Positions 1 to 64,000 of a stretch of 64,000 nucleotides of DNA are shown here, in pieces. The position numbers and the translations under genes are program-made. The DNA comes from Pavona decussata (taxonomy: Eukaryota), in assembly GCA_977016875.1 (NCBI GenBank), contig CDRNST010000006.1, positions 4,836,001 through 4,900,000 on the forward strand, read 5' to 3'. The first letter of the stretch is position 1. Every line of letters starts with the position of its first letter. A model generated the notes under the pieces. It made no database searches and had not been told where the DNA came from. It saw only the letters and a program-made list of their open reading frames with translations.

Positions 1-962
1 TCGGAGAAACCGATCGGGATGACACTGGAGACGTATAGTTCAGGTCTTGAGGTTAAAAATAGATCAATTAAAGACCTTGAATTCTCTGTTATTCTGGTAG
101 GCTCTTTGATAAGTTGTTTTAGATGAAATAAATTTGTTATTCGCTTAAACTTCATTGTCGCAGTGTTTGGAGCGATATAATTGAAGTTAAAGTCTCCCAG
201 CAAAATAGTTTCAGTTTCATTGGTTGTAAGTTTGTCAAGCATTTTCCCAAGGCTGTCAGTAAAGATAGTAGCATCAGAGTCCAGTGGTTTATAGATAGCC
301 CCGACCAAAATTTTCTTTGTTTTCGGTGGTAATAGTTCGAACCAGATTGCCTCCAAGTCTCTATCTGTTGATTCATTTGGGTCTTTCAGTCGACTGTAAT
401 TCGGGTGTTCGGCGATGTAGACTGCAACTCCTCCTCCATCCCGGTTCCTGTCTCTTCTCATTATGTTATATCCCTGGAGAGAAAGTTCTTCATCCGTGAA
501 AGATTCGTCCAACCAAGTTTCGTTTAATGCTAGAATATGGGGCTTGTGTTTATCGCAGAATAATCGAAGTTCATCCAATTTATACCTTAGGCTGTGAATA
601 TTTAGATGAAATATTCGAAGTCCTTTAGTCCTAGCAGGCAGTGTAATTGCAGGGCCAGGGTTTAAAGAAACATCATTCGATAGAACAATAAGATTTGCAG
701 CTAAAGTGATGTTTAAAAGCCGGACAACTACAACGGTCTTGAGTGCTGGAGCCATGTTGGAGTGATCTTTAGGGTTTGACTTCGTTCGAATTTGAAGAGT
801 GTCTATCTTAGCTTGGTTGCAGTCCCAAGACACAGTCAGAGTGAGCAGATTTCTATTTTCCCCAATGTTTGTGATATTTCGGCCGGCAAGTTGGACCGCA
901 AGTAAGCAGAAAAGGAGGTAGATAGTCAGAGAGCGAAAAACACGTGTAGTTCGCTCTGCCAT
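1..962 (-). mobile_element. L2/CR1-group LINE 5' part: open ORF with leader, 2A-like motif and APE endonuclease (runs off window edge)
   Basis: Manual translation from ATG 962 is stop-free to base 1: MAERTTRVFRSLTIYLLFCLLAVQLAG...LSNDVSLNPGP...GLRIFHLNIHSL...ILALNETWL...RRDRNRDGGGVAVYI...IYKP...LLGDFN...EPTRITENSRSLIDL. These are APE motifs. Absent from the ORF track because no stop lies in the window. Confidence 0.9.
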
Positions 963-1067
963 TATATACCGATAAAACCTCCTCCTTATTAGTATGCGGT
1001 GTTTACATTGTTCACCCAGTGTGACTGAACTCAACTTCCCAATTTTTTGTTAATGAGAATAAGGACC

Positions 1068-1202
1068 TGAAGTGTATTCGCGGGAGGAGCAATACGACGA
1101 ACGAACAAGCAACTACAAACAGGCGCTGTGCTCAACTCAACTGTATTTGCATAATCTGCAATTCACTAACATATGTCACGTGACGTCACGCAATACACTA
1201 CA
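1068..1202 (-). repeat. Gypsy 3' LTR (135 bp)
   Basis: Near-identical to 5293-5430; adjacent polypurine tract (minus strand GCGGGGAAGA, 1203-1212). Confidence 0.95.
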
Positions 1203-1316
1203 TCTTCCCCGCACCTAGTTCACAAAACACAGTTCCTACAAGGGTAACTGATTGTTCCGTAATGTCTGTACTTGACAATCTCACAATGATCACTAAAATG
1301 CAACTTTAATCCATGT

Positions 1317-2790
1317 TCAAACAGTTACGTAGTCCTTTAAATAACTTGGGGTTCTCCTTGTGCGCTGAGACCTCCTTGCCAGGGATCTTGCGTTTGACTC
1401 TTCCATGCTAAAGGAAACAGGCTCTGTGGATGCATCCTTCTGTTCCTCTACTGCCGTGGGCGGTACCAGATTTTGCTCCGCGTGCACTGCTGACTCTGGT
1501 AGGTCGTCCTCCTCCCTTGAGGGTACGTCATGTCGTTTGAGAATGTGATCGACATGCGTACGGGTTACCACACCATCTTCACTCTTGATCGTATATGACA
1601 GTGGGCCAGTTCTGCTTCCAATATGTGCCTTCTTCCATTTGGGTCCCAGACTAAAATTCTTAACCAGAACCTTGTCCCCCTCAGCAAACTGTCGCGCTGT
1701 CCTCGTGTTGTCATGCTGCTCTTTCTGGGATGATTGTTGGTCTTCCACGCGCTGCCTTACATCAGGTCGAATGAACAGCAGCTCTGCTGGTGTAACTCCA
1801 GTTGTTGTCTGGGGTGTTGATCTATATGCCAACAAGAATCTGCTGAGTTTGGTGCGCACTGTACCTTCCAATCCTTCCAACTTTTTCATCCCATCTCTGA
1901 AAGTACGGACTGATTTCTCAACAAGACCATTAGACGAAGGGTGTCTAGGGGCAGTTTTCACATGTAAAATTCCATTTTTCGCCATAAAGTTGCCAAATTC
2001 TTTACTCGCGAATCCCGTGCCATTGTCTGAAACTAACATGTCAGGCAACCCATGAGTGGCAAAAGCTCTTCTAAGCAGCTCTATGGTAGCTGTCGCACTG
2101 GTACTGGATGTTGGATACACCTCCATCCACTTGCTATATGCATCAATCAAAATAAGAAACAATTGTCCCATAAGTGGCCCTGCATGGTCTATGTGTATGC
2201 GGGACCAAGGCTTCTCAGGCCATTCCCACGGATGAAGGGGAGCAGCGGCCGGTGCTGCCCTATGTAACTGACATACTTCACACGACTTGACCTTAGCTTC
2301 AATGTCATCATCCAACCCCGGCCACCATAGGTAGCAACGCGTCAGACTTTTCATTCTGACTATCCCTGGATGGGTGTTGTGCAAGTCCTCCAGAAGCTGT
2401 TGTTGGCCCCTAGCTGGAATGACCACACGGTTTCTCCATAAAATACATCCATTCTGTGTGCTTAGTTCGTCTTTTCTCAAATAATAAGGCTCCAGGCTTT
2501 TATCTGGACATTTATCTCCCCAGCCATGGTGGACTCTTCTTAAGACTTGCTGTAACACTGGGTCTGAAGCTGTCCAATCCGCAATGTGATCAGCACCCAC
2601 TGGCAAGGTTTCCAACCGGTCCATTAAGAGTATTGTTTCCCCAGGAGTGGGGACCCTCGCAATGGTATCTGGTAAAGGTAGCCGACTGAGGCCATCAGCG
2701 TTACCGTGGTTTTGTCCCTCTTTGTAGACCAGTTCATAGTCATAGGCTGCTAGAAGTAGGGCCCATCTTTGAATTCTTGGTGATGCCATG
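1317..2790 (-). pseudogene. Gypsy pol 3' part: RNase H end, HHCC zinc finger, integrase core (frameshifted from upstream ORF)
   Basis: ORF 1317..2900 contains RIQRWALLL, HNTHPG...C..C, RIHIDHAGP, VSDNGTGF, SNGLVEK. Confidence 0.9.
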
Positions 2791-5250
2791 GTTGGTTGGA
2801 ACAGCTTTATCTGCCTTAAACAGACCCAAAAGCGGCTTGTGGTCCATAAAAATCTTGAATTTCTGTCCGCACAGATACTGATGGAACTTCTTGAGTCCAA
2901 ATATCACTGCAGCTCCCTCCTTATCCAGTTGGGCATAATTTCGTTCAGCAGGAGATAGGGTCCTTGAGGCGTACGAGATGGGCCTTTCTTTCCCATCAAT
3001 GATGTGGGAGAGGACTGCTCCAAGTCCGTAAGGCCAGGCATCACAAGATAACACAAGTTCTTTACTGGGGTCATAATGGACTAAGAGATCTGAGGAATTT
3101 AACATGTCCTTAGCTCGGTTAAAAGCTTCCACCTGTCTTTTACCCCATGTCCATTTGCAGTCCTTGGCAAGTAGCTCATGCAAGGGGGCCAAAATAGTCG
3201 ACAAATTTGGCAAATAACAAGCGTAATAGTTCAACATCCCCAGAAAGGCCTGAAGTTCCTTGACGTTACTTGGTGCGGGTGCCTCGCGGATGGCTCTCAC
3301 TTTGCCTTCTATGGGTTGTATACCATCTCTGTTTATGCGATGCCCCAAATAAATCACTTGGTTTTGTAAGAATACACACTTCTTCAGCTTAAGGCGGATG
3401 CCTGCCTTGTCTAATCGAGTCAACACTTCCTTTAGATTCTCCAGGTGTTTGTCTCTTGTCTTGCCAGTGACAACAACTTGCGGAATTCCTTGAAGGAGAC
3501 TTTCAATCGTACCCTGGAAAATACCAGGAGCTGATGCAATGCCATATGGGAGGCGATTGTATCTAAAGAGGCCTTTGTGGGTGTTGATGGTTGCGTACTT
3601 CTTTGATTCCTCATCCAGCTCCAACTGTTGGTACGCCTGGCTTAAATCCAGCTTTGTGAACTCCATATCTCCCCCCAAGGTTGCATACAAATCTTCGATC
3701 TTGGGAATTGGGTAGTTGTCCAACTTGGCTGCTTGATTAATCGTTTGCTTGTAATCCCCACAAATCCTGATAGTGCCCTCCTCTTTAACAATGGGGACGA
3801 TGGGTGTGGCCCACTCGGAGAATTCAACTGGTTCTATAGTTCCTTCTTTGACTAGACCATCCAACTCTGTTTCAATTTTTTCACGCAGGGCATAGGCTAC
3901 AGGCCTGGATTTAAGGAATCGAGGCCTCTCCGTGGAGTCGACATAGATTTTCGCCTTCACTCCCGCCACTTTACCCAGACCCCCTTGGAAAATGGAAGCG
4001 TGTGTCTCCAACATCTCATTCAAGTCCTTATCCATGGCGGAAAGATGGAAAATTTCACTCCAATTTAAAGAAATGTGCTGAAGCCAGTTACGGCCTATCA
4101 AACATGGACCATCTCCCCTGATTACCACAGCTGGTAGAAGGCCTTTAAAACCATCATACTCTACTTCCAACTCACACTCTCCCACTACAGGAATCATCTC
4201 CCCTGTATAGGTACGCAGTGCAGTATTCACAGCTTTGTTCAGAGACAGAGTGTGGAAGGTTTTCTCATCAACAACAGTTGTTGAGGCACCAGTATCAATT
4301 TCCATTGTAACATTCACTCCATTTACTAACACTGTCACTTTGTAAGGGTTGTGGCCTCTACCTGAATTCACACAAAACAGCTCGCCATACACATCTCCCT
4401 CCTCCCCAGCATCCTCATCAAAAACATTAACAACATCCTCTAACTGGTGTAGGTTACCTGACCTCTGCTTGCCAGAATATCCCCTCTGATCATGTTTGTT
4501 TGGCTGCACATCTTGCTTTTCACCTCTCGACTGATTTTTGATGCGATTTGGACACCTGTCGGCAATGTGGCCTTTTTGTTGGCAATGGTAACAGTTCAGG
4601 TCCTTAAACCGGCATGTTTGTGCACTATGGTTCCCACCACACCGAAAACAAACCGATCTCCGCGGTATGTGACGGCCGTCCGTCCCTTCTGCCTGTACCG
4701 TTATCTTGTTTACCGACTCCGACTCCTTCGATTCCTGAAGCACTGTCATATTTTTCATTGTGACTTCCATGGCGGTTGCGATTTCATATGCCTTCAGGAA
4801 AGTCAATTTCTTTTCCACAAGCAGACGTCGTTGTATCTTCTCATCCCGGATTCCACACACAATCCTGTCTCTCAGCATTGTCTCCAGAGTATCTCCATAC
4901 TCACAGTGTTCGGCCAAATTCCTCAGCGCCGCCACAAAGTCTGCTACTGATTCTCCTTCGGTGCGAAAACCGTTGTTGAACTTAAACCTTTGTACAATTT
5001 CTGATGGCTTTGGAGCTAAATGATCCTGAATAAGCTTTACCAGTTCCTGGTACGATTTTTCTCCCGGTTTTGCTGGGGCTAGAAGGTCACACATCAACTT
5101 GTACGTCTTGCTTCCACACACACTCAACAGAATCGCCCGCCATTTCGCTTTGTCCCCCGGGGACTCATCGCCAATACCATTTGCATCAAAATAATGTCCT
5201 AAGCGCTCCGTATAATGCTCTCAAGTTTCCGTCTTCTCGTCAAATGTATC
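2740..5250 (-). pseudogene. Gypsy gag-pol 5' part: gag with two zinc knuckles, protease, RT (YxDD deleted), RNase H
   Basis: ORF 2740..5127: CFRCGGNHSAQTC, CYHCQQKGHIADRC, IDTGAST, RICGDYK, KLDLSQAY, LPYGIASAP, LSCDA, DHKPL. Confidence 0.92.
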
Positions 5251-5272
5251 TACTCTACCAAATAAAGTTTTC

Positions 5273-5290
5273 ATCCCATCCTCGTCGCCA
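5273..5290 (-). other. Primer binding site complementary to tRNA-Ser(GCT) 3' end
   Basis: Plus strand ATCCCATCCTCGTCGCCA, 2 nt from the 5' LTR; matches my recollection of the metazoan tRNA-Ser(GCT) 3' end plus CCA. Confidence 0.85.
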
Positions 5291-5292
5291 AA

Positions 5293-5430
5293 TGAAGTGT
5301 ATTCGCGGGAGGAGCAATACGATGAACGAACAAGCAACTACAAACAGGCGGCCATGTGCTCAACTCAACTGTATTTGCATAATCTGCAATTCACTAACAT
5401 AGGTCACGTGACGTCACGCAATACACTACA
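5293..5430 (-). repeat. Gypsy 5' LTR (138 bp)
   Basis: Direct repeat of 1068-1202, followed by TSD GGACC. Confidence 0.95.
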
Positions 5431-7398
5431 GGACCTGAATGTCTTTTCACGTAAGTTAATGTCCCTGTACAGACAAGTTGCAACTGTTCATACAAACCAG
5501 GTAGCTCTATTTACAATAATGTTAAGCAATCTTCTTCTGTTGTTAGATCTTCATAAGCTATCCTTTCCAGTTGCAAAATTTTCTCATTTAAAAATTTCTT
5601 AAGGGATGAAGCTGTTTTCCTTGTGCATGTTTCATTTGTACATTCTAATTAAACTGACCAATATTACAGGAATAACTGGCGCCACGCAACAATTTAAACA
5701 GAGGGAGAATTCCATAAAATAAACGTGCTGTTTCATTCATAACTATGCTTTTACCATTTAATACGCATAAAATGTGGGACAAATACTCTTAATAAGTTTA
5801 CATGTACATCAAAATTCAAGTCAATCTCGAGAAATGAGCTTAGATTTTGGGCTTTCACAATGGCAGTCGTGAAACACCGCATGACTTCTAGTTTCTTCAG
5901 AACTGAAGAAGAATTGAAATTGAAATCTCCCCTTTTGTCGGCGTACAATATCTTCCTGAGATGACGAAAACCATAATCTTCGCTACAATACAAGTCATAT
6001 TCCTTACCACATACACTCGCTGGGAAAATCTCAGCTGAGCTGAAAACATGTTGCTCCCAATTTCAATACAGACGGCTCTACTAATCTAAAACAAAGCTGA
6101 CACCTCATTCCAACGGTCTTGATTAATAGCAGTGTTCAAACTTTGTACTACCGCAAAAAAAACATGCAGTAAATAAACAATAACTAAATACGACTGGTTT
6201 CCAAAGTCGAGTCGCCACAGACAAAATGGCACAAATCCTTCACATTTCGCGCATGCTCGTTATGGTTTTCGAATGCTTGACAGATTTCTTTACTGGGGCG
6301 ATCGTTTCTTTCTGAAAAGCGGTAAGATCGAAGGTAGCTGCCTGACCCCCCCCCCCCCCCCCTGAAATGACCTAGGTCCTGATAAATTTTGTTTTAGAGC
6401 ACAATGGACAATCATTCAAAACGTGAATGGCTGGAGATATTTAATTTTTATTAGAAAAGCGTTTTTGTTTGATGTTTTCTCTTAAAACCGTCGCCTACAT
6501 GTCAAATCTTTGCTTTTTTCATGAAAACGATCACATGACATGTCACGTGATTTATAGCACAACTACATGTATTATGCTAAGAAATGTTAAGGATGATTCG
6601 ACCTTTTTATCTGCCTAATTTCAGTTCAGTATCATTCAATTTGTTGAAGTTATCCCGAATAAACATTTTTTCCCCTTAAAAGCCCTTAACCAAGGCCTTA
6701 AACTGCTTGAGTAGCAGCTCATTAAATATGCCCAATAAAAATATTTTCTCCCAAAAAGAAAAGATCAGTCCTAACATGAAGTATTACAAATCAACATCAG
6801 ATACTGAGCTTGATTTGAAAAAAGCCTTTTCTTGTTAGGGAAAGGGAAGAGGGGCAAGGAGCAGGGGGACCTGATCTCAGGTTAGGGACCATTGACTCCA
6901 AACTGTACTACAATTTGCTCAATCTACATTATTTGTGGCTGAAGAGAATGGTTGAAAAATCTAAGCGTCATAGAGTTTGGTACAAAGCGGCCGCTTATTA
7001 ACCCGTTATGACTTTCTTGCTACTGTTTAACTGATTTGGCCGGAAAAGTGGAGTACCTCCAAGTTAATATCCTTACATCTTAACCAGTTAAACTGGAAAT
7101 TTGGGGTAAATGGAAAGCGACCCAGAAGACGATTTAAAGGCCACTATTTCTCGGGCATGGTGGTATGGTTGATCCAATTGCCACTAAAACGAAACAAAAC
7201 CGCGGGATTGCATGATCAATCGGATAATCCAGTTTTTAATAAGGCAATTCCCTTTTATGCGTACCTATCGCACTTGTAAACATTCTTGCCCTTATTATAA
7301 TTATGCTTCTTTCGAACGTGTATTAAAACCAGCATCAACAAATAACTTAATTAAGCTTAAAATTAACATGTACATTTAAGCTTATTATTACTGCCTAC

Positions 7399-7684
7399 CT
7401 GAAACAATGAATTCACCACCATTATTGGAGAACTCTATCGCATTAACACAGCCGAAATGACCCAGTAAATGATGGTGGTAGAGACCAGAGGAGCGACGGA
7501 AGAGATCTGACATGTAACTCTTGTGTACAATGGGGCACCCATATAATTCTGCCAAGTTTTGATACTGAGGAAAGCTCGAAATATATGTATCACGTTTTCG
7601 ATCAGCGGGAACACTGTCTATTGACATTACTGTGGCTGGCCTACTTTTTGAAACAAAACTTGTCCGCGGCCATCCGATATGCAT
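7399..7684 (-). CDS. DCAF5: DDB1- and CUL4-associated factor 5 (WDR22), first coding exon; rest of gene beyond the left edge
   Basis: LLGHFGCVNAIEFSNNGGEFIVSG matches the DCAF5 first WD40 repeat; GT donor (G|GTAGGC) at 7398. First in-frame ATG is 7684; the ORF track start at 7777 is TTG. The true start is uncertain. Confidence 0.85.
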
Positions 7685-7855
7685 CCCTGGCAAGCGCAGA
7701 TTGGCGAGGAGAAGAGGAATGGGACCAGTTTCAAAAACAGAAGCGGTTACCAAGCTGTTGTTGCCAGGATGATTCAAACAAAAAGTTGGTTAGTGAAACA
7801 CCTTCTCTGGTACCTTAGGTTAGCTTACTCTATCCTTGGTAAGCTTATCCTTAAT
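7685..7855. promoter_or_regulatory. Compact divergent DCAF5/DRC7 region with a possible RFX X-box-like site (GTTGCCAGGATGAT, 7760-7773)
   Basis: The divergent ATGs are about 170 bp apart; a GTTGCC half-site lies about 90 bp upstream of a motile-cilia gene start. Confidence 0.45.
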
Positions 7856-7920
7856 ATGGAAGCACTACAAAAGGAGTTAGCTAAAATTCAAGTCACTGCT
7901 CCCGATGTCAATTTGCTGCC
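7856..7920 (+). CDS. DRC7: Dynein regulatory complex subunit 7, coding exon 1
   Basis: ATG EALQKELAKIQVTAPDVNLL(P), donor GTAAGT at 7921; phase 2 fits the next exon. Confidence 0.75.
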
Positions 7921-8380
7921 GTAAGTAAATTTAGGCTGCGTTCTTTTCATAAAAACCGTAAGCTTAATTCGCATCAGGTTTTTCACGAGAACGCCGCGCC
8001 ATATCCAGTAAAGGATCGATTTACGACATCAAGTCAAGCAATTACTCAAGTTTATAACGAAGAAAGTCTGCTTTTTCACTAAAGCAGGACATCAGGAACT
8101 TGTAAGAAATGGTAAATGACCTGCAGCGTGCAACACTTCCCAAATATGGTCATGGTGCACTGAATGTTCGTCGTCCGTAGTCAACAGTGAGACTTCCTGC
8201 GATAAACGTAATTTCGTGTGTTGGGGAGAAAGATGACAAAATGAAGAATGTCTCCAGCTTAGCATCTCTATATTCTGGAGTTCCTTAGCAAACCTCCAAA
8301 GTGCAGCTATATACATGTAGGAGGGCTTAACTAAAGGGATCTGGGTAACTGCATACTCTGATCAGCTGATTGCCTCCTTA

Positions 8381-9746
8381 CCAGTAGGTAGCAAATCGAT
8401 AATATTCGATAAAACTCGGTAGAAATTAGTTAACCATATCGGAAATTGATAAAAATGGATAGAAAACTTCCTTGTGAGTAATCAATATATATTGATTTTC
8501 AATTAGCATTATCGATTTTATCAATAACTATCGATTTTATCAATACTTATACAGTCGAACCTCGATTATCTGGACTATTTGATTATCCGGACTTTTTTCT
8601 CTGGTCCCAATTGCCATGAATATTAATTAGTTGAGATGTTTTGAACTCAAAGTCGCAAAAAGCCCAATAAAACTTTCAAAAGACTGTTGAAACAGCGTAT
8701 TATCCTGTGCACTTTTCAAAATTTGCAAGTGCGACGAGACAAAGAAATATTCTGATGTGTTCAGCTGATATCTGATTGGTTCAATTGTTTTGTGGCCAAG
8801 GGAATTTCATGCTTGATTAGTTCCTTCCGTGTGAGTTTTGTAAACACATGAGCGATCGATCATAAACTCAAGTCAAAAACATGTCTAGAAAGCGAAAGCC
8901 GTTGTATCGATTAAAGATAAGCAGATAATTATTTCACGTTTGGATAAAGGAGAAAAAGGAACAAATTTAGCTCAAGAATTTGGCATCAGAAAGCAGCAGG
9001 TATCTGACATACGGCAGAACAAAGACAAGATCCTAAAATTTACTGACCGCATCGAGACAAGCGAAGGATTAAAATGAAAGTCCCTAAAGCTGGCCGGCTG
9101 ATGATGAGCAGTTGGATAAAGCCCTGTACGCCTAGTTTATTCAACAAAGATCTACTGGGAAACGGATTTCATATTTAAAGTCATGTTTTCTTTGCTATAA
9201 CCTTTTCTTTACATTTCTATCTCATTAATATTCATATTTTCGATTATCCGGACTCTCGATTATCCGGACTATTTACTGCGGTCCGGAGGTTCGACTGTAG
9301 TTTATCTTACAATTTATCGAAATAAAATCAACAAAGGATTAATAAACAAGCTTGCAAAATCTTGAAAAATAATCACTCCAAAACTTGTACGACAGGACTA
9401 GCATAAAACGTATCCTTCAAGTAAATTATCGGTACATCCCCTTTACAAATTCGATGGTCTGGCCGGCCAGGTCTGAAAAATCGAAAGCCCCCCATGTTAT
9501 GGAGTCTTCGCTGGCACCTTCAAAATCTACATAACTAGAGTCACAATCATATGCTGCCTCAACAAATAAACAAACAAATACCAAATAAAATAAAATCTAT
9601 AACCAGTTAAAACTTCACCAGTGTGTGAGTATCGACTTTTATCAATTGATCAATAAAATCGATAACATTTAATCTCATTTTATGGATTGATATTGATTTA
9701 TCGAATGGTTTTCCAATATCAATTGTTATTGATTTGCCACCCCTGG
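8381..9746. mobile_element. Degenerate TIR element (hAT-like) hosting a Tigger/pogo insert
   Basis: Imperfect TIRs CCAGTAGGTAGCAAATCGATAA / TTATTGATTTGCCACCCCTGG; ATCGAT-rich subterminal repeats. Confidence 0.5.
8552..9297 (+). mobile_element. Tigger/pogo internal-deletion derivative
   Basis: TIR CAGTCGAACCTC...GAGGTTCGACTG, TA TSD; broken CENP-B-type HTH frame from 8881 (MSRKRK...RLDKGEKGTNLAQEFGI...QVSDI...DEQLDKALYA). Confidence 0.85.
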
Positions 9747-11167
9747 CATAGATCTACGAGGAGGATTTAGAAATAGATGGTGGTAAAAATGCTTTTAACA
9801 AAAGTTTCAACTGGTAAGTTAACAACATTTTTCATGGTGCAGAACATCTATGATAATAATAATTGTGCAGGATGCCCGCAAGGCAGACCGCCTCAAGTTT
9901 ACGGTCGGGTTTCTATATATTTTTTCTTCGTTGTAGGTTCAAATCTGCATATTAATTTACACATTAAACTCTGCTCTCTCCTAGAAGGGATCTATTATAA
10001 TTCTGACTGTCTTCAACAAAAACGGCCCAATCAAAATCCATTATCGGCACATATATCGTGAGGGAGGAGACCCACTCATCCCTACCTGTGTGACGTCATA
10101 GCAAATCATCATTTGAAAGGTTGTTTTTCAATGGCGGCCATATGTATGGAATTGGATTTAAGACTCTGATCTGCCGTTTTCAGAAAGAAAACAAACCACT
10201 TTCAAGCGGTAAATCGAAATAATAACTTCTAAGTAGTACATGTACTTGACAGTTTAAATGGTGGAAATTGTAGAGTTCACAGCAAAGAAATAACGCTTTG
10301 GCAAACAGATTGGATAATTCAATGCGAAGGAAGCCAGACCAGTTTGTAACAGGGTTGTCTGTTTGCTAAGTGGGAACCTAACTACTATACAGGGGAAAGC
10401 ATTAATATTTTGTTAAGAAGAATTAACCTTGTGCCTTATACGGATGCTTTGATACTTACGTTTTCACCTTTTATTTGGAGACAGGAACCGTTTCTACATT
10501 GATTATTTTTCAATAGTAAGCATGAATTAGATCCCCTTATCTGTATCTGTCAGTGTTACTCAGCGCCCAGCGGGGTCATGACAAATATATCAGAAAGTAA
10601 CTTCCGGTATGATTTCCAGTAACACAACGATAAAATATCACACAGTCTTTCTGAATAAAACTATTCAGACAATTATTTCAATTGCGAAGGGAGGATAGTT
10701 ATAAAAATCTGCAAAGCATACAATGGGAATAAATGAGGCCACATTAAGCATCCTGTGAAAATGCCATTAGGGGCATCTTGTTTATATTATAAATTTATTC
10801 CATTAGTTTCAAATTATAGTAGTACACAAACTTGGCATCTTATTGGCTTATTAGGTCATGTCATCATCTTGATATTTTCTTGGAGTAACGTAGATTTTTT
10901 GTTAAATTTGCTCATTAAATATATTAAGAATCGTGGTAATTATTATCATTAAACTATTTACCAAAATCTTATGTTATTTGAAAATTATCCCAAAAAGGTT
11001 TGTGATCAGCAGTTTATTTTAACTTTTCACAGCTAACTTGGTGTCTGGTCTACAGCTGGTCATAAATACTCAGGCCCATGCCCAAGCTGCCACTTAGCTT
11101 AAGTATACCGGTATCTCTATCTGTTGATCTTTATCAGACTTATGAAATTATATTGCGCTCTTTTCAG

Positions 11168-11333
11168 AAACAAGGATGTGGACCATAACACATTGCCTGA
11201 ATCATACAAAGAAAACACCCTCAAGGAGAAGCTTGTGTTGTCTTTTTGTGAAAATTTTAGAAGGCAATTTGTACACCTCTACCGTGACCGCAAGCCATTG
11301 CTGTTAAATCCCCTTAACGAGTGTGGAATAGAG
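11168..11333 (+). CDS. DRC7: DRC7 coding exon 2
   Basis: ttttcag acceptor; NKDVDHNTLPESYKENTLKEKLVLSFCENFRRQFVHLYRDRKPLLLNPLNECGIE; GT donor; similar to the human DRC7 N-terminal region. Confidence 0.93.
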
Positions 11334-12429
11334 GTAACTGCTTGTGCTTATATATTAAGACTATGGTAAAATCAACATTAATTATATTGGTTGTTATGAA
11401 CCTATATGAAAAATAAGGCTTGCTATCTTGTTGAACGAAACAAAACAAATGCTGGTTATCGGAAAGACTGTTGTCACTTTACACAAAGGCTGATTATCGC
11501 AATACATTTTCACTGGGACAAAATCAAATCTACATGTACATGTATTTTCACAAAACACTAACTTTAAAATGGTTACATGAGGGGTGATTGCCAAATAAAA
11601 CAATATAATATTTTATAATTTGGCAAAATTTATTTACTTCTAAATTAATGTATAACAACCGGTTTTGCAAAAAGATAAATACTATTGAATTAAATTTTAC
11701 TTTTTTGGGAAAATGCTGTGTCAACCTGGTGAGTTAATGTTCTGGTTGTTCTTTAGCCTGCGAGCAGTCATTATACTTTTTTACTCAGATGACGTGCACA
11801 AAGTGTCAGTAAAATTATGCAAATTAGAAAAGGGAATGATGAGAGATTGAGGAGAGGGAGGAAAAAGTATGACTTAGGACATGATCCATTGACTTTCCAA
11901 TTATGATTTCTGAGATTTACATTTATTTATTAAATGGAACAGCATTTTGCACTTCAAACGGCCAGTAATCGACATCAACAGATTATTCTCTGACACGCTT
12001 TAGCTAGTTCTTCTAAGGTACAGTGTATCATTTCATTTTCACAGTGTTTGCTTTAAGACACAAAACTTTCCACCATATTTTAACCTTTAAAGTAGTTGCA
12101 AGAAGTATTATCGATCGATGCATTATTGTAGGAATTCAGATGCTAAGTTTAAAAGCGTTTTTCTGGAGTCATTCTTCTTTGTTTTCCTCTCACCCAGTGA
12201 CTGACAATCAATGAATGGGACATGCTACATGTATGTTTCCTTCATTATCAACAAAAACAGCATATAGAAAGAATTCTAAATCATCTGAGGTGTAGGGTGG
12301 TGAAACACACTACATTTAACACTACTGAACATTTACACATTTACAAGTAAAAAAATGCTGAAATCCACTTGAGTATCTAGCGCCCAATTGTGCCATGTTG
12401 CTCAGAATCCTTTTTGCCCACCATCAAGT

Positions 12430-12970
12430 CTTTGCTGTACGGTTGATGCATATGGATTCTGAGCTTTTATTGAAATTTATTGGGTATTTCCCAGACTACC
12501 TTTTGGCATTGTCTTGTACGCTTTTACACATTTTTGGACAACCTTTGTCGAAACAACGGTATACAGATTTGCAATGATAGGGGAGTACAGGGGACCCTAT
12601 GGTTCAGCCCTGGATCTGCTTGTAAAATTTCCCTTGAACAGGAAATAGGGGGCTGAGAGAACAAAATCCAGAAGGCTGATGATCCAATGTGAAGTGAGCC
12701 TAGTCTTGTTCCTCCAACTATCTGCTTTCCAGTTTGGTTTTGACACACTGGATCACCGATAGTATGGAAACACTGGAGTAGAGCGTTGTAACAGTAGTGT
12801 GGGGAACACCTGAAGAACTCTGAGGACACTCCTTGGACATGTCTTCAACCAGAATCATTGTGAAGGAAACTGACATCCTGAGAAGGAGGATCAGAAAAGC
12901 CATAGAGGTACAGTGCCAGTGGCCTCACTCTCATTTGAGACTCACAGTGGTTACAATCTACCAGCTGTCT
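12430..12970 (+). mobile_element. Degenerate Penelope-like element 3' fragment (GIY-YIG C-terminal part)
   Basis: Fragment STRIIVKETDILRRRIRKAIEV resembles PLE GIY-YIG C-termini; heavily broken. Confidence 0.5.
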
Positions 12971-13000
12971 TTTTGGAAAAAAGTTTTCAAGTCAAATCAC

Positions 13001-13697
13001 TATAGATGGAACCTCTCGTAGGGGACCACCTCTCATAAGCGACCACTTTTATAAATGATTGTTTAAAATTTTCAATTGTTTTCAACCTCCTGTAGGCAAC
13101 CACTTGACACACAGTCTGCTGTATCTCTAACGGGCGGAAATTGCAAATGTGTCGCTGTAACATATTGGCCCACATCGATCATTACAGCCAGCTAGAGCTA
13201 CGGGAAGTGTCTCCCAAAATACAGTTTAGCATTGAAACAATAAATTTATTGATAACATACACATGCACTATAGTGTACACTGAAAAAGACTTTAGGAAAG
13301 AAACTCTCTTATCTTATAAATAGCATGTATGTTCATACCTGACCTGTGATGACTCTCTCAACCTTGTATTACTCAACAGAAAAAGTGAGGCAATAGTGAA
13401 TGTCAACTGGATTAATTGTAACAAACAAACAAACAAACAAACAAACGCGACAGTTGTTTTTTTTTATGCTTGAAATGTAACATAGCAAAAATGCTGTTAA
13501 CTGTTTGTTCCTAAATCAGGCAGTCTAAAGAAAAGTTATTACTATTGGTTTCCGTAAGCAGTCTGGCAAAGGGGTTAGGTCTAAGCAATTACCATATGTA
13601 AATTACCCGAAATTTAGACCCCCTATAGTCTGACCTCTGGTTAGCCACCACATATCCTTGACATTATGGGTGTTCGATTAAGGGAGGTTCGACTGTA
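13001..13697. mobile_element. Tc1/pogo-type MITE, degenerate left end
   Basis: Right end GGAGGTTCGACTG-TA; left TAGATGGAACCTC with TAAGCGACCAC subterminal repeats. Confidence 0.55.
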
Positions 13698-14017
13698 TAA
13701 TTATTCACAAAATGGCAGGATCAGGAAACTATTTATTTTCTCAAATTGTCCCAATACATTTTTTGTGATGAAAGGTAGCCAAACATGAATGATTACGCTC
13801 AGTCATGTTTGTTTTGATAACTTAAGATGGATTTTTTCCCACAAAATCGATATATATATTTTTCAGAGTGGGTGAAGTTGTCAATAAAACAACCGGCCGT
13901 GTGTAAATAGCGATAAATCACGAGGATCAAAAGATCATCTGCAGTCTGTTTCTAAAATTTTTAGTAGACAGTCTTATTTTTCAGACAATGATGGATCGAG
14001 GCTGAATATAGATATAG

Positions 14018-14405
14018 TATACCTGCCAACTCTCATGCATTATGCTTGAGTCTCATGCCTGCGGACCAAAGACATCGATCTCACGCATCAAGGACAATTT
14101 CTCATGGCTGACTCATAAATCTGGATAAAGTTGTTCTAAAAAAACTTCATTTCAGATTTGTTATGTATTATTTCTTTGCTCCTTATAACAAATCGCACAA
14201 GCTTTCAAATGTGGTCAAATGTCTACAATCCGTTTGAATCGTAATTTAGTGTTCAAAGGTCGTCGGAATATCGTCGGACATTTTTGGCAAATTATGTTCG
14301 GAAGTCTTCGGAAAAGCTTCAGAAGTGGCTTGGACGTTTTCGGAATCCCGGTCATGACAAGACAAAAATCTCACGCCTTTGACTCAGAAAAAGTTGGCAG
14401 GTATA
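14018..14405. mobile_element. MITE with TIR TATACCTGCCAACT
   Basis: Inverted ends; second copy at 18053-18404. Confidence 0.75.
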
Positions 14406-15767
14406 ATATAGATCTTTGCTACACTTGCATGGATAGAGTTCAAGCAGGATAATAGGGATTGAGGAACATGCAAATTCCCCAAACACTAATATCATAAATT
14501 ATGTAAGTTACACTTGGTATTATGGTCTTTAAGTAGATTTCAAGTAAAGTTCCTACTGGTAAATACTTTTTAATGCCCGGCCCCAATCTTTTGTACAATT
14601 ATTTCCTGACAAACAAGATATGATTGGCCCAAGAGAGTCCAATTGATCTTTCCTAACTCCATGGCAGGTTGTCAAAGTAAGTGATACATGTAGGTTTGAA
14701 AGTTGTTAGAGCCAAGGTGACTAGGTAATGAACCAACAAAATTTCTTTACCGGTATAATTTACCTGTTTTATCTGGGTGAATTAAGTAAGTTCATTTTTT
14801 ACACTCCACAACAAAATTTATGTTGTTTAGCATTCACTGTGAAGATGAACAATAATTCCATCACCATTTTGACCAAGAGAAGATAATGTACTAGTCTTGT
14901 TGACATATAGAAAAGCATAGTGGAGTCTTAAGGCAGTCGAGAGATTGTTGAAAAATATTGTGTACAGTCTTGCTTGGAGAGAGTCAGTTCTGGAACACCA
15001 CAATGGATGTCACCATGTTGGGATTTACACCCAGGTAGTCAATGATCCATTCATTTATCAAGCCCAAATGCCAATGGTGTGTAGTTTGTGTGAATTAAGA
15101 ATACCATAAGAAACAAATGTCTTTTGGAACATTATCTATAGATATGGCACCAATGGTATAACCATTCTCTAGGGCTTAAGTTCCCATTTCTCAGTCATAA
15201 TATTAGAGAGATTAAGAATCGTGTTTATGGCAAACAGCAAACGTTATACATGTATTAGCGTTAATTTATGTTTTCTTGAAAATTTGAAAGAGTTCAAAGA
15301 TGAGAATAGTGCAACCTAGTTCTGGCCTTTGATGCTAACACAAAACTACACGATTTGACAGAGAAACTGAAAACAGCAAGCAGCAAATATATGATAAACA
15401 GGGTCACATGGTCATGTCTCATGTTTGCCGTGTGCGGTTTGCAGAGATGCCAACCTCTGAAGATCTGAAATCTGGAGATTTTTATCTTCTGAGCACCCCT
15501 CCCCCCTAAACAAAATTGATGTACTTAACCCCCCCCCCCTCATTGGACCAAATGTGCATGAAACTAGAGCTTTTTGTCCTGCTCTTTAATAACTATTGGT
15601 TGAACGTTTATATCCAATCAGACAGTCGCTTATATTGCAATGATGTTGGTTTCGGTCACAGTTTGTGGCAGATTGGGTAAAACGGGTATGCAAATTTAGC
15701 CATGACACAATATTTCTTAAATTTACGGAAAATTTAAAGATGGCGTTAACTGATGACTAAGATGCCA

Positions 15768-15919
15768 GTTGAAGGGGTGCGTGGAAAAAAGCCTTAAGTG
15801 ACATCTGATTGAGTGCTTAATTCTCCTAGTAAATTGCCCTTTCTTCCTTGTATGAGCAAAGGAGAATTTGACATAAGATCAGATGTCACTTAGGGCTTTT
15901 TTCCACTCACCCCTTCAGT
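15768..15919. mobile_element. Palindromic MITE (TTGAAGGGGTG... family); second copy at 36435-36591
   Basis: About 45 bp imperfect inverted arms; related copy elsewhere in the window. Confidence 0.7.
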
Positions 15920-16335
15920 TGTTGCAGATGTTTTAGCAATAGCCAGGCTGTGTGCAGGAATACCGTCAGGTCCAGATGCAGATTGTTGCATTTCATGTCT
16001 TTTAAGTTATGATGTTTATCGTAATGTCCTGAATTGTCAGGCTATTACTCTGTATGTGTATCCTTGTGGTAATTGGCCTTTGTGTTAAGGGACATAACAA
16101 TAGCAATATTGACTATATTTTCTGATAACCACCACTTGCTTCTCAACTTTTTGTTTCATTTTGTTTCACAAAATAGCACATTAAACTTTAGCATGGAATT
16201 TGCTGCCTGGCAGTCATTTTGTCCAACAAGCCTAAATTGCCTTACATGTAAGATGATTGTTTTTTAATTAGAGTTCTTTAATCATGATCTAAAACTGTAT
16301 GTTGAAATATTTTTGCAATAACTTTATCCCTCTAG

Positions 16336-16461
16336 AAATTTGTGTGTACATATATTCACCCAACGCTTCTGCCTTACAAAGAAGTTTATGATTATGATGG
16401 CTGTGCCCAATTTGTATCTGATTATCTAACGTTGGTACCACTGGATCCACCAATTGACTTG
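16336..16461 (+). CDS. DRC7: DRC7 coding exon 3
   Basis: KFVCTYIHPTLLPYKEVYDYDGCAQFVSDYLTLVPLDPPIDL; AG/GTAAGT boundaries. Confidence 0.93.
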
Positions 16462-16943
16462 GTAAGTGTTTTTACTTGGTAAATAAATTGTAGATCTGCA
16501 AAGTCCAGTCCTCTAGCCATCTTATCCCACAGCATCATCATTCAATTGCCTTTCTCATGATACAGTCAACCACAAATAAGAAAACAATCCTGATTGCAGC
16601 AGCCCTGCTACACACCTGCCCTCTCATCAAACAAATTGTTTGGATGTAACCCATCTACAACCGCACATTTCCTCTCCTTTTACAAAGCTTGCACCAAGTT
16701 GAATTATTTTTAGTGGAAAACCATGTATAACCAGATGTAACTAATTGATGATCACTGACATCTTGCGAGTAATCAATGAGTAATCAACTATTAGTAATTG
16801 ATTATTAACGATGATCAATGGGTAATTAATGAACTGAAATGAAAAAACAATGAACAAAAAATTTGTGGCCTTTCGATTGCTCATAGATTACACATACATC
16901 ATTATGCTGCATAAAAAGCTGACAGGCCAAACATGACTTCCGC

Positions 16944-17172
16944 TAAGTGTATACAATATGCGAGCCAGCGAGGCATGCGAGGCAGACGTGCGAGGCCAAC
17001 ATAAACCGCTAACCGTTAAGCTAGCCGGGGAGCTATTTAAGCTAACGTACCTGAGTGCTATTTAGGCTAACTGGAGTGCTCTTTAGGCTAACCGGAGTGT
17101 CTTTTAGACTACCCTGAGTGCCTCACACGTCTGCCTCGCATGCCTCGCTGGCTCGCAGATTGTGCATCCCTA
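16944..17172. mobile_element. hAT-like MITE with internal ~20 bp tandem repeats
   Basis: Arms TGCGAGCCAGCGAGGCATGCGAGGCAGACGTG / reverse complement; flanks CTTCCGCT / CTTCTGCT (about 8-bp TSD); GAGTGCT.TTTAGGCTAAC repeats. Confidence 0.7.
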
Positions 17173-18052
17173 CTTCTGCTGGTCACTAGATGTACCTTTA
17201 GACCTCAGTAGTGCGCTACTGAAGTAATATTTACATTGTATTTGTCATTTGCTTTTTTGCTGTCCGCCATTGCTGACGTATATTTCAGAGCCCCAGTTCC
17301 CACCCCACCCTTCATTCAAGTTGATAAGATACACTCTGTTGGTTATAGATATTCTTTATTAAGATTGTCATCATGGAGTCTTTCTAAGCTTATAACTGAC
17401 GTTGTTTAATATTACTGTATTTTTGCGTACATTACGTATAATGTTAGGCTGAATTGTTTTGAGAAATAAAAGGGTCAGTTGGCGGCGGTTAGCTTGACAC
17501 TGGCTCCCAGAGGTGTGTGAGAAATTTATTAATTTATTTATCAGCTTTATCGGACACACCAAAATAGGACACAAACAAAACAGACATACAAGGATCAAAA
17601 TGACTGGTCCAATGGGTATTGCACAAAATGGGACAACAAGACCCATGCAAGGCGAACCGGCCCTTAAACATCATAAATACATATAAAATACATTAAGAAA
17701 TCTTCAGTTAAGCACAGTGGCAAGGGCAGTCTCTTACAAGACACCAATTTTTTGTACAAGACATGTCAGTATCGTAGCTGGAGTCCAACAAAGTGGCATA
17801 GGTGGCATGCAGAAAATGTTAAAAAAATTCTAGGATGGCAAATTGTTTAGGGGAGGCTATGTTTACACACAGTATTCCAGAGTTTCACAATTCTATGAAA
17901 ATATGAAGCCTGAAAAGTGGACGGGTTCTGCAGTAAGCTGATTTCAGAATTGGACATGGATTGGTAAATTTGTGACTCCCGGTTTGAAGGCTTTTAGGTC
18001 ACACTGTTGGTTTAAGTAAACGGGTCTGATGCTTCAGATGCCTTCGTTATAG

Positions 18053-18404
18053 TATACCTGCCAACTCTCACACATTATACGTGAGTATCACGCCTGCAGA
18101 CTAACACAGCAATCTCATGCATCGAGGACAATTTCTCATGTCTGACTCACAAATCCGGACAAGTTGTTCTAAAAAAACTTTGTTTCAGATTTGGTATGTA
18201 TTATTTCTTTGCTCTTTATAACAGTCGCATGCAAAAGCTTTCAAGTGTCCAGGGAAGTGTCTACAATCTGTTTGAATCAGAAGTGTCCAAAGGTCGTCCG
18301 AATATCTTCGGACATTCTCGGTAACATTTGGAAAAGGTCGGAAATCTTCGGAAGTGGCTTGGACGTTTTTGAAAATCCTGGTCATGACAAGACAAAAATC
18401 TCAT
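18053..18404 (+). mobile_element. Second, right-truncated copy of the TATACCTGCCAACT MITE
   Basis: Colinear similarity to 14018-14405. Confidence 0.7.
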
Positions 18405-18630
18405 TTTGATCAAATTTTTTTTCTCTTTTTTATTCCAATTCCATTGAAGAGTTACAGAGAGATAACTACAAACATACATACAAGCTAAGAAAATACACGT
18501 TCGTGTTCATACAACCCACAATTCCTTGATTGGCTCTGATAGAGGGCTAAAGCTCGAAATGTCGGCACCCAAAGTTTTTACAGTGGCCAAATTACCTTAT
18601 CAACTCTGTCAACTCTGTTGATAAAATCAA

Positions 18631-19967
18631 TTATTATATGGCAAGGTAGTCTTGAGGTAAATCCGCGCATTCTGATTGGTTCTTTCTTGGTCGGGATTTT
18701 ACCATACGGACCGTTTCCGTGGAAACGGTCATAAGCTGTGTATTTTTGTTTAGGATAAGCGGCAAATTTGAAAATTTGCAGCTAAAACTGCGACAAGAAA
18801 ATTTGAAAATACTTTCATTCTTTGCAAAGAAACTACCCAAAAGACTGATTCCAACATGGACGAAAAAGAATATCATTTACAAAGCAAATTTTACCATCCC
18901 AAAGATGTAGAAACCTCTGAAACAGGCATCAGCGAAGGCCACGAAGCCATTGACGATTTCGTTAACAAACAGAGAAGTGAAAACACAAAAGGAAGACGTC
19001 TACTAATATGATCACGCTATTCCGTTTTATTGAAGCTAATGGCTTAAATAGTCAAACAATTGAAAGCCTACCTGCATCCAAGCTTGACCACCTTTCGTCA
19101 ATTTTTTTTATGAACGTACGCAGGAAAAGGTGAATACGAGCCAGCAACGTTTTCCAGTTTTCAGCGCAATATACAGCGATACTTATCTGAGAAGAAATAT
19201 CCATTCAACATACTCAAGGACATGAGTTTGAAAAATCGAGAAGAGTTCTTGCTGCAAGTCACAAGTCACTAATTCACAACTGAACACGACAGAAGAAACA
19301 AGCTGCAAGCCGCTCAGGCGATTGACGAAAACGAAGAAACTGCTCTTTTTGAGGCAGGAGAATTCGGCGACTCCAATACAGTTGCACTTCAAAGAACTGT
19401 GTGGTGGTTTTTATCCCTACACTTGGGTTTCCAAGCCAGAGATGAGAGCGCTGAGTTAATGCTGCTTCTTTTAAAGTTGAATGTGATTTTCACGGCAACC
19501 TTTTTTTGATCCGTACTTTGTGATGGGCTAGTAAAGTTTCGACGAAACCAGTTTTGTGAGTTTCAAAAACAAACCGCAGCTGTTAAGATTTTCGTCAAAT
19601 TCTGCTACAAATCGTTCTTGAAGTCTTTTCTATAATCAACATGATTACATGTAAACGTTCAGTAAATTTGCTTTCAAACTCGTGCTACCGAAGCTTGTTC
19701 TTTCTGGGTTGCTCGCGTCATCAAAAACACGTCACGCGGGAAACCCTTTGAATTCAAGTGACCGGAAGTGCGTTTTTATAAATAAACAAGTTTGCTCCAA
19801 GTGCCATATAATAAACTACTTACTAACCTAGCTTGCTCGAGCCGTACTGGGGAATATTGGCCCTCGGTCGTTTTTGTACAGACCTCACTGCGCTCGGTCC
19901 GCACTGCTACGACCTCGGGCCAATATTCCCCAGTACGGCCCCTGCGCTCGGTTAGTAAGAGGTTAAT
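18631..19967 (+). mobile_element. Crypton-like (DUF3504 tyrosine recombinase) element, internally deleted and degenerate
   Basis: Broken frames similar to the 53.3-55.3 kb copy (EYEPATFSSFQRNIQRYL; GEFGDSNTVALQRTVWWFLSLHLGFQARDES); 13-bp IR at 18631-18643 / 19802-19814; 3' hairpin 19819-19959. Confidence 0.8.
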
Positions 19968-20039
19968 ATTCATTTCCACTCTCTACTGATGGATCCTAAT
20001 GCAGCACCACAGTTTCTTTAGAAACTGTCCCAAAAATAT

Positions 20040-21935
20040 TGGACTTGACTGTTTGCTCTGCCAGGTGGAGGTTATGGGTGTTTGATTCTTTTGACAACTC
20101 CTGCTTGTGTGTGATGTCGACCATCAATTTGACTTTGTTTAGTCTGAAATATTGTTTGGTTTGATTAAGTCCACTGTTCTTCCTAGAGAAGTGCTCTATC
20201 AGTGCAACAAAGTGGCAGCCATGGTCTTTTTCTGCTCTTTAGGGTTATGCTTCTTCTCCAAACAAGTTAAGTCACCAACGACACACAAAACACCATCAAA
20301 ACCCTCCAGGGCTGACATCATTACCTGCTGGAATTCCTCTGGGGCGCTTGGTATACTGAATGGGAGGGGCTGCTAGCAATACTGGCTGAAGGAGTTGTGC
20401 TTACCTGTGAATTGAGAAATGATTAGACTTCATTGAGGGCAACATGAGTGGTTTCCTCTTGGATGTCAATAAGTGAGAAGCATTTGGCATGGCACAGTTT
20501 GTGTACTTGCTTTGATAGCATTGGCATCTGGTACACTGGGCAAATAATTACCATATTAATCCTCGTGCTAGGGTCAATGCAAAGTCTTATTTTCTTTGGC
20601 ACATGAGGGGATGCACAAGGCTAAAACCATAAGTACCTATTTTCCTAAGGAGGTGCGGTTTCCATTGGTGTTATGAGGCGTCAACAGAGAGCCAGATATC
20701 TTGTCATCACTCCTGTTTCAAGGATCATTTTCCATGTCCGCTTTTTTATTTTTTTATTTCCGCCTTTGCGTGGCAAAACCCAAGAGTTTTTCAGATTGTT
20801 TTCTAAAGGTTCAGCTGTTTGCTATTTGTTGAGTTAGCTGGTTTCCCTCCACATATGAGACATATGTTCTTTTTTTTCTTACGGTTTTGGTGCCCAGTTT
20901 GAAGATGCAGTGGTCTAAGTTTCAGAAGCTTATTTCCTCCAGTCAGAACTAAATGGAGGACTTATGCGAACTGCAAATCCTTCCAAGCTCTAAAACGTTT
21001 CCAAGGAGATGCTTGCCAGGGATTCTATTGCATCATCTACATGTGCACGGGTATGGGTATCATCCAACCATCATGCGAGATGAATTTGAACTTGTCAACA
21101 AAATAGGTAGCATCCGAAATTGCTCCTAAAATTACCATTGCAGCCAGGCAGCGCTCAATTTGTATTGATCAGAATGGTGGGTGACCTATATCACCTTACA
21201 TTAATGCATGGGAGAAATTCTTCTCTCTCTATAAGCTACAATCTAAGGCCATATTTTCTGGGACAGATATGAAAATAACGTTTGCAGTGTACGTTTGTGT
21301 TCTGGATATCTATAACCTGAGTCTCCGTGTGAAGTTTTGGAAGCCCCCGCCTCCCCAAAGCAATGTTGATAGTCACTGAAATCGCTCAGTTTGTACATAA
21401 ACACAGCAACATGACAACACTGCAAGGGGACAAAGGGGCAGGGAGGTATTCCATATTGAGTTTTGGAAATTGTCTCAACATATTGGTCCAGGATTGTAGT
21501 TGTACTGTGTTCCATAATCTGCACATAGTCCTTACATTCCAACTCCCAAGGGGGAGCGTCCTCCTATAATTTGCCAATGAGATGTTCAGTCTGTATGCCT
21601 CCCTGCAGCATCAGCCTGCACAGTATGTCACCACCATTGCCCCAGGTGGTGAAGTTTTGCTATTCCCATAGAAGATTGCATTGGTTGAGCTGTGAATTTA
21701 AGAGGTTTAAATTTCTATAATATGATGTGTTTTCTGGGATGGTGTGATTATCCCCATGCGCAACTTTGCCTACCTGGAGGATAACAGAACATCCTTTGTC
21801 TGAGATCTCTCCCCTGACCTGTCTGGTAAGGTTACACCTACCAGGGACCACAGTCCCAGCAAGCATGTAGCTCTTGGGGTCATTAAACCTTACAAGGCCA
21901 GTCAACGTGATAAATATAGCCCAGCATGAGGCCAT
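20040..21935 (-). mobile_element. Degenerate RTE-type LINE 5' portion
   Basis: MANYRRTLPLGSWNVRTM is an APE N-terminal motif typical of RTE; downstream frames are broken; extent approximate. Confidence 0.55.
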
Positions 21936-22571
21936 TGCCTGTATAGACTTTTCAATCAGACAAAGCCCATCATTAGCTAGTTTTAAAAGAGTGTAAGAAA
22001 TGTAAATAGTCTTTAGTCCAATTTTTATATATTCATATATTAGTCTTTATTTTTCTTTTTTTTGTTCTTTTTAATTTTCGAGGACTCTTTTGTTAATCAC
22101 TTATTAGTGAAATTGATTTCCTCAATAAAGATTATTATTATTTACTGATAATAAAAGGCATTGATCATGATCATTTGGCTCCACGGCAGGTAATCATAAG
22201 CTTGTTTAAATCGTCTCTGGCAGGTCGTCAATATGTTGTGTCCCCAGCAGTCCATCCCTGTCACCTTATAGTTTCATTATGTAGGGCAGTTATGATGGGC
22301 ATTAAGATGGCCCTGGCATCTTTACCTGTTGGAAATAGCCTTTCCTGTACATGTGTGTCCAGTCCAGGATTACTCTCCAGCAATGATATTAGTGCCCATT
22401 TATATATTGGGGGGGGGGGGGGGGAGATGGGTAAATTTGGATAATGAATTTGTTTTCTAATGAAAAGGAACATACTTATACGTCAACAGACCTCCACTAA
22501 ACAATACCTTTTGATGATGTCAAAAATCAAAATTAATTTAATTAATGTCTTCTATGTTGTTGTGTCTACAG

Positions 22572-22766
22572 CCAACTAGCCTGGTTTCTCCTACTAGTGT
22601 ATTGAAGTGTCAAAAGGGAAATTGTTTCGATTACAGTGTCTTGTTGTGTTCTTTGCTAATTGGAGCTGGTTATGATGCTTACTGCGTTTGTGGGTATGCA
22701 ACCAGAGAAACAACACTGATGGATGAAACACGTGAGATTTGTCCCCTTCTGAGGAAGAAAGACGAG
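22572..22766 (+). CDS. DRC7: DRC7 coding exon 4 (transglutaminase-like, GNCFDY)
   Basis: PTSLVSPTSVLKCQKGNCFDYSVLLCSLLIGAGYDAYCVCGYATRETTLMDETREICPLLRKKDE. Confidence 0.95.
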
Positions 22767-24131
22767 GTTAGTTGGTCAAAGATAAATATACAAGTTGATG
22801 TATTTATCCCTTTAAAAAGGGAGAAGTTTGACTGTATAGTTGACATTATGAAAGCCACAAAGGGCCAAGCATTCTTCACTCCCTGCAGTATTTATATCAA
22901 GTAAACGTAAAGTTCTGAACTTAAATATACTCCAATCGCTTAGAAGATAAACCACCCAAGTTTTAGAGGCAAACATCAATCTTGTTATAAGCTGTCCTTG
23001 GAATGTTACAGTATATTACCGGTTAGTGTTTTGAGCTGGTGACTTAGGTTTTCAAGTAATTTAAAGCTGTCTTTATTATTAGTCCCAATCAATTTCAAAA
23101 TGCAAATAAAATTATCTCCAATATTAAGACCCCCACTTAAAAAAAGCTTTTAATTAGTCCCTGAAAAAGGTTTTTGAAGAAATGTTAAACCCTGTGCCTA
23201 TACTCCGAATTTCATTGTAATTAGTAAAAATACTGTAGGTTTTATTGCAATTAAATTTAATGTGTTATGGTTGATATTAGTTCTACAATCACTCTTCAAA
23301 TGATTTGTTGAGTTGCAGCTGCGTATATAGCATTTTGTTTCTTCAAACTGGATCGCGTCATCAACATTGTCTGAAATGCTTGGAAGGGTTTTTAGATCTT
23401 TTAACCAGCTGGGTTTCTCAAACATGTGAAGTTGTGTATTCGATGGTAACAGTATTAGACATCACTGCCCATAAGGATTACCCATGATAGTTCTTTTGTA
23501 CTGCATGGTTGCAAACGTCTGTAATCTTGAGCTCACTGAAGTCTCAGATTTATCATTCACCACCCCTTATTATTAATAACAAGAAGCTGTGTGAACTTCA
23601 TTGCTGTGCTTTGATGCTCCGTGACTTCAATGATTACCCTCTTTTCCACCTTCCCTGATTTGAGGAACTATATTATCTACACTTTCATCTGAGCTCAGCT
23701 TAAGGTTCTGTTCTTGTGAGAACCAGTCACATACATTGTTTGACTGAATAACCTGTTGTGTGGTTCCAGAAAAAATCCATACTCCCCCCCTGTAATTGTC
23801 GGGCAAGGAACACTCGTCATGCTTCCAAGGCATACCAATAGTGTAGCAACTATCCACAAATGTCAAGGAATTAGCAACTGTATCTATAGCCAATTTCTTG
23901 TCCGGTTTGACAACCTCAATTTCTGGGGCTTTGTCTATGTTCCAGTAGGTCGTTTCACTTGTCTGAGTCATTGAGAAAGAATGTAAAATTAGGCTGGCCT
24001 CTCTTTGCATCCATCTCTGGGTTTCCAATGCATGTCCATCCCAACGGAGTCAGTCAAGCTATAGATTCTCCAGGCCCTCCTCTGACATCTTCCAATAAGT
24101 CGGCGTGGTCCACTCCAATAAGTAAGTCTAC

Positions 24132-27100
24132 TATAAAGAATTCAAAGTTCTATCTCAAAAGACTGTAATTTTGTCAGAATCGTTCAGAATATCCCCGCAC
24201 GTGTTTGGAGTCAGAATTCAAAGTCTTTACGCATGCTTGCGCACCAGAATACACTTCATGTAAATCTCAACGATAAGTCGCAATTTCCTACACTCCCCCA
24301 CAATGGCTCAGAGTGCAACACAACAAGAAATAAGTTCAACTCTGGCCATTGAAAACTAAACAGTTCCTAAACGACTAGGATCTACTTCTTAAATGTTCTG
24401 TCCTGCCCTTGCCGCTGCCCTTCGGCTTGGCAAATGATGGGCAATGCTCAGTTCCTCTTGATTGCATGGTGTAGGCTCATTTGTCTCCAGTGGGTAGAGC
24501 TTCTGTACAGGCCACTCAATGACTGTGCTTGGTTTGTTTCGGTCTCCGACCTTCACTGCAGCTCCACGCACTACTCCATCACTCCCCGTGATCGACCTTT
24601 CAACTCTGCCCAATCTCCAGAAGTTTCTCTGCACATTGTCTTCATGCACAATTACAAGATCTCCCACCTTGATGGTACTGGCTAGCTGCTGTTTCCCTGC
24701 CTCTAGATGGTGCTGCTTCCAAAGACTCAGCAGGTACTCTTTGCGCCATCTTGTCCAAAAATGATCAGCCAGTGTTCGCTGATACCTTGCTCTTTTTGTG
24801 ATGGTCTCTTGGGTACTGCTCTGACCTTCTCCACGCTGCTCGGTATCAGGGAGAGTGAGCAATCTTCTTCCAATCAGGAGATGAGAGGGCATGATCAGGG
24901 GTTCTTCAACATCCTCTGCATAAACGTACGTTAACGGCCGCGAGTTAAGAACTGCTTCCACCTCCATCAGAACAGTCATCAACTCCTTGAAAGTAAGCTG
25001 TGCGTTTCCAATTTGCTTCTTGAGACATCTCTAAGTAGACTTCACCATTCTCTCAAAGAAGCCTCCCTTCCAGGGAACCTTTGCCAAGTTGAATCGCCAC
25101 TTGATTCTTTTCTCATTCAGGAAGGTTGTTACTTCTGGGGCTTCAAACAAGGCTTGCACTTTACCCGATGCGGCCTTGAATGACTTGAAATTGTCAGACA
25201 CTAACAAACTTGGCACACCCCACCGTCCAACAAATCTTCTCAAACTCTGCAACACTGCCTGTGTAGTCATAGCTGTTGTCAGTTCCAAATGCACCGCTCG
25301 TGTCGTTGTGCAAGTATACAACGCAGTGTATACCTTAGTCATAGTTTTAGAGTTTGCAGACGCCTTTACATAAAGCGGGCCCAAGAAGTCAACACCGACA
25401 CTCGGAAAAGGATGCTTGTCTTCAAGTCTGAATTGTGGCAGCTGAGCAGTGGGTGGTGGTGGATAGGCTATTCCCTCTAGTCTGCGACACGTGTTGCAAC
25501 TTGAAACCACTGCCTTGACTATCTGTCTCCCTTTCGCAAGCCAGAAGTGAGTGCAAAGTTCTGCTAGGGTTTCCTTGACGCGGTCATGCATAACTCTTTC
25601 ATGACAGTCTCTGGTTATTAAGGTTGTAAGACGACAGGGAGGGACTAGAACAGGGCATTTAGCATCATGGTAAATCAGAATTCATCAGCCTCCCCTCGCA
25701 CCTTATGATTCCGTCACTGTCTGAGAAAGGTCCAAGAGTCGAGTTCAGTTCCTTCTGCTTCTGCTGATCAAAGGTTTTCTGCAGTTCCTTCACCCAAGTA
25801 ATTTCAGCAGTAAGAATCTCCTCCGTGTTTAGGAGTCCGAGCCGTCACTCCAGAGACAGTTTCCTAGCCCTCGTGTTGTGAATAAAGCGTAGAACATAAG
25901 CTGTAACTCTAAACAACCCTTGAGCACTGCTGAAGTTCTCAGGGGAGATCAGGCTCCCCAGTCCCACAGTCTTGGAAGTGGTCACATTTGTAAGGACGTC
26001 TTGCAGTTGTCTAGAATTTGCCTTCATTTCTTCTAGTACTCCATCTGGAGGGTTCTCAACCTTCTTGGGGGATGGCGAGGCCTCTTAAGACAGCTTCAAA
26101 CAGTAGGGCTCTTCCCACCACTTCACATCACTACTAAGAATTGAAGCTTTAACTCCTCGAAACGGTAGGTCAGCCGGGTTGTCACTTCCAGGACAGAACC
26201 TCCACTTCGCTGGTGGGACATGCTCACAAATTTCATCATCTCGGTTCTGCACGAACTGTTTCCAATCTCTTGTTTTCCCTGTTATCCAATAGAACGACAC
26301 TATAGAATCATTCCAGCAACACAGTCCGTCAATGACAAGAGATTTCTCCAGAACTTCCTTGATGTACACAGCTAGTCTTGACAGTATGACAGCACCCAGC
26401 AGTTCAAGCCTAGGAATCATTTGCTTTGATAAAGGCGCAACTCTGCTCTTCGAAGCGACAGTCTCGTTATGATTCTTGATTCTGTCACCATCATCAGATA
26501 TACAACAGCTACATAGGCAGTGTTAGACGCATCACTGAAGCCATGCAATTCTGCTGACAGAATGTTCCCTGTCACACCGGCCAAGTAGCAACAAGGAACT
26601 GCAATGTCTTCAACTCCTTGTAGGTCTGTAATCCAGTTGTTCAACTGTCTCATTGTTTTCTCCTCAAGTGGTTCATCCCAGCCTTTCTTGACATGATACA
26701 ATTCTTGGAGGAGGATCTTCATTAACACCAGGACTGGTGAGATAAGTCCGAGCGGGTCATAGACACTTGCAGTTATGCGAAGGACATTACCCTTTGTTGC
26801 TGGTAAGTTCAGAGCTCTATTAGAGAATGAGCTCAGTCTCATTATAAGAGTGTCCTCCCTCTGGTTCCAAATGACCCCTAAGGTTTTGTGCTCATTTTCA
26901 CTTCTTTCCGTTCCACAGGGTCCAGACAATGAGGTTGCACACGTCTCATTCTCTTCCAAAACAGATTTTGCTGGCACCTCAGAACTGCCCTCAGACTCAT
27001 TCATCAACCTCAACAACTCACTAGAATTTGACATCCACTTCCGAAGGTTAAAACCACCTTCCTTCATCCGGGACTTGGCCTTGCCATAGAACTCAAACCC

Positions 27101-30012
27101 ATCCAACACACCATCCACCCCAGTGCTCAAGTCGTCAACATACAGAGACTGAAGTATCTTGGCCACAAATTCTGGGTCGACCTCCATGCATCTTAAGATA
27201 TGATGCTTAAGTGTTCCATTAAGAAGGAAGGGGCTCGCGCTCACACCAAAGACGACCCTGGCAAATCTCTTCGCAATCAGGCTGGGGTTCTCCTTAGATA
27301 TGTCATCAATCCATAGAAAATGCAGGGCATCCCTGTCTTCTTCGTTCACTGTTACCATTAGGAACGCCTTCTCAATATCTGCTATCAGTGCTATCTTGTG
27401 CAGGTGAAATCGCACAAGAATGTCCAGTAGATTAAGAAGAAGAGATGGTCCAGTATGCAGGCAGCGGTTCAATGAAACACCATCAGTTGATTCTGAGGCG
27501 TCATAAACCACTCTGAATTTTGTTGTTTCCTTGTCACGTCGAAGAACCGCATGATGGGGCAGGTAATGTACTTTTCCCAGAGAGGCCTGATTCATTTGTG
27601 GGATGTCCTCAACAATTCCCCTCTGCATTTGGTCCTTAATCACGTTGTCGTACTCACAGAGAATCCCAGGCTGCTGTCTAAGTCGTCTCAAGGTGCCTCT
27701 AAGCCTGCTCAAACTCAGCTCATAGTTGTCTGGCAAGATAAGGTGTGAACTCTTCCAAGGTAGCCGCACTTCATATCTCTCACCATTGAAGGTCAAGCCC
27801 TCCAAAAACTTGTCAAGAACAGAGTCACATTTCTGCTTAATTCCAGTAGACTCAAGCTCCCAGAAATTTGACAACTGGTCATCAAGGTTCACATACTCTG
27901 TGTCTGTCCTCAGGGTGTGGGTGCTTACATAGTTGACTGCAATGGACAGAGAGCTACTTGGCCGATCCACAGGACCTGACAGCACCCATCCCAATCTTGT
28001 ATTTAAGGCTACGGGTCCAGAGCTTCCTCGTCTCACCTCCCCAGTGACTAGGTTCCAATAACTGTCTGATCCCACCAAGATATCCATGTCAAAGTCAAGG
28101 ATGTCTACAGAATTATCAGCAAGCTTCAGTGCCTGCAAATGATGATAAGACTGATAGGCAACTTCAATAGCTTGATTCCGAAAGGGTACACATATCACAG
28201 GTACTGCGTAAGCTGTCAGATAGACATTAAGATCACTGCTAATGCCTTTCAGGCAAAGCTGCACTACTTCACATTCTTGTATCTGGCCCTCTTCATTACC
28301 AAAGGTCTTGATCATCAACTTCTCAGAGCGAATAGCTGGCAGATTAAGGGATTCCTTCAGTCTACATGACATGTACGACCTCTGGCTGCAGCTGTCTAGA
28401 ATTACTCTCGCCTTTACAGATTTGTCAAGACCTGTTCCTGAGACTTCAGCTTGAGCAGTTGGCAACAATACTGTCGTTTTCGCATCAATGTACAGGGTTG
28501 ATGTCTGATGACTAGCCCCTTGATCATGACTTGGAGAATGGTAGGTGTCAGAGAATGTGGTCTGCGGCATTCCTGGCTGACTGGCCACAGTTGGTGTTGC
28601 TCTGCCACAAATGCTAACATGGTGTCGACTTCCACACTCCTTGCATCTCAACTTTGACTGACAGTTTCTGCTTAAATGATGTGCCCTCAGGCATACATAG
28701 CATTTTCCTTTCTTTCTCAAAATGCTCAACGGTGTAGACACATCTACTGCTACTGGACAGTCAACTGAGGGATGTTGATTTCCACAGAAAGAGCATGTTG
28801 GGGGCCCCTGGTTAGGCCCATCAGTTGAAGACACTAGTGTGGCAGCAGTCGGAAGACCCTGACCTCAAGCTTTCTTAGACTCACTCCCCCTTTCGTTTGG
28901 TCTGCTCATGAAACTACACTGAGACTTTCCCTGGCCCCAACCTCTTCCTTGAACAATTTTAGCAATTTTTCCAGATGCCAGATTCCACCACAGTTCCTCA
29001 GGCAACTTGTTCATCATCACTGGCACCAATTAACTGCCATAGGTGTCAGAGGCTATACCAAAAGCCTCCAGTCCTCTAACATTAGCTTCAACCTTATCAT
29101 AAATCATTCTTATTCGCTTAATGTCAGTGATCACTGTTTCAGCTGGCAGTTGTAGAAGGGCTTCCATGTGTGAGCTAATAATTAGCTGCTTGTTTTCAAA
29201 TCGTTCAGTCAGAATTTCCACGGCACTTTTATAATTCGACTCAGTCAGTGATAGACCAGATACTGAAGCTAGAGCTGCACCTTCCAATAAACTTTGCATA
29301 TAATTGAACTTATCAACTTGGTTCAACGATGGATTCGTATGAATGGCAGAACTGAAGGAGTCCCAAAACCACTGCCACCCCTTAGGATCATCAGAGTACC
29401 TTTTAATAAACAGTTTGGGCAATTTTGCACTGGAATGTAATGGAACGGACCCACCTGGAGATCCCTGGTGCTGTTCCTTTGCTTTGGCTTCTTCGGGCTT
29501 CAAAATTTTTTCGGCCTTGCAGACGGTATGCGTAATACGATGTTCAAATTCGCTTGCCCTCGATTTCCTTTTCCAAATCGGAAGACCCGTCATTACACAA
29601 CAGTTCCAAAATACGGCTGTCAAGATTCTTGAGGCTATCAGCTTTCTCTCCTAGCGGTGCAACGTTTGATTGAAGAATTTCCATTGACGATGGATCAGAG
29701 GTTTCCAAGATTTCTTCAGTTTTGTGGAGGATTTTGCTGACATAGCTTTGGTTCGCCTCGCGGATACGTCGCTTCTTAGAGAGTTCATCTTGGATCTGTT
29801 TCTGCTTTGTCTTCGATAATTCAGACATTTCTCATCCAGCTCAAAAGGACCATATAAAGAATTCAAAGTTCTATCTCAAAGGATTGTAATTTTGTCAGCA
29901 TCGTTCAGAATATCTCCGCACGTGTTTGGAGTCAGAATCGAAGTCTTTACGCATGCTAGCGCACCAGAATACACTTCATGTAAATCTCAACGATAAGTCG
30001 CAATTTCCTACA
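24132..30012 (-). mobile_element. Full-length BEL/Pao LTR retrotransposon, defective
   Basis: LTRs at 24132-24292 and 29853-30012, 5-bp TSD TCTAC, degenerate tRNA-Tyr-type PBS (TGGTCCTTTTGAGCTGGAT), PPT GTGGGGGAG; gag, CCHC, PR (ILDSCSQRSY), RT (ADIEKAF, YVDD), RH (HGFSDAS), IN (VDFLGP, SDN). Confidence 0.95.
24389..29828 (-). pseudogene. BEL gag-pol polyprotein broken by stops and frameshifts
   Basis: ORF pieces 29544-29828, 29030-29623, 26417-28834, 26085-26420, 25031-25591, 24389-24982 lie in BEL domain order. Confidence 0.92.
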
Positions 30013-31574
30013 TCTACTATGAGTCTGGGTCCTACCTGGAGAAACGTGATGTCTTTCAAGTGCTCCCACTTAGTGTTCAACTTACTCCAATATACCACTT
30101 GCATGTTCCCTGTCACTCTTCTCAGTTGTATAGGCAGAGGCCGATTTAGACACTTTTACATCTAAACTGCCAATTGTGAATTCCGCAATTTTGATGTCAA
30201 GCATCTCTTGGTTGTCATTCAGCACGTTTACTGTGAGTTGACGAGGTCTCCCCTCGTGTCCAAGTTCAGCTGCAACGTCACTGTTAAGATAACTCCTACT
30301 GCTGGCATCATCCAAAGGGCCTTTACTTTTAATCTTCGTTTTTCACTGGTCAGGTACACTGGAACAGTTCTCAATGCCATTAACTCGGAAGACACCGTTG
30401 ATTTCCCTCCAGTTGTCCTTGTGAGTGTTTGCTGATTTGACTCCCCTTTTCTGTTTTAATGACTTGTTGACGCGCTTGGTGAATTCAAGGTACTTTCTTC
30501 TTCAGAATTCACTTCTGCTGCTGAGTTTTCTTGAAGAGCCCAATGATGGTGAGAACGACACCCAGCTATCCCACAGACTCTACTCTTGAAACAGGTTTAC
30601 CTATGGTGTCCTTGACTGAGACATCTAAAGCACAGTTTGTGGTTTGTAGCTATCTTCCATCTGTCACTCACTGTCATTTCCTTGAAGTGTTCGCAAGACC
30701 ACAGACCATGGGGTGGGTCACACACCTTGCACTTCATCACATGTTTTTCCTTGCAACTGCAGCCCTCCTCCTTGGTAAAAAAAAGTTCTTTCTTTTTTTC
30801 GCTCCCTCTTTAGTAACACCAGTTATCGTCTCATAAGCTGTGGTCATAAACTCTGCCTCTCAGTCAATGAACTTCCTCAGTGTTCTTTCTCAGTCTTATG
30901 GTTATTGCAAACCCATTGTTTGTATTTTGCAAAAAGAGTCTTGTTGAACTTGTGTTGGAGAGTGATGTCGAGTGACCCACTCCCAAGCTCTGATTCCTGA
31001 TTCGCCTCAGGGAGGCTAACAACTATAGCTCCAGGAGCCCAGCAAACCTCCCTAAATTCTTCTCATTTTCTTCTCTCAGCTGTGTAAAGGCATCTAATTC
31101 TTCAAGGCCAGGTGTAAGCGTCTTGCGTTTTCCCCTGTACTTCCTATCCAAGCGAGACTTGGCTGCTTCATAGGCCAATGCAGAATGGCTCAAATTTTCT
31201 ATAATTTTGAGGGGTTCACCTTGGAGACACTCAAGCAAACGTAATAATTTGTATTCAGGTGTAGCTCTGGCTTTGTCAACACATGAGTAGAACACAGCCT
31301 TCCAAGCTTTGTAATGCTTTGTATTTCTAGTAAATTTCGGAATGCTCCCTCTCTTAAGCACAGCTGAAGAATCAACACTGACCTGTTCTTTGCAATAACC
31401 ATGGGGCAGCTTACATCAGGGGCAGGGGTCACAACTGAATTTGGCTGCCACTTGACAAGGGCTGTGATGAGGTGTACGTTGTTACTGGGGGTACGTAGAG
31501 GCTCGGAAGAAGTACATCTAAGGGTGAAGAATGAACTGAAATGGGATGGGCCAAATCCCCAGGTGTATTCAAGG

Positions 31575-32365
31575 GTTTTTTTTTTTTAAGGGTTTTTTTT
31601 TTTAAGAAAGGATTTTTTATTAACGCTAATAATACAATACTAAACACTACTTACACTTATTGACACTAATAGTGATAATTAAAGTACTGACTGTACTTAC
31701 AATATAAGCTTACTATACTATACTATATGGTACTAACAAATACACTATTTACAATACTAACAGTATTTTACTACTAACTATCTTTTATACAACTTTATAA
31801 CTGACATTACTTACATTACAGTACAAAAGCAACTTACATTGCACTACTAAAAGGTACCTAGATAACAACCCATCCACACACTCTCCTTTTTTTATTTTTA
31901 ATTAATTACAATGTTGCAGTATGAACAGGTAAGCGGAGAAAAGAAACGAGCAAAATAAAACAACGACAACAATAGAACCACAGTAAAAGAGTAGTGAAAA
32001 GCGATTCAGGGGGTCTCTCAAATAACCACGTTTTCGATGAATTTGTTGCGAATTAGTAGTTTCCATTTAATCTTGAAGTGCTTTAGATAACCTTTTTCCT
32101 TGGCAATATCATATTCGATGCGAGCTTTTTCACGTAATTCTGTTTCAAAGTATTCAAGGGTTGGTGTTGAGAATTTAAGGCTTGCTCCACTATTGCTAAC
32201 AACTGAGGCACTGAGCTTAGAGCAAAAAAGGGAGTTGATGAGTAGACAAACCCGCTTAATGTCAAGGACGTTTTGTGCAATGCTATTAACAGTACCAGAA
32301 GTTGATAGCATAACTCTGAAGCTTACGTAGAAATCTGAATTCCCGAGGAAGAACTGCGATCAGTT
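31575..32365 (-). mobile_element. L1/Tx1-like LINE 3' fragment with poly(A), inserted in the outer BEL
   Basis: ORF end ...ELREKARIEYDIAKEKGYLKHFKIKWKLL resembles Tx1 C-termini; AGT-rich 3' UTR; poly-T runs at 31575-31602 on the plus strand. Confidence 0.6.
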
Positions 32366-33207
32366 AACCGTTGTTCCAACATTGGCACAATTCCAACCTT
32401 CTCTCTTTGTCCTTCTGGTTTTGGCACTTGATCACTTGCTTTACTCTCAGCAGACTACACACTTTCCTGACCATGTTCCTTCAGCATTTTTTCTTTGCCA
32501 AATCCCCGCTCCGGCTCTCTCTGGTACTCCTGATAGGTTTTCTTGAGCTCTTCAACAACTTCACTAAGTTCCTTTCCTTGCCTGCTAAATACATCCTTGA
32601 GTCGTGCTGAGTGTTCTTTAATTGATGATTGTCTGATCTGGAAACAATTAAAGTCCCACTTTTGCTCAGGCTGCTGTTTAGATATTCTCTAACAATCTTT
32701 TCGACTTCATAAAAATTGTCTTCAAGACCTTCCAGTTCACATGCTATGGCACAAAGTTACGCTGAGTTGCCCGCAGTAGCGTTATACATTTCTAAATTTC
32801 CCACTGCACTGACCATATCCTCAAAAGCGGTAGAAAGAAGGTCAAAACTTTCCATTACCTGCATGTTCGAACACAGTCCATCTTCCACTGTCATGGTCAG
32901 TTTGGTTATTGTTCTTGTATAGGCGCCTTTGGATTTCGCTTTATCTTGCTTCAGTCGTTCAACCATTCCGTGTAAACAACATTCCAAAATTCGCTACTAA
33001 ATCCTGATAAATTAAGGTCAAAACGTCATCAATTCAACCTCGCTCTGTTACGAGATGTTCGTCAGGATATTTGGTCGGTTCATTGTCAACAATAACATCT
33101 AAGGCAGTTCAAAATTTAAGGTTTAATGCCAAAAGCCTTTCACTTGTTTGCAAAACACAGCGGACCTAAACAACCTCATGCTTTCTCTTTGGCATAACGC
33201 ATATGCG

Positions 33208-33292
33208 CATAGACTTTAGTGATATTCCTGTGCAATTAGGCCGATGTGATAACATCAGCCTAATTGCACAGGAATACCACTAAAGTCTATGA
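33208..33292. repeat. Near-perfect ~85 bp palindrome (tiny MITE)
   Basis: CATAGACTTTAGTGATATTCCTGTGCAATTAGGC...GCCTAATTGCACAGGAATACCACTAAAGTCTATG. Confidence 0.8.
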
Positions 33293-34229
33293 TCTTCTGA
33301 ACATGTTGCATGGCTCAAAACCCTCCTCCAAAGCACCATTTCATGTTCCACTTGGCTAATTCCCAAACTCACACAAGGCACTGGTCAACAACTGTATTAA
33401 TGTCCTGGATGCAGGTCAGATCATATCACTCTTTACATATCTTTAATCTTTAAATATTAATGACAGCCGAGGTGGCCTCTCTTATAAGCCTGGTGGTTTC
33501 TTGAGGTCTTCTCGCCATTATTGTAAATTCTATCATTTCTTCTTTGTTTAGAAAGGCAAATAAATAAATAAATGATGATATTGATGAAAGTTGGAGTTAT
33601 CTTCTTTGACCCCAAGGGTGTTTTACTGGAATATTTTTTAAAAGGGAGGAGGTGCAAACCTCATCAATACACAATTTAATGTGGAAGAATTTTCCTTTTG
33701 GGCATTTTTGTCTCCTGGCACTGCAAAATGCAGTCATTTGGTATTGCTTTCTTCTTGCATATACAGATAGTGTCGCAAGACATTGCTACACAATAAAAAT
33801 CATAGCCCTTTACAGTATCTTTCCCTTGGTTACATCAAGGAAGAATTTTAATCATAGTAGATTGGGCAGACCAGAACTTTTTTTATTTTATTTTATTATT
33901 TTTTACCAGTTTTACTGCATGTACAACAGTATTGTGAACTTACAATACAACACTTAAAAACTACACTACACTATTACAATTTACTAACATTACTGTACAG
34001 GACTTGGGTAGTTGTGTTATCCCAATAAAGGAGCAGAGAAAGAACTTGATACTGCACCCACCTGCTGGGAATCGCATTTTGGCGCTTCCTCCATGTCCCC
34101 CTAGAGAAAAGGGGCCTTCAGCCCCAAATGAAAACCCCTCTGGCTTCTGCATCAGGACAACCTTTGACTTTTCTTTTTGAATGAATCTTTTTAAGCATTG
34201 TTACTTTTTTGTTGACTCCTTTCTAAAAG

Positions 34230-34388
34230 GTGACGAGAGAGGAGGTGAAAAAAGAAGTTAAAAAGTATACAGTAAAGCCCCCAAAAGATTTAAGGAGTAA
34301 ATTTGAAGCCAAAGTTGAAGCAAAGAAAAAGGCAGAAGAAGAAGATAAGGAAAGAAAACGACGTGAAGAGGAGAGTGCAAGAATTGCA
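34230..34388 (+). CDS. DRC7: DRC7 coding exon 5 (coiled coil)
   Basis: VTREEVKKEVKKYTVKPPKDLRSKFE...ARIA; GTAAGT donor. Confidence 0.92.
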
Positions 34389-34942
34389 GTAAGTTGTAAC
34401 AATTATGCATGTACACAAACAAATAATAATTGAAGGATTGGTGTAGACTTAATACTATTAGTGGAAATTTGGCTGTGAAATCCAAATTGCCCCCATTAGC
34501 TGTAACGTGGCACACAAATGTGTTATTATGCAAGAAGTACAAAGAAGTACAAGACAAAATTTGAATAACTTTTAACGTTTTCCTGACGCCTGAATCAATG
34601 AAGCAAAGCATGGATTATTTTTGTTGTTAGCCTTTTAAATTGGAACAAAAGGAATCAACTGGGCGTCAGATCCACTTTTGTCCTTAGTTACTCGACATTA
34701 TTTGCAAAGTCATAGGCTAAATCTCCTCTAGGCCAAAGCAAAATCATGGAACGTGATAATCAACCTGTATGCTAAACTACAACAGTATTAATGTACTAAA
34801 AATAAAAAAAAATGTTATCAAAAATTTTCGTCCAATATCCATCTTAATGAAAGGTACTTTCAAACATAATTCAATCAATTATAATTAACCAAAATAAAAA
34901 ATTTTACTACAACTTGTTAGTTATTATTAATGTACATTTTAG

Positions 34943-35161
34943 GAACTGGAAAAACCAAAGCCAGACAAACTTCATGGTTTAAGGGTTCACTGCTGGGTGC
35001 TTGTCTTGTCTGGTAAACGGGAAGTTCCTGAAAGTTTCTTCATAGAGACCTTGACGGGGTCCTGCCACCCTCTGACGCACAGTGCTTTTCTTGGTATTGA
35101 GAGTGTCTGGAATCACAAAAACTACTGGGTTAACATGCAGGACTGCTCACATGGTGTTCAG
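34943..35161 (+). CDS. DRC7: DRC7 coding exon 6
   Basis: ELEKPKPDKLHGLRVHCWVLVLSGKREVPESFFIE...FLGIESVWNHKNYWVNMQDC...; AG/GT boundaries. Confidence 0.96.
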
Positions 35162-36158
35162 GTATGCTGCTATGTGTCCAGGGAAATAAATCTTCTCACA
35201 AATCTAAACAATGCTTTATGAGTTGGAGGATTTGATTGAAAACTACAAGTATGCTGAATTGTAAATTGCCTGTAAAATTTAAACTCAGTCAGGTCATCTT
35301 TATTTAGACAGTGACCCTTTCAGCACTAGGCTGTTATCTATAGAGGTCCTGATAATTTATGACTACTACAAAGTAAAAAGTAGTTAAACATAGTATATGA
35401 TTAAGGACGTTCGTGCGAAAAAGTTCTGCCCCACAGATTTTTTTCATCTTTAGGTATGGTCAGCTAATAAGTGTCTGACCTAAGATCTTACTCTTTCTCT
35501 TGGGTCTGTTCTGTCAGCCCCCTGTCCATATAGATATTGGATATGACTGTAGAAGAACATTGCACGAGTTACCCCTTGTAGCCTTTCACTTTCTCAATGA
35601 TTGTGTTACTACATGACAGAGCTAGAAAGCCTTTCCTAGTAATGTCAGCCTTTACCCAGTTTCTAGTTCCTGAATATCCGAGCATTATTACCATAATATT
35701 AAGGCTGTCAGTGTCATTAACTTCGTAACAATTTTTTTTTTCTGACTACCATTAAAGTTATTTTCATTGCATTTAACTTTTTTTAATAATACAAGGTATT
35801 TGCGTCAGATTGGAGAAAGAAGAAGTCTTTCTCTGTAGCAAGACAGCCACGGGTATTAAAACATGAAGGAACTTCTTCGTAATGTTTTAATACAGCTTTT
35901 AATTGGTAAATTTTATTGGTTAAATGTTATGTATGAGCCCATGATAGGATTTTCAGTAAACCGTGCCACCAGTGGACCTGGCAAAGAAGGCAGAATCCAT
36001 ACGTAAACACGGACGAGACAGACAAACGGAAGGATGAATGAACACAAAGCCGGACCACAAAGGACACTGAATGACTAACTTAATAACTAGACAGGATGTC
36101 CCGAGGACACAAGGCAAAGTGAACAGACACAACCGAATGTCCGCACGACCGAAGGAAC

Positions 36159-37110
36159 AGTACTAATTGCCAATTTCACGGTTGTTTTTCCGAATTGGGG
36201 GCTTCTGTTTGTTCTTGAAATACTTATTAATAATTAAAGGCTGTAAATTAAATTAATGAAAAATTGCAGAAAGAAGAAACTTAATTTTAATGACTTAAGT
36301 GCGCTTAGCATAGTTAAGTTTTTTGTCAGATATTTTTGTCAGATCAGAGAAAGAAGTCTTTCTCAGTAGCATGACAGCCATAGGTATTAAAACATGAAGG
36401 AACTTCTTCTTACTGTTTTAATAGACCTTTTAATAATTGAAGGGGTGTCTGGAAAAAAAAGCCCTAAGTGACTTCTGATAAATCGTTAGATTCTCCTTCC
36501 AAATTGCCTTGTATTCGCTTGTGAAACAAGAGGAGAATTTGACCTTACATCAAAAGTCGCTTGGGGCCTTATTCCGCGCACCCCTTCAATTGGTGAAATT
36601 TTATTGTTTATAACAAGTTTACGCCCATGAATAGCAACAAGAACTGTACATACGGAGGAACAACTGAACAAACCAGAAACGCAAATAAACGAACAAACGG
36701 AAGCCCAAGCAAACGAACATCTGAGCCAGCGAACGAATAGCCAAATGACCGAGTTAACGATCAAACGGTCCCCCTTGTCGCCGGCAAAAACAAACGAACG
36801 AGAAACCGAGTGAACGAACCCGCGAAACTAGATGAATAGCTGAACGTTGACCGAGTGGACAGCTGTTTTGTTTGCAGTTCTGTGCGCTTATAGCAATTGA
36901 TTGTCTGATATTATTTCTCCGATCTGACACAAATATCTGAGAAAAAAAGTTAACATTAAATTAGCGCATTTATGTCATTTAAAATTAAGTTGCTTCTTTC
37001 TGCAATTTTTCATTAATTTAATTTACAGCCTTTAATTATTAATAATTATTTCAAGAACAAACAGAAGCCCCCAATTCGGAAAAACAACCGTGAAATTGGC
37101 AATTAGTACT
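36159..37110. mobile_element. Non-autonomous DNA element with ~150-200 bp TIRs (AGTACTAATTGCCAATTTCACGG...)
   Basis: Long inverted arms visible directly; contains the nested palindromic MITE at 36435-36591. Confidence 0.8.
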
Positions 37111-37617
37111 CAAATGTAATTAATGTCCCTAAATGTGATAAAGGTCCTAAGTGTAATAACTTTCAGCGCTAAATGTAATAAAGGTCCTAAGTGTAATAAC
37201 TTTTGGCCTTAAATGTAATAAAGGTCATTGACTGAGTGCCATCACGGTTTGACCTCACGTTCATGTCTTTAATGATTGAATAGTGATGGCGTCATCAGTC
37301 AAATGGCCAAAATTCCCCTTCCTTTGCTAATTTTCGCTTGAATTTATTTTGTCAATGTCTCATGGTAGCAGCATACAACTTAAAACGATCTTGCTTCATC
37401 ATGCTGAAATAATGGCAAGTTAACGCGAATTTTCAAAAAAAATTGCGTTAATTTCCGCGTACCTTAGTTTGAAGCTTTTGCAAATAGTGTTTGTGTTTAA
37501 ACAGTCAGAATTTTAAGTTGAATTAGATTGTAGTGTTTGGAAGCTCATTTTCGAAGACTATTCTGTGACTCATTTATCAAAAATAGTACTGAAGCTTATA
37601 TGGAAAATTTCTAATAA

Positions 37618-38533
37618 GGGACTGTGCAATAATTATCAGGAGGGGGGCTGAAAAACGAGGGGGGGGGGGGGCATTACCTAAAATTGCTGCCAAGATAGGG
37701 GGGCTCAAAGTAAAATCACTCATTTGACAGAGGGGGGGCCTTAAGTTTTATTCGAAATGTAAATAAAGTTAAACGCAATAAAAGATTCTCAGTACAGGCC
37801 TCATGATAGACCGTAACAAATAGCTGTTAAATGATTATTGAAAAAATTCCATCAAAATGAAAAGATAACTGATTAATTTTAACCCTTCTTCTATTGAGCA
37901 TTGAAAGCTCAAAAAAGGGAAGCTGAGCGCAATACCCTTCCAGACATTAACTGGAAAGAAGAAAATGAAGTCAAATCTTTCACAGTAAGACAAATTAAGA
38001 TCTACCTTAAGCAGAACAATCTTCCTGTATCTGGAAGCAAAGCCGTGCTAGTAGCACGTGCTCTTGATTTCTCGCAAACTGGAACATGAAACAACGAAAG
38101 AATTAGTGCCAATGACAGTGACACAGAACTCCTATCCAGTGATTCCCAATGCGACTCTGATTCTCACACAAGCACTTCCGAAAACAACTCTGAGTTGGAT
38201 TCAGATGACTCCGAAACGGATGGCTTTGTTCAACACTCATATGAGGTATTATTTGTTCCAGACAATGACATCCAACAAGTAAGCGTACGCTTACAGTAGC
38301 ATGACAATATAAAAGGTATTAACTTAAAGGCATCTATGGTAATGGTGGCGGCGAGGAGTGAGTGCGTGTGTGTGTGTGTGTGTTGGTTGGGGGGGGGGAT
38401 GCGACGTTATTTTTAACATAACAGAGGGGGGCTTGGAACTAATTTTTCAGTTTTGGAGGGGGGTACTGTCTAAGTTTTTGCTAGATAAGTCTGGTTTTTC
38501 AGCCCCCCCTCCTGATAATTATTGCACAGTCCC
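37618..38533. mobile_element. PIF/Harbinger-like non-autonomous element carrying a SAP-domain fragment
   Basis: TIR GGGACTGTGCAATAATTATCAGGAGGGGGG, 3-bp TSD TAA; ORF 37901-38089 is SAP-like. Confidence 0.75.
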
Positions 38534-39831
38534 TAAACTGTTTTACTAACTTTCTTACTTTGATTTTGTAGCAGGGATATTAGTTTTTATGACTTCTCGT
38601 GATTCGCCTAATTGCACGATTTTCCAGGCCTATAAAATAACATTCTCAAATTCCACAAGCGATTTTTCTATGACCTTACGAACCCTGCTTTGAAGAAAAC
38701 TAGAGAAATGATGTCAAAAACACTTTTTTGATGTAAAAATTTTAGCCACAAACAGAAAGACTCGACAGAAACAATTAAAGACATACATAAAGCAGACTTC
38801 ACCTCAAGCGAACAGGCCATTGAAGGCGGTTTTTTGACAGTTTCGCCACTGTTCAAAGGTTAAAGTAGATGCAAGCACGGTAAAGTTTACACTCGGGTTC
38901 GCGTGTGACATTTTTCGCATCCATTCGTTGTGTACTCAGAGATCACAAGGTGAAACATCTAAATTAAAAATGCCTTAGTTAAAATTTACTACAGTCGAAC
39001 CTGTATATAACGGCCCTGTATTAAGCGGCCACTTTTTAAAGTTCCGATTTTTCGCGCATACAAACGCTGTATTTGGTACCTGTATTAGGCGGCCACCTCT
39101 ATTAAGCGGCCATGGCCACCCTGTAGCAGTCCCATGTTTGTCTTTCTTTGTTATTTTTACCTGTATGAAGCGGGCACCCTTGAATGGAAAAGCCATATAC
39201 ACAGTACCATGGACAACAGGAATTGTCGCTGGGAGTGCCGGCAGTCAACGACATGCTCTACAAACAAAAGTTCCAAATTTCGAGGTGCCAAACGCACGTG
39301 TCCCACTTGTTTAAGTCGCTGTAATTCTTACCCTATTCCTATTTTAACTTGAAGAATTTTGTTATATATAGTGTTTACTGTTAATTAGCAACATTACCGT
39401 TATAACTCCACTTCGATCGTAATAACTATGAAATGACGGAGTGAGATATTTTGTTGTGAACTGCAAGTCACGTAAGTAAGTAAGTTAGAAATACAGTACT
39501 GTACACCGTACAAGAGTAGAGGACAATTTATTACACAGTGTTTTTACACAATGTTACGCATATTATACCATTAAACAAGGAGCGATCCTATAAAAGGGAA
39601 GGACACGCCCCCTTTTAAGCGCTTTGTTGGCTTCCAAACGGATCAGTATAATGGTGGATGACGTCGGTAACGGTCGAGGAAAAAAGAGAGAAGAACTATC
39701 GTTTGTAAAATCGAAGAGGGAATCGATTTATCAATAAAAATAAGTTAAACGCTAACTATATATCTTGTAAAACACCAGAAATTAGCGAGATTAACGATAA
39801 TAACGGAAATAATCATGTTTCGTTGCCGCAA

Positions 39832-41724
39832 TAGCCTGTTCCAGGCTCCTAGAGAGATGCGATTGTTTATGATCAGTTGTATAACTTTTTGACCAATGAA
39901 GATATCATTTCTAATCCTCATTCGGGTTTTCGCTCGTTACACTCAACTGTGACTGCCCTTCTGGAAGCTACGGATAATTGGGCCTTTAATATTGATCGTG
40001 GCAATGTTAATGCTGTGGTTTTCCTCGATTTAAAAAAGGCTTTCGACACCGTAGACCTTGATATCCTTTTATCTAAAATGAACCTTTATGGAATACAAGG
40101 TACAGCTCTTGATTGGTTTAAGTCGTATTTAACTAATCGTACACAACGATGTCTCGTTAACGGTTCTCTTTCTAGAATCTGCTCTCTTAAATGTGGGGTA
40201 CCGCAAGGAACAATCCTTGGCCCCCTTTTATTTCTAAATTATTTATATTAATGACTTGCCAAACTGCCTTATTTCGTGCCAGCCTAGGATGTACGCCGAT
40301 GACACCCACATTACTTATGCTGGCGTTGATGTGAATTCAATACAGTTAAATCTGAATCACGATTTAGATAACCTAAACAAATGGCTTATTTCCAATAAAC
40401 TTACTTTGAACACTTCTAAAACTGAATTCATGCTAATTGGCTCCAGACAAAAATTGAGTACTTTGGCGAACCCACTTGAGCTCTCGATTAATAATGTTCC
40501 GATAGAACACGTTTCCTCTGTCAAATCGCTTGGAATATTTATTGATGAAAATCTACGGTGGCAAACACACATTGATAAATTATCTAAAAAGATCGCTTCC
40601 GGAATAGGAGCAATAAAAAGAATTAGACCTTTTGTCCCTCCACCTACCCTTCATTATATATACAATTAACGCACTAATTCAATCTCATTTCGATTATTGT
40701 AATCTTGTCTGGGGTAATTGTGGTAAAACATTATTTGAGAGGCTACAGAAGCTTCAGAACCGTGCCGCTCGCGTTTTAACCTTCTCTAGCTATGATGCTG
40801 ATGCTAACCGTTTAATTAGACAACTCGATTGGCAAGACTTGAGCACTCAATTTCAAATACAGAAATCCATAATGGTATACAAGTCTTTAAATGGTCTTGT
40901 TCCTGAATATTTATCATCTAAATTTGTTAAACGTAATGAAACGCGTTACTCCCTAAGGGACTCTGTTAACAAACTATTTGTCCCGTTTCCGCGAACTAAT
41001 TTCATGAAAAACAGCTTTTCTTATAGCGGAGCAGTTCTGTGGAACAGCCTACCCTGTCATGTGAGAGAAGCTGAATCTCTTAGTCAATTTAAAAGATTAG
41101 TTAATGTTCATTTTTAATGTTACACACGGCATTCATGAAAAACAGGTTTTAGTTAGATTAGTTGTAGTCAGGTTTTGAATTTTGTTTAGGATAGTTAGGT
41201 AATTTCTAATTTTTATACTCCTGATGGATTTTACCGCGTTTAAATAAAGATTTATTGATTATTGATTGCGCGAAGGAGAGTGCGAGGAAACGAAAATGCG
41301 GGGGGAATGGGGGAGAGAAAAAGAGGGAAAGAAGAGGATAACGTCGCGTTAATAAGTTTCTTATTTCGAACGGCATTGAAACGGCGGGGGACTTTCGTTC
41401 CAAGACACGTCAAATTTTTTTAGCAAAATGTACAGGATTTTGAGGGTTGAAATCCCAAACCCGGAGAACCTTTCGGTGTCTGCGACATTGAAGCGATGTA
41501 TGGACAACCGCGCGAACTCGAGAACTCGCGCGAGTAATCAAAACCCGTGACAATGAAAAGTTTGACATTTTGACACATCTTGGAAAAAGTGGGCGGCATG
41601 AGGTGTTTAAGAAAATGATTACAGGCTCCTCTTCTTTCCCTCTTTTTCTCTCCCCCATTCCCCCCTCGTTTTCGTCCCCTCGCACTCTCATTCGCGCATC
41701 TCTCTAGGAGCCTGGAACAGGCTA
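39832..41724. mobile_element. hAT-like MITE (TAGCCTGTTCCAGGCTC) split by an L2 insertion
   Basis: About 30 bp TIRs; perfect 8-bp TSD TGCCGCAA. Confidence 0.88.
39862..41268 (+). mobile_element. 5'-truncated L2/CR1 LINE (RT plus 3' UTR, ATTG tail)
   Basis: FLDLKKAFDTV, GVPQGTILGPLLF, MYADDT, LQKLQNRAARVL; two frameshifts; AATAAA then (ATTG)n tail. Confidence 0.92.
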
Positions 41725-44063
41725 TGCCGCAATCGAAAGATTACATGTAACTTACCTCGAAATTGGAAATCCTTCTACCAAATACACAGCACAAAGATCG
41801 AAACCATTATAAACTGAAGCCTGCGACGAACTGGACATCTGTATCCCTCCATCTGAACATGCCGATAACCAAAACGAGTCTGTGTTGTTCGCCAAAACTG
41901 GCGGGATTTTCAAAATTTGGCAGATGTTTTCCGCTAAACGGCCGCTCGAGTCGTCATGCTGGGTTCAAGTTCATTACCGCTTGTGTATCTATCGACCACG
42001 TACGTGAAAACTAACTCTACTAATCCGCTGGAAGTGGCAGTAATAAATTCTAAACTTCTATGCACAAGTCAAAAATAAAAACATCTAAACACATTTCGTA
42101 CCTGATCATGCATATTTGCATAATTTGCTAATTCGAAAAATCACCAACGGATATAAACAAAACACGACCTGATGTTGCTCTCATGTATCTTATGGATGAA
42201 ATGATAATGGCAATGGCTCTCATATCAGTATTAAAATTAGCCAGTACTAAATATATTCTAAGTTTATACAGTAAGCGATAGAGAGGGCGACTTCAAAAAG
42301 ATTACCAGCTCCGTCGTCTTGCGTGCGATCGCTCGCCGCTTGAGACACTTCACTTTTCTCCTCCGTTGCCCGCTCCGTTGTTTCTCCTAGGCCTCGCTTC
42401 CGCGACTTTGTGTCTTTACTTAATATCTCTCGCCCACTAAACGACACAAAGGATCGAAGCGATTCCATCTCGGAAGCCGGTTTCAGAAGAACAACCTATT
42501 TCGAGACAGAGTTTGTTTACGAACTTTATCCTATAACTCATTTCGGAAATATCTCAGAAGGATAAGATTTTACCAGCCGATAAATGAATTTCCGATCTCA
42601 AAATAGACGGATAACTTAACTTTCTAAATTCTTCTCCTGTAGCCATATTCGTTGGATTGATTTTGAACAAAATAATTCGAACTAAAACAGCTTTTCCGCC
42701 AACTCGTCACGTCCTTTCAAATCAAAGTTGCGGGAACTTGAACGTGCTAAAATAAGACCTTTGGTAATCAACCAATCCGATACACGTGTTTGGGATTTTT
42801 GATTGACAGTCTGAACTGTTCAGCCTGGTCTTATAGGATCGCTCCATGTTTACGAGTTACAAGTTGGCACTGAACTTTGTAAAGTATTGATCTCTTGAAA
42901 GAGTGTTGATTGTCCTATTGTTTCCTTGCATGAAATGTTTTTGTATGATAGACACCATTAAAATTGACATTAGGCAACGCCCAGTGAGTATTTAGCGATC
43001 CTGCATTAAGCGGCCACCTGTATTAAGCGGCAGTTGCTCAAGTCCCGAGGGTGGCCGCTATATACAGGTTCGACTGTATTTCTGTTGTTGTAAACTGCCT
43101 AACTAGTGTTGCTGTTGGCCCCTGTAGAATAGGACCTGCAGATTAAAATGGCATATGTGACACTTGATGTAAGGCTTTTATTTCAGTGCTTTCTGAGTAT
43201 TCAAGGTAAAATGTAGTCGGGATCCCCTAGACACATTTTGGTCTCGTTGCTTTTGTATAATAAATGCAGTTAAATCTTACATATTTATCACTGTGAGTTC
43301 ATTCGAGACCTTTATTACATTTAGGGCTAAAAGTTATTACACATAGGGGACTAAATTATTGAAACATTTAAAGACTAAAAGTACAATTACACATATTTCT
43401 CTGTGTTTCTAAATTTACCTACCCTAACATTTGGAGTGTTTCTTCGGTTTTAACCCTTCATTGTTGTATATGTGGGGCTCTATTCTGCAGACACTGTAGG
43501 TTCTTACTACAGCTGACTGACAGCCCACTGAAAATATCCATTCCCCCCCCGCCCCACCCGAGAAGGTCAGTGGAAATTGCGAGTGGGAGGAGGGGGGGGG
43601 GCTGTTTGGTGGAAATTTCCGAGGGGTTGGGGGTGTCCATACGAAGAATTTCTTAACAGGTAAGGAAATTTATGAGAAAATCGTAAGTGAGGCACAAAGT
43701 TGGCAGACACGAATTTTCAGTCGCCATTGCGGAAAAATAGTTATTGTCCAGGACAAAAACAGTGTAAGCGATGAATCATTCTGTTAGAATTCATTTTGGT
43801 AGAAGTGTGAAAGTAAGGCCTGACTTTCCTTTTTCTGACAGGTAGTTTTGTTAAAAGTTCGACTTCGCAGTGCGATCAGTCGGCCTTAGCCGTGGCCGTG
43901 ACTTCATGATCGCTTGAAGTTCAAGTTTTAAAATAAATCATAACCCTCTTTACACATATGGCAACATCAAATTAGGAAATTAAAAGGTTTTGATGAGCTT
44001 GGCCTGTTCGTAGTTCCACAGGCGAGATTGCCTTTCACATACGTTTTTCAGTGGAGATCGTTG

Positions 44064-44199
44064 TAGCCTGCGAAGCAGTCATTTCCGTTTTCTTTAAGCA
44101 TGAAAGACGCGCGAGGGAATCGGGCAAAAAGGAGCAAAAAAGTAGCCATCGTGCATCTTTCATGCTTAAAGGAAACAGAAACGACTGCTACGCAGGCTA
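44064..44199. mobile_element. TAGCCTG-family MITE inside a CCAGAAAATATCC-family element (about 43520-44408)
   Basis: TIR TAGCCTGCG.AGCAGTC; flanks AGATCGTTG / AGATCATTG. Confidence 0.75.
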
Positions 44200-45359
44200 A
44201 GATCATTGCAAAAATATGGAATTTGTAAAGGAAGCCGATTTAGTAGCCTCCCTCTTTTGGCTTGCCACGCAATCTTTCCTCCCCGGGAGGAGGCTACTGA
44301 TTTAGGTGAAAAAGAAAAGTGGGAAATTCCTGGAAGAGGGGGTCTTCAAAGAACCCTCTGGAATTTCCATTCCAGGGGAGGGTTATGGATATTTTCTGGA
44401 ACCACACAATTGGTTGTACTAAACAACTGTGTACGCAATTGGCAGCATTTAAAATAAGGTAAGGTCACATGCGGGACAGTAATGTTTGCGTCTTTTGTTA
44501 CAAATTAGTTATATGTGCTCGTTCCATACAAGATGCTCATCTAACGCAACCCCTATATAACAAAAGCTTGACACTGTACTCTTTCAATGTTTTTCCCATG
44601 AAGTTGTATTTCAGTGTCTGAGGAATGTTCTAGTTTGCCTAGTTCAAAACAGCATCCGTCATCAGCATCAGTAACAGTCTTACTCTGATTAAGTACCAAC
44701 CTGTTGCTTGCCAACCACTGCTCAACATAGTTTAGATCATTTTGAAGAACCTACTTGATGAGACCCGGACCGTAATCATTTCAGTAAGCACCGTGGGAGA
44801 TCATTGTTGTATACCACAAACAGTATTGGGCCCAGTATGGATCCTTGAGGAACCCCATAACCAATAGCTAAGTTGTACTTTGGCATACAGATTAACTATC
44901 ATACAACAATCGGAGTTCATTATTTGTTGTTTGAGCTTACTGCTGAAATTTCAGAAACCATTCATGAATTGTTTATTGGTTCCACTGATCTGCATAATAG
45001 ACACGGAAAAGAGCATGTATTGAGATAACAGCTGGCTCATTCATATTGAATAATTTATAAACCCATTCTGATGTTTGCAAAAAAAGTTCATTTTTTGCAA
45101 GGAGTAAGATAATTTATGAGTACTATTCGATTGGCATTACTTGGAACAAATGGGGATGGTTGAATATCGTACAGCGCCATCAATGATGTTGGAGTTAAAA
45201 AAAAATCGTGTTGGCTTTAAGTTCCGTGGATGTATTACAGTCACTATCATGGTTGTTTGACCCAATTGAAACACACTATATAATAATTGTTATTATTAAT
45301 AATATAATTAGTGTCAATTTAAGTTTCCAGTGAAGTTGTTCATTGCAAAGCTAACCAAA

Positions 45360-46080
45360 TGCTATCACTTTCAGAAACTCAAAAAACTGTGAAACGTTTT
45401 ACTAATTACTCTGATACAACATAACTTTTGTTAAAGTGAAAACCTTGCTAGGGCCTTGAAAAAGGTACGTTCAATGCTTTTGCAACAAAGTTCACCTATT
45501 CAAAATACTATATACCATTATCACACCAGATTTTCATCCAAAAACAATTTCTATATCAAATTAAACATTCTCGAATAAATCAATTAAAAAATTCCCTTTC
45601 CAGAATTGGAGCTAAAATATGGAACAGTGTTCCACCTGATATTCGCAAACTATCCAAACATACCTTTAAGAAAAAAACTATGCAAAGTGCTACTTAAGGT
45701 TCTGTCGCTTGAGGATACCTATGTTGACGTGTCTACCCCGATCTCTAAACTATTGCATTATTATATTCATAACTTATAACCACAAACCGCCAGTGTATAT
45801 CATATACATATATATGTATGTACTTATTTATTTATTTATTAATTTATTTCATAAAGTAATCACTTCATTCTCTTAGTATAATCTATTCCCTTATTTCTTG
45901 TAGTGTCTCTTTAATATATTGTATATCTTCTTCTTGTCTTACTTTGCCTGCCACGATTAGCTTTTGCTGCCCGCGGTCCAGTGTATTAAGTAAAACAAGT
46001 TGCATTTCTCTGTATTTATGCATTTAATGTATTTATAAATTTAATGTACACTTAGTGATGAAATAAAATTTATACATTTA
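45360..46080 (+). mobile_element. Degenerate L2-like LINE 3' remnant
   Basis: SRINQLKNSLSRIGAKIWNSVPPDIRKLSKHTFKKK at about 45570-45680 is an L2-type C-terminal motif. Confidence 0.55.
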
Positions 46081-46083
46081 ATG

Positions 46084-46450
46084 TAAGGTGTCATTTAATG
46101 CACGTGTCATCGACAGAGGCAATTCACGCGTAAGAAAAACGCTGGAATCTTGGCACGCTGCGATAACCAGCCAGGCAGACAATAATGCTAAACATCTGCC
46201 AAGACAATACTCAATTTTATTATAACTTTATTCATGTCATCAATATTTTTTCTTCACACTATTATTTCCCTTGTATTATTGTATTTATTCATATTTGTTC
46301 GTTATTTTTTCTCACCTCTTTGTATATATGTTTCTGCCTTCACTTTTTACATCTCACTTTTTAAAGATTGCAGACTGGCAATCGAAAGCTCAGTGTTTTT
46401 AAACTTTTAACCAGAGAACGTCTTTAGAATTTTTTTAAATTTAATATGTT
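46084..46450 (+). mobile_element. Penelope-like 3' fragment with degenerate hammerhead-like motif
   Basis: NARVIDRGNSRVRKTLESWH...NNAKHLPRQYSILL*; AAGATTGCAGACTGGCAATCGAAAG at about 46363-46388. Confidence 0.6.
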
Positions 46451-46808
46451 TAAAAAGTTTTATCCTAACTGGAAGAATATTTTTATTCTACGGTGACCCT
46501 TTGATTGAAGGTTTGCAGACTAGGAAGGCACTCTTTGTCCTTAGGATTGCATTGGTCTTTCAGATCTAAGCATTAATAGAGTCAAGTAGAGAGTATAGGA
46601 AAGCCTCATTTATATCATGTCACTACTGGGTAAACAACCCATTACTTTTGTTACTTAGGCTCACCACACTCGTGAACTGTTTTGTTGTTGCCGATAGGGT
46701 AAGCATTCCAGAAAATTAAGGCAGGTTCCCTGAATAAACTTTAAGGTATGCCAGTTGATAAAATTGACTTTACTGGCTTTTACTGATTATAATACTTGTT
46801 CATAATAG

Positions 46809-46931
46809 GACTTGGTGTATGACCTGGGTGATGCATCCAAATGGGAATTTATGTTCTATACCACTGATAAACCACTTCTGATGATTTCGTCTGTGGATGA
46901 AGCTGATCCTCTTGATATTGATGATGATGAG
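46809..46931 (+). CDS. DRC7: DRC7 coding exon 7
   Basis: DLVYDLGDASKWEFMFYTTDKPLLMISSVDEADPLDIDDDE. Confidence 0.92.
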
Positions 46932-48029
46932 GTACTGTCTCACTCCCCTTCCTACTGTTATTGATATTATAATGTCATGAGGTGGACACTCTTCCCTTTC
47001 TCGTTTGTAAGAGTTGTTGCTGAGGGCAGAGTGATGGTGGGGGCATGTGTTGCTCACTACAGAGATATTAGTGATAGGTGCTAAAGAAATTTTTCTTGAA
47101 ACTTGGCCTCATTTAGACCTCCCTATTTACTAATATACTCTGGGTAGTGTTTCCAAGTGCCATGAGATGAATACATCTCCAATCCTCATTAACAGAGCGA
47201 TTGTTGACTATACCATTTATGGGTACTGCTATTGCCATTACATAGATAAAAGATAGAATGTTTTATTCAACATGTCTAGGAGACAGTGACCCTTTACTGT
47301 TTTCTTTATTGCAACCGCCAATGTTTCACTTGACATGGTTCAGTCTTGCATGTATACAAACGAAATCAGTCAAGTGTCAGTATTCTGTTGCGTAGATCGA
47401 TTTTGTTTTCTAGAAAGGTAAAAAGCTGTTTTAGCATTTGATCAAAAATTGAATATGCAACAAAGTTCTTGCACGATCACTAGCCTCTGTAGTAACATAG
47501 GGCTTATTTGGAGCAATCTCGATTTTCAGGAAAAAAAAGCACTTAACGTTGGTCTTGCATAAAACCCCTCAAATGATGTCATTACTGATTACTAATGCCT
47601 TAATCATTGAAGCTTGGGAACATTATCATAAGTAATTCAAACGAGCTTTGGAACCCTATGTGGTTGTCCCAGGGCTGCAGTGATGATGAAAAGTATAAGA
47701 TGAGAATATTTCTCTTAGTGATCGGTGAAATTAACTGAAAATCAACCACGATTGTCATGAAAACTTCAAACCACCTGAAAAGTAAGGTAATGGACTCTGT
47801 AATTAACTAATTCAAAGGATTTTGCATCAGGTAGACTAATGAAACTTTCAATCACTTATTAGAACACTTGCTAAATTGTGATCTTTGTCAATGTTTGCGC
47901 GACTGCCTGTTACAGGACATAACTGTCTTTGCAAAGAAAGAAGCCACTGCAGAAAGTTAATCCTGACAAATGTGTTCGATGTTTGTAAAAAGGAAAGAAG
48001 CAAACACCTTAGCATCTGAAAAACCTCAC

Positions 48030-49200
48030 TGCAGCATCAGATTCAAGTGGGATGCCTTGAGATGGTGTAACGAGAAGAAACTGAAAGTGTGTGTCCCAAT
48101 AAGTCCAAATTCTCTGAGGTCAGAGCTCAAAAACAAGCTGGAAAAATGCCTGGCATTCTGGCTTTCAGCAAGAACTTGCTGGATCAACACAAGCCTTGAC
48201 ATCTTCTGAGTCTGATGTCTTGGAGATGACTGGGAAGGGATCTTGGAAAGAGTATCAGCAACTGCTAGTTCCTTCCCTGGCACATGTTCTGCCTTGGCCT
48301 TAAATCTCATCATACACATAAGACGACGCTGATATCTCAAGGGTACTCCATCCAGGTCTTGATGATTAATTAGTGCTACCAGAGGCTTGTGATCTGTCAT
48401 AAGCTGAAATGACTTGAGCCCACAGAGATGGCAAGAGAGCTTCCCACATGTGCATATTGACGCTAGACACTCCTTTTCAATTCGAGTGCACTTCTCAGCA
48501 TCGGTAAGCGTGCAGGTGACAAATACCACAGGGTGCAGTTGGCCACCATGCCTCTGCATAAGGACACCACCCAGACCAAAGCTACTGGCATCCGCACTGA
48601 CTACAGTCAGTTTAATTTCTTCTTTAGGGGTCAGTCAGTGTCGTCTTATTATGGATCTGGTCGCGACATCTCAATAAATTTGGGCTACTCAATCGGCTTG
48701 CCTGCAAACTTGAAAAAGCTGAAGTGATAGTGAGCGTTGCTGCTCTTTTGCCCGGAGCAGAGCTATACTGGAATCTGTCGGTGTACTTAAGATAGTTGCC
48801 GCAAAAACAGTTTCCTGACCATCTATCAGCCTCTCAATGTATGCAAACTTTGGATCACGAGGGAGATAGGCTTGGTAACCCCCACTGGTAACAGCTGATG
48901 AACTGACACATGTAAGTCTCGACCGCAAAGCAACAGCTGCAGGAGTTTCTCTACTCAGTTTTTCTGGAGACCTAATTCCAGGGTTTTTGACCATGTGTGA
49001 GTGAAGATGTGTATCCACTACTGTACCCAACCAACTGAGACAAGTTCTCATAATGGCATGAGGACGCTGTATTTGTTTTAGGATCTGACTCCAAACTCAC
49101 AGGGGTAACTTTTGGCTTAGACATGTATTCGCTTGCTTGGCTGAATGGATGTGCCGGAGGTGGCATAGGTAAGTATATTGGATTCACTGACTTCGATACT
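48030..49200 (-). mobile_element. Degenerate Gypsy remnant (RNase H region)
   Basis: RIEKECLA...FQLMTDHKPLVALIN...VPGKELAVADTLS. Confidence 0.75.
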
Positions 49201-49329
49201 GCTACTTCTGAGGATCTTCCTCAAGTGGCTGACTGCTTGTGTTTGGCCCTGAAAGGTCAATTTTGGGCAGACCAAAAAAAAAAAAAACCGGATCTCAACA
49301 CAACCAGATATGTTTATTTTTTCGTTTGA

Positions 49330-50690
49330 CCTTGTGCTACAAAACGCGTGCCCTACTCCATGGGAAGCAAGCTAAAGCTCGTGCGATGCTGCTACCAGAA
49401 GTGGCTACTCCAGGTGAGGTAAAGGGGCCCCATCCAGCCTGCTATGTGCAATGTGAAGTAGCAGGTGTGGACCCAAATAGGTCCCACATACTACCCATAC
49501 TTAGAAGTTAAGTAAGAATATATTAGTAGTAGGAATATATCAGCCTTTTGAGGGATTCATGATCCACTCACTAGATGTGCTTGCTGTGGCCTGGAATCTG
49601 AAAGATGTCAAGAAAAGGTGGTCTCTCGACCACCGTCCAAGTGTCTGGTTTGATAAGCCAAAGAGGTAGCCCAGGCCCTGGTGCTGTGGTAGCAGGAGTT
49701 ATCCTGCTCTGAATGGGGAAATCAAAGGTTCTTGAAGTGACTCAGATAAGGGAGGAGGTGGTTTTGTGAAGAGAGGATGAAAGGACTGGGGGAGAAACTA
49801 GGCTAGAACACGACGGCTATAGGGGTGGCAGTGAATACAATAGGGAGGGGTCTCCTTCTTGTAGATATTGTGGTACGACTACTCGTTAACTTTGCCCCTG
49901 GCTATAGAAAGTTTGGAAGCTGCCATGTAACGAAAGGCAGTGTCGTACAACAGCCAAGCTGAATCTTTAATTTTCTGCCTTAAGATGCACATTTGGTTGT
50001 GATATGACTGAAGGTCTGGGGCTAGTTGGGGGAATTGTGAAAGAATGTGCTTTGGAAAACGTTCCAAACGTTTCTCTGGCACCAGTGGGAGGTTGGAGTG
50101 GAAAAATCGTCAAAAGTCCTCTGTGGTGCCAGTTGGAGTCTGGGCTCTAGTTGAAGTTGTAGCAAAAAGCCCCCATCTTGGATGTTGACTCGAGTTTTGT
50201 CGAGAGCCTGTGTTTGTAGCATTGTTTAGAACACTGTCCAGGGACAGACCAGAGAGGTCGTTTGGTGGATTTGATGGGTGGACAAGGGCAAGTCATGATC
50301 ATGTTCTGGAGCTGGCTTAGTTTACACTTGAAAATTAATTGAGTGGAGGAGGGCAGATGTTCAAATTGGCGAGTTTGAAGTAGTTTTGTGGTCATTTGGT
50401 CTAATTTTTCGATGTCGCCCTTGAGCCAAAGTTATGACAAACCTGTTTGAGCAGGATAAACTTTGGATCACTTCTCGTTTTTCTTCGACATCGACTTGCT
50501 GTTCAACTTGAGGCTACCACCAAAGAGTACCTGGGTGGCGGGCCCTGATTTTTAGGACATAACTACAAGTCCTTGCCCTAACCAGTCGAGTGGTAGAGTT
50601 GTGTTTGCTAAGAAAGGCTTAAAAAGTTCTCACAGAATCTGTCATATCCAGAAATGCGAAGCAGTTGAGTTACTGTAACTCCCAATGGTA
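49330..50690 (-). mobile_element. Degenerate DIRS/Ngaro-like remnant (gag-like)
   Basis: FPQLAPDLQSYHNQM...SAWLLYDTAFRYMAA carries the W..YD..FR motif typical of DIRS/Ngaro ORF1; extent approximate. Confidence 0.5.
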
Positions 50691-52633
50691 GGACTTGGTG
50701 CAAGCCTTGTCCAGCATCAATTAAACCGAACCTTTTATTTCGTAGTCCTGACCGTGAAACTGGTAGAAAGTTTTTGTTTCAACCCCCTACTTATTTTATT
50801 TAAATATGGCAAAGACAGAGGTAACTTCTGGTTTGATGATCAATCTACACTTTTTAAAGGACGCTTGTACAATGCACAACTTTTCCTTCATTCACATGCC
50901 ATTGAAATTTGGGGAAAATGTGATCATTTGGTTGTCCAATATACACAAACTGATGTGGTCTTTAAAAGCAGCCTTCAATTTGTACGTACAGTCAAAGCAA
51001 AAGTCAGTCCCTATACGGTCTGTAAATTGCATCTCATGTGGGGGACTTAAATTCTTTTCTCGCTTTGCTGAAGAGGTTGAGAGATGGGTGAACATTTTTA
51101 TGGTCTGTACAGACCACAACATGGTTATTCCGTTTGTCATCGGTCCATAAATGTATGTGTTGGTATGAAGATTTTCTCCCACACTGACCAACGCTAAGTG
51201 CATGTGCAAATACGGTCGACTTCCTCAACGACCATGCATGTCTGTTGAGATCATTGTTTGTGTTCTCTGCATTCGGCTTTTTTTTTTTTTAGTATCCCTG
51301 AGTATCTGAATTAACGTCAGTTATCAAATGCTTTTTCAAGAAACTGCTGTTGAAGAGGAAAAGCATCCTAACGCTGAGAGCTTGCTGTATCGTTATTCAT
51401 CGTAGCTGTCCAGTGCAACAGTTTTGTTTCGAGAATTGCATTTATATTGTTCGATGTGTGGCAATAATTTTAATGATTTTTTGAAAATATTGGGATTGTG
51501 ATGAAGTATCTTTTCACCATGACATCCAATTAATGAAAGATGGCACCTAAATGCGAAAGAACCTGACTGTTTGGACAGGGCGGCAATTTTGATTAACAAT
51601 AACACTCTAAAACCAACACAGATGAGAAAAGTTACAGAGAAGCCGACAGAACGTTTTGCTTAAATTACACCATAGAAACCTACTGTGAAAAGAGCCATAT
51701 ACTACAAGTAGGCACATTCGAACACGCTTGAGAGGTATAATGGCAACTCCACAATTGTATTCCGATGAAATTTAACTAATGTTGAAGACTGAAATTGTTG
51801 AAGAAAGGAGACAGGTGCTGAAAATAATCAATGCGAACGCATTCTTTCCTCTGAAATCCTGGCCAATAAATATCCAGATTATCCTCTGGAAATATACCTG
51901 GGGGCAACACGGGAGGTTGCAAAAATTTAGAGAGAATTTACTGGGTTTTTATATTAACATCGCAATACTTCTAGCAATAGCAAAGTTCCACTTCTCAATA
52001 TAAACCACACACAACCCACAATTTCTTGATATACGCTGACAAAGGCCGGCTGGTGCTTGAAACATCAGCTTTTAAATCTCATTACGGTTGCTAATTCAGT
52101 TCAATTCAATTCAGCTGATAAAAGAGGCATTCGTTTTCACATCCCATCAACACAGGACAACAATTTCGTTACTTGTAAACTATCCCGTCTTATCCATTTG
52201 TTTGGATAACAGGCTTTTTTATAACATGCAGGTAACCTAATAATGCATTCTATTAGAAACTCGTGATCTGTAAATAGAAATAGTTTATCACTTTATTTTG
52301 GCAACCCAAACCATAGTTTGATTCTTACGATAGATAAAATATTGAAATACTCGTCAAAACCTGAAAGCTTGTGGTATCTTACAGCTACGTACACTTGAGA
52401 ACAATCTCTTCTCAAGAAACTCCCGTGGATGAAAAGGACACTACTTCAACTTTCATGCTCATGAAAATAAAATTTTCAAATGCCATTTGGCATTTAAGTG
52501 TTTAACGTCTTGTGGATATATTTATCTTATATTCACAAGGCTGAAGGTGTGTACAAAATGTTCATTAATTGCTCAAAGCAGAAGTCAGACAGAGCTGTTT
52601 ACAGCCATGATCAGTTTTTTGTTTTATTTTCAG

Positions 52634-52703
52634 AATGATGAAGATGCATCTGATTTTGATTTGCCCCCTTCGTGGGTTGCTCCTGTGGAAATTTCCCTCA
52701 AAG
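52634..52703 (+). CDS. DRC7: DRC7 coding exon 8
   Basis: NDEDASDFDLPPSWVAPVEISLK, phase 1. Confidence 0.92.
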
Positions 52704-52958
52704 GTGGGCCACTACTATATTTTGTTTCCAAATGTAGCTCTGTTAACTGTTGTAATTCGTAATTTAATAACAGAAAATTAGTAGCTCTGGTAGCTGTTAA
52801 CAAAGGAGTTTTTTTTCTACTTTTCGCCAGATTTCAAGGTGTTCCATTTAAGGGCTTCAGTTTGCATTCTCTCAAGATCTTGTCGGCAAATTTCGTAAAA
52901 GAGGGCAGCATTCCTTTGGTTCTTATCTAGCGTCCCCTAAACAAAAGAAACAAATGAC

Positions 52959-53111
52959 NNNNNNNNNNNNNNNNNNNNNNNNNNNNNNNNNNNNNNNNNN
53001 NNNNNNNNNNNNNNNNNNNNNNNNNNNNNNNNNNNNNNNNNNNNNNNNNNNNNNNNNNNNNNNNNNNNNNNNNNNNNNNNNNNNNNNNNNNNNNNNNNNN
53101 NNNNNNNNNNN
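52959..53111. other. Assembly gap (153 N)
   Basis: Run of n. Confidence 1.
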
Positions 53112-53317
53112 CATATCTTATTATATAGCTGAACTGGTCCGCGATGAAAAGGAGCATTTTTATTGGCTCCCTGAGCGGTCCGAATTTTCCTATACAGACC
53201 GCTAAGATGGACCGCTAGCGTTAAGTGTTTCGTGGTTACTGTTTCAGTTTTGACAACGCAAATTAAAAACTGTTTCCAATTAACTTTATATAGTAGGAAC
53301 TGTCGGTTTAAATCGTG

Positions 53318-55326
53318 ATGTCGGACTTTTACTCCGAGAGCACTGACGAAGGAACGAAAACAAGCTCTGAAAACAACAAACTCGACGAAGAAACCAAAGA
53401 AAATTCCGTCGACAAGGCCTCAAAGTACCACGACTTCACTGAGCAACAGCAGGCCAGAAGCACTACAGAGAAAACCAAATCTGACCTTAAAATATGGGGA
53501 AAATTTTGCCACCAACGGAATGAGTTCAGGAAGATTGAGGCAATACCCTGGGTGGAACTTAATCTGCTGCTCTGCGCTTTTTTAAAGATGTAAGAAAGAA
53601 AAATGGCGACGAATACGAACCTGGAACTCTGACTTGCCTGCAACGAAGCATCCAGCGTTATCTTAATACCCACGGGTCACAAGCCAATCTCATTCAAGGT
53701 GACGAATTCAAGCTATCCCGAGAAGTCCTCGGTGCAAAAAGAAAACAGCTTGTCGTGGAGAGAGGGAAAGGCAATCGTCCACAAGCAAGCCGAGAAGTCA
53801 TCGCTGTTGAAGAAGACAAGCTCTTTGCCGAAGGAGAATTTGGCGAGCACAACCCGGTTGCTCTACATCGCACAGTTTGGTGGCTCCTGGCTTTACATTT
53901 TGGCTTTAGAGCAAGAGATGAAAGTAGAAAGCTTCAGTGGGGCGATGTCAGCCTTGAAACTGACCCGGACACAGGCAATGAAATGCTGGTCTGGAAAGCT
54001 GAGAGAGGCTCGAAGACGCGCCAGGGACAGGACAAAGCAAGCGGTCACCGAGCATTTTATTCTACTGCTCAAGCTACTGATAACGAGCACGCTGGGGATT
54101 TTTTTAGTCAAATTCGGCCAAGAAGTTTCTTCTCCTAAGGGTTTTATTGTACGAATCTCAATTTTTGCAGGCGAACAAAACAACGGTTTCTCTGCAACTT
54201 GGCCGATTCGGATTTTTGAATTTTATTTTTTTTAACGGTAAAATGACGTCATCAATTTGGCGCGAAAATTTTTTTTAGAGCTTCGACATGGTCAATCACT
54301 TTTTGCTAAATAAACATACCTTAAGGATTACAAAACTGAAAAAAAGATTTGAAATATCTTAACTGAATCAAAAGTTTTGGGCTTCTGAAGTTTGAATTTT
54401 CCGCCATTTTGTTACTAAAAATAGCCTTAAATTGAACGCTTAACTTCCCATAACTCTTGACTCCAATGAGGTATTCCAAATTTTTTTTCAGATTTGTTAT
54501 TCTCATTTCATGTTGTTTTTTATGTTAGGAACGACTGTGTCGTAGCCCCCCCAAAAAAATTTTCCCACCAAATTGATGACGTCATTTTACCGTAAGAAAA
54601 ATGAAATTAAAAAATCCGAATCGGACAAGTTGTAGAGAAAATATTGGTTTGTCTGATTGCAAAGTTTGAGGTTGCTACCACAAAACCCTAAGGAGGAGAA
54701 ACTTTTTGGCCACATTTGACTAAAAAAATACCCAGCGTGAGCGATGTCCAGTCAAGTACTATAAGCTGTTCAGACGTCACAGGCCCATCGAGATGAATCA
54801 ACCAGAGGCACCATTCTACTTGGCCGGAAAACATCAAAGAAAGGCTACTGATGCAGTGTGGTACAAGAAAAGTCCGCTTGGAAAGAATGAAATCGGGAAG
54901 CTACTCACCAAAGCTGCCCAAAATGCTGGTTTGCCAGGACGCGTTACCAATCACTCGGTTCGAAAGACCTGCATTTCACGATTGCTGGATTCAGATGTTC
55001 CTGGAAATTACGTGGCCCAACTGAGTGGACATCGAAATCTGAAAAGCTTGAATTCATACAAATCGGCTTCCATTCAGCATCAACGAAGAATGTCGTTAGC
55101 CCTCAGTCGCTCATCAACAACCACAAGCGAGCTCCAAGCAGTTGGCAATACACAGGCAACAACTACAATGGAAAGTACCAGTATGGCGACCACAAAAGAA
55201 GCCGGATTGGCTATTTTTCAAGGAGCAAATTTCCAAAACTGCTCGTTTAACATCCAGATTACGAATCATGATCAGCCACCGCTTCACAAGCGCTGAGCCA
55301 TTTTAAGTGACGATGAAGACGATTGA
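53318..55326 (+). pseudogene. DUF3504/ZMYM-QRICH1-KCTD1-like tyrosine recombinase; frameshift at about 53580, split by an insertion
   Basis: Reconstructed frame: VRKKNGDEYEPGTL...LHFGFRARDESRKL...DNE|RCPVKYYK...PFYLA...WYKKSPLGKNEIGKL...TNHSVRKT...SGHRNLKSLNSY (R, HxxR, H, Y catalytic set). Confidence 0.88.
54088..54739. mobile_element. CACTA/EnSpm(CMC)-like MITE inserted in the recombinase ORF
   Basis: CACGCTGGG...CCCAGCGTG long imperfect TIRs, 2-bp TSD AG; removal restores the reading frame. Confidence 0.85.
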
Positions 55327-56065
55327 AATGCAATTTTGACTAATTTTGACTACAAAAGCTTCAATTTCATCTATTTTCATTCATTCCATAGTATAGTTGA
55401 CACTTTTAAACATTCAACACTTTTAAGAAATGCATTTTCTTCGGAATCTCAAATGAGCTAAATTTTCATTTTTCGAACTTTTTCACTTCGATTGACGAGA
55501 CATGTCAAACTTTCGTGTCAAACCTTGACCAATAAAAAGTCGCCTTTTCGTGCGCGAGCCAATCAGAATTATTCCACGTGGTTTGTGAGTACGCGTCAGC
55601 ATGGAGAAGGCTTTCTTGCACTTTTTCTCGCACAACTTGATCATAAACAAGTTTCACGCGGACCAGAAAGCAACAAGCGGGAAAGCCTATATAATAAAAA
55701 CCTTATTGAACTAGCTTGTTCGGTCCGTATTGGGAAAATATTGGTCTCGTCCTTTTTTTGCAAGTTTATGGACCTCGCCTTCGGCGCGGTCCATAAACTT
55801 GCAAAAAAAGGAACTCGACCAATATTTTCCCAATACGGACCTCACGCTAGTTCAATAACATATATGTAATGTAATGTAAAGTAATGTAATATAATATTTA
55901 AGCCTTGTGTAGCTTTCGCTACTTGCAGTCCTGTGTGATTAACTAAAAAAAAAATTGAAAAACATAACATATACATTGATGGATTGATCGATATCTTTCT
56001 GAATTTTTTGGTTTGTAGGTGTTACATTCTTCTCACTATTTCTCGACCGATGCTAAACAAAGTGT

Positions 56066-56069
<4 letters not shown>

Positions 56070-56114
<45 letters not shown>

Positions 56115-56462
56115 GAGATACTCGGGTTTCCTATGGGTGGTGCCTGCTAATACAGGAATATTTTTGCGCGGTTTAAAACTATGTGGAGAAAGCAGAACTT
56201 AGCAAACGCTTTTGGTATCTCGAAAGAAAATTGGGGGTAACCATGCATTTTTCAGAGATAATTAAGCTTCAATTTAGGAAAAAATCCCATACATTGCTTC
56301 ATATTTTGGCGCTTTTTAGAGATATTATTACTTAATTATCTCTGAAAAATGCGTGGCTACCCCCAATTTTCGTTTTGGATTCCAATAGGCCTTCCTAAGA
56401 TCTGCTTTTCCCGCATAGTCGCAAACCGCACAAAAATACTTCGATATTAGTAGGCACCGTCC
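56070..56462. mobile_element. Kolobok-like MITE
   Basis: TTAA TSD; TIR GGACGGTGCCTACTA. Confidence 0.85.
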
Positions 56463-56745
56463 TTAAGCGTGATCTATATGAGAAGTTCATAAGAATAAAA
56501 GGGATTTTGAAGCAAGATCGATTCAACATCTAATTGGTAATTGGTTTCAACAAAATTTGATTGGACTTAACATTTGGGTCAGAAAATGTTGAGCGGAAAT
56601 TGAAACAAATGTTAAAAGCATTTACACACTGACAGGTTTTAATTTGAGTTGACCGGGTTTAGAACTCTATTTTTTTATAGTTAGACTGAATGGTATTTAA
56701 TTAACTGACATCATGAATGTTATTTTTTTTTTCTCTTTACAAAAG

Positions 56746-56874
56746 AATTTCAAACAAGGTGTCCTTATGGAAAAAAGACAAAGCTGTATAAGAAAGCGAA
56801 GATCGAGAAATTTGCAGACTATCTGCTGAAAGACGGTCTTGTATCCTGTTTGGCAAGTTACAATGACTATGAGT
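56746..56874 (+). CDS. DRC7: DRC7 coding exon 9
   Basis: (E)FQTRCPYGKKTKLYKKAKIEKFADYLLKDGLVSCLASYNDYE; GTGAGT donor. Confidence 0.93.
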
Positions 56875-57214
56875 GTGAGTATAGTTCCTAGGCATAATAG
56901 GACAACATTACCCAGTATTTAAGGAACATTATTGGTCAGTGGGTGATATCGGATTCCTGACAGGCTGGAAATGGAATATTATAAATCACCAACATATTTG
57001 CCATTACTTGTGGACGTGTTGTGTTATGTTGATCAACGAACTTTTAAAATAAATACCAAATTCCAAGAGAGAAGCTAATAAAAAAAATAATTTGCTTGAA
57101 AGGAAAACTAAAGTGGAAGATTTTGTGAAAGCTATTGGTTGAGAAGAACCACTAAAACTGTAAGGAAAACTGCAAGATTAGCATAGAGTACCCATTTGAA
57201 GGAATGCACAAGAG

Positions 57215-57293
57215 CAATCTCGTTCTGAGAGGCTGCGTTCCTTTTGGTGGCCTCCGCTGGCCTAAAGCCTGCACGGGCTCTGGTGACCAGATT
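57215..57293. mobile_element. Small degenerate CAATCTCG-type MITE
   Basis: CAATCTCGTTCTGAGAG...CTCTGGTGACCAGATTG imperfect inverted ends. Confidence 0.45.
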
Positions 57294-57854
57294 GATACAC
57301 AAGCTACTCTGCCCGTGCATGTGATTTCATGGTGTAACAAGGTCAATGTCACGCCTGCGATCATTCCCAACAAAAGTGACGTTAGAAAATCATGAAGCGC
57401 CGGGAGAGTGGTAAAATCAAAAAAGGTTCAAGCGGGAAAGAGTGTGAAATATTAATCGCGGTCAAACATAAAAGAGAATGTCTCTGCTTTGAGGGTGCAA
57501 GTATAATAAGTTTGCTGCGAGTCTGTGTTTTTACTGTTTCATGTAAATATTTATTTTAAGTAAATATGTGGAGACCAGTCGGTGCTGTGTCTTTGTTTTC
57601 TGTTTGAATGCGTGACATCTAGAAAACTGGCTCGCTTAATGGTTCCTAAAACGTTTTTTTACCCTTTTGATAGCGGTTAATATGAAATGTAACTACTCGT
57701 CACAAATGGGATTTTGGAACATTTTAGGAGTTGCTTGCGAAGTTATCACTAGCACCCCTCTCCGCCCCTCGTCATTGTTACATGGGATCCCGCCTCCCCA
57801 CCAAACTGCCACAAACTACATTATATGCATGGTCAACTTGATTTTTTGTTTCAG

Positions 57855-57983
57855 TAAAAGATCTGGTTCAAAAAAGAGAAATGTACAAACACAGGATTGA
57901 CAGGCTGGAGAGTAAAGTGCATAACATGACAACCGGACTTATTACAGAATACTTTGCACCTGGCAGAATCGACTGCCTGAAAG
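57855..57983 (+). CDS. DRC7: DRC7 coding exon 10
   Basis: (L)KDLVQKREMYKHRIDRLESKVHNMTTGLITEYFAPGRIDCLK. Confidence 0.92.
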
Positions 57984-58235
57984 GTTCGTACATCCGGCAA
58001 GACCAGTTATAACTCAGCTTAGTTATGATGTCACTCATTGTGTAAAAAGATTGGTAAGCCATACGAGCTCCTTTACAACACAGCTTTGTTTTGATGCCGT
58101 ACTGTTTGTACAAATGTTGGTACTGTACTACATTACACTATTGCATATGGTGGCCCATCACTGTCACGACAAACGACAAAGTAATTTCGCCCACTGCAAA
58201 GTCATTTTTTGAGGGGTTTTTTTTTTGCCTTATAG

Positions 58236-58299
58236 AACACACCTACAAGGCTAGTTCACCCGGTCCAGAATCTGACAGGAGTATGATTTTCTACTCCAG
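58236..58299 (+). CDS. DRC7: DRC7 coding exon 11
   Basis: (E)HTYKASSPGPESDRSMIFYS, donor GTAAGG, phase 2. Confidence 0.9.
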
Positions 58300-60353
58300 G
58301 TAAGGCAGGTACCTCTTTCAGTTAGATGCAGTTGGAATGTTGCTTGTGACGCACAGACAAACTGAAAATGTTACAATGAGTCATGGAACAAGTCAGTCTT
58401 TGCTACTCCTTTCAAAATGCCATCTCGTGTTTTCCTAGATTCATGGCTTACGACGTGCGAAGGAAAATAACTGTCATCAACATTGTTTCTCCACTTTATC
58501 CAGAAATGCACCTAACCCTGATTTTGGGTACTTTATATAAGACAGACCTTTTTGTCGTTTTCATATGACTTCATGTTTGGCAGAATTATTTGTGTTTTTG
58601 TGAGAATTTAGGGTAGGGGACACTTTGTGATGTCTATCATACAGTTCATGCATCTCATTAGCGTGCATTTCTGGACATATCTCTGTTTCTCTCACTACAG
58701 TACACCTATTTAATGTCATGTTCAGGTGTCTGTCATTGATTTATTACTGTGATGTACTGTCGTTAACAAACTATTCACAAACCTTTTAATGCGTTCGCAA
58801 AGGAAGGTATGTGCTGATTTCTTAAGCCAGCTTTTCACCAGTGACGCAAACACAACAACATATTTTAACATGGTCATGGTTTAAAACCTTTCCTTCAGCT
58901 AGCGCTTATGCTAGGGTCCCAGTAATTGACCGTAATTGGTTGTTATGCAATATTTCAGTTCGACAAAGGAGGATGTAAACTTAATTCGTGGTGGTCAATC
59001 AGTGTTTTGCAAGCCAGCCTTTGTAAGCAGGCGGTTACCATCCAACTCTTCAAAATACTGTTTTACTTTACTGTTGTTATTCGGCTTGATGCATACGCTA
59101 GGCTATGAAATGTGTGTCATCTGACGGATTTAATTTATGGATTACCTTAAACCTCTCGTAATTCTTAATTAGGTCCAATTCTTTTTATTTTTTCCTCACG
59201 AGCTTTTTGAAAAATCTAACGAAAGATCTCAAATTTTGAATTTTATTAATTCCCAGCTATCATCAATTGTATTTGTTTTCGACTCCTTATTTCATACAGG
59301 AATATTGCACTCCATGGTGCTAACACAGCAGTCATTTAAGAGCCGATTTCTGAGATTATCAAAAATCGGGCGTCAGTCGTGAAATTTCGAATTCCTTGAT
59401 ATTTTGCCCATATAATCTCTATAGTAAAGTATTTTCAAAAATAACGTTAAAAGTTTCGTCAGCGTATTATTTTTTTCGAAATCGGGCAAAGTTTGAAATA
59501 CAGCAAATTAGCGTCCTTTCGGTCACGAAACTTACTGAAAATTACCCATTTTCATCTCGCTCGTAGAAAGAAACGCGATGTCCTCCATTAATGAAATGTT
59601 TACAAAATATAAACACCTCCCTCTTCTTCATAATGCACTAGTTAAATTTAGATAAGCTTGAGAATTGGAAATGCTTCGGCCGTTAGAAGAAACCCCATTT
59701 CGGCAGTTTAAAAATTCAGCAAATTTCATCCAATTTCAACACAAAAGAAACCCAATTGGTACGTCCAGTTTGAATTTAAAATGAAGACATTGTTGAAGCA
59801 CAACCTTTGCAGTTTACTGTGTTAAAATATTTCTGGCGGCAATGCAAAAGTATCCCGTCGAGAGACCAAAATGTGAAGGGTACTTTGACACGAGGAGAGC
59901 CTGTGAAACGAACAACGGCCGTCACGCTACAAATCAAGTCCTTTGTTAAATTATCACTTGCAACAAAGAATATGTTTTCTATGAGCTGTACAGAAATTGC
60001 TAATAGTAGCTTATTCTCTGCTGAACTTAGTAGGATAACATTTCGTATGATTTTGTCAACTCGTGTATTTTTACACATGTAGAAGTCAGAATTGGGCACA
60101 TTTTGCTGTTAATTGTGTAATTGGAAACTGTTTACATTATTCTGCTTCGGCTACTTTCAAAAATACAACAGTCAGGAAATACCAAAAGTCAGAGTATTTC
60201 TAAGCTTTAATTCATCTATTGCTTGAGTTTTTAAGACAGGAAAGGCAATTACTTTAGAATTATCAAGCAAAGATGGTATAAATTCACTTAGAAGAGGTCA
60301 AAGTTAACAGCAGAGATCGGCTATGTGATTGTCGCATCGCAGAATAAATATTT

Positions 60354-60956
60354 ACTAGAAATACGTGACTCGCAAAACCTCGCGAAGCGGGGGCTGGGTG
60401 GAAAGCCCTCTTTACTCGTATTGTAGCATCAAACGAGGAGATTAAGAGGCGCATAAGAATTTTTTTTTGATGAGCATGGTGTTTTCGTAGTTCCATGGGC
60501 TAGTTTGCGGTTGAAAATCTATTTCTGACGCGACGTAATGTATAACGGGCGTGCAGCGCTGTCGTGTTCGATGAATTTATTTCCCACGGAAAATTATTGA
60601 CCGCGGCCACAAAACGTGTAATTTCTTTAATGCACTCTTTCACAAAAAAGATTTCTAAAAGAAAGGGAAAAGATTCTGGAGAGATAGTTCTGTGTCCAGT
60701 GAATATTGATGAACATTGCAGTTGAAATTTGATCATGCACGCATATTTTTTTTCCATGTATGCAAATTTTGCTCCAGACAACGCCAGACAGTCTGACGTC
60801 ATTGTGCGGACACCTTCAAAGATATAAACATATATAGAGATATATAAATATATTTTTCGCTCGAATTCGCTCGGCTTAGCTCCGCTAGGGCCGGCTCGGC
60901 CCGACAAATTTATTAACCTCGCTACGCTCGGGCCTTCGGCCCTCGCTTCGCGAGGA
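60354..60956 (-). mobile_element. Helitron2-like non-autonomous insert in the left TIR
   Basis: Absent from the right arm; no TSD; minus strand starts TC and ends CTAG(T); asymmetric IR CCTCGCGAAGCG; 5' hairpins. Confidence 0.7.
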
Positions 60957-61598
60957 ATGAAATTGCTATAAACTAGCAGTTTATTCTAGCCCTGAATTCG
61001 AAAAAATTCGCTAAGGAGGACTTACCACAGTGATCTGATCTGCAGCGCCAGTAACTCTTTTTAAACGGAAAAAGTTGAAATCCTTGTAACTGCGTGACTC
61101 TGACAAACTAAGGCGTGATCAAAACCGCGTGGGACCTGGTAACCGAACTATCTTCCCACGCCGGCTACGAAGGCGAGCAAGTAACAAACGACAAACAATT
61201 CCGTATTTTACCTCAGTAAATATGCAGTTCTTCAAGTTCCTAAACCAGCGGTCTAGCCTAATATACACTCCCGTGCTTGAAAACATTTTTTTTGGGCGGG
61301 GTTTGGGGGGGGGGGGGGGGTCCTTGCGCGTGAGAACTCGCGGACGTTTAGAATACAGCTTAGTGCCCTTTTTTCAACAGTAACTTTATATTTTCTACTG
61401 TATGGCACTTACCTTTGCAAATATCAAAAACGAAGTGGACAGTTACTATAGTGTTTCCTAACTACAGAAAAATGCTACCATTAATGGTTGGAGGTTCCAT
61501 CTATGATACAGTAGCAAGTAGAGTAGACATTTTCCTACAAGACACGACCGCACATGATCCTACGACGGACCAGCGCACAAAAAGACTATTTTGCAGCC

Positions 61599-61752
61599 TA
61601 GCCTGTTCCAAGCTCCAGAATAGTGAGAACTGCGAAAACATGAACCCGAATTTAAAAGCGCTCTCTCTCTGCACAATTCCACTCATTTTGTTTCCTCGGG
61701 TTTTGGTTTGAAATTTGGGCGTTCTCACTAACTGAGAGCTTTGAACTGGCTA
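61599..61752. mobile_element. TAGCCTGTTCCA-family MITE in the foldback spacer
   Basis: Imperfect TIR related to 39832-41724. Confidence 0.6.
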
Positions 61753-63920
61753 ATGTTCAACAAGCTAGTGTCTATGTCTATGAGGCATAATTTTAATTAT
61801 GCCTCATGAACATTAGCCAGTAGGAAAAGAGAACTCGAATGACATTCCAGGCTTTTTGTGCTTCTCGAGCATCGTATTTGAAATTGAAAGACAAAAATTT
61901 GACTGTTTTGCAGTCAAGGAAGATGCTACGTGTAGACATAAAATGCAGGTGTGGCCTCATACAGCTTGCAAGGTTTACTCTACTTGCTACTGTATCATAG
62001 ATGGAACCTCCAACCATTAATGTTAGCATTTTTCTGTAGTTAGGAAACACTATAGTAACTGTCCACTTCGTTTTTGATATTTGCAAAGGTAAGTGCCATA
62101 CAGTAGAAAATATAAAGTTACTGTTGAAAAAAGGGCACTAAGCTGTGTTCTAAACGTCCGCGAGTTCTCACGCGCAAGGACCCCCCCCCCCCCCCACCCC
62201 GCCCCCAAAAAATGTTTTCAAGCACAGGGAGTGTATATTTGGCTAGACCGCTGGTTTAGGAACTTGAAGAACTGCATATTTACACAGGTAAAATTCGGAA
62301 TTGTTTGTCGTTTGTTACTTGTTCGCCTTTGTAGCCGGCGTGGGAAGATAGTTCGGTTACCAGGTCCCACGCGGTTTTGATCACGCCTTAGTTTGTCAGA
62401 GTCACGCAGTTACAAGGATTTCAACTTTTTCCGTTTAAAAAGAGTTACTGGCGCTGCAGATCAGATCACTGTGATAAGTCCTCCTTAGCGAGTTTTTTCG
62501 AATTCAGGGCTAGAATAAACTGCTAGTTTATAGCAATTTCATGAATATTTATTCTGCGATGCGACAATCACATAGCCGATCTCTGCTGTTAACTTTGACC
62601 TCTTCTAAGTGAATTTATACCATCTTTGCTTGATAATTCTAAAGTAATTGCCTTTCCTGTCTTAAAAACTCAAGCAATAGATGAATTAAAGCTTAGAAAT
62701 ACTCTGACTTTTGGTATTTCCTGACTGTTGTATTTTTGAAAGTAGCCGAAGCAGAATAATGTAAACAGTTTCCAATTACACAATTAACAGCAAAATGTGC
62801 CCAATTCTGACTTCTACATGTGTAAAAATACACGAGTTGACAAAATCATACGAAATGTTATCCTACTAAGTTCAGCAGAGAATAAGCTACTATTAGCAAT
62901 TTCTGTACAGCTCATAGAAAACATATTCTTTGTTGCAAGTGATAATTTAACAAAGGACTTGATTTGTAGCGTGACGGCCGTTGTTCGTTTCACAGGCTCT
63001 CCTCGTGTCAAAGTACCCTTCACATTTTGGTCTCTCGACGGGATACTTTTGCATTGCCGCCAGAAATATTTTAACACAGTAAACTGCAAAGGTTGTGCTT
63101 CAACAATGTCTTCATTTTAAATTCAAACTGGACGTACCAATTGGGTTTCTTTTGTGTTGAAATTGGATGAAATTTGCTGAATTTTTAAACTGCCGAAATG
63201 GGGTTTCTTCTAACGGCCGAAGCATTTCCAATTCTCAAGCTTATCTAAATTTAACTAGTGCATTATGAAGAAGAGGGAGGTGTTTATATTTTGTAAACAT
63301 TTCATTAATGGAGGACATCGCGTTTCTTTCTACGAGCGAGATGAAAATGGGTAATTTTCAGTAAGTTTCGTGACCGAAAGGACGCTAATTTGCTGTATTT
63401 CAAACTTTGCCCGATTTCGAAAAAAATAATACGCTGACGAAACTTTTAACGTTATTTTTGAAAATACTTTACTATAGAGATTATATGGACAAAATATCAA
63501 GGAATTCGAAATTTCACGACTGACGCCCGATTTTTGATAATCTCAGAAATCGGCTCTTAATAGGCTTGAAACATTTAACTTCTAAGAGCCTGGATCTTTA
63601 ATTTCAATCATTACTGAATCGTGGTCAGTTTTAGTTGCTGGAAGTCTACATTGTTAATACGATCACGAAGATGGTTTGAAGTCGGCCAAATGTCATTGAA
63701 ATGGAATTTTTTAATAAAATATTATCAGTGGTATTGACGTTGAATCCATTTCTAAATCCAGGTTTATGTAAACATTTGGCCAATAGGAGAAAAACCCCTT
63801 TCCACTTTCATTTCAGCTTTCAGTGTATGTATATTGGTTTTGTTGGCCTCTCTGTTGTGTTTCCTCACTGACCGTAGTCCATATGTTTCACATACACTAA
63901 CCAGCGTGTTATATTTTCAG

Positions 63921-64000
63921 TGCCCGCATTGACGGATTAGTGAAGCGTGAGGAATCGCCAGAGGAGATGACGGAAAATTATGTTGATAGGGATGATTTTA
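63921..64000 (+). CDS. DRC7: DRC7 coding exon 12 (continues beyond window)
   Basis: ttttcag acceptor; (S)ARIDGLVKREESPEEMTENYVDRDDF, similar to human ARVDGLMKREETP. Confidence 0.93.

Follow-up and report, generated by a model that had tools for sequence, protein, structure and literature searches.

The window, a stretch of 64,000 nucleotides of Pavona decussata DNA, contains a mobile element with a tyrosine recombinase (YR) gene and a long imperfect palindrome close to its 3' end. The following features belong to this element or lie within it:

53118-55865, plus strand: CryptonA-type element, window copy, 2748 bp long, with uninterrupted copies measuring about 2104 bp
53118-53128, plus strand: 5' terminal repeat TTATTATATAG (proposed P' arm), invariant in 20 copies
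53160-53202, plus strand: 5' subterminal region with an inverted CCAAT box, ATTGG, at 53162-53166, read from the sequence
53175-53202, plus strand: small imperfect inverted pair GCGGTC..GACCGC with a GGTCCG box, read from the sequence
53318-55296, plus strand: tyrosine recombinase gene (DUF3504, QRICH1, and Phage_integrase domains), identified by Pfam matches
54089-54738, no strand assigned: nested MITE of about 650 bp with terminal inverted repeats of about 55 bp, foreign to the family
55687-55697, plus strand: TIR-R, CTATATAATAA, the inverted copy of the 5' repeat, overlapping an AATAAA at 55693-55698
55698-55702, plus strand: linker AAACC of 5 nt that separates the hairpin from TIR-R and would form one side of an unpaired spacer
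55703-55858, plus strand: imperfect palindrome of 156 nt, supported by an inverted-repeat finder, DNA folding, and covariation
55859-55865, plus strand: tail CATATAT of 7 nt, the last bases of the element (proposed spacer or overlap of the circle-junction site)

In its intact form the element contains a single open reading frame of 451 residues in 2.1 kb, and encodes no reverse transcriptase, RNase H, or methyltransferase, which would point to DIRS or Ngaro. The recombinase matches PF00589 at 4.5e-10 and also PF12012 and PF25561, its catalytic residues R198, K233, H328, R331, H354, and Y363 are invariant in 11 homologues, and its nearest relatives are anthozoan proteins (Actinostola, Acropora, Paramuricea, Oculina) with 45-84% identity. 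In the window copy, the gene is disrupted by the nested MITE and, near 53590, also by a frameshift, and this copy of the element is dead. The MITE, whose terminal inverted repeats read GCTGGGGATTTTTTTAGTCAAATTCGGCC.. and ..GGCCACATTTGACTAAAAAAATACCCAGC, is found in the window copy only, and the homology of the other copies skips from 54088 to 54739. A sample of 20 full copies was taken from the window's own genome (602 Mb, 1180 contigs). Homology among them runs from TTATTATATAG to ..GTTCAATAACATATAT with 95-99% identity over about 2104 bp, and the 451-residue reading frame is intact in 11 of them. An example of a naturally intact recombinase reading frame is L039:1774-3129. The search of this genome with the hairpin and its flanks scored at least 40 places among 622 first-look candidates, and the family is present in dozens to hundreds of copies. 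The element is a young tyrosine-recombinase (Crypton) transposon. Judged by its sequence, it matches the CryptonA elements in size and gene content, the published ones being 1.97-2.29 kb long (PMC3212892). Like animal CryptonA elements it has a single YR gene (DUF3504, QRICH1-like, integrase) in about 2.1 kb, no reverse transcriptase, and short non-autonomous derivatives that retain both ends.

The ends of the element, however, are unlike those of the CryptonA elements described so far. The original prediction had noticed an 11-bp inverted copy of the 5' end in front of the hairpin, and indeed CTATATAATAA (55687-55697) and TTATTATATAG (53118-53128) are exact reverse complements of each other. 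This inverted copy is conserved as ..ATAATAAA in all 20 aligned hairpin loci, and between families the terminal repeat and its inverted copy covary (..ATAG/CTAT.., ..ATGG/CCAT.., ..ACATGGC/GCCATGT.., and ..ACACGAC/GTCGTGT..). The linkers to the hairpin comprise 3-5 nt and are pyrimidine-rich on the gene's strand in all families. The element had been claimed to end in the hairpin, which has to be corrected by the 7-nt tail that lies beyond it. In the 20 copies there is no terminal direct repeat beyond a shared TA. Animal Cryptons have been reported to lack repeats at the ends, be they direct or inverted, and their termini are listed as 'n.d.' (Kojima and Jurka 2011, PMC3212892), and for the Glomhopper elements published in 2026 the repeats are variable and poorly conserved, with no hairpin (PMC13465315). 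In contrast to described CryptonA elements, the present lineage has a terminal repeat of 11-13 bp that recurs inverted in a subterminal position, a conserved hairpin of about 150 nt, and a defined 7-nt tail, and in contrast to Cryptons with direct repeats of 4-6 bp it does not have these. The structure of the termini is a descriptive and not a mechanistic trait, and the lineage is thus filed as a variant. An incomplete search of the full-text literature, which did not include Repbase, returned no description of Crypton terminal repeats, hairpins, or palindromes like these. At the other side of the element, all families have an equivalent of the 5' subterminal region. In loci L052, L053, L056, L057, and L072-75 it consists of TGATTGGCT, the CCAAT box in inverted form, and of a small hairpin in which the box specific to the family is found. 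The CCAAT box and the small 5' hairpin are probably the promoter together with a 5' binding site.

The palindrome at 55703-55858 starts with a 13-bp outer stem and continues with a pyrimidine-rich internal loop, a 25-bp stem, a TC/TC mismatch, a 26-bp stem, a T.C mismatch, and the apex CGCC-TTC-GGCG. A hairpin of about 156 nt had been claimed for this region, and the inverted-repeat finder returned the same arms. Folded as DNA, the top strand reaches a minimum free energy of -71.8 kcal/mol and the bottom strand one of -73.9, compared to -15 +/- 3 kcal/mol for dinucleotide shuffles (z about -20), and none of 200 shuffles folded as well. The minimum-energy fold has the following imperfections on the top strand:

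55716-17, plus strand: TT bulge
55720-21 versus 55842-43, plus strand: TC/TC
55747-48 versus 55815-16, plus strand: TC/TC
55775 versus 55787, plus strand: T.C
55780-82, plus strand: apical loop TTC with a C-G closing pair
55812, plus strand: A bulge, the sole purine imperfection

Counted on the coding strand, the unpaired bases of the window hairpin are 15 pyrimidines and one purine, which agrees, apart from small coordinate shifts, with the pyrimidine imperfections that had been proposed for the top strand. On the bottom strand, for which tandem G.A pairs and a C-GAA-G triloop had been claimed, the equivalent positions read 5'-CGAG/CGAG tandem G.A blocks and C(GAA)G.

The window hairpin is no chance feature. 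All copies of the family have it, with the orientation the same throughout, and it is present in diverged families too. All genomic hairpin copies share one orientation, the reverse strand matching at only about 87%, which corresponds to the palindrome matching itself, and every genomic match runs into Crypton sequence on both sides of the palindrome. The hairpin is an integral part of the element and its unpaired bases are kept on one fixed strand. It could be imagined that an unrelated foldback element or MITE was captured once and has since been hitch-hiking at the 3' end without any function. Palindromic MITEs are common in these genomes, one being nested in the window copy and several others being present in the fetched loci. 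However, the hairpin never occurs away from Crypton ends and does not have a target-site duplication of its own, no free-standing hairpin copies with own target-site duplications were found among the genomic matches to both window families, and compensatory changes have been maintained across families whose proteins are only 45% identical. A passenger of this kind is therefore extremely improbable. A classification as foldback element or MITE was rejected as well, because no target-site duplication was seen and the matches always extend into Crypton sequence. The coral 'CMITE' (PMC2872659) is piggyBac-related and has no relation to the Crypton hairpin.

The window contains a further Crypton whose ends have the same layout:

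18631-19968, plus strand: second Crypton family, diverged, with a decayed open reading frame

Its 5' end reads TTATTATATGG, the inverted copy CCATATAATAA is located at 19804-19814, and a hairpin of about 140 nt (about 19820-19958) is followed by a short tail. Here, the TC/TC loop is placed between stems that are different from those of the first family but mutually complementary. At least 40 genomic copies of the second family have one orientation throughout, and the reverse strand matches at only 75%. The layout is also found 3' of recombinase genes from other assemblies, namely at L052 (64% protein identity) and at L053 from Paramuricea clavata (54%), and in addition at L056 (48%) and L057 (45%). 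A covariance model was built from nine hairpins and searched over 89 sources including 80 coral-metagenome loci encoding relatives. This resulted in about 25 hairpins beside homologous YR genes, with the gene's strand always scoring higher, by 11-72 bits. Common to these about 25 loci are the terminal repeat of 11-13 bp, its inverted copy, the hairpin of about 150 nt, and a short tail. The hairpin is not universal, as about 18 of the 39 metagenome loci with at least 450 nt of downstream sequence gave no match to the covariance model; some of the loci without a match are truncations (L090). L054 and L055, whose proteins have 54% identity and which are near-identical loci, have no hairpin within 2.5 kb. 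At both, a 473-residue homologue is encoded and the adjacent genes are shared. The two could represent haplotigs of one copy that is domesticated or immobile. The palindrome at L051, a multi-exon gene model from Actinostola, is unrelated to the Crypton hairpin.

The alignments show that base pairing in the hairpin is selected for. Of the 52 consensus pairs, 28 have changes on both sides with pairing kept in the nine-sequence alignment, and in the alignment of all matches, which was fitted to the model, such double changes are found for 37 of the 52 pairs. In the model-fitted alignment 94.2% of the cells are paired compared to 76.1% in shuffles. The covariation score, determined from an alignment that was fitted to the model and whose rows include both strands of each palindrome, is 0.313 compared to 0.109 for shuffles and 0.03-0.05 if the partners are slid, and none of 500 shuffles reaches the observed value. 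Pairing could be selected at the RNA level, if the hairpin were needed for transcript 3' end formation or termination after AATAAA, or if it were a source of small RNAs regulating the element. An AATAAA is located 5-10 nt upstream of the hairpin in all families, and tandem G.A pairs are stable in RNA too. However, cleavage 10-30 nt past the AATAAA would already happen in the left arm and leave an mRNA without the hairpin, and the stabilising motifs are on the antisense strand, for which there is no conserved promoter. In addition, G.T pairs are rare in the hairpin stems, which suits DNA better than RNA with its usual G.U-type pairs. A role in RNA thus seems very unlikely.

The imperfections are not randomly distributed between the strands. 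Across 13 family representatives the unpaired bases of the coding strand comprise 276 pyrimidines and 98 purines, and in the six best-preserved representatives the numbers are 123 and 18. TC/TC (or TC/TT) loops are present in ten of the 13 representatives. Four representatives have the apical loop C(TTC)G and two have C(TGC)G, so that wherever the apex is intact the loop is TTC or TGC with C-G closure and the bottom strand reads C(GAA)G or C(GCA)G. These are GNA loops, as had been anticipated for the bottom strand. In some single copies (L105, L115) the basal mismatches have been lost. The bottom strand is the more stable one in 14 of 16 hairpins, by 0.5-6 kcal/mol according to the available DNA parameters, which probably assign too little stability to CGAG blocks and GNA triloops. 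Tandem sheared G:A pairs forming such a CGAG block have been shown by NMR (PMC10085684), and the stability of GNA triloops is known to depend on the C-G closing pair, GCGNAGC being termed a 'mini-hairpin' (PMC3201870, PMC13037366).

Instead of being folded, the palindrome might act solely as duplex, as an array of inverted double-stranded boxes which the recombinase or some host factor binds and which would constitute an accessory, arm-type site in synapsis with the 5' boxes. The TC dinucleotides would then merely confer polarity. Consistent with such a site, boxes like GGTCCGTA in the hairpin arms recur in the 5' subterminal region. The boxes shared by arms and 5' region are GGTCCGTAT in L053, GGTCTGTAC in L057, CAAGATGG in L052, a module of about 30 nt in L056, and GGTCCG in the window element. 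Also, CTATATAATAA-AAACC-TTATTGAACTAG resembles a core site already as a plain duplex. However, the complementarity extends along the whole 70-nt arms including stretches that are wholly different between families, although binding boxes need no complementarity, and there would be no reason for the mismatches to belong to exactly those classes that are stable on one folded strand. We regard a duplex-only function as unlikely.

The position of the crossover can be derived from the junctions. At the right end, the sequence ..AATAA-CATATAT is exact in 18 of the 20 copies and followed by a variable nucleotide, a T (17 of 20), and an A (18 of 20). At the left end, a variable 7-mer directly precedes TTATT, with an A at position -8 (17 of 20) and a T or A at position -9. 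The upstream target TA is displaced by one base from the position that would make it perfectly symmetrical with the arms of the element. CATATAT is not found at attL in any of the 20 copies. The attL 7-mers match CATATAT at 2.55 of 7 positions compared to a background of 2.06 (p about 0.035), and a carry-over of the upstream 7-mer to the 3' flanks of other copies, as in Tn916 or SE elements, was not detected beyond chance-level 6-mer matches. The element always terminates 7 nt past the hairpin in the window family, and for other families the alignment suggests tails of 9-10 nt in which a TA at positions 9-10 is conserved. In a comparison with possible empty sites, at least 10 paralogues of the upstream flank of L044 were found. 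Their homology ends 5-9 nt short of the element, and on the downstream side there is no colinearity.

Some copies have inserted next to other Cryptons. At L031, a 2.1-kb element begins immediately after ..CCATCGAATAA-GATATAT, the end of a 533-bp resident non-autonomous element of a third family with its own matching pair of 11-mers, so that the insertion directly follows the hairpin and 7-nt tail of the resident. Similarly, at L029 a short element begins immediately after ..GGTGAATAA-CACACACACATATAT of another resident hairpin. New copies enter exactly at the right edge of the resident tail and this results in head-to-tail arrays of unlike elements. The tandem junctions have the form P-spacer-P', which may indirectly point to movement through an excised circle. 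A second Crypton hairpin is present at a distance of at most 1.5 kb in 4 of about 40 loci. The non-autonomous Cryptons of about 0.5 kb consist of the 5' repeat, the inverted copy, the hairpin, and the tail (L031, about 1040-1573 in the orientation of its reverse strand, and L029:1046-1203).

As best reading of these data we tentatively propose, while considering it somewhat short of probable, that the hairpin is a conserved cis-acting 3' recombination signal of an anthozoan CryptonA-type lineage and acts as a folded-DNA, attC-like site. The conserved shape together with the mismatches on one strand suggests recombination through folded DNA as in integron cassettes. Excision would join the ends to ..GTTCAATAA | CATATAT | TTATTATATAG.., which can be read as arm, 7-bp spacer, and arm, if arms and spacer are assigned in this way. 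On the bottom strand, the antisense strand of the gene, pairing could then take place between the complements of the 5' repeat and of its copy at 55687-97, thereby closing a rod. This rod would be built from a stem of 11-13 bp, an unpaired spacer (ATATATG versus GGTTT), a 13-bp stem, a bubble, and the long stem held by the CGAG tandem G.A blocks and the C(GNA)G triloop. When the joined ends of the window element are folded, a stem of 11, a bubble of 5x7, a stem of 13, another bubble, and the long stem are obtained, and the analogy with attC is one of geometry only. The rod would thus imitate a two-arm YR core site in the same way as attC does with its R box, unpaired spacer, L box, and variable stem. 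A canonical YR site has arms of 11-13 bp and a spacer of 6-8 bp (PMC3212892).

The recombinase would cut the bottom strand at the border of arm and spacer (tail|TTATT). Tyrosine recombinases cut each strand at the 5' edge of the spacer, and the boundary tail|TTATT would therefore correspond to the cut on the bottom strand. The cut strand might be exchanged with a loosely defined target (..WA-N7-NTA..) and replication would complete the process. If both strands were exchanged between unlike spacers, the element spacer would be expected at the left junction in half of the products, but it is present in none of the 20 copies. The constant tail and the target-derived attL 7-mer fit an exchange of only the bottom strand that is finished by replication. 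With such a single-strand exchange, the tail would stay with the element and the 7-mer of the target would be neither duplicated nor replaced. It would also account for the head-to-tail pile-up at resident 3' ends and the high copy number. Two independent lines, the location of the stabilising motifs and the cut matching the boundary, point to the bottom strand. The idea of the original prediction that recombination may proceed through a folded bottom strand is in part supported by the strand bias, the GNA loops, the covariation, the crossover position, and the one-sided fate of the 7 nt, but the shared boxes may indicate a role as duplex. We know of no source of single-stranded DNA for eukaryotic Cryptons.

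A single-stranded intermediate would not be necessary if the palindrome were extruded as cruciform in a supercoiled double-stranded circle, by which the 11-13-bp repeats would be brought within about 12 bp of each other. Tyrosine recombinases are Holliday-junction enzymes by nature, and the four-way junction might be bound or resolved by the recombinase with the strand bias choosing the strand to be cut. The covariation and asymmetry data apply equally to a cruciform. In the 3' regions of the metagenome contigs L058, L073, L090, and L104 the hairpin breaks off at a mismatch loop or at its apex, with unrelated sequence beyond, which would fit a cruciform, and in L074 the palindrome centre is deleted. 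These contig stops and the deletion could be real breakage of the palindrome, but they could also be assembly artefacts. However, extrusion is poor for imperfect palindromes with several mismatches, and a 12-bp spacer exceeds the length of a YR core site. Altogether, we consider a cruciform quite unlikely. Another function of a folded strand would be that of a single-strand origin, where the hairpin is not a recombination site but primes or directs the complementary-strand synthesis of a single-stranded circular copy. The sso palindromes of rolling-circle plasmids are orientation-specific. The Crypton hairpin resembles them in that it is an imperfect palindrome of similar size, is strictly oriented, and has purine-rich unpaired features on one strand. 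Bacterial YR elements making single-stranded circles also exist (SE elements, PMC9345347). A single-strand origin would, however, explain neither the crossover 7 nt from the hairpin base nor the copy of the terminal repeat directly against the hairpin in every family, and it is hard to give this proposal more than a slight chance.

Returning to the attC-like folded site, the comparison with integrons reveals both common and distinct features. The attC sites are imperfect hairpins of 57-141 nt or more that are recognised by structure (PMC5027507, PMC2727003), and in attC x attI recombination only the bottom strand is exchanged with replication finishing the reaction (PMC5027507). If folded as proposed, the Crypton site would resemble attC in the two stems around an unpaired spacer of about 5-7 nt, the unpaired features and nucleotide skew that mark the bottom strand, the crossover at the border of the basal stem, the head-to-tail arrays, and a presumed single-strand exchange finished by replication. 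In contrast to attC, it does not contain the AAC/GTT triplet (RYYYAAC..GTTRRRY). Instead, the Crypton arms end with AATAA and TTATT and the crossover is at CATATAT|TTATT. Its stem is much longer and has tandem G.A blocks in place of the extrahelical bases. The basal stem would form only after the ends have been joined, and the Crypton site is known from sequence whereas attC is known from biochemistry. Also unlike in integrons, the host is an animal, the recombinase is a DUF3504 Crypton recombinase and not an IntI with attI and Pc, and the mobile unit encodes its own recombinase. It could be possible that anthozoan Cryptons are the eukaryotic counterpart of integron cassettes with a folded bottom-strand att site, exchange of one strand with loosely defined targets or resident 3' ends, replicative spread, and head-to-tail arrays, but we regard this broader claim as doubtful.

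Other mobile elements are similar in single aspects. In bacterial SE elements one strand is moved and the donor is kept (PMC9345347). Like the Cryptons described here they have a YR and imperfect terminal inverted motifs, and they exchange one specific strand, keep the donor, and need replication. Unlike these Cryptons, SE elements are bacterial, have four genes, and do not have a terminal hairpin. Their 6 bp next to attL travel with the circle, whereas the tail at the Crypton attR is constant and the attL 7-mer is derived from the target. The 3' hairpin of Helitrons and the end hairpins of IS200/IS605 are also subterminal, only a few bases away from the 3' end, and read on one strand. However, these hairpins are short (16-20 nt in some cases) and serve HUH nucleases, and the Crypton has neither an HUH nor a helicase gene. 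The element is not a Helitron, which would have a Rep/helicase gene and a short hairpin 10-12 nt from the end, because its sole open reading frame encodes a tyrosine recombinase and its ends are TTATT.. and ..CATATAT instead of 5' TC .. CTRR 3'.

To our knowledge, the mechanism by which Cryptons move has never been shown. The model of Crypton movement by Goodwin et al. has reportedly been untestable in animals as long as the ends were described as featureless. In the present lineage, the ends are defined, the structured site is conserved, and intact recombinase genes are numerous, which makes the question of movement directly testable. According to the folded-site model, the bottom strand of the folded junction should be cleaved 3' of CTATATAATAA. 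If the model is true, a tyrosine recombinase of eukaryotes would for the first time have a recombination site that is a folded single strand, recombination of folded single strands would extend from bacteria (integrons, CTX phage) to animals, and a small system for structure-specific recombination would be available that is self-contained. The vertebrate DUF3504 genes (ZMYM2-4, QRICH1, KCTD1, KIAA1958) derive from Crypton recombinases, and a preference of the ancestral enzyme for structured DNA could have a bearing on what the vertebrate DUF3504 domains bind.

The direct surroundings of the window copy contain some further features. A run of 153 Ns (52959-53111) stops 6 bases before the 5' end and is outside the element, and a short TAATG-like microsatellite at 55866-55895 directly adjoins the 3' end. 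Further downstream, a palindromic repeat of about 400 bp at 56059-56467, which matches its own reverse, recurs upstream of the copy at L040 and is probably another MITE family.
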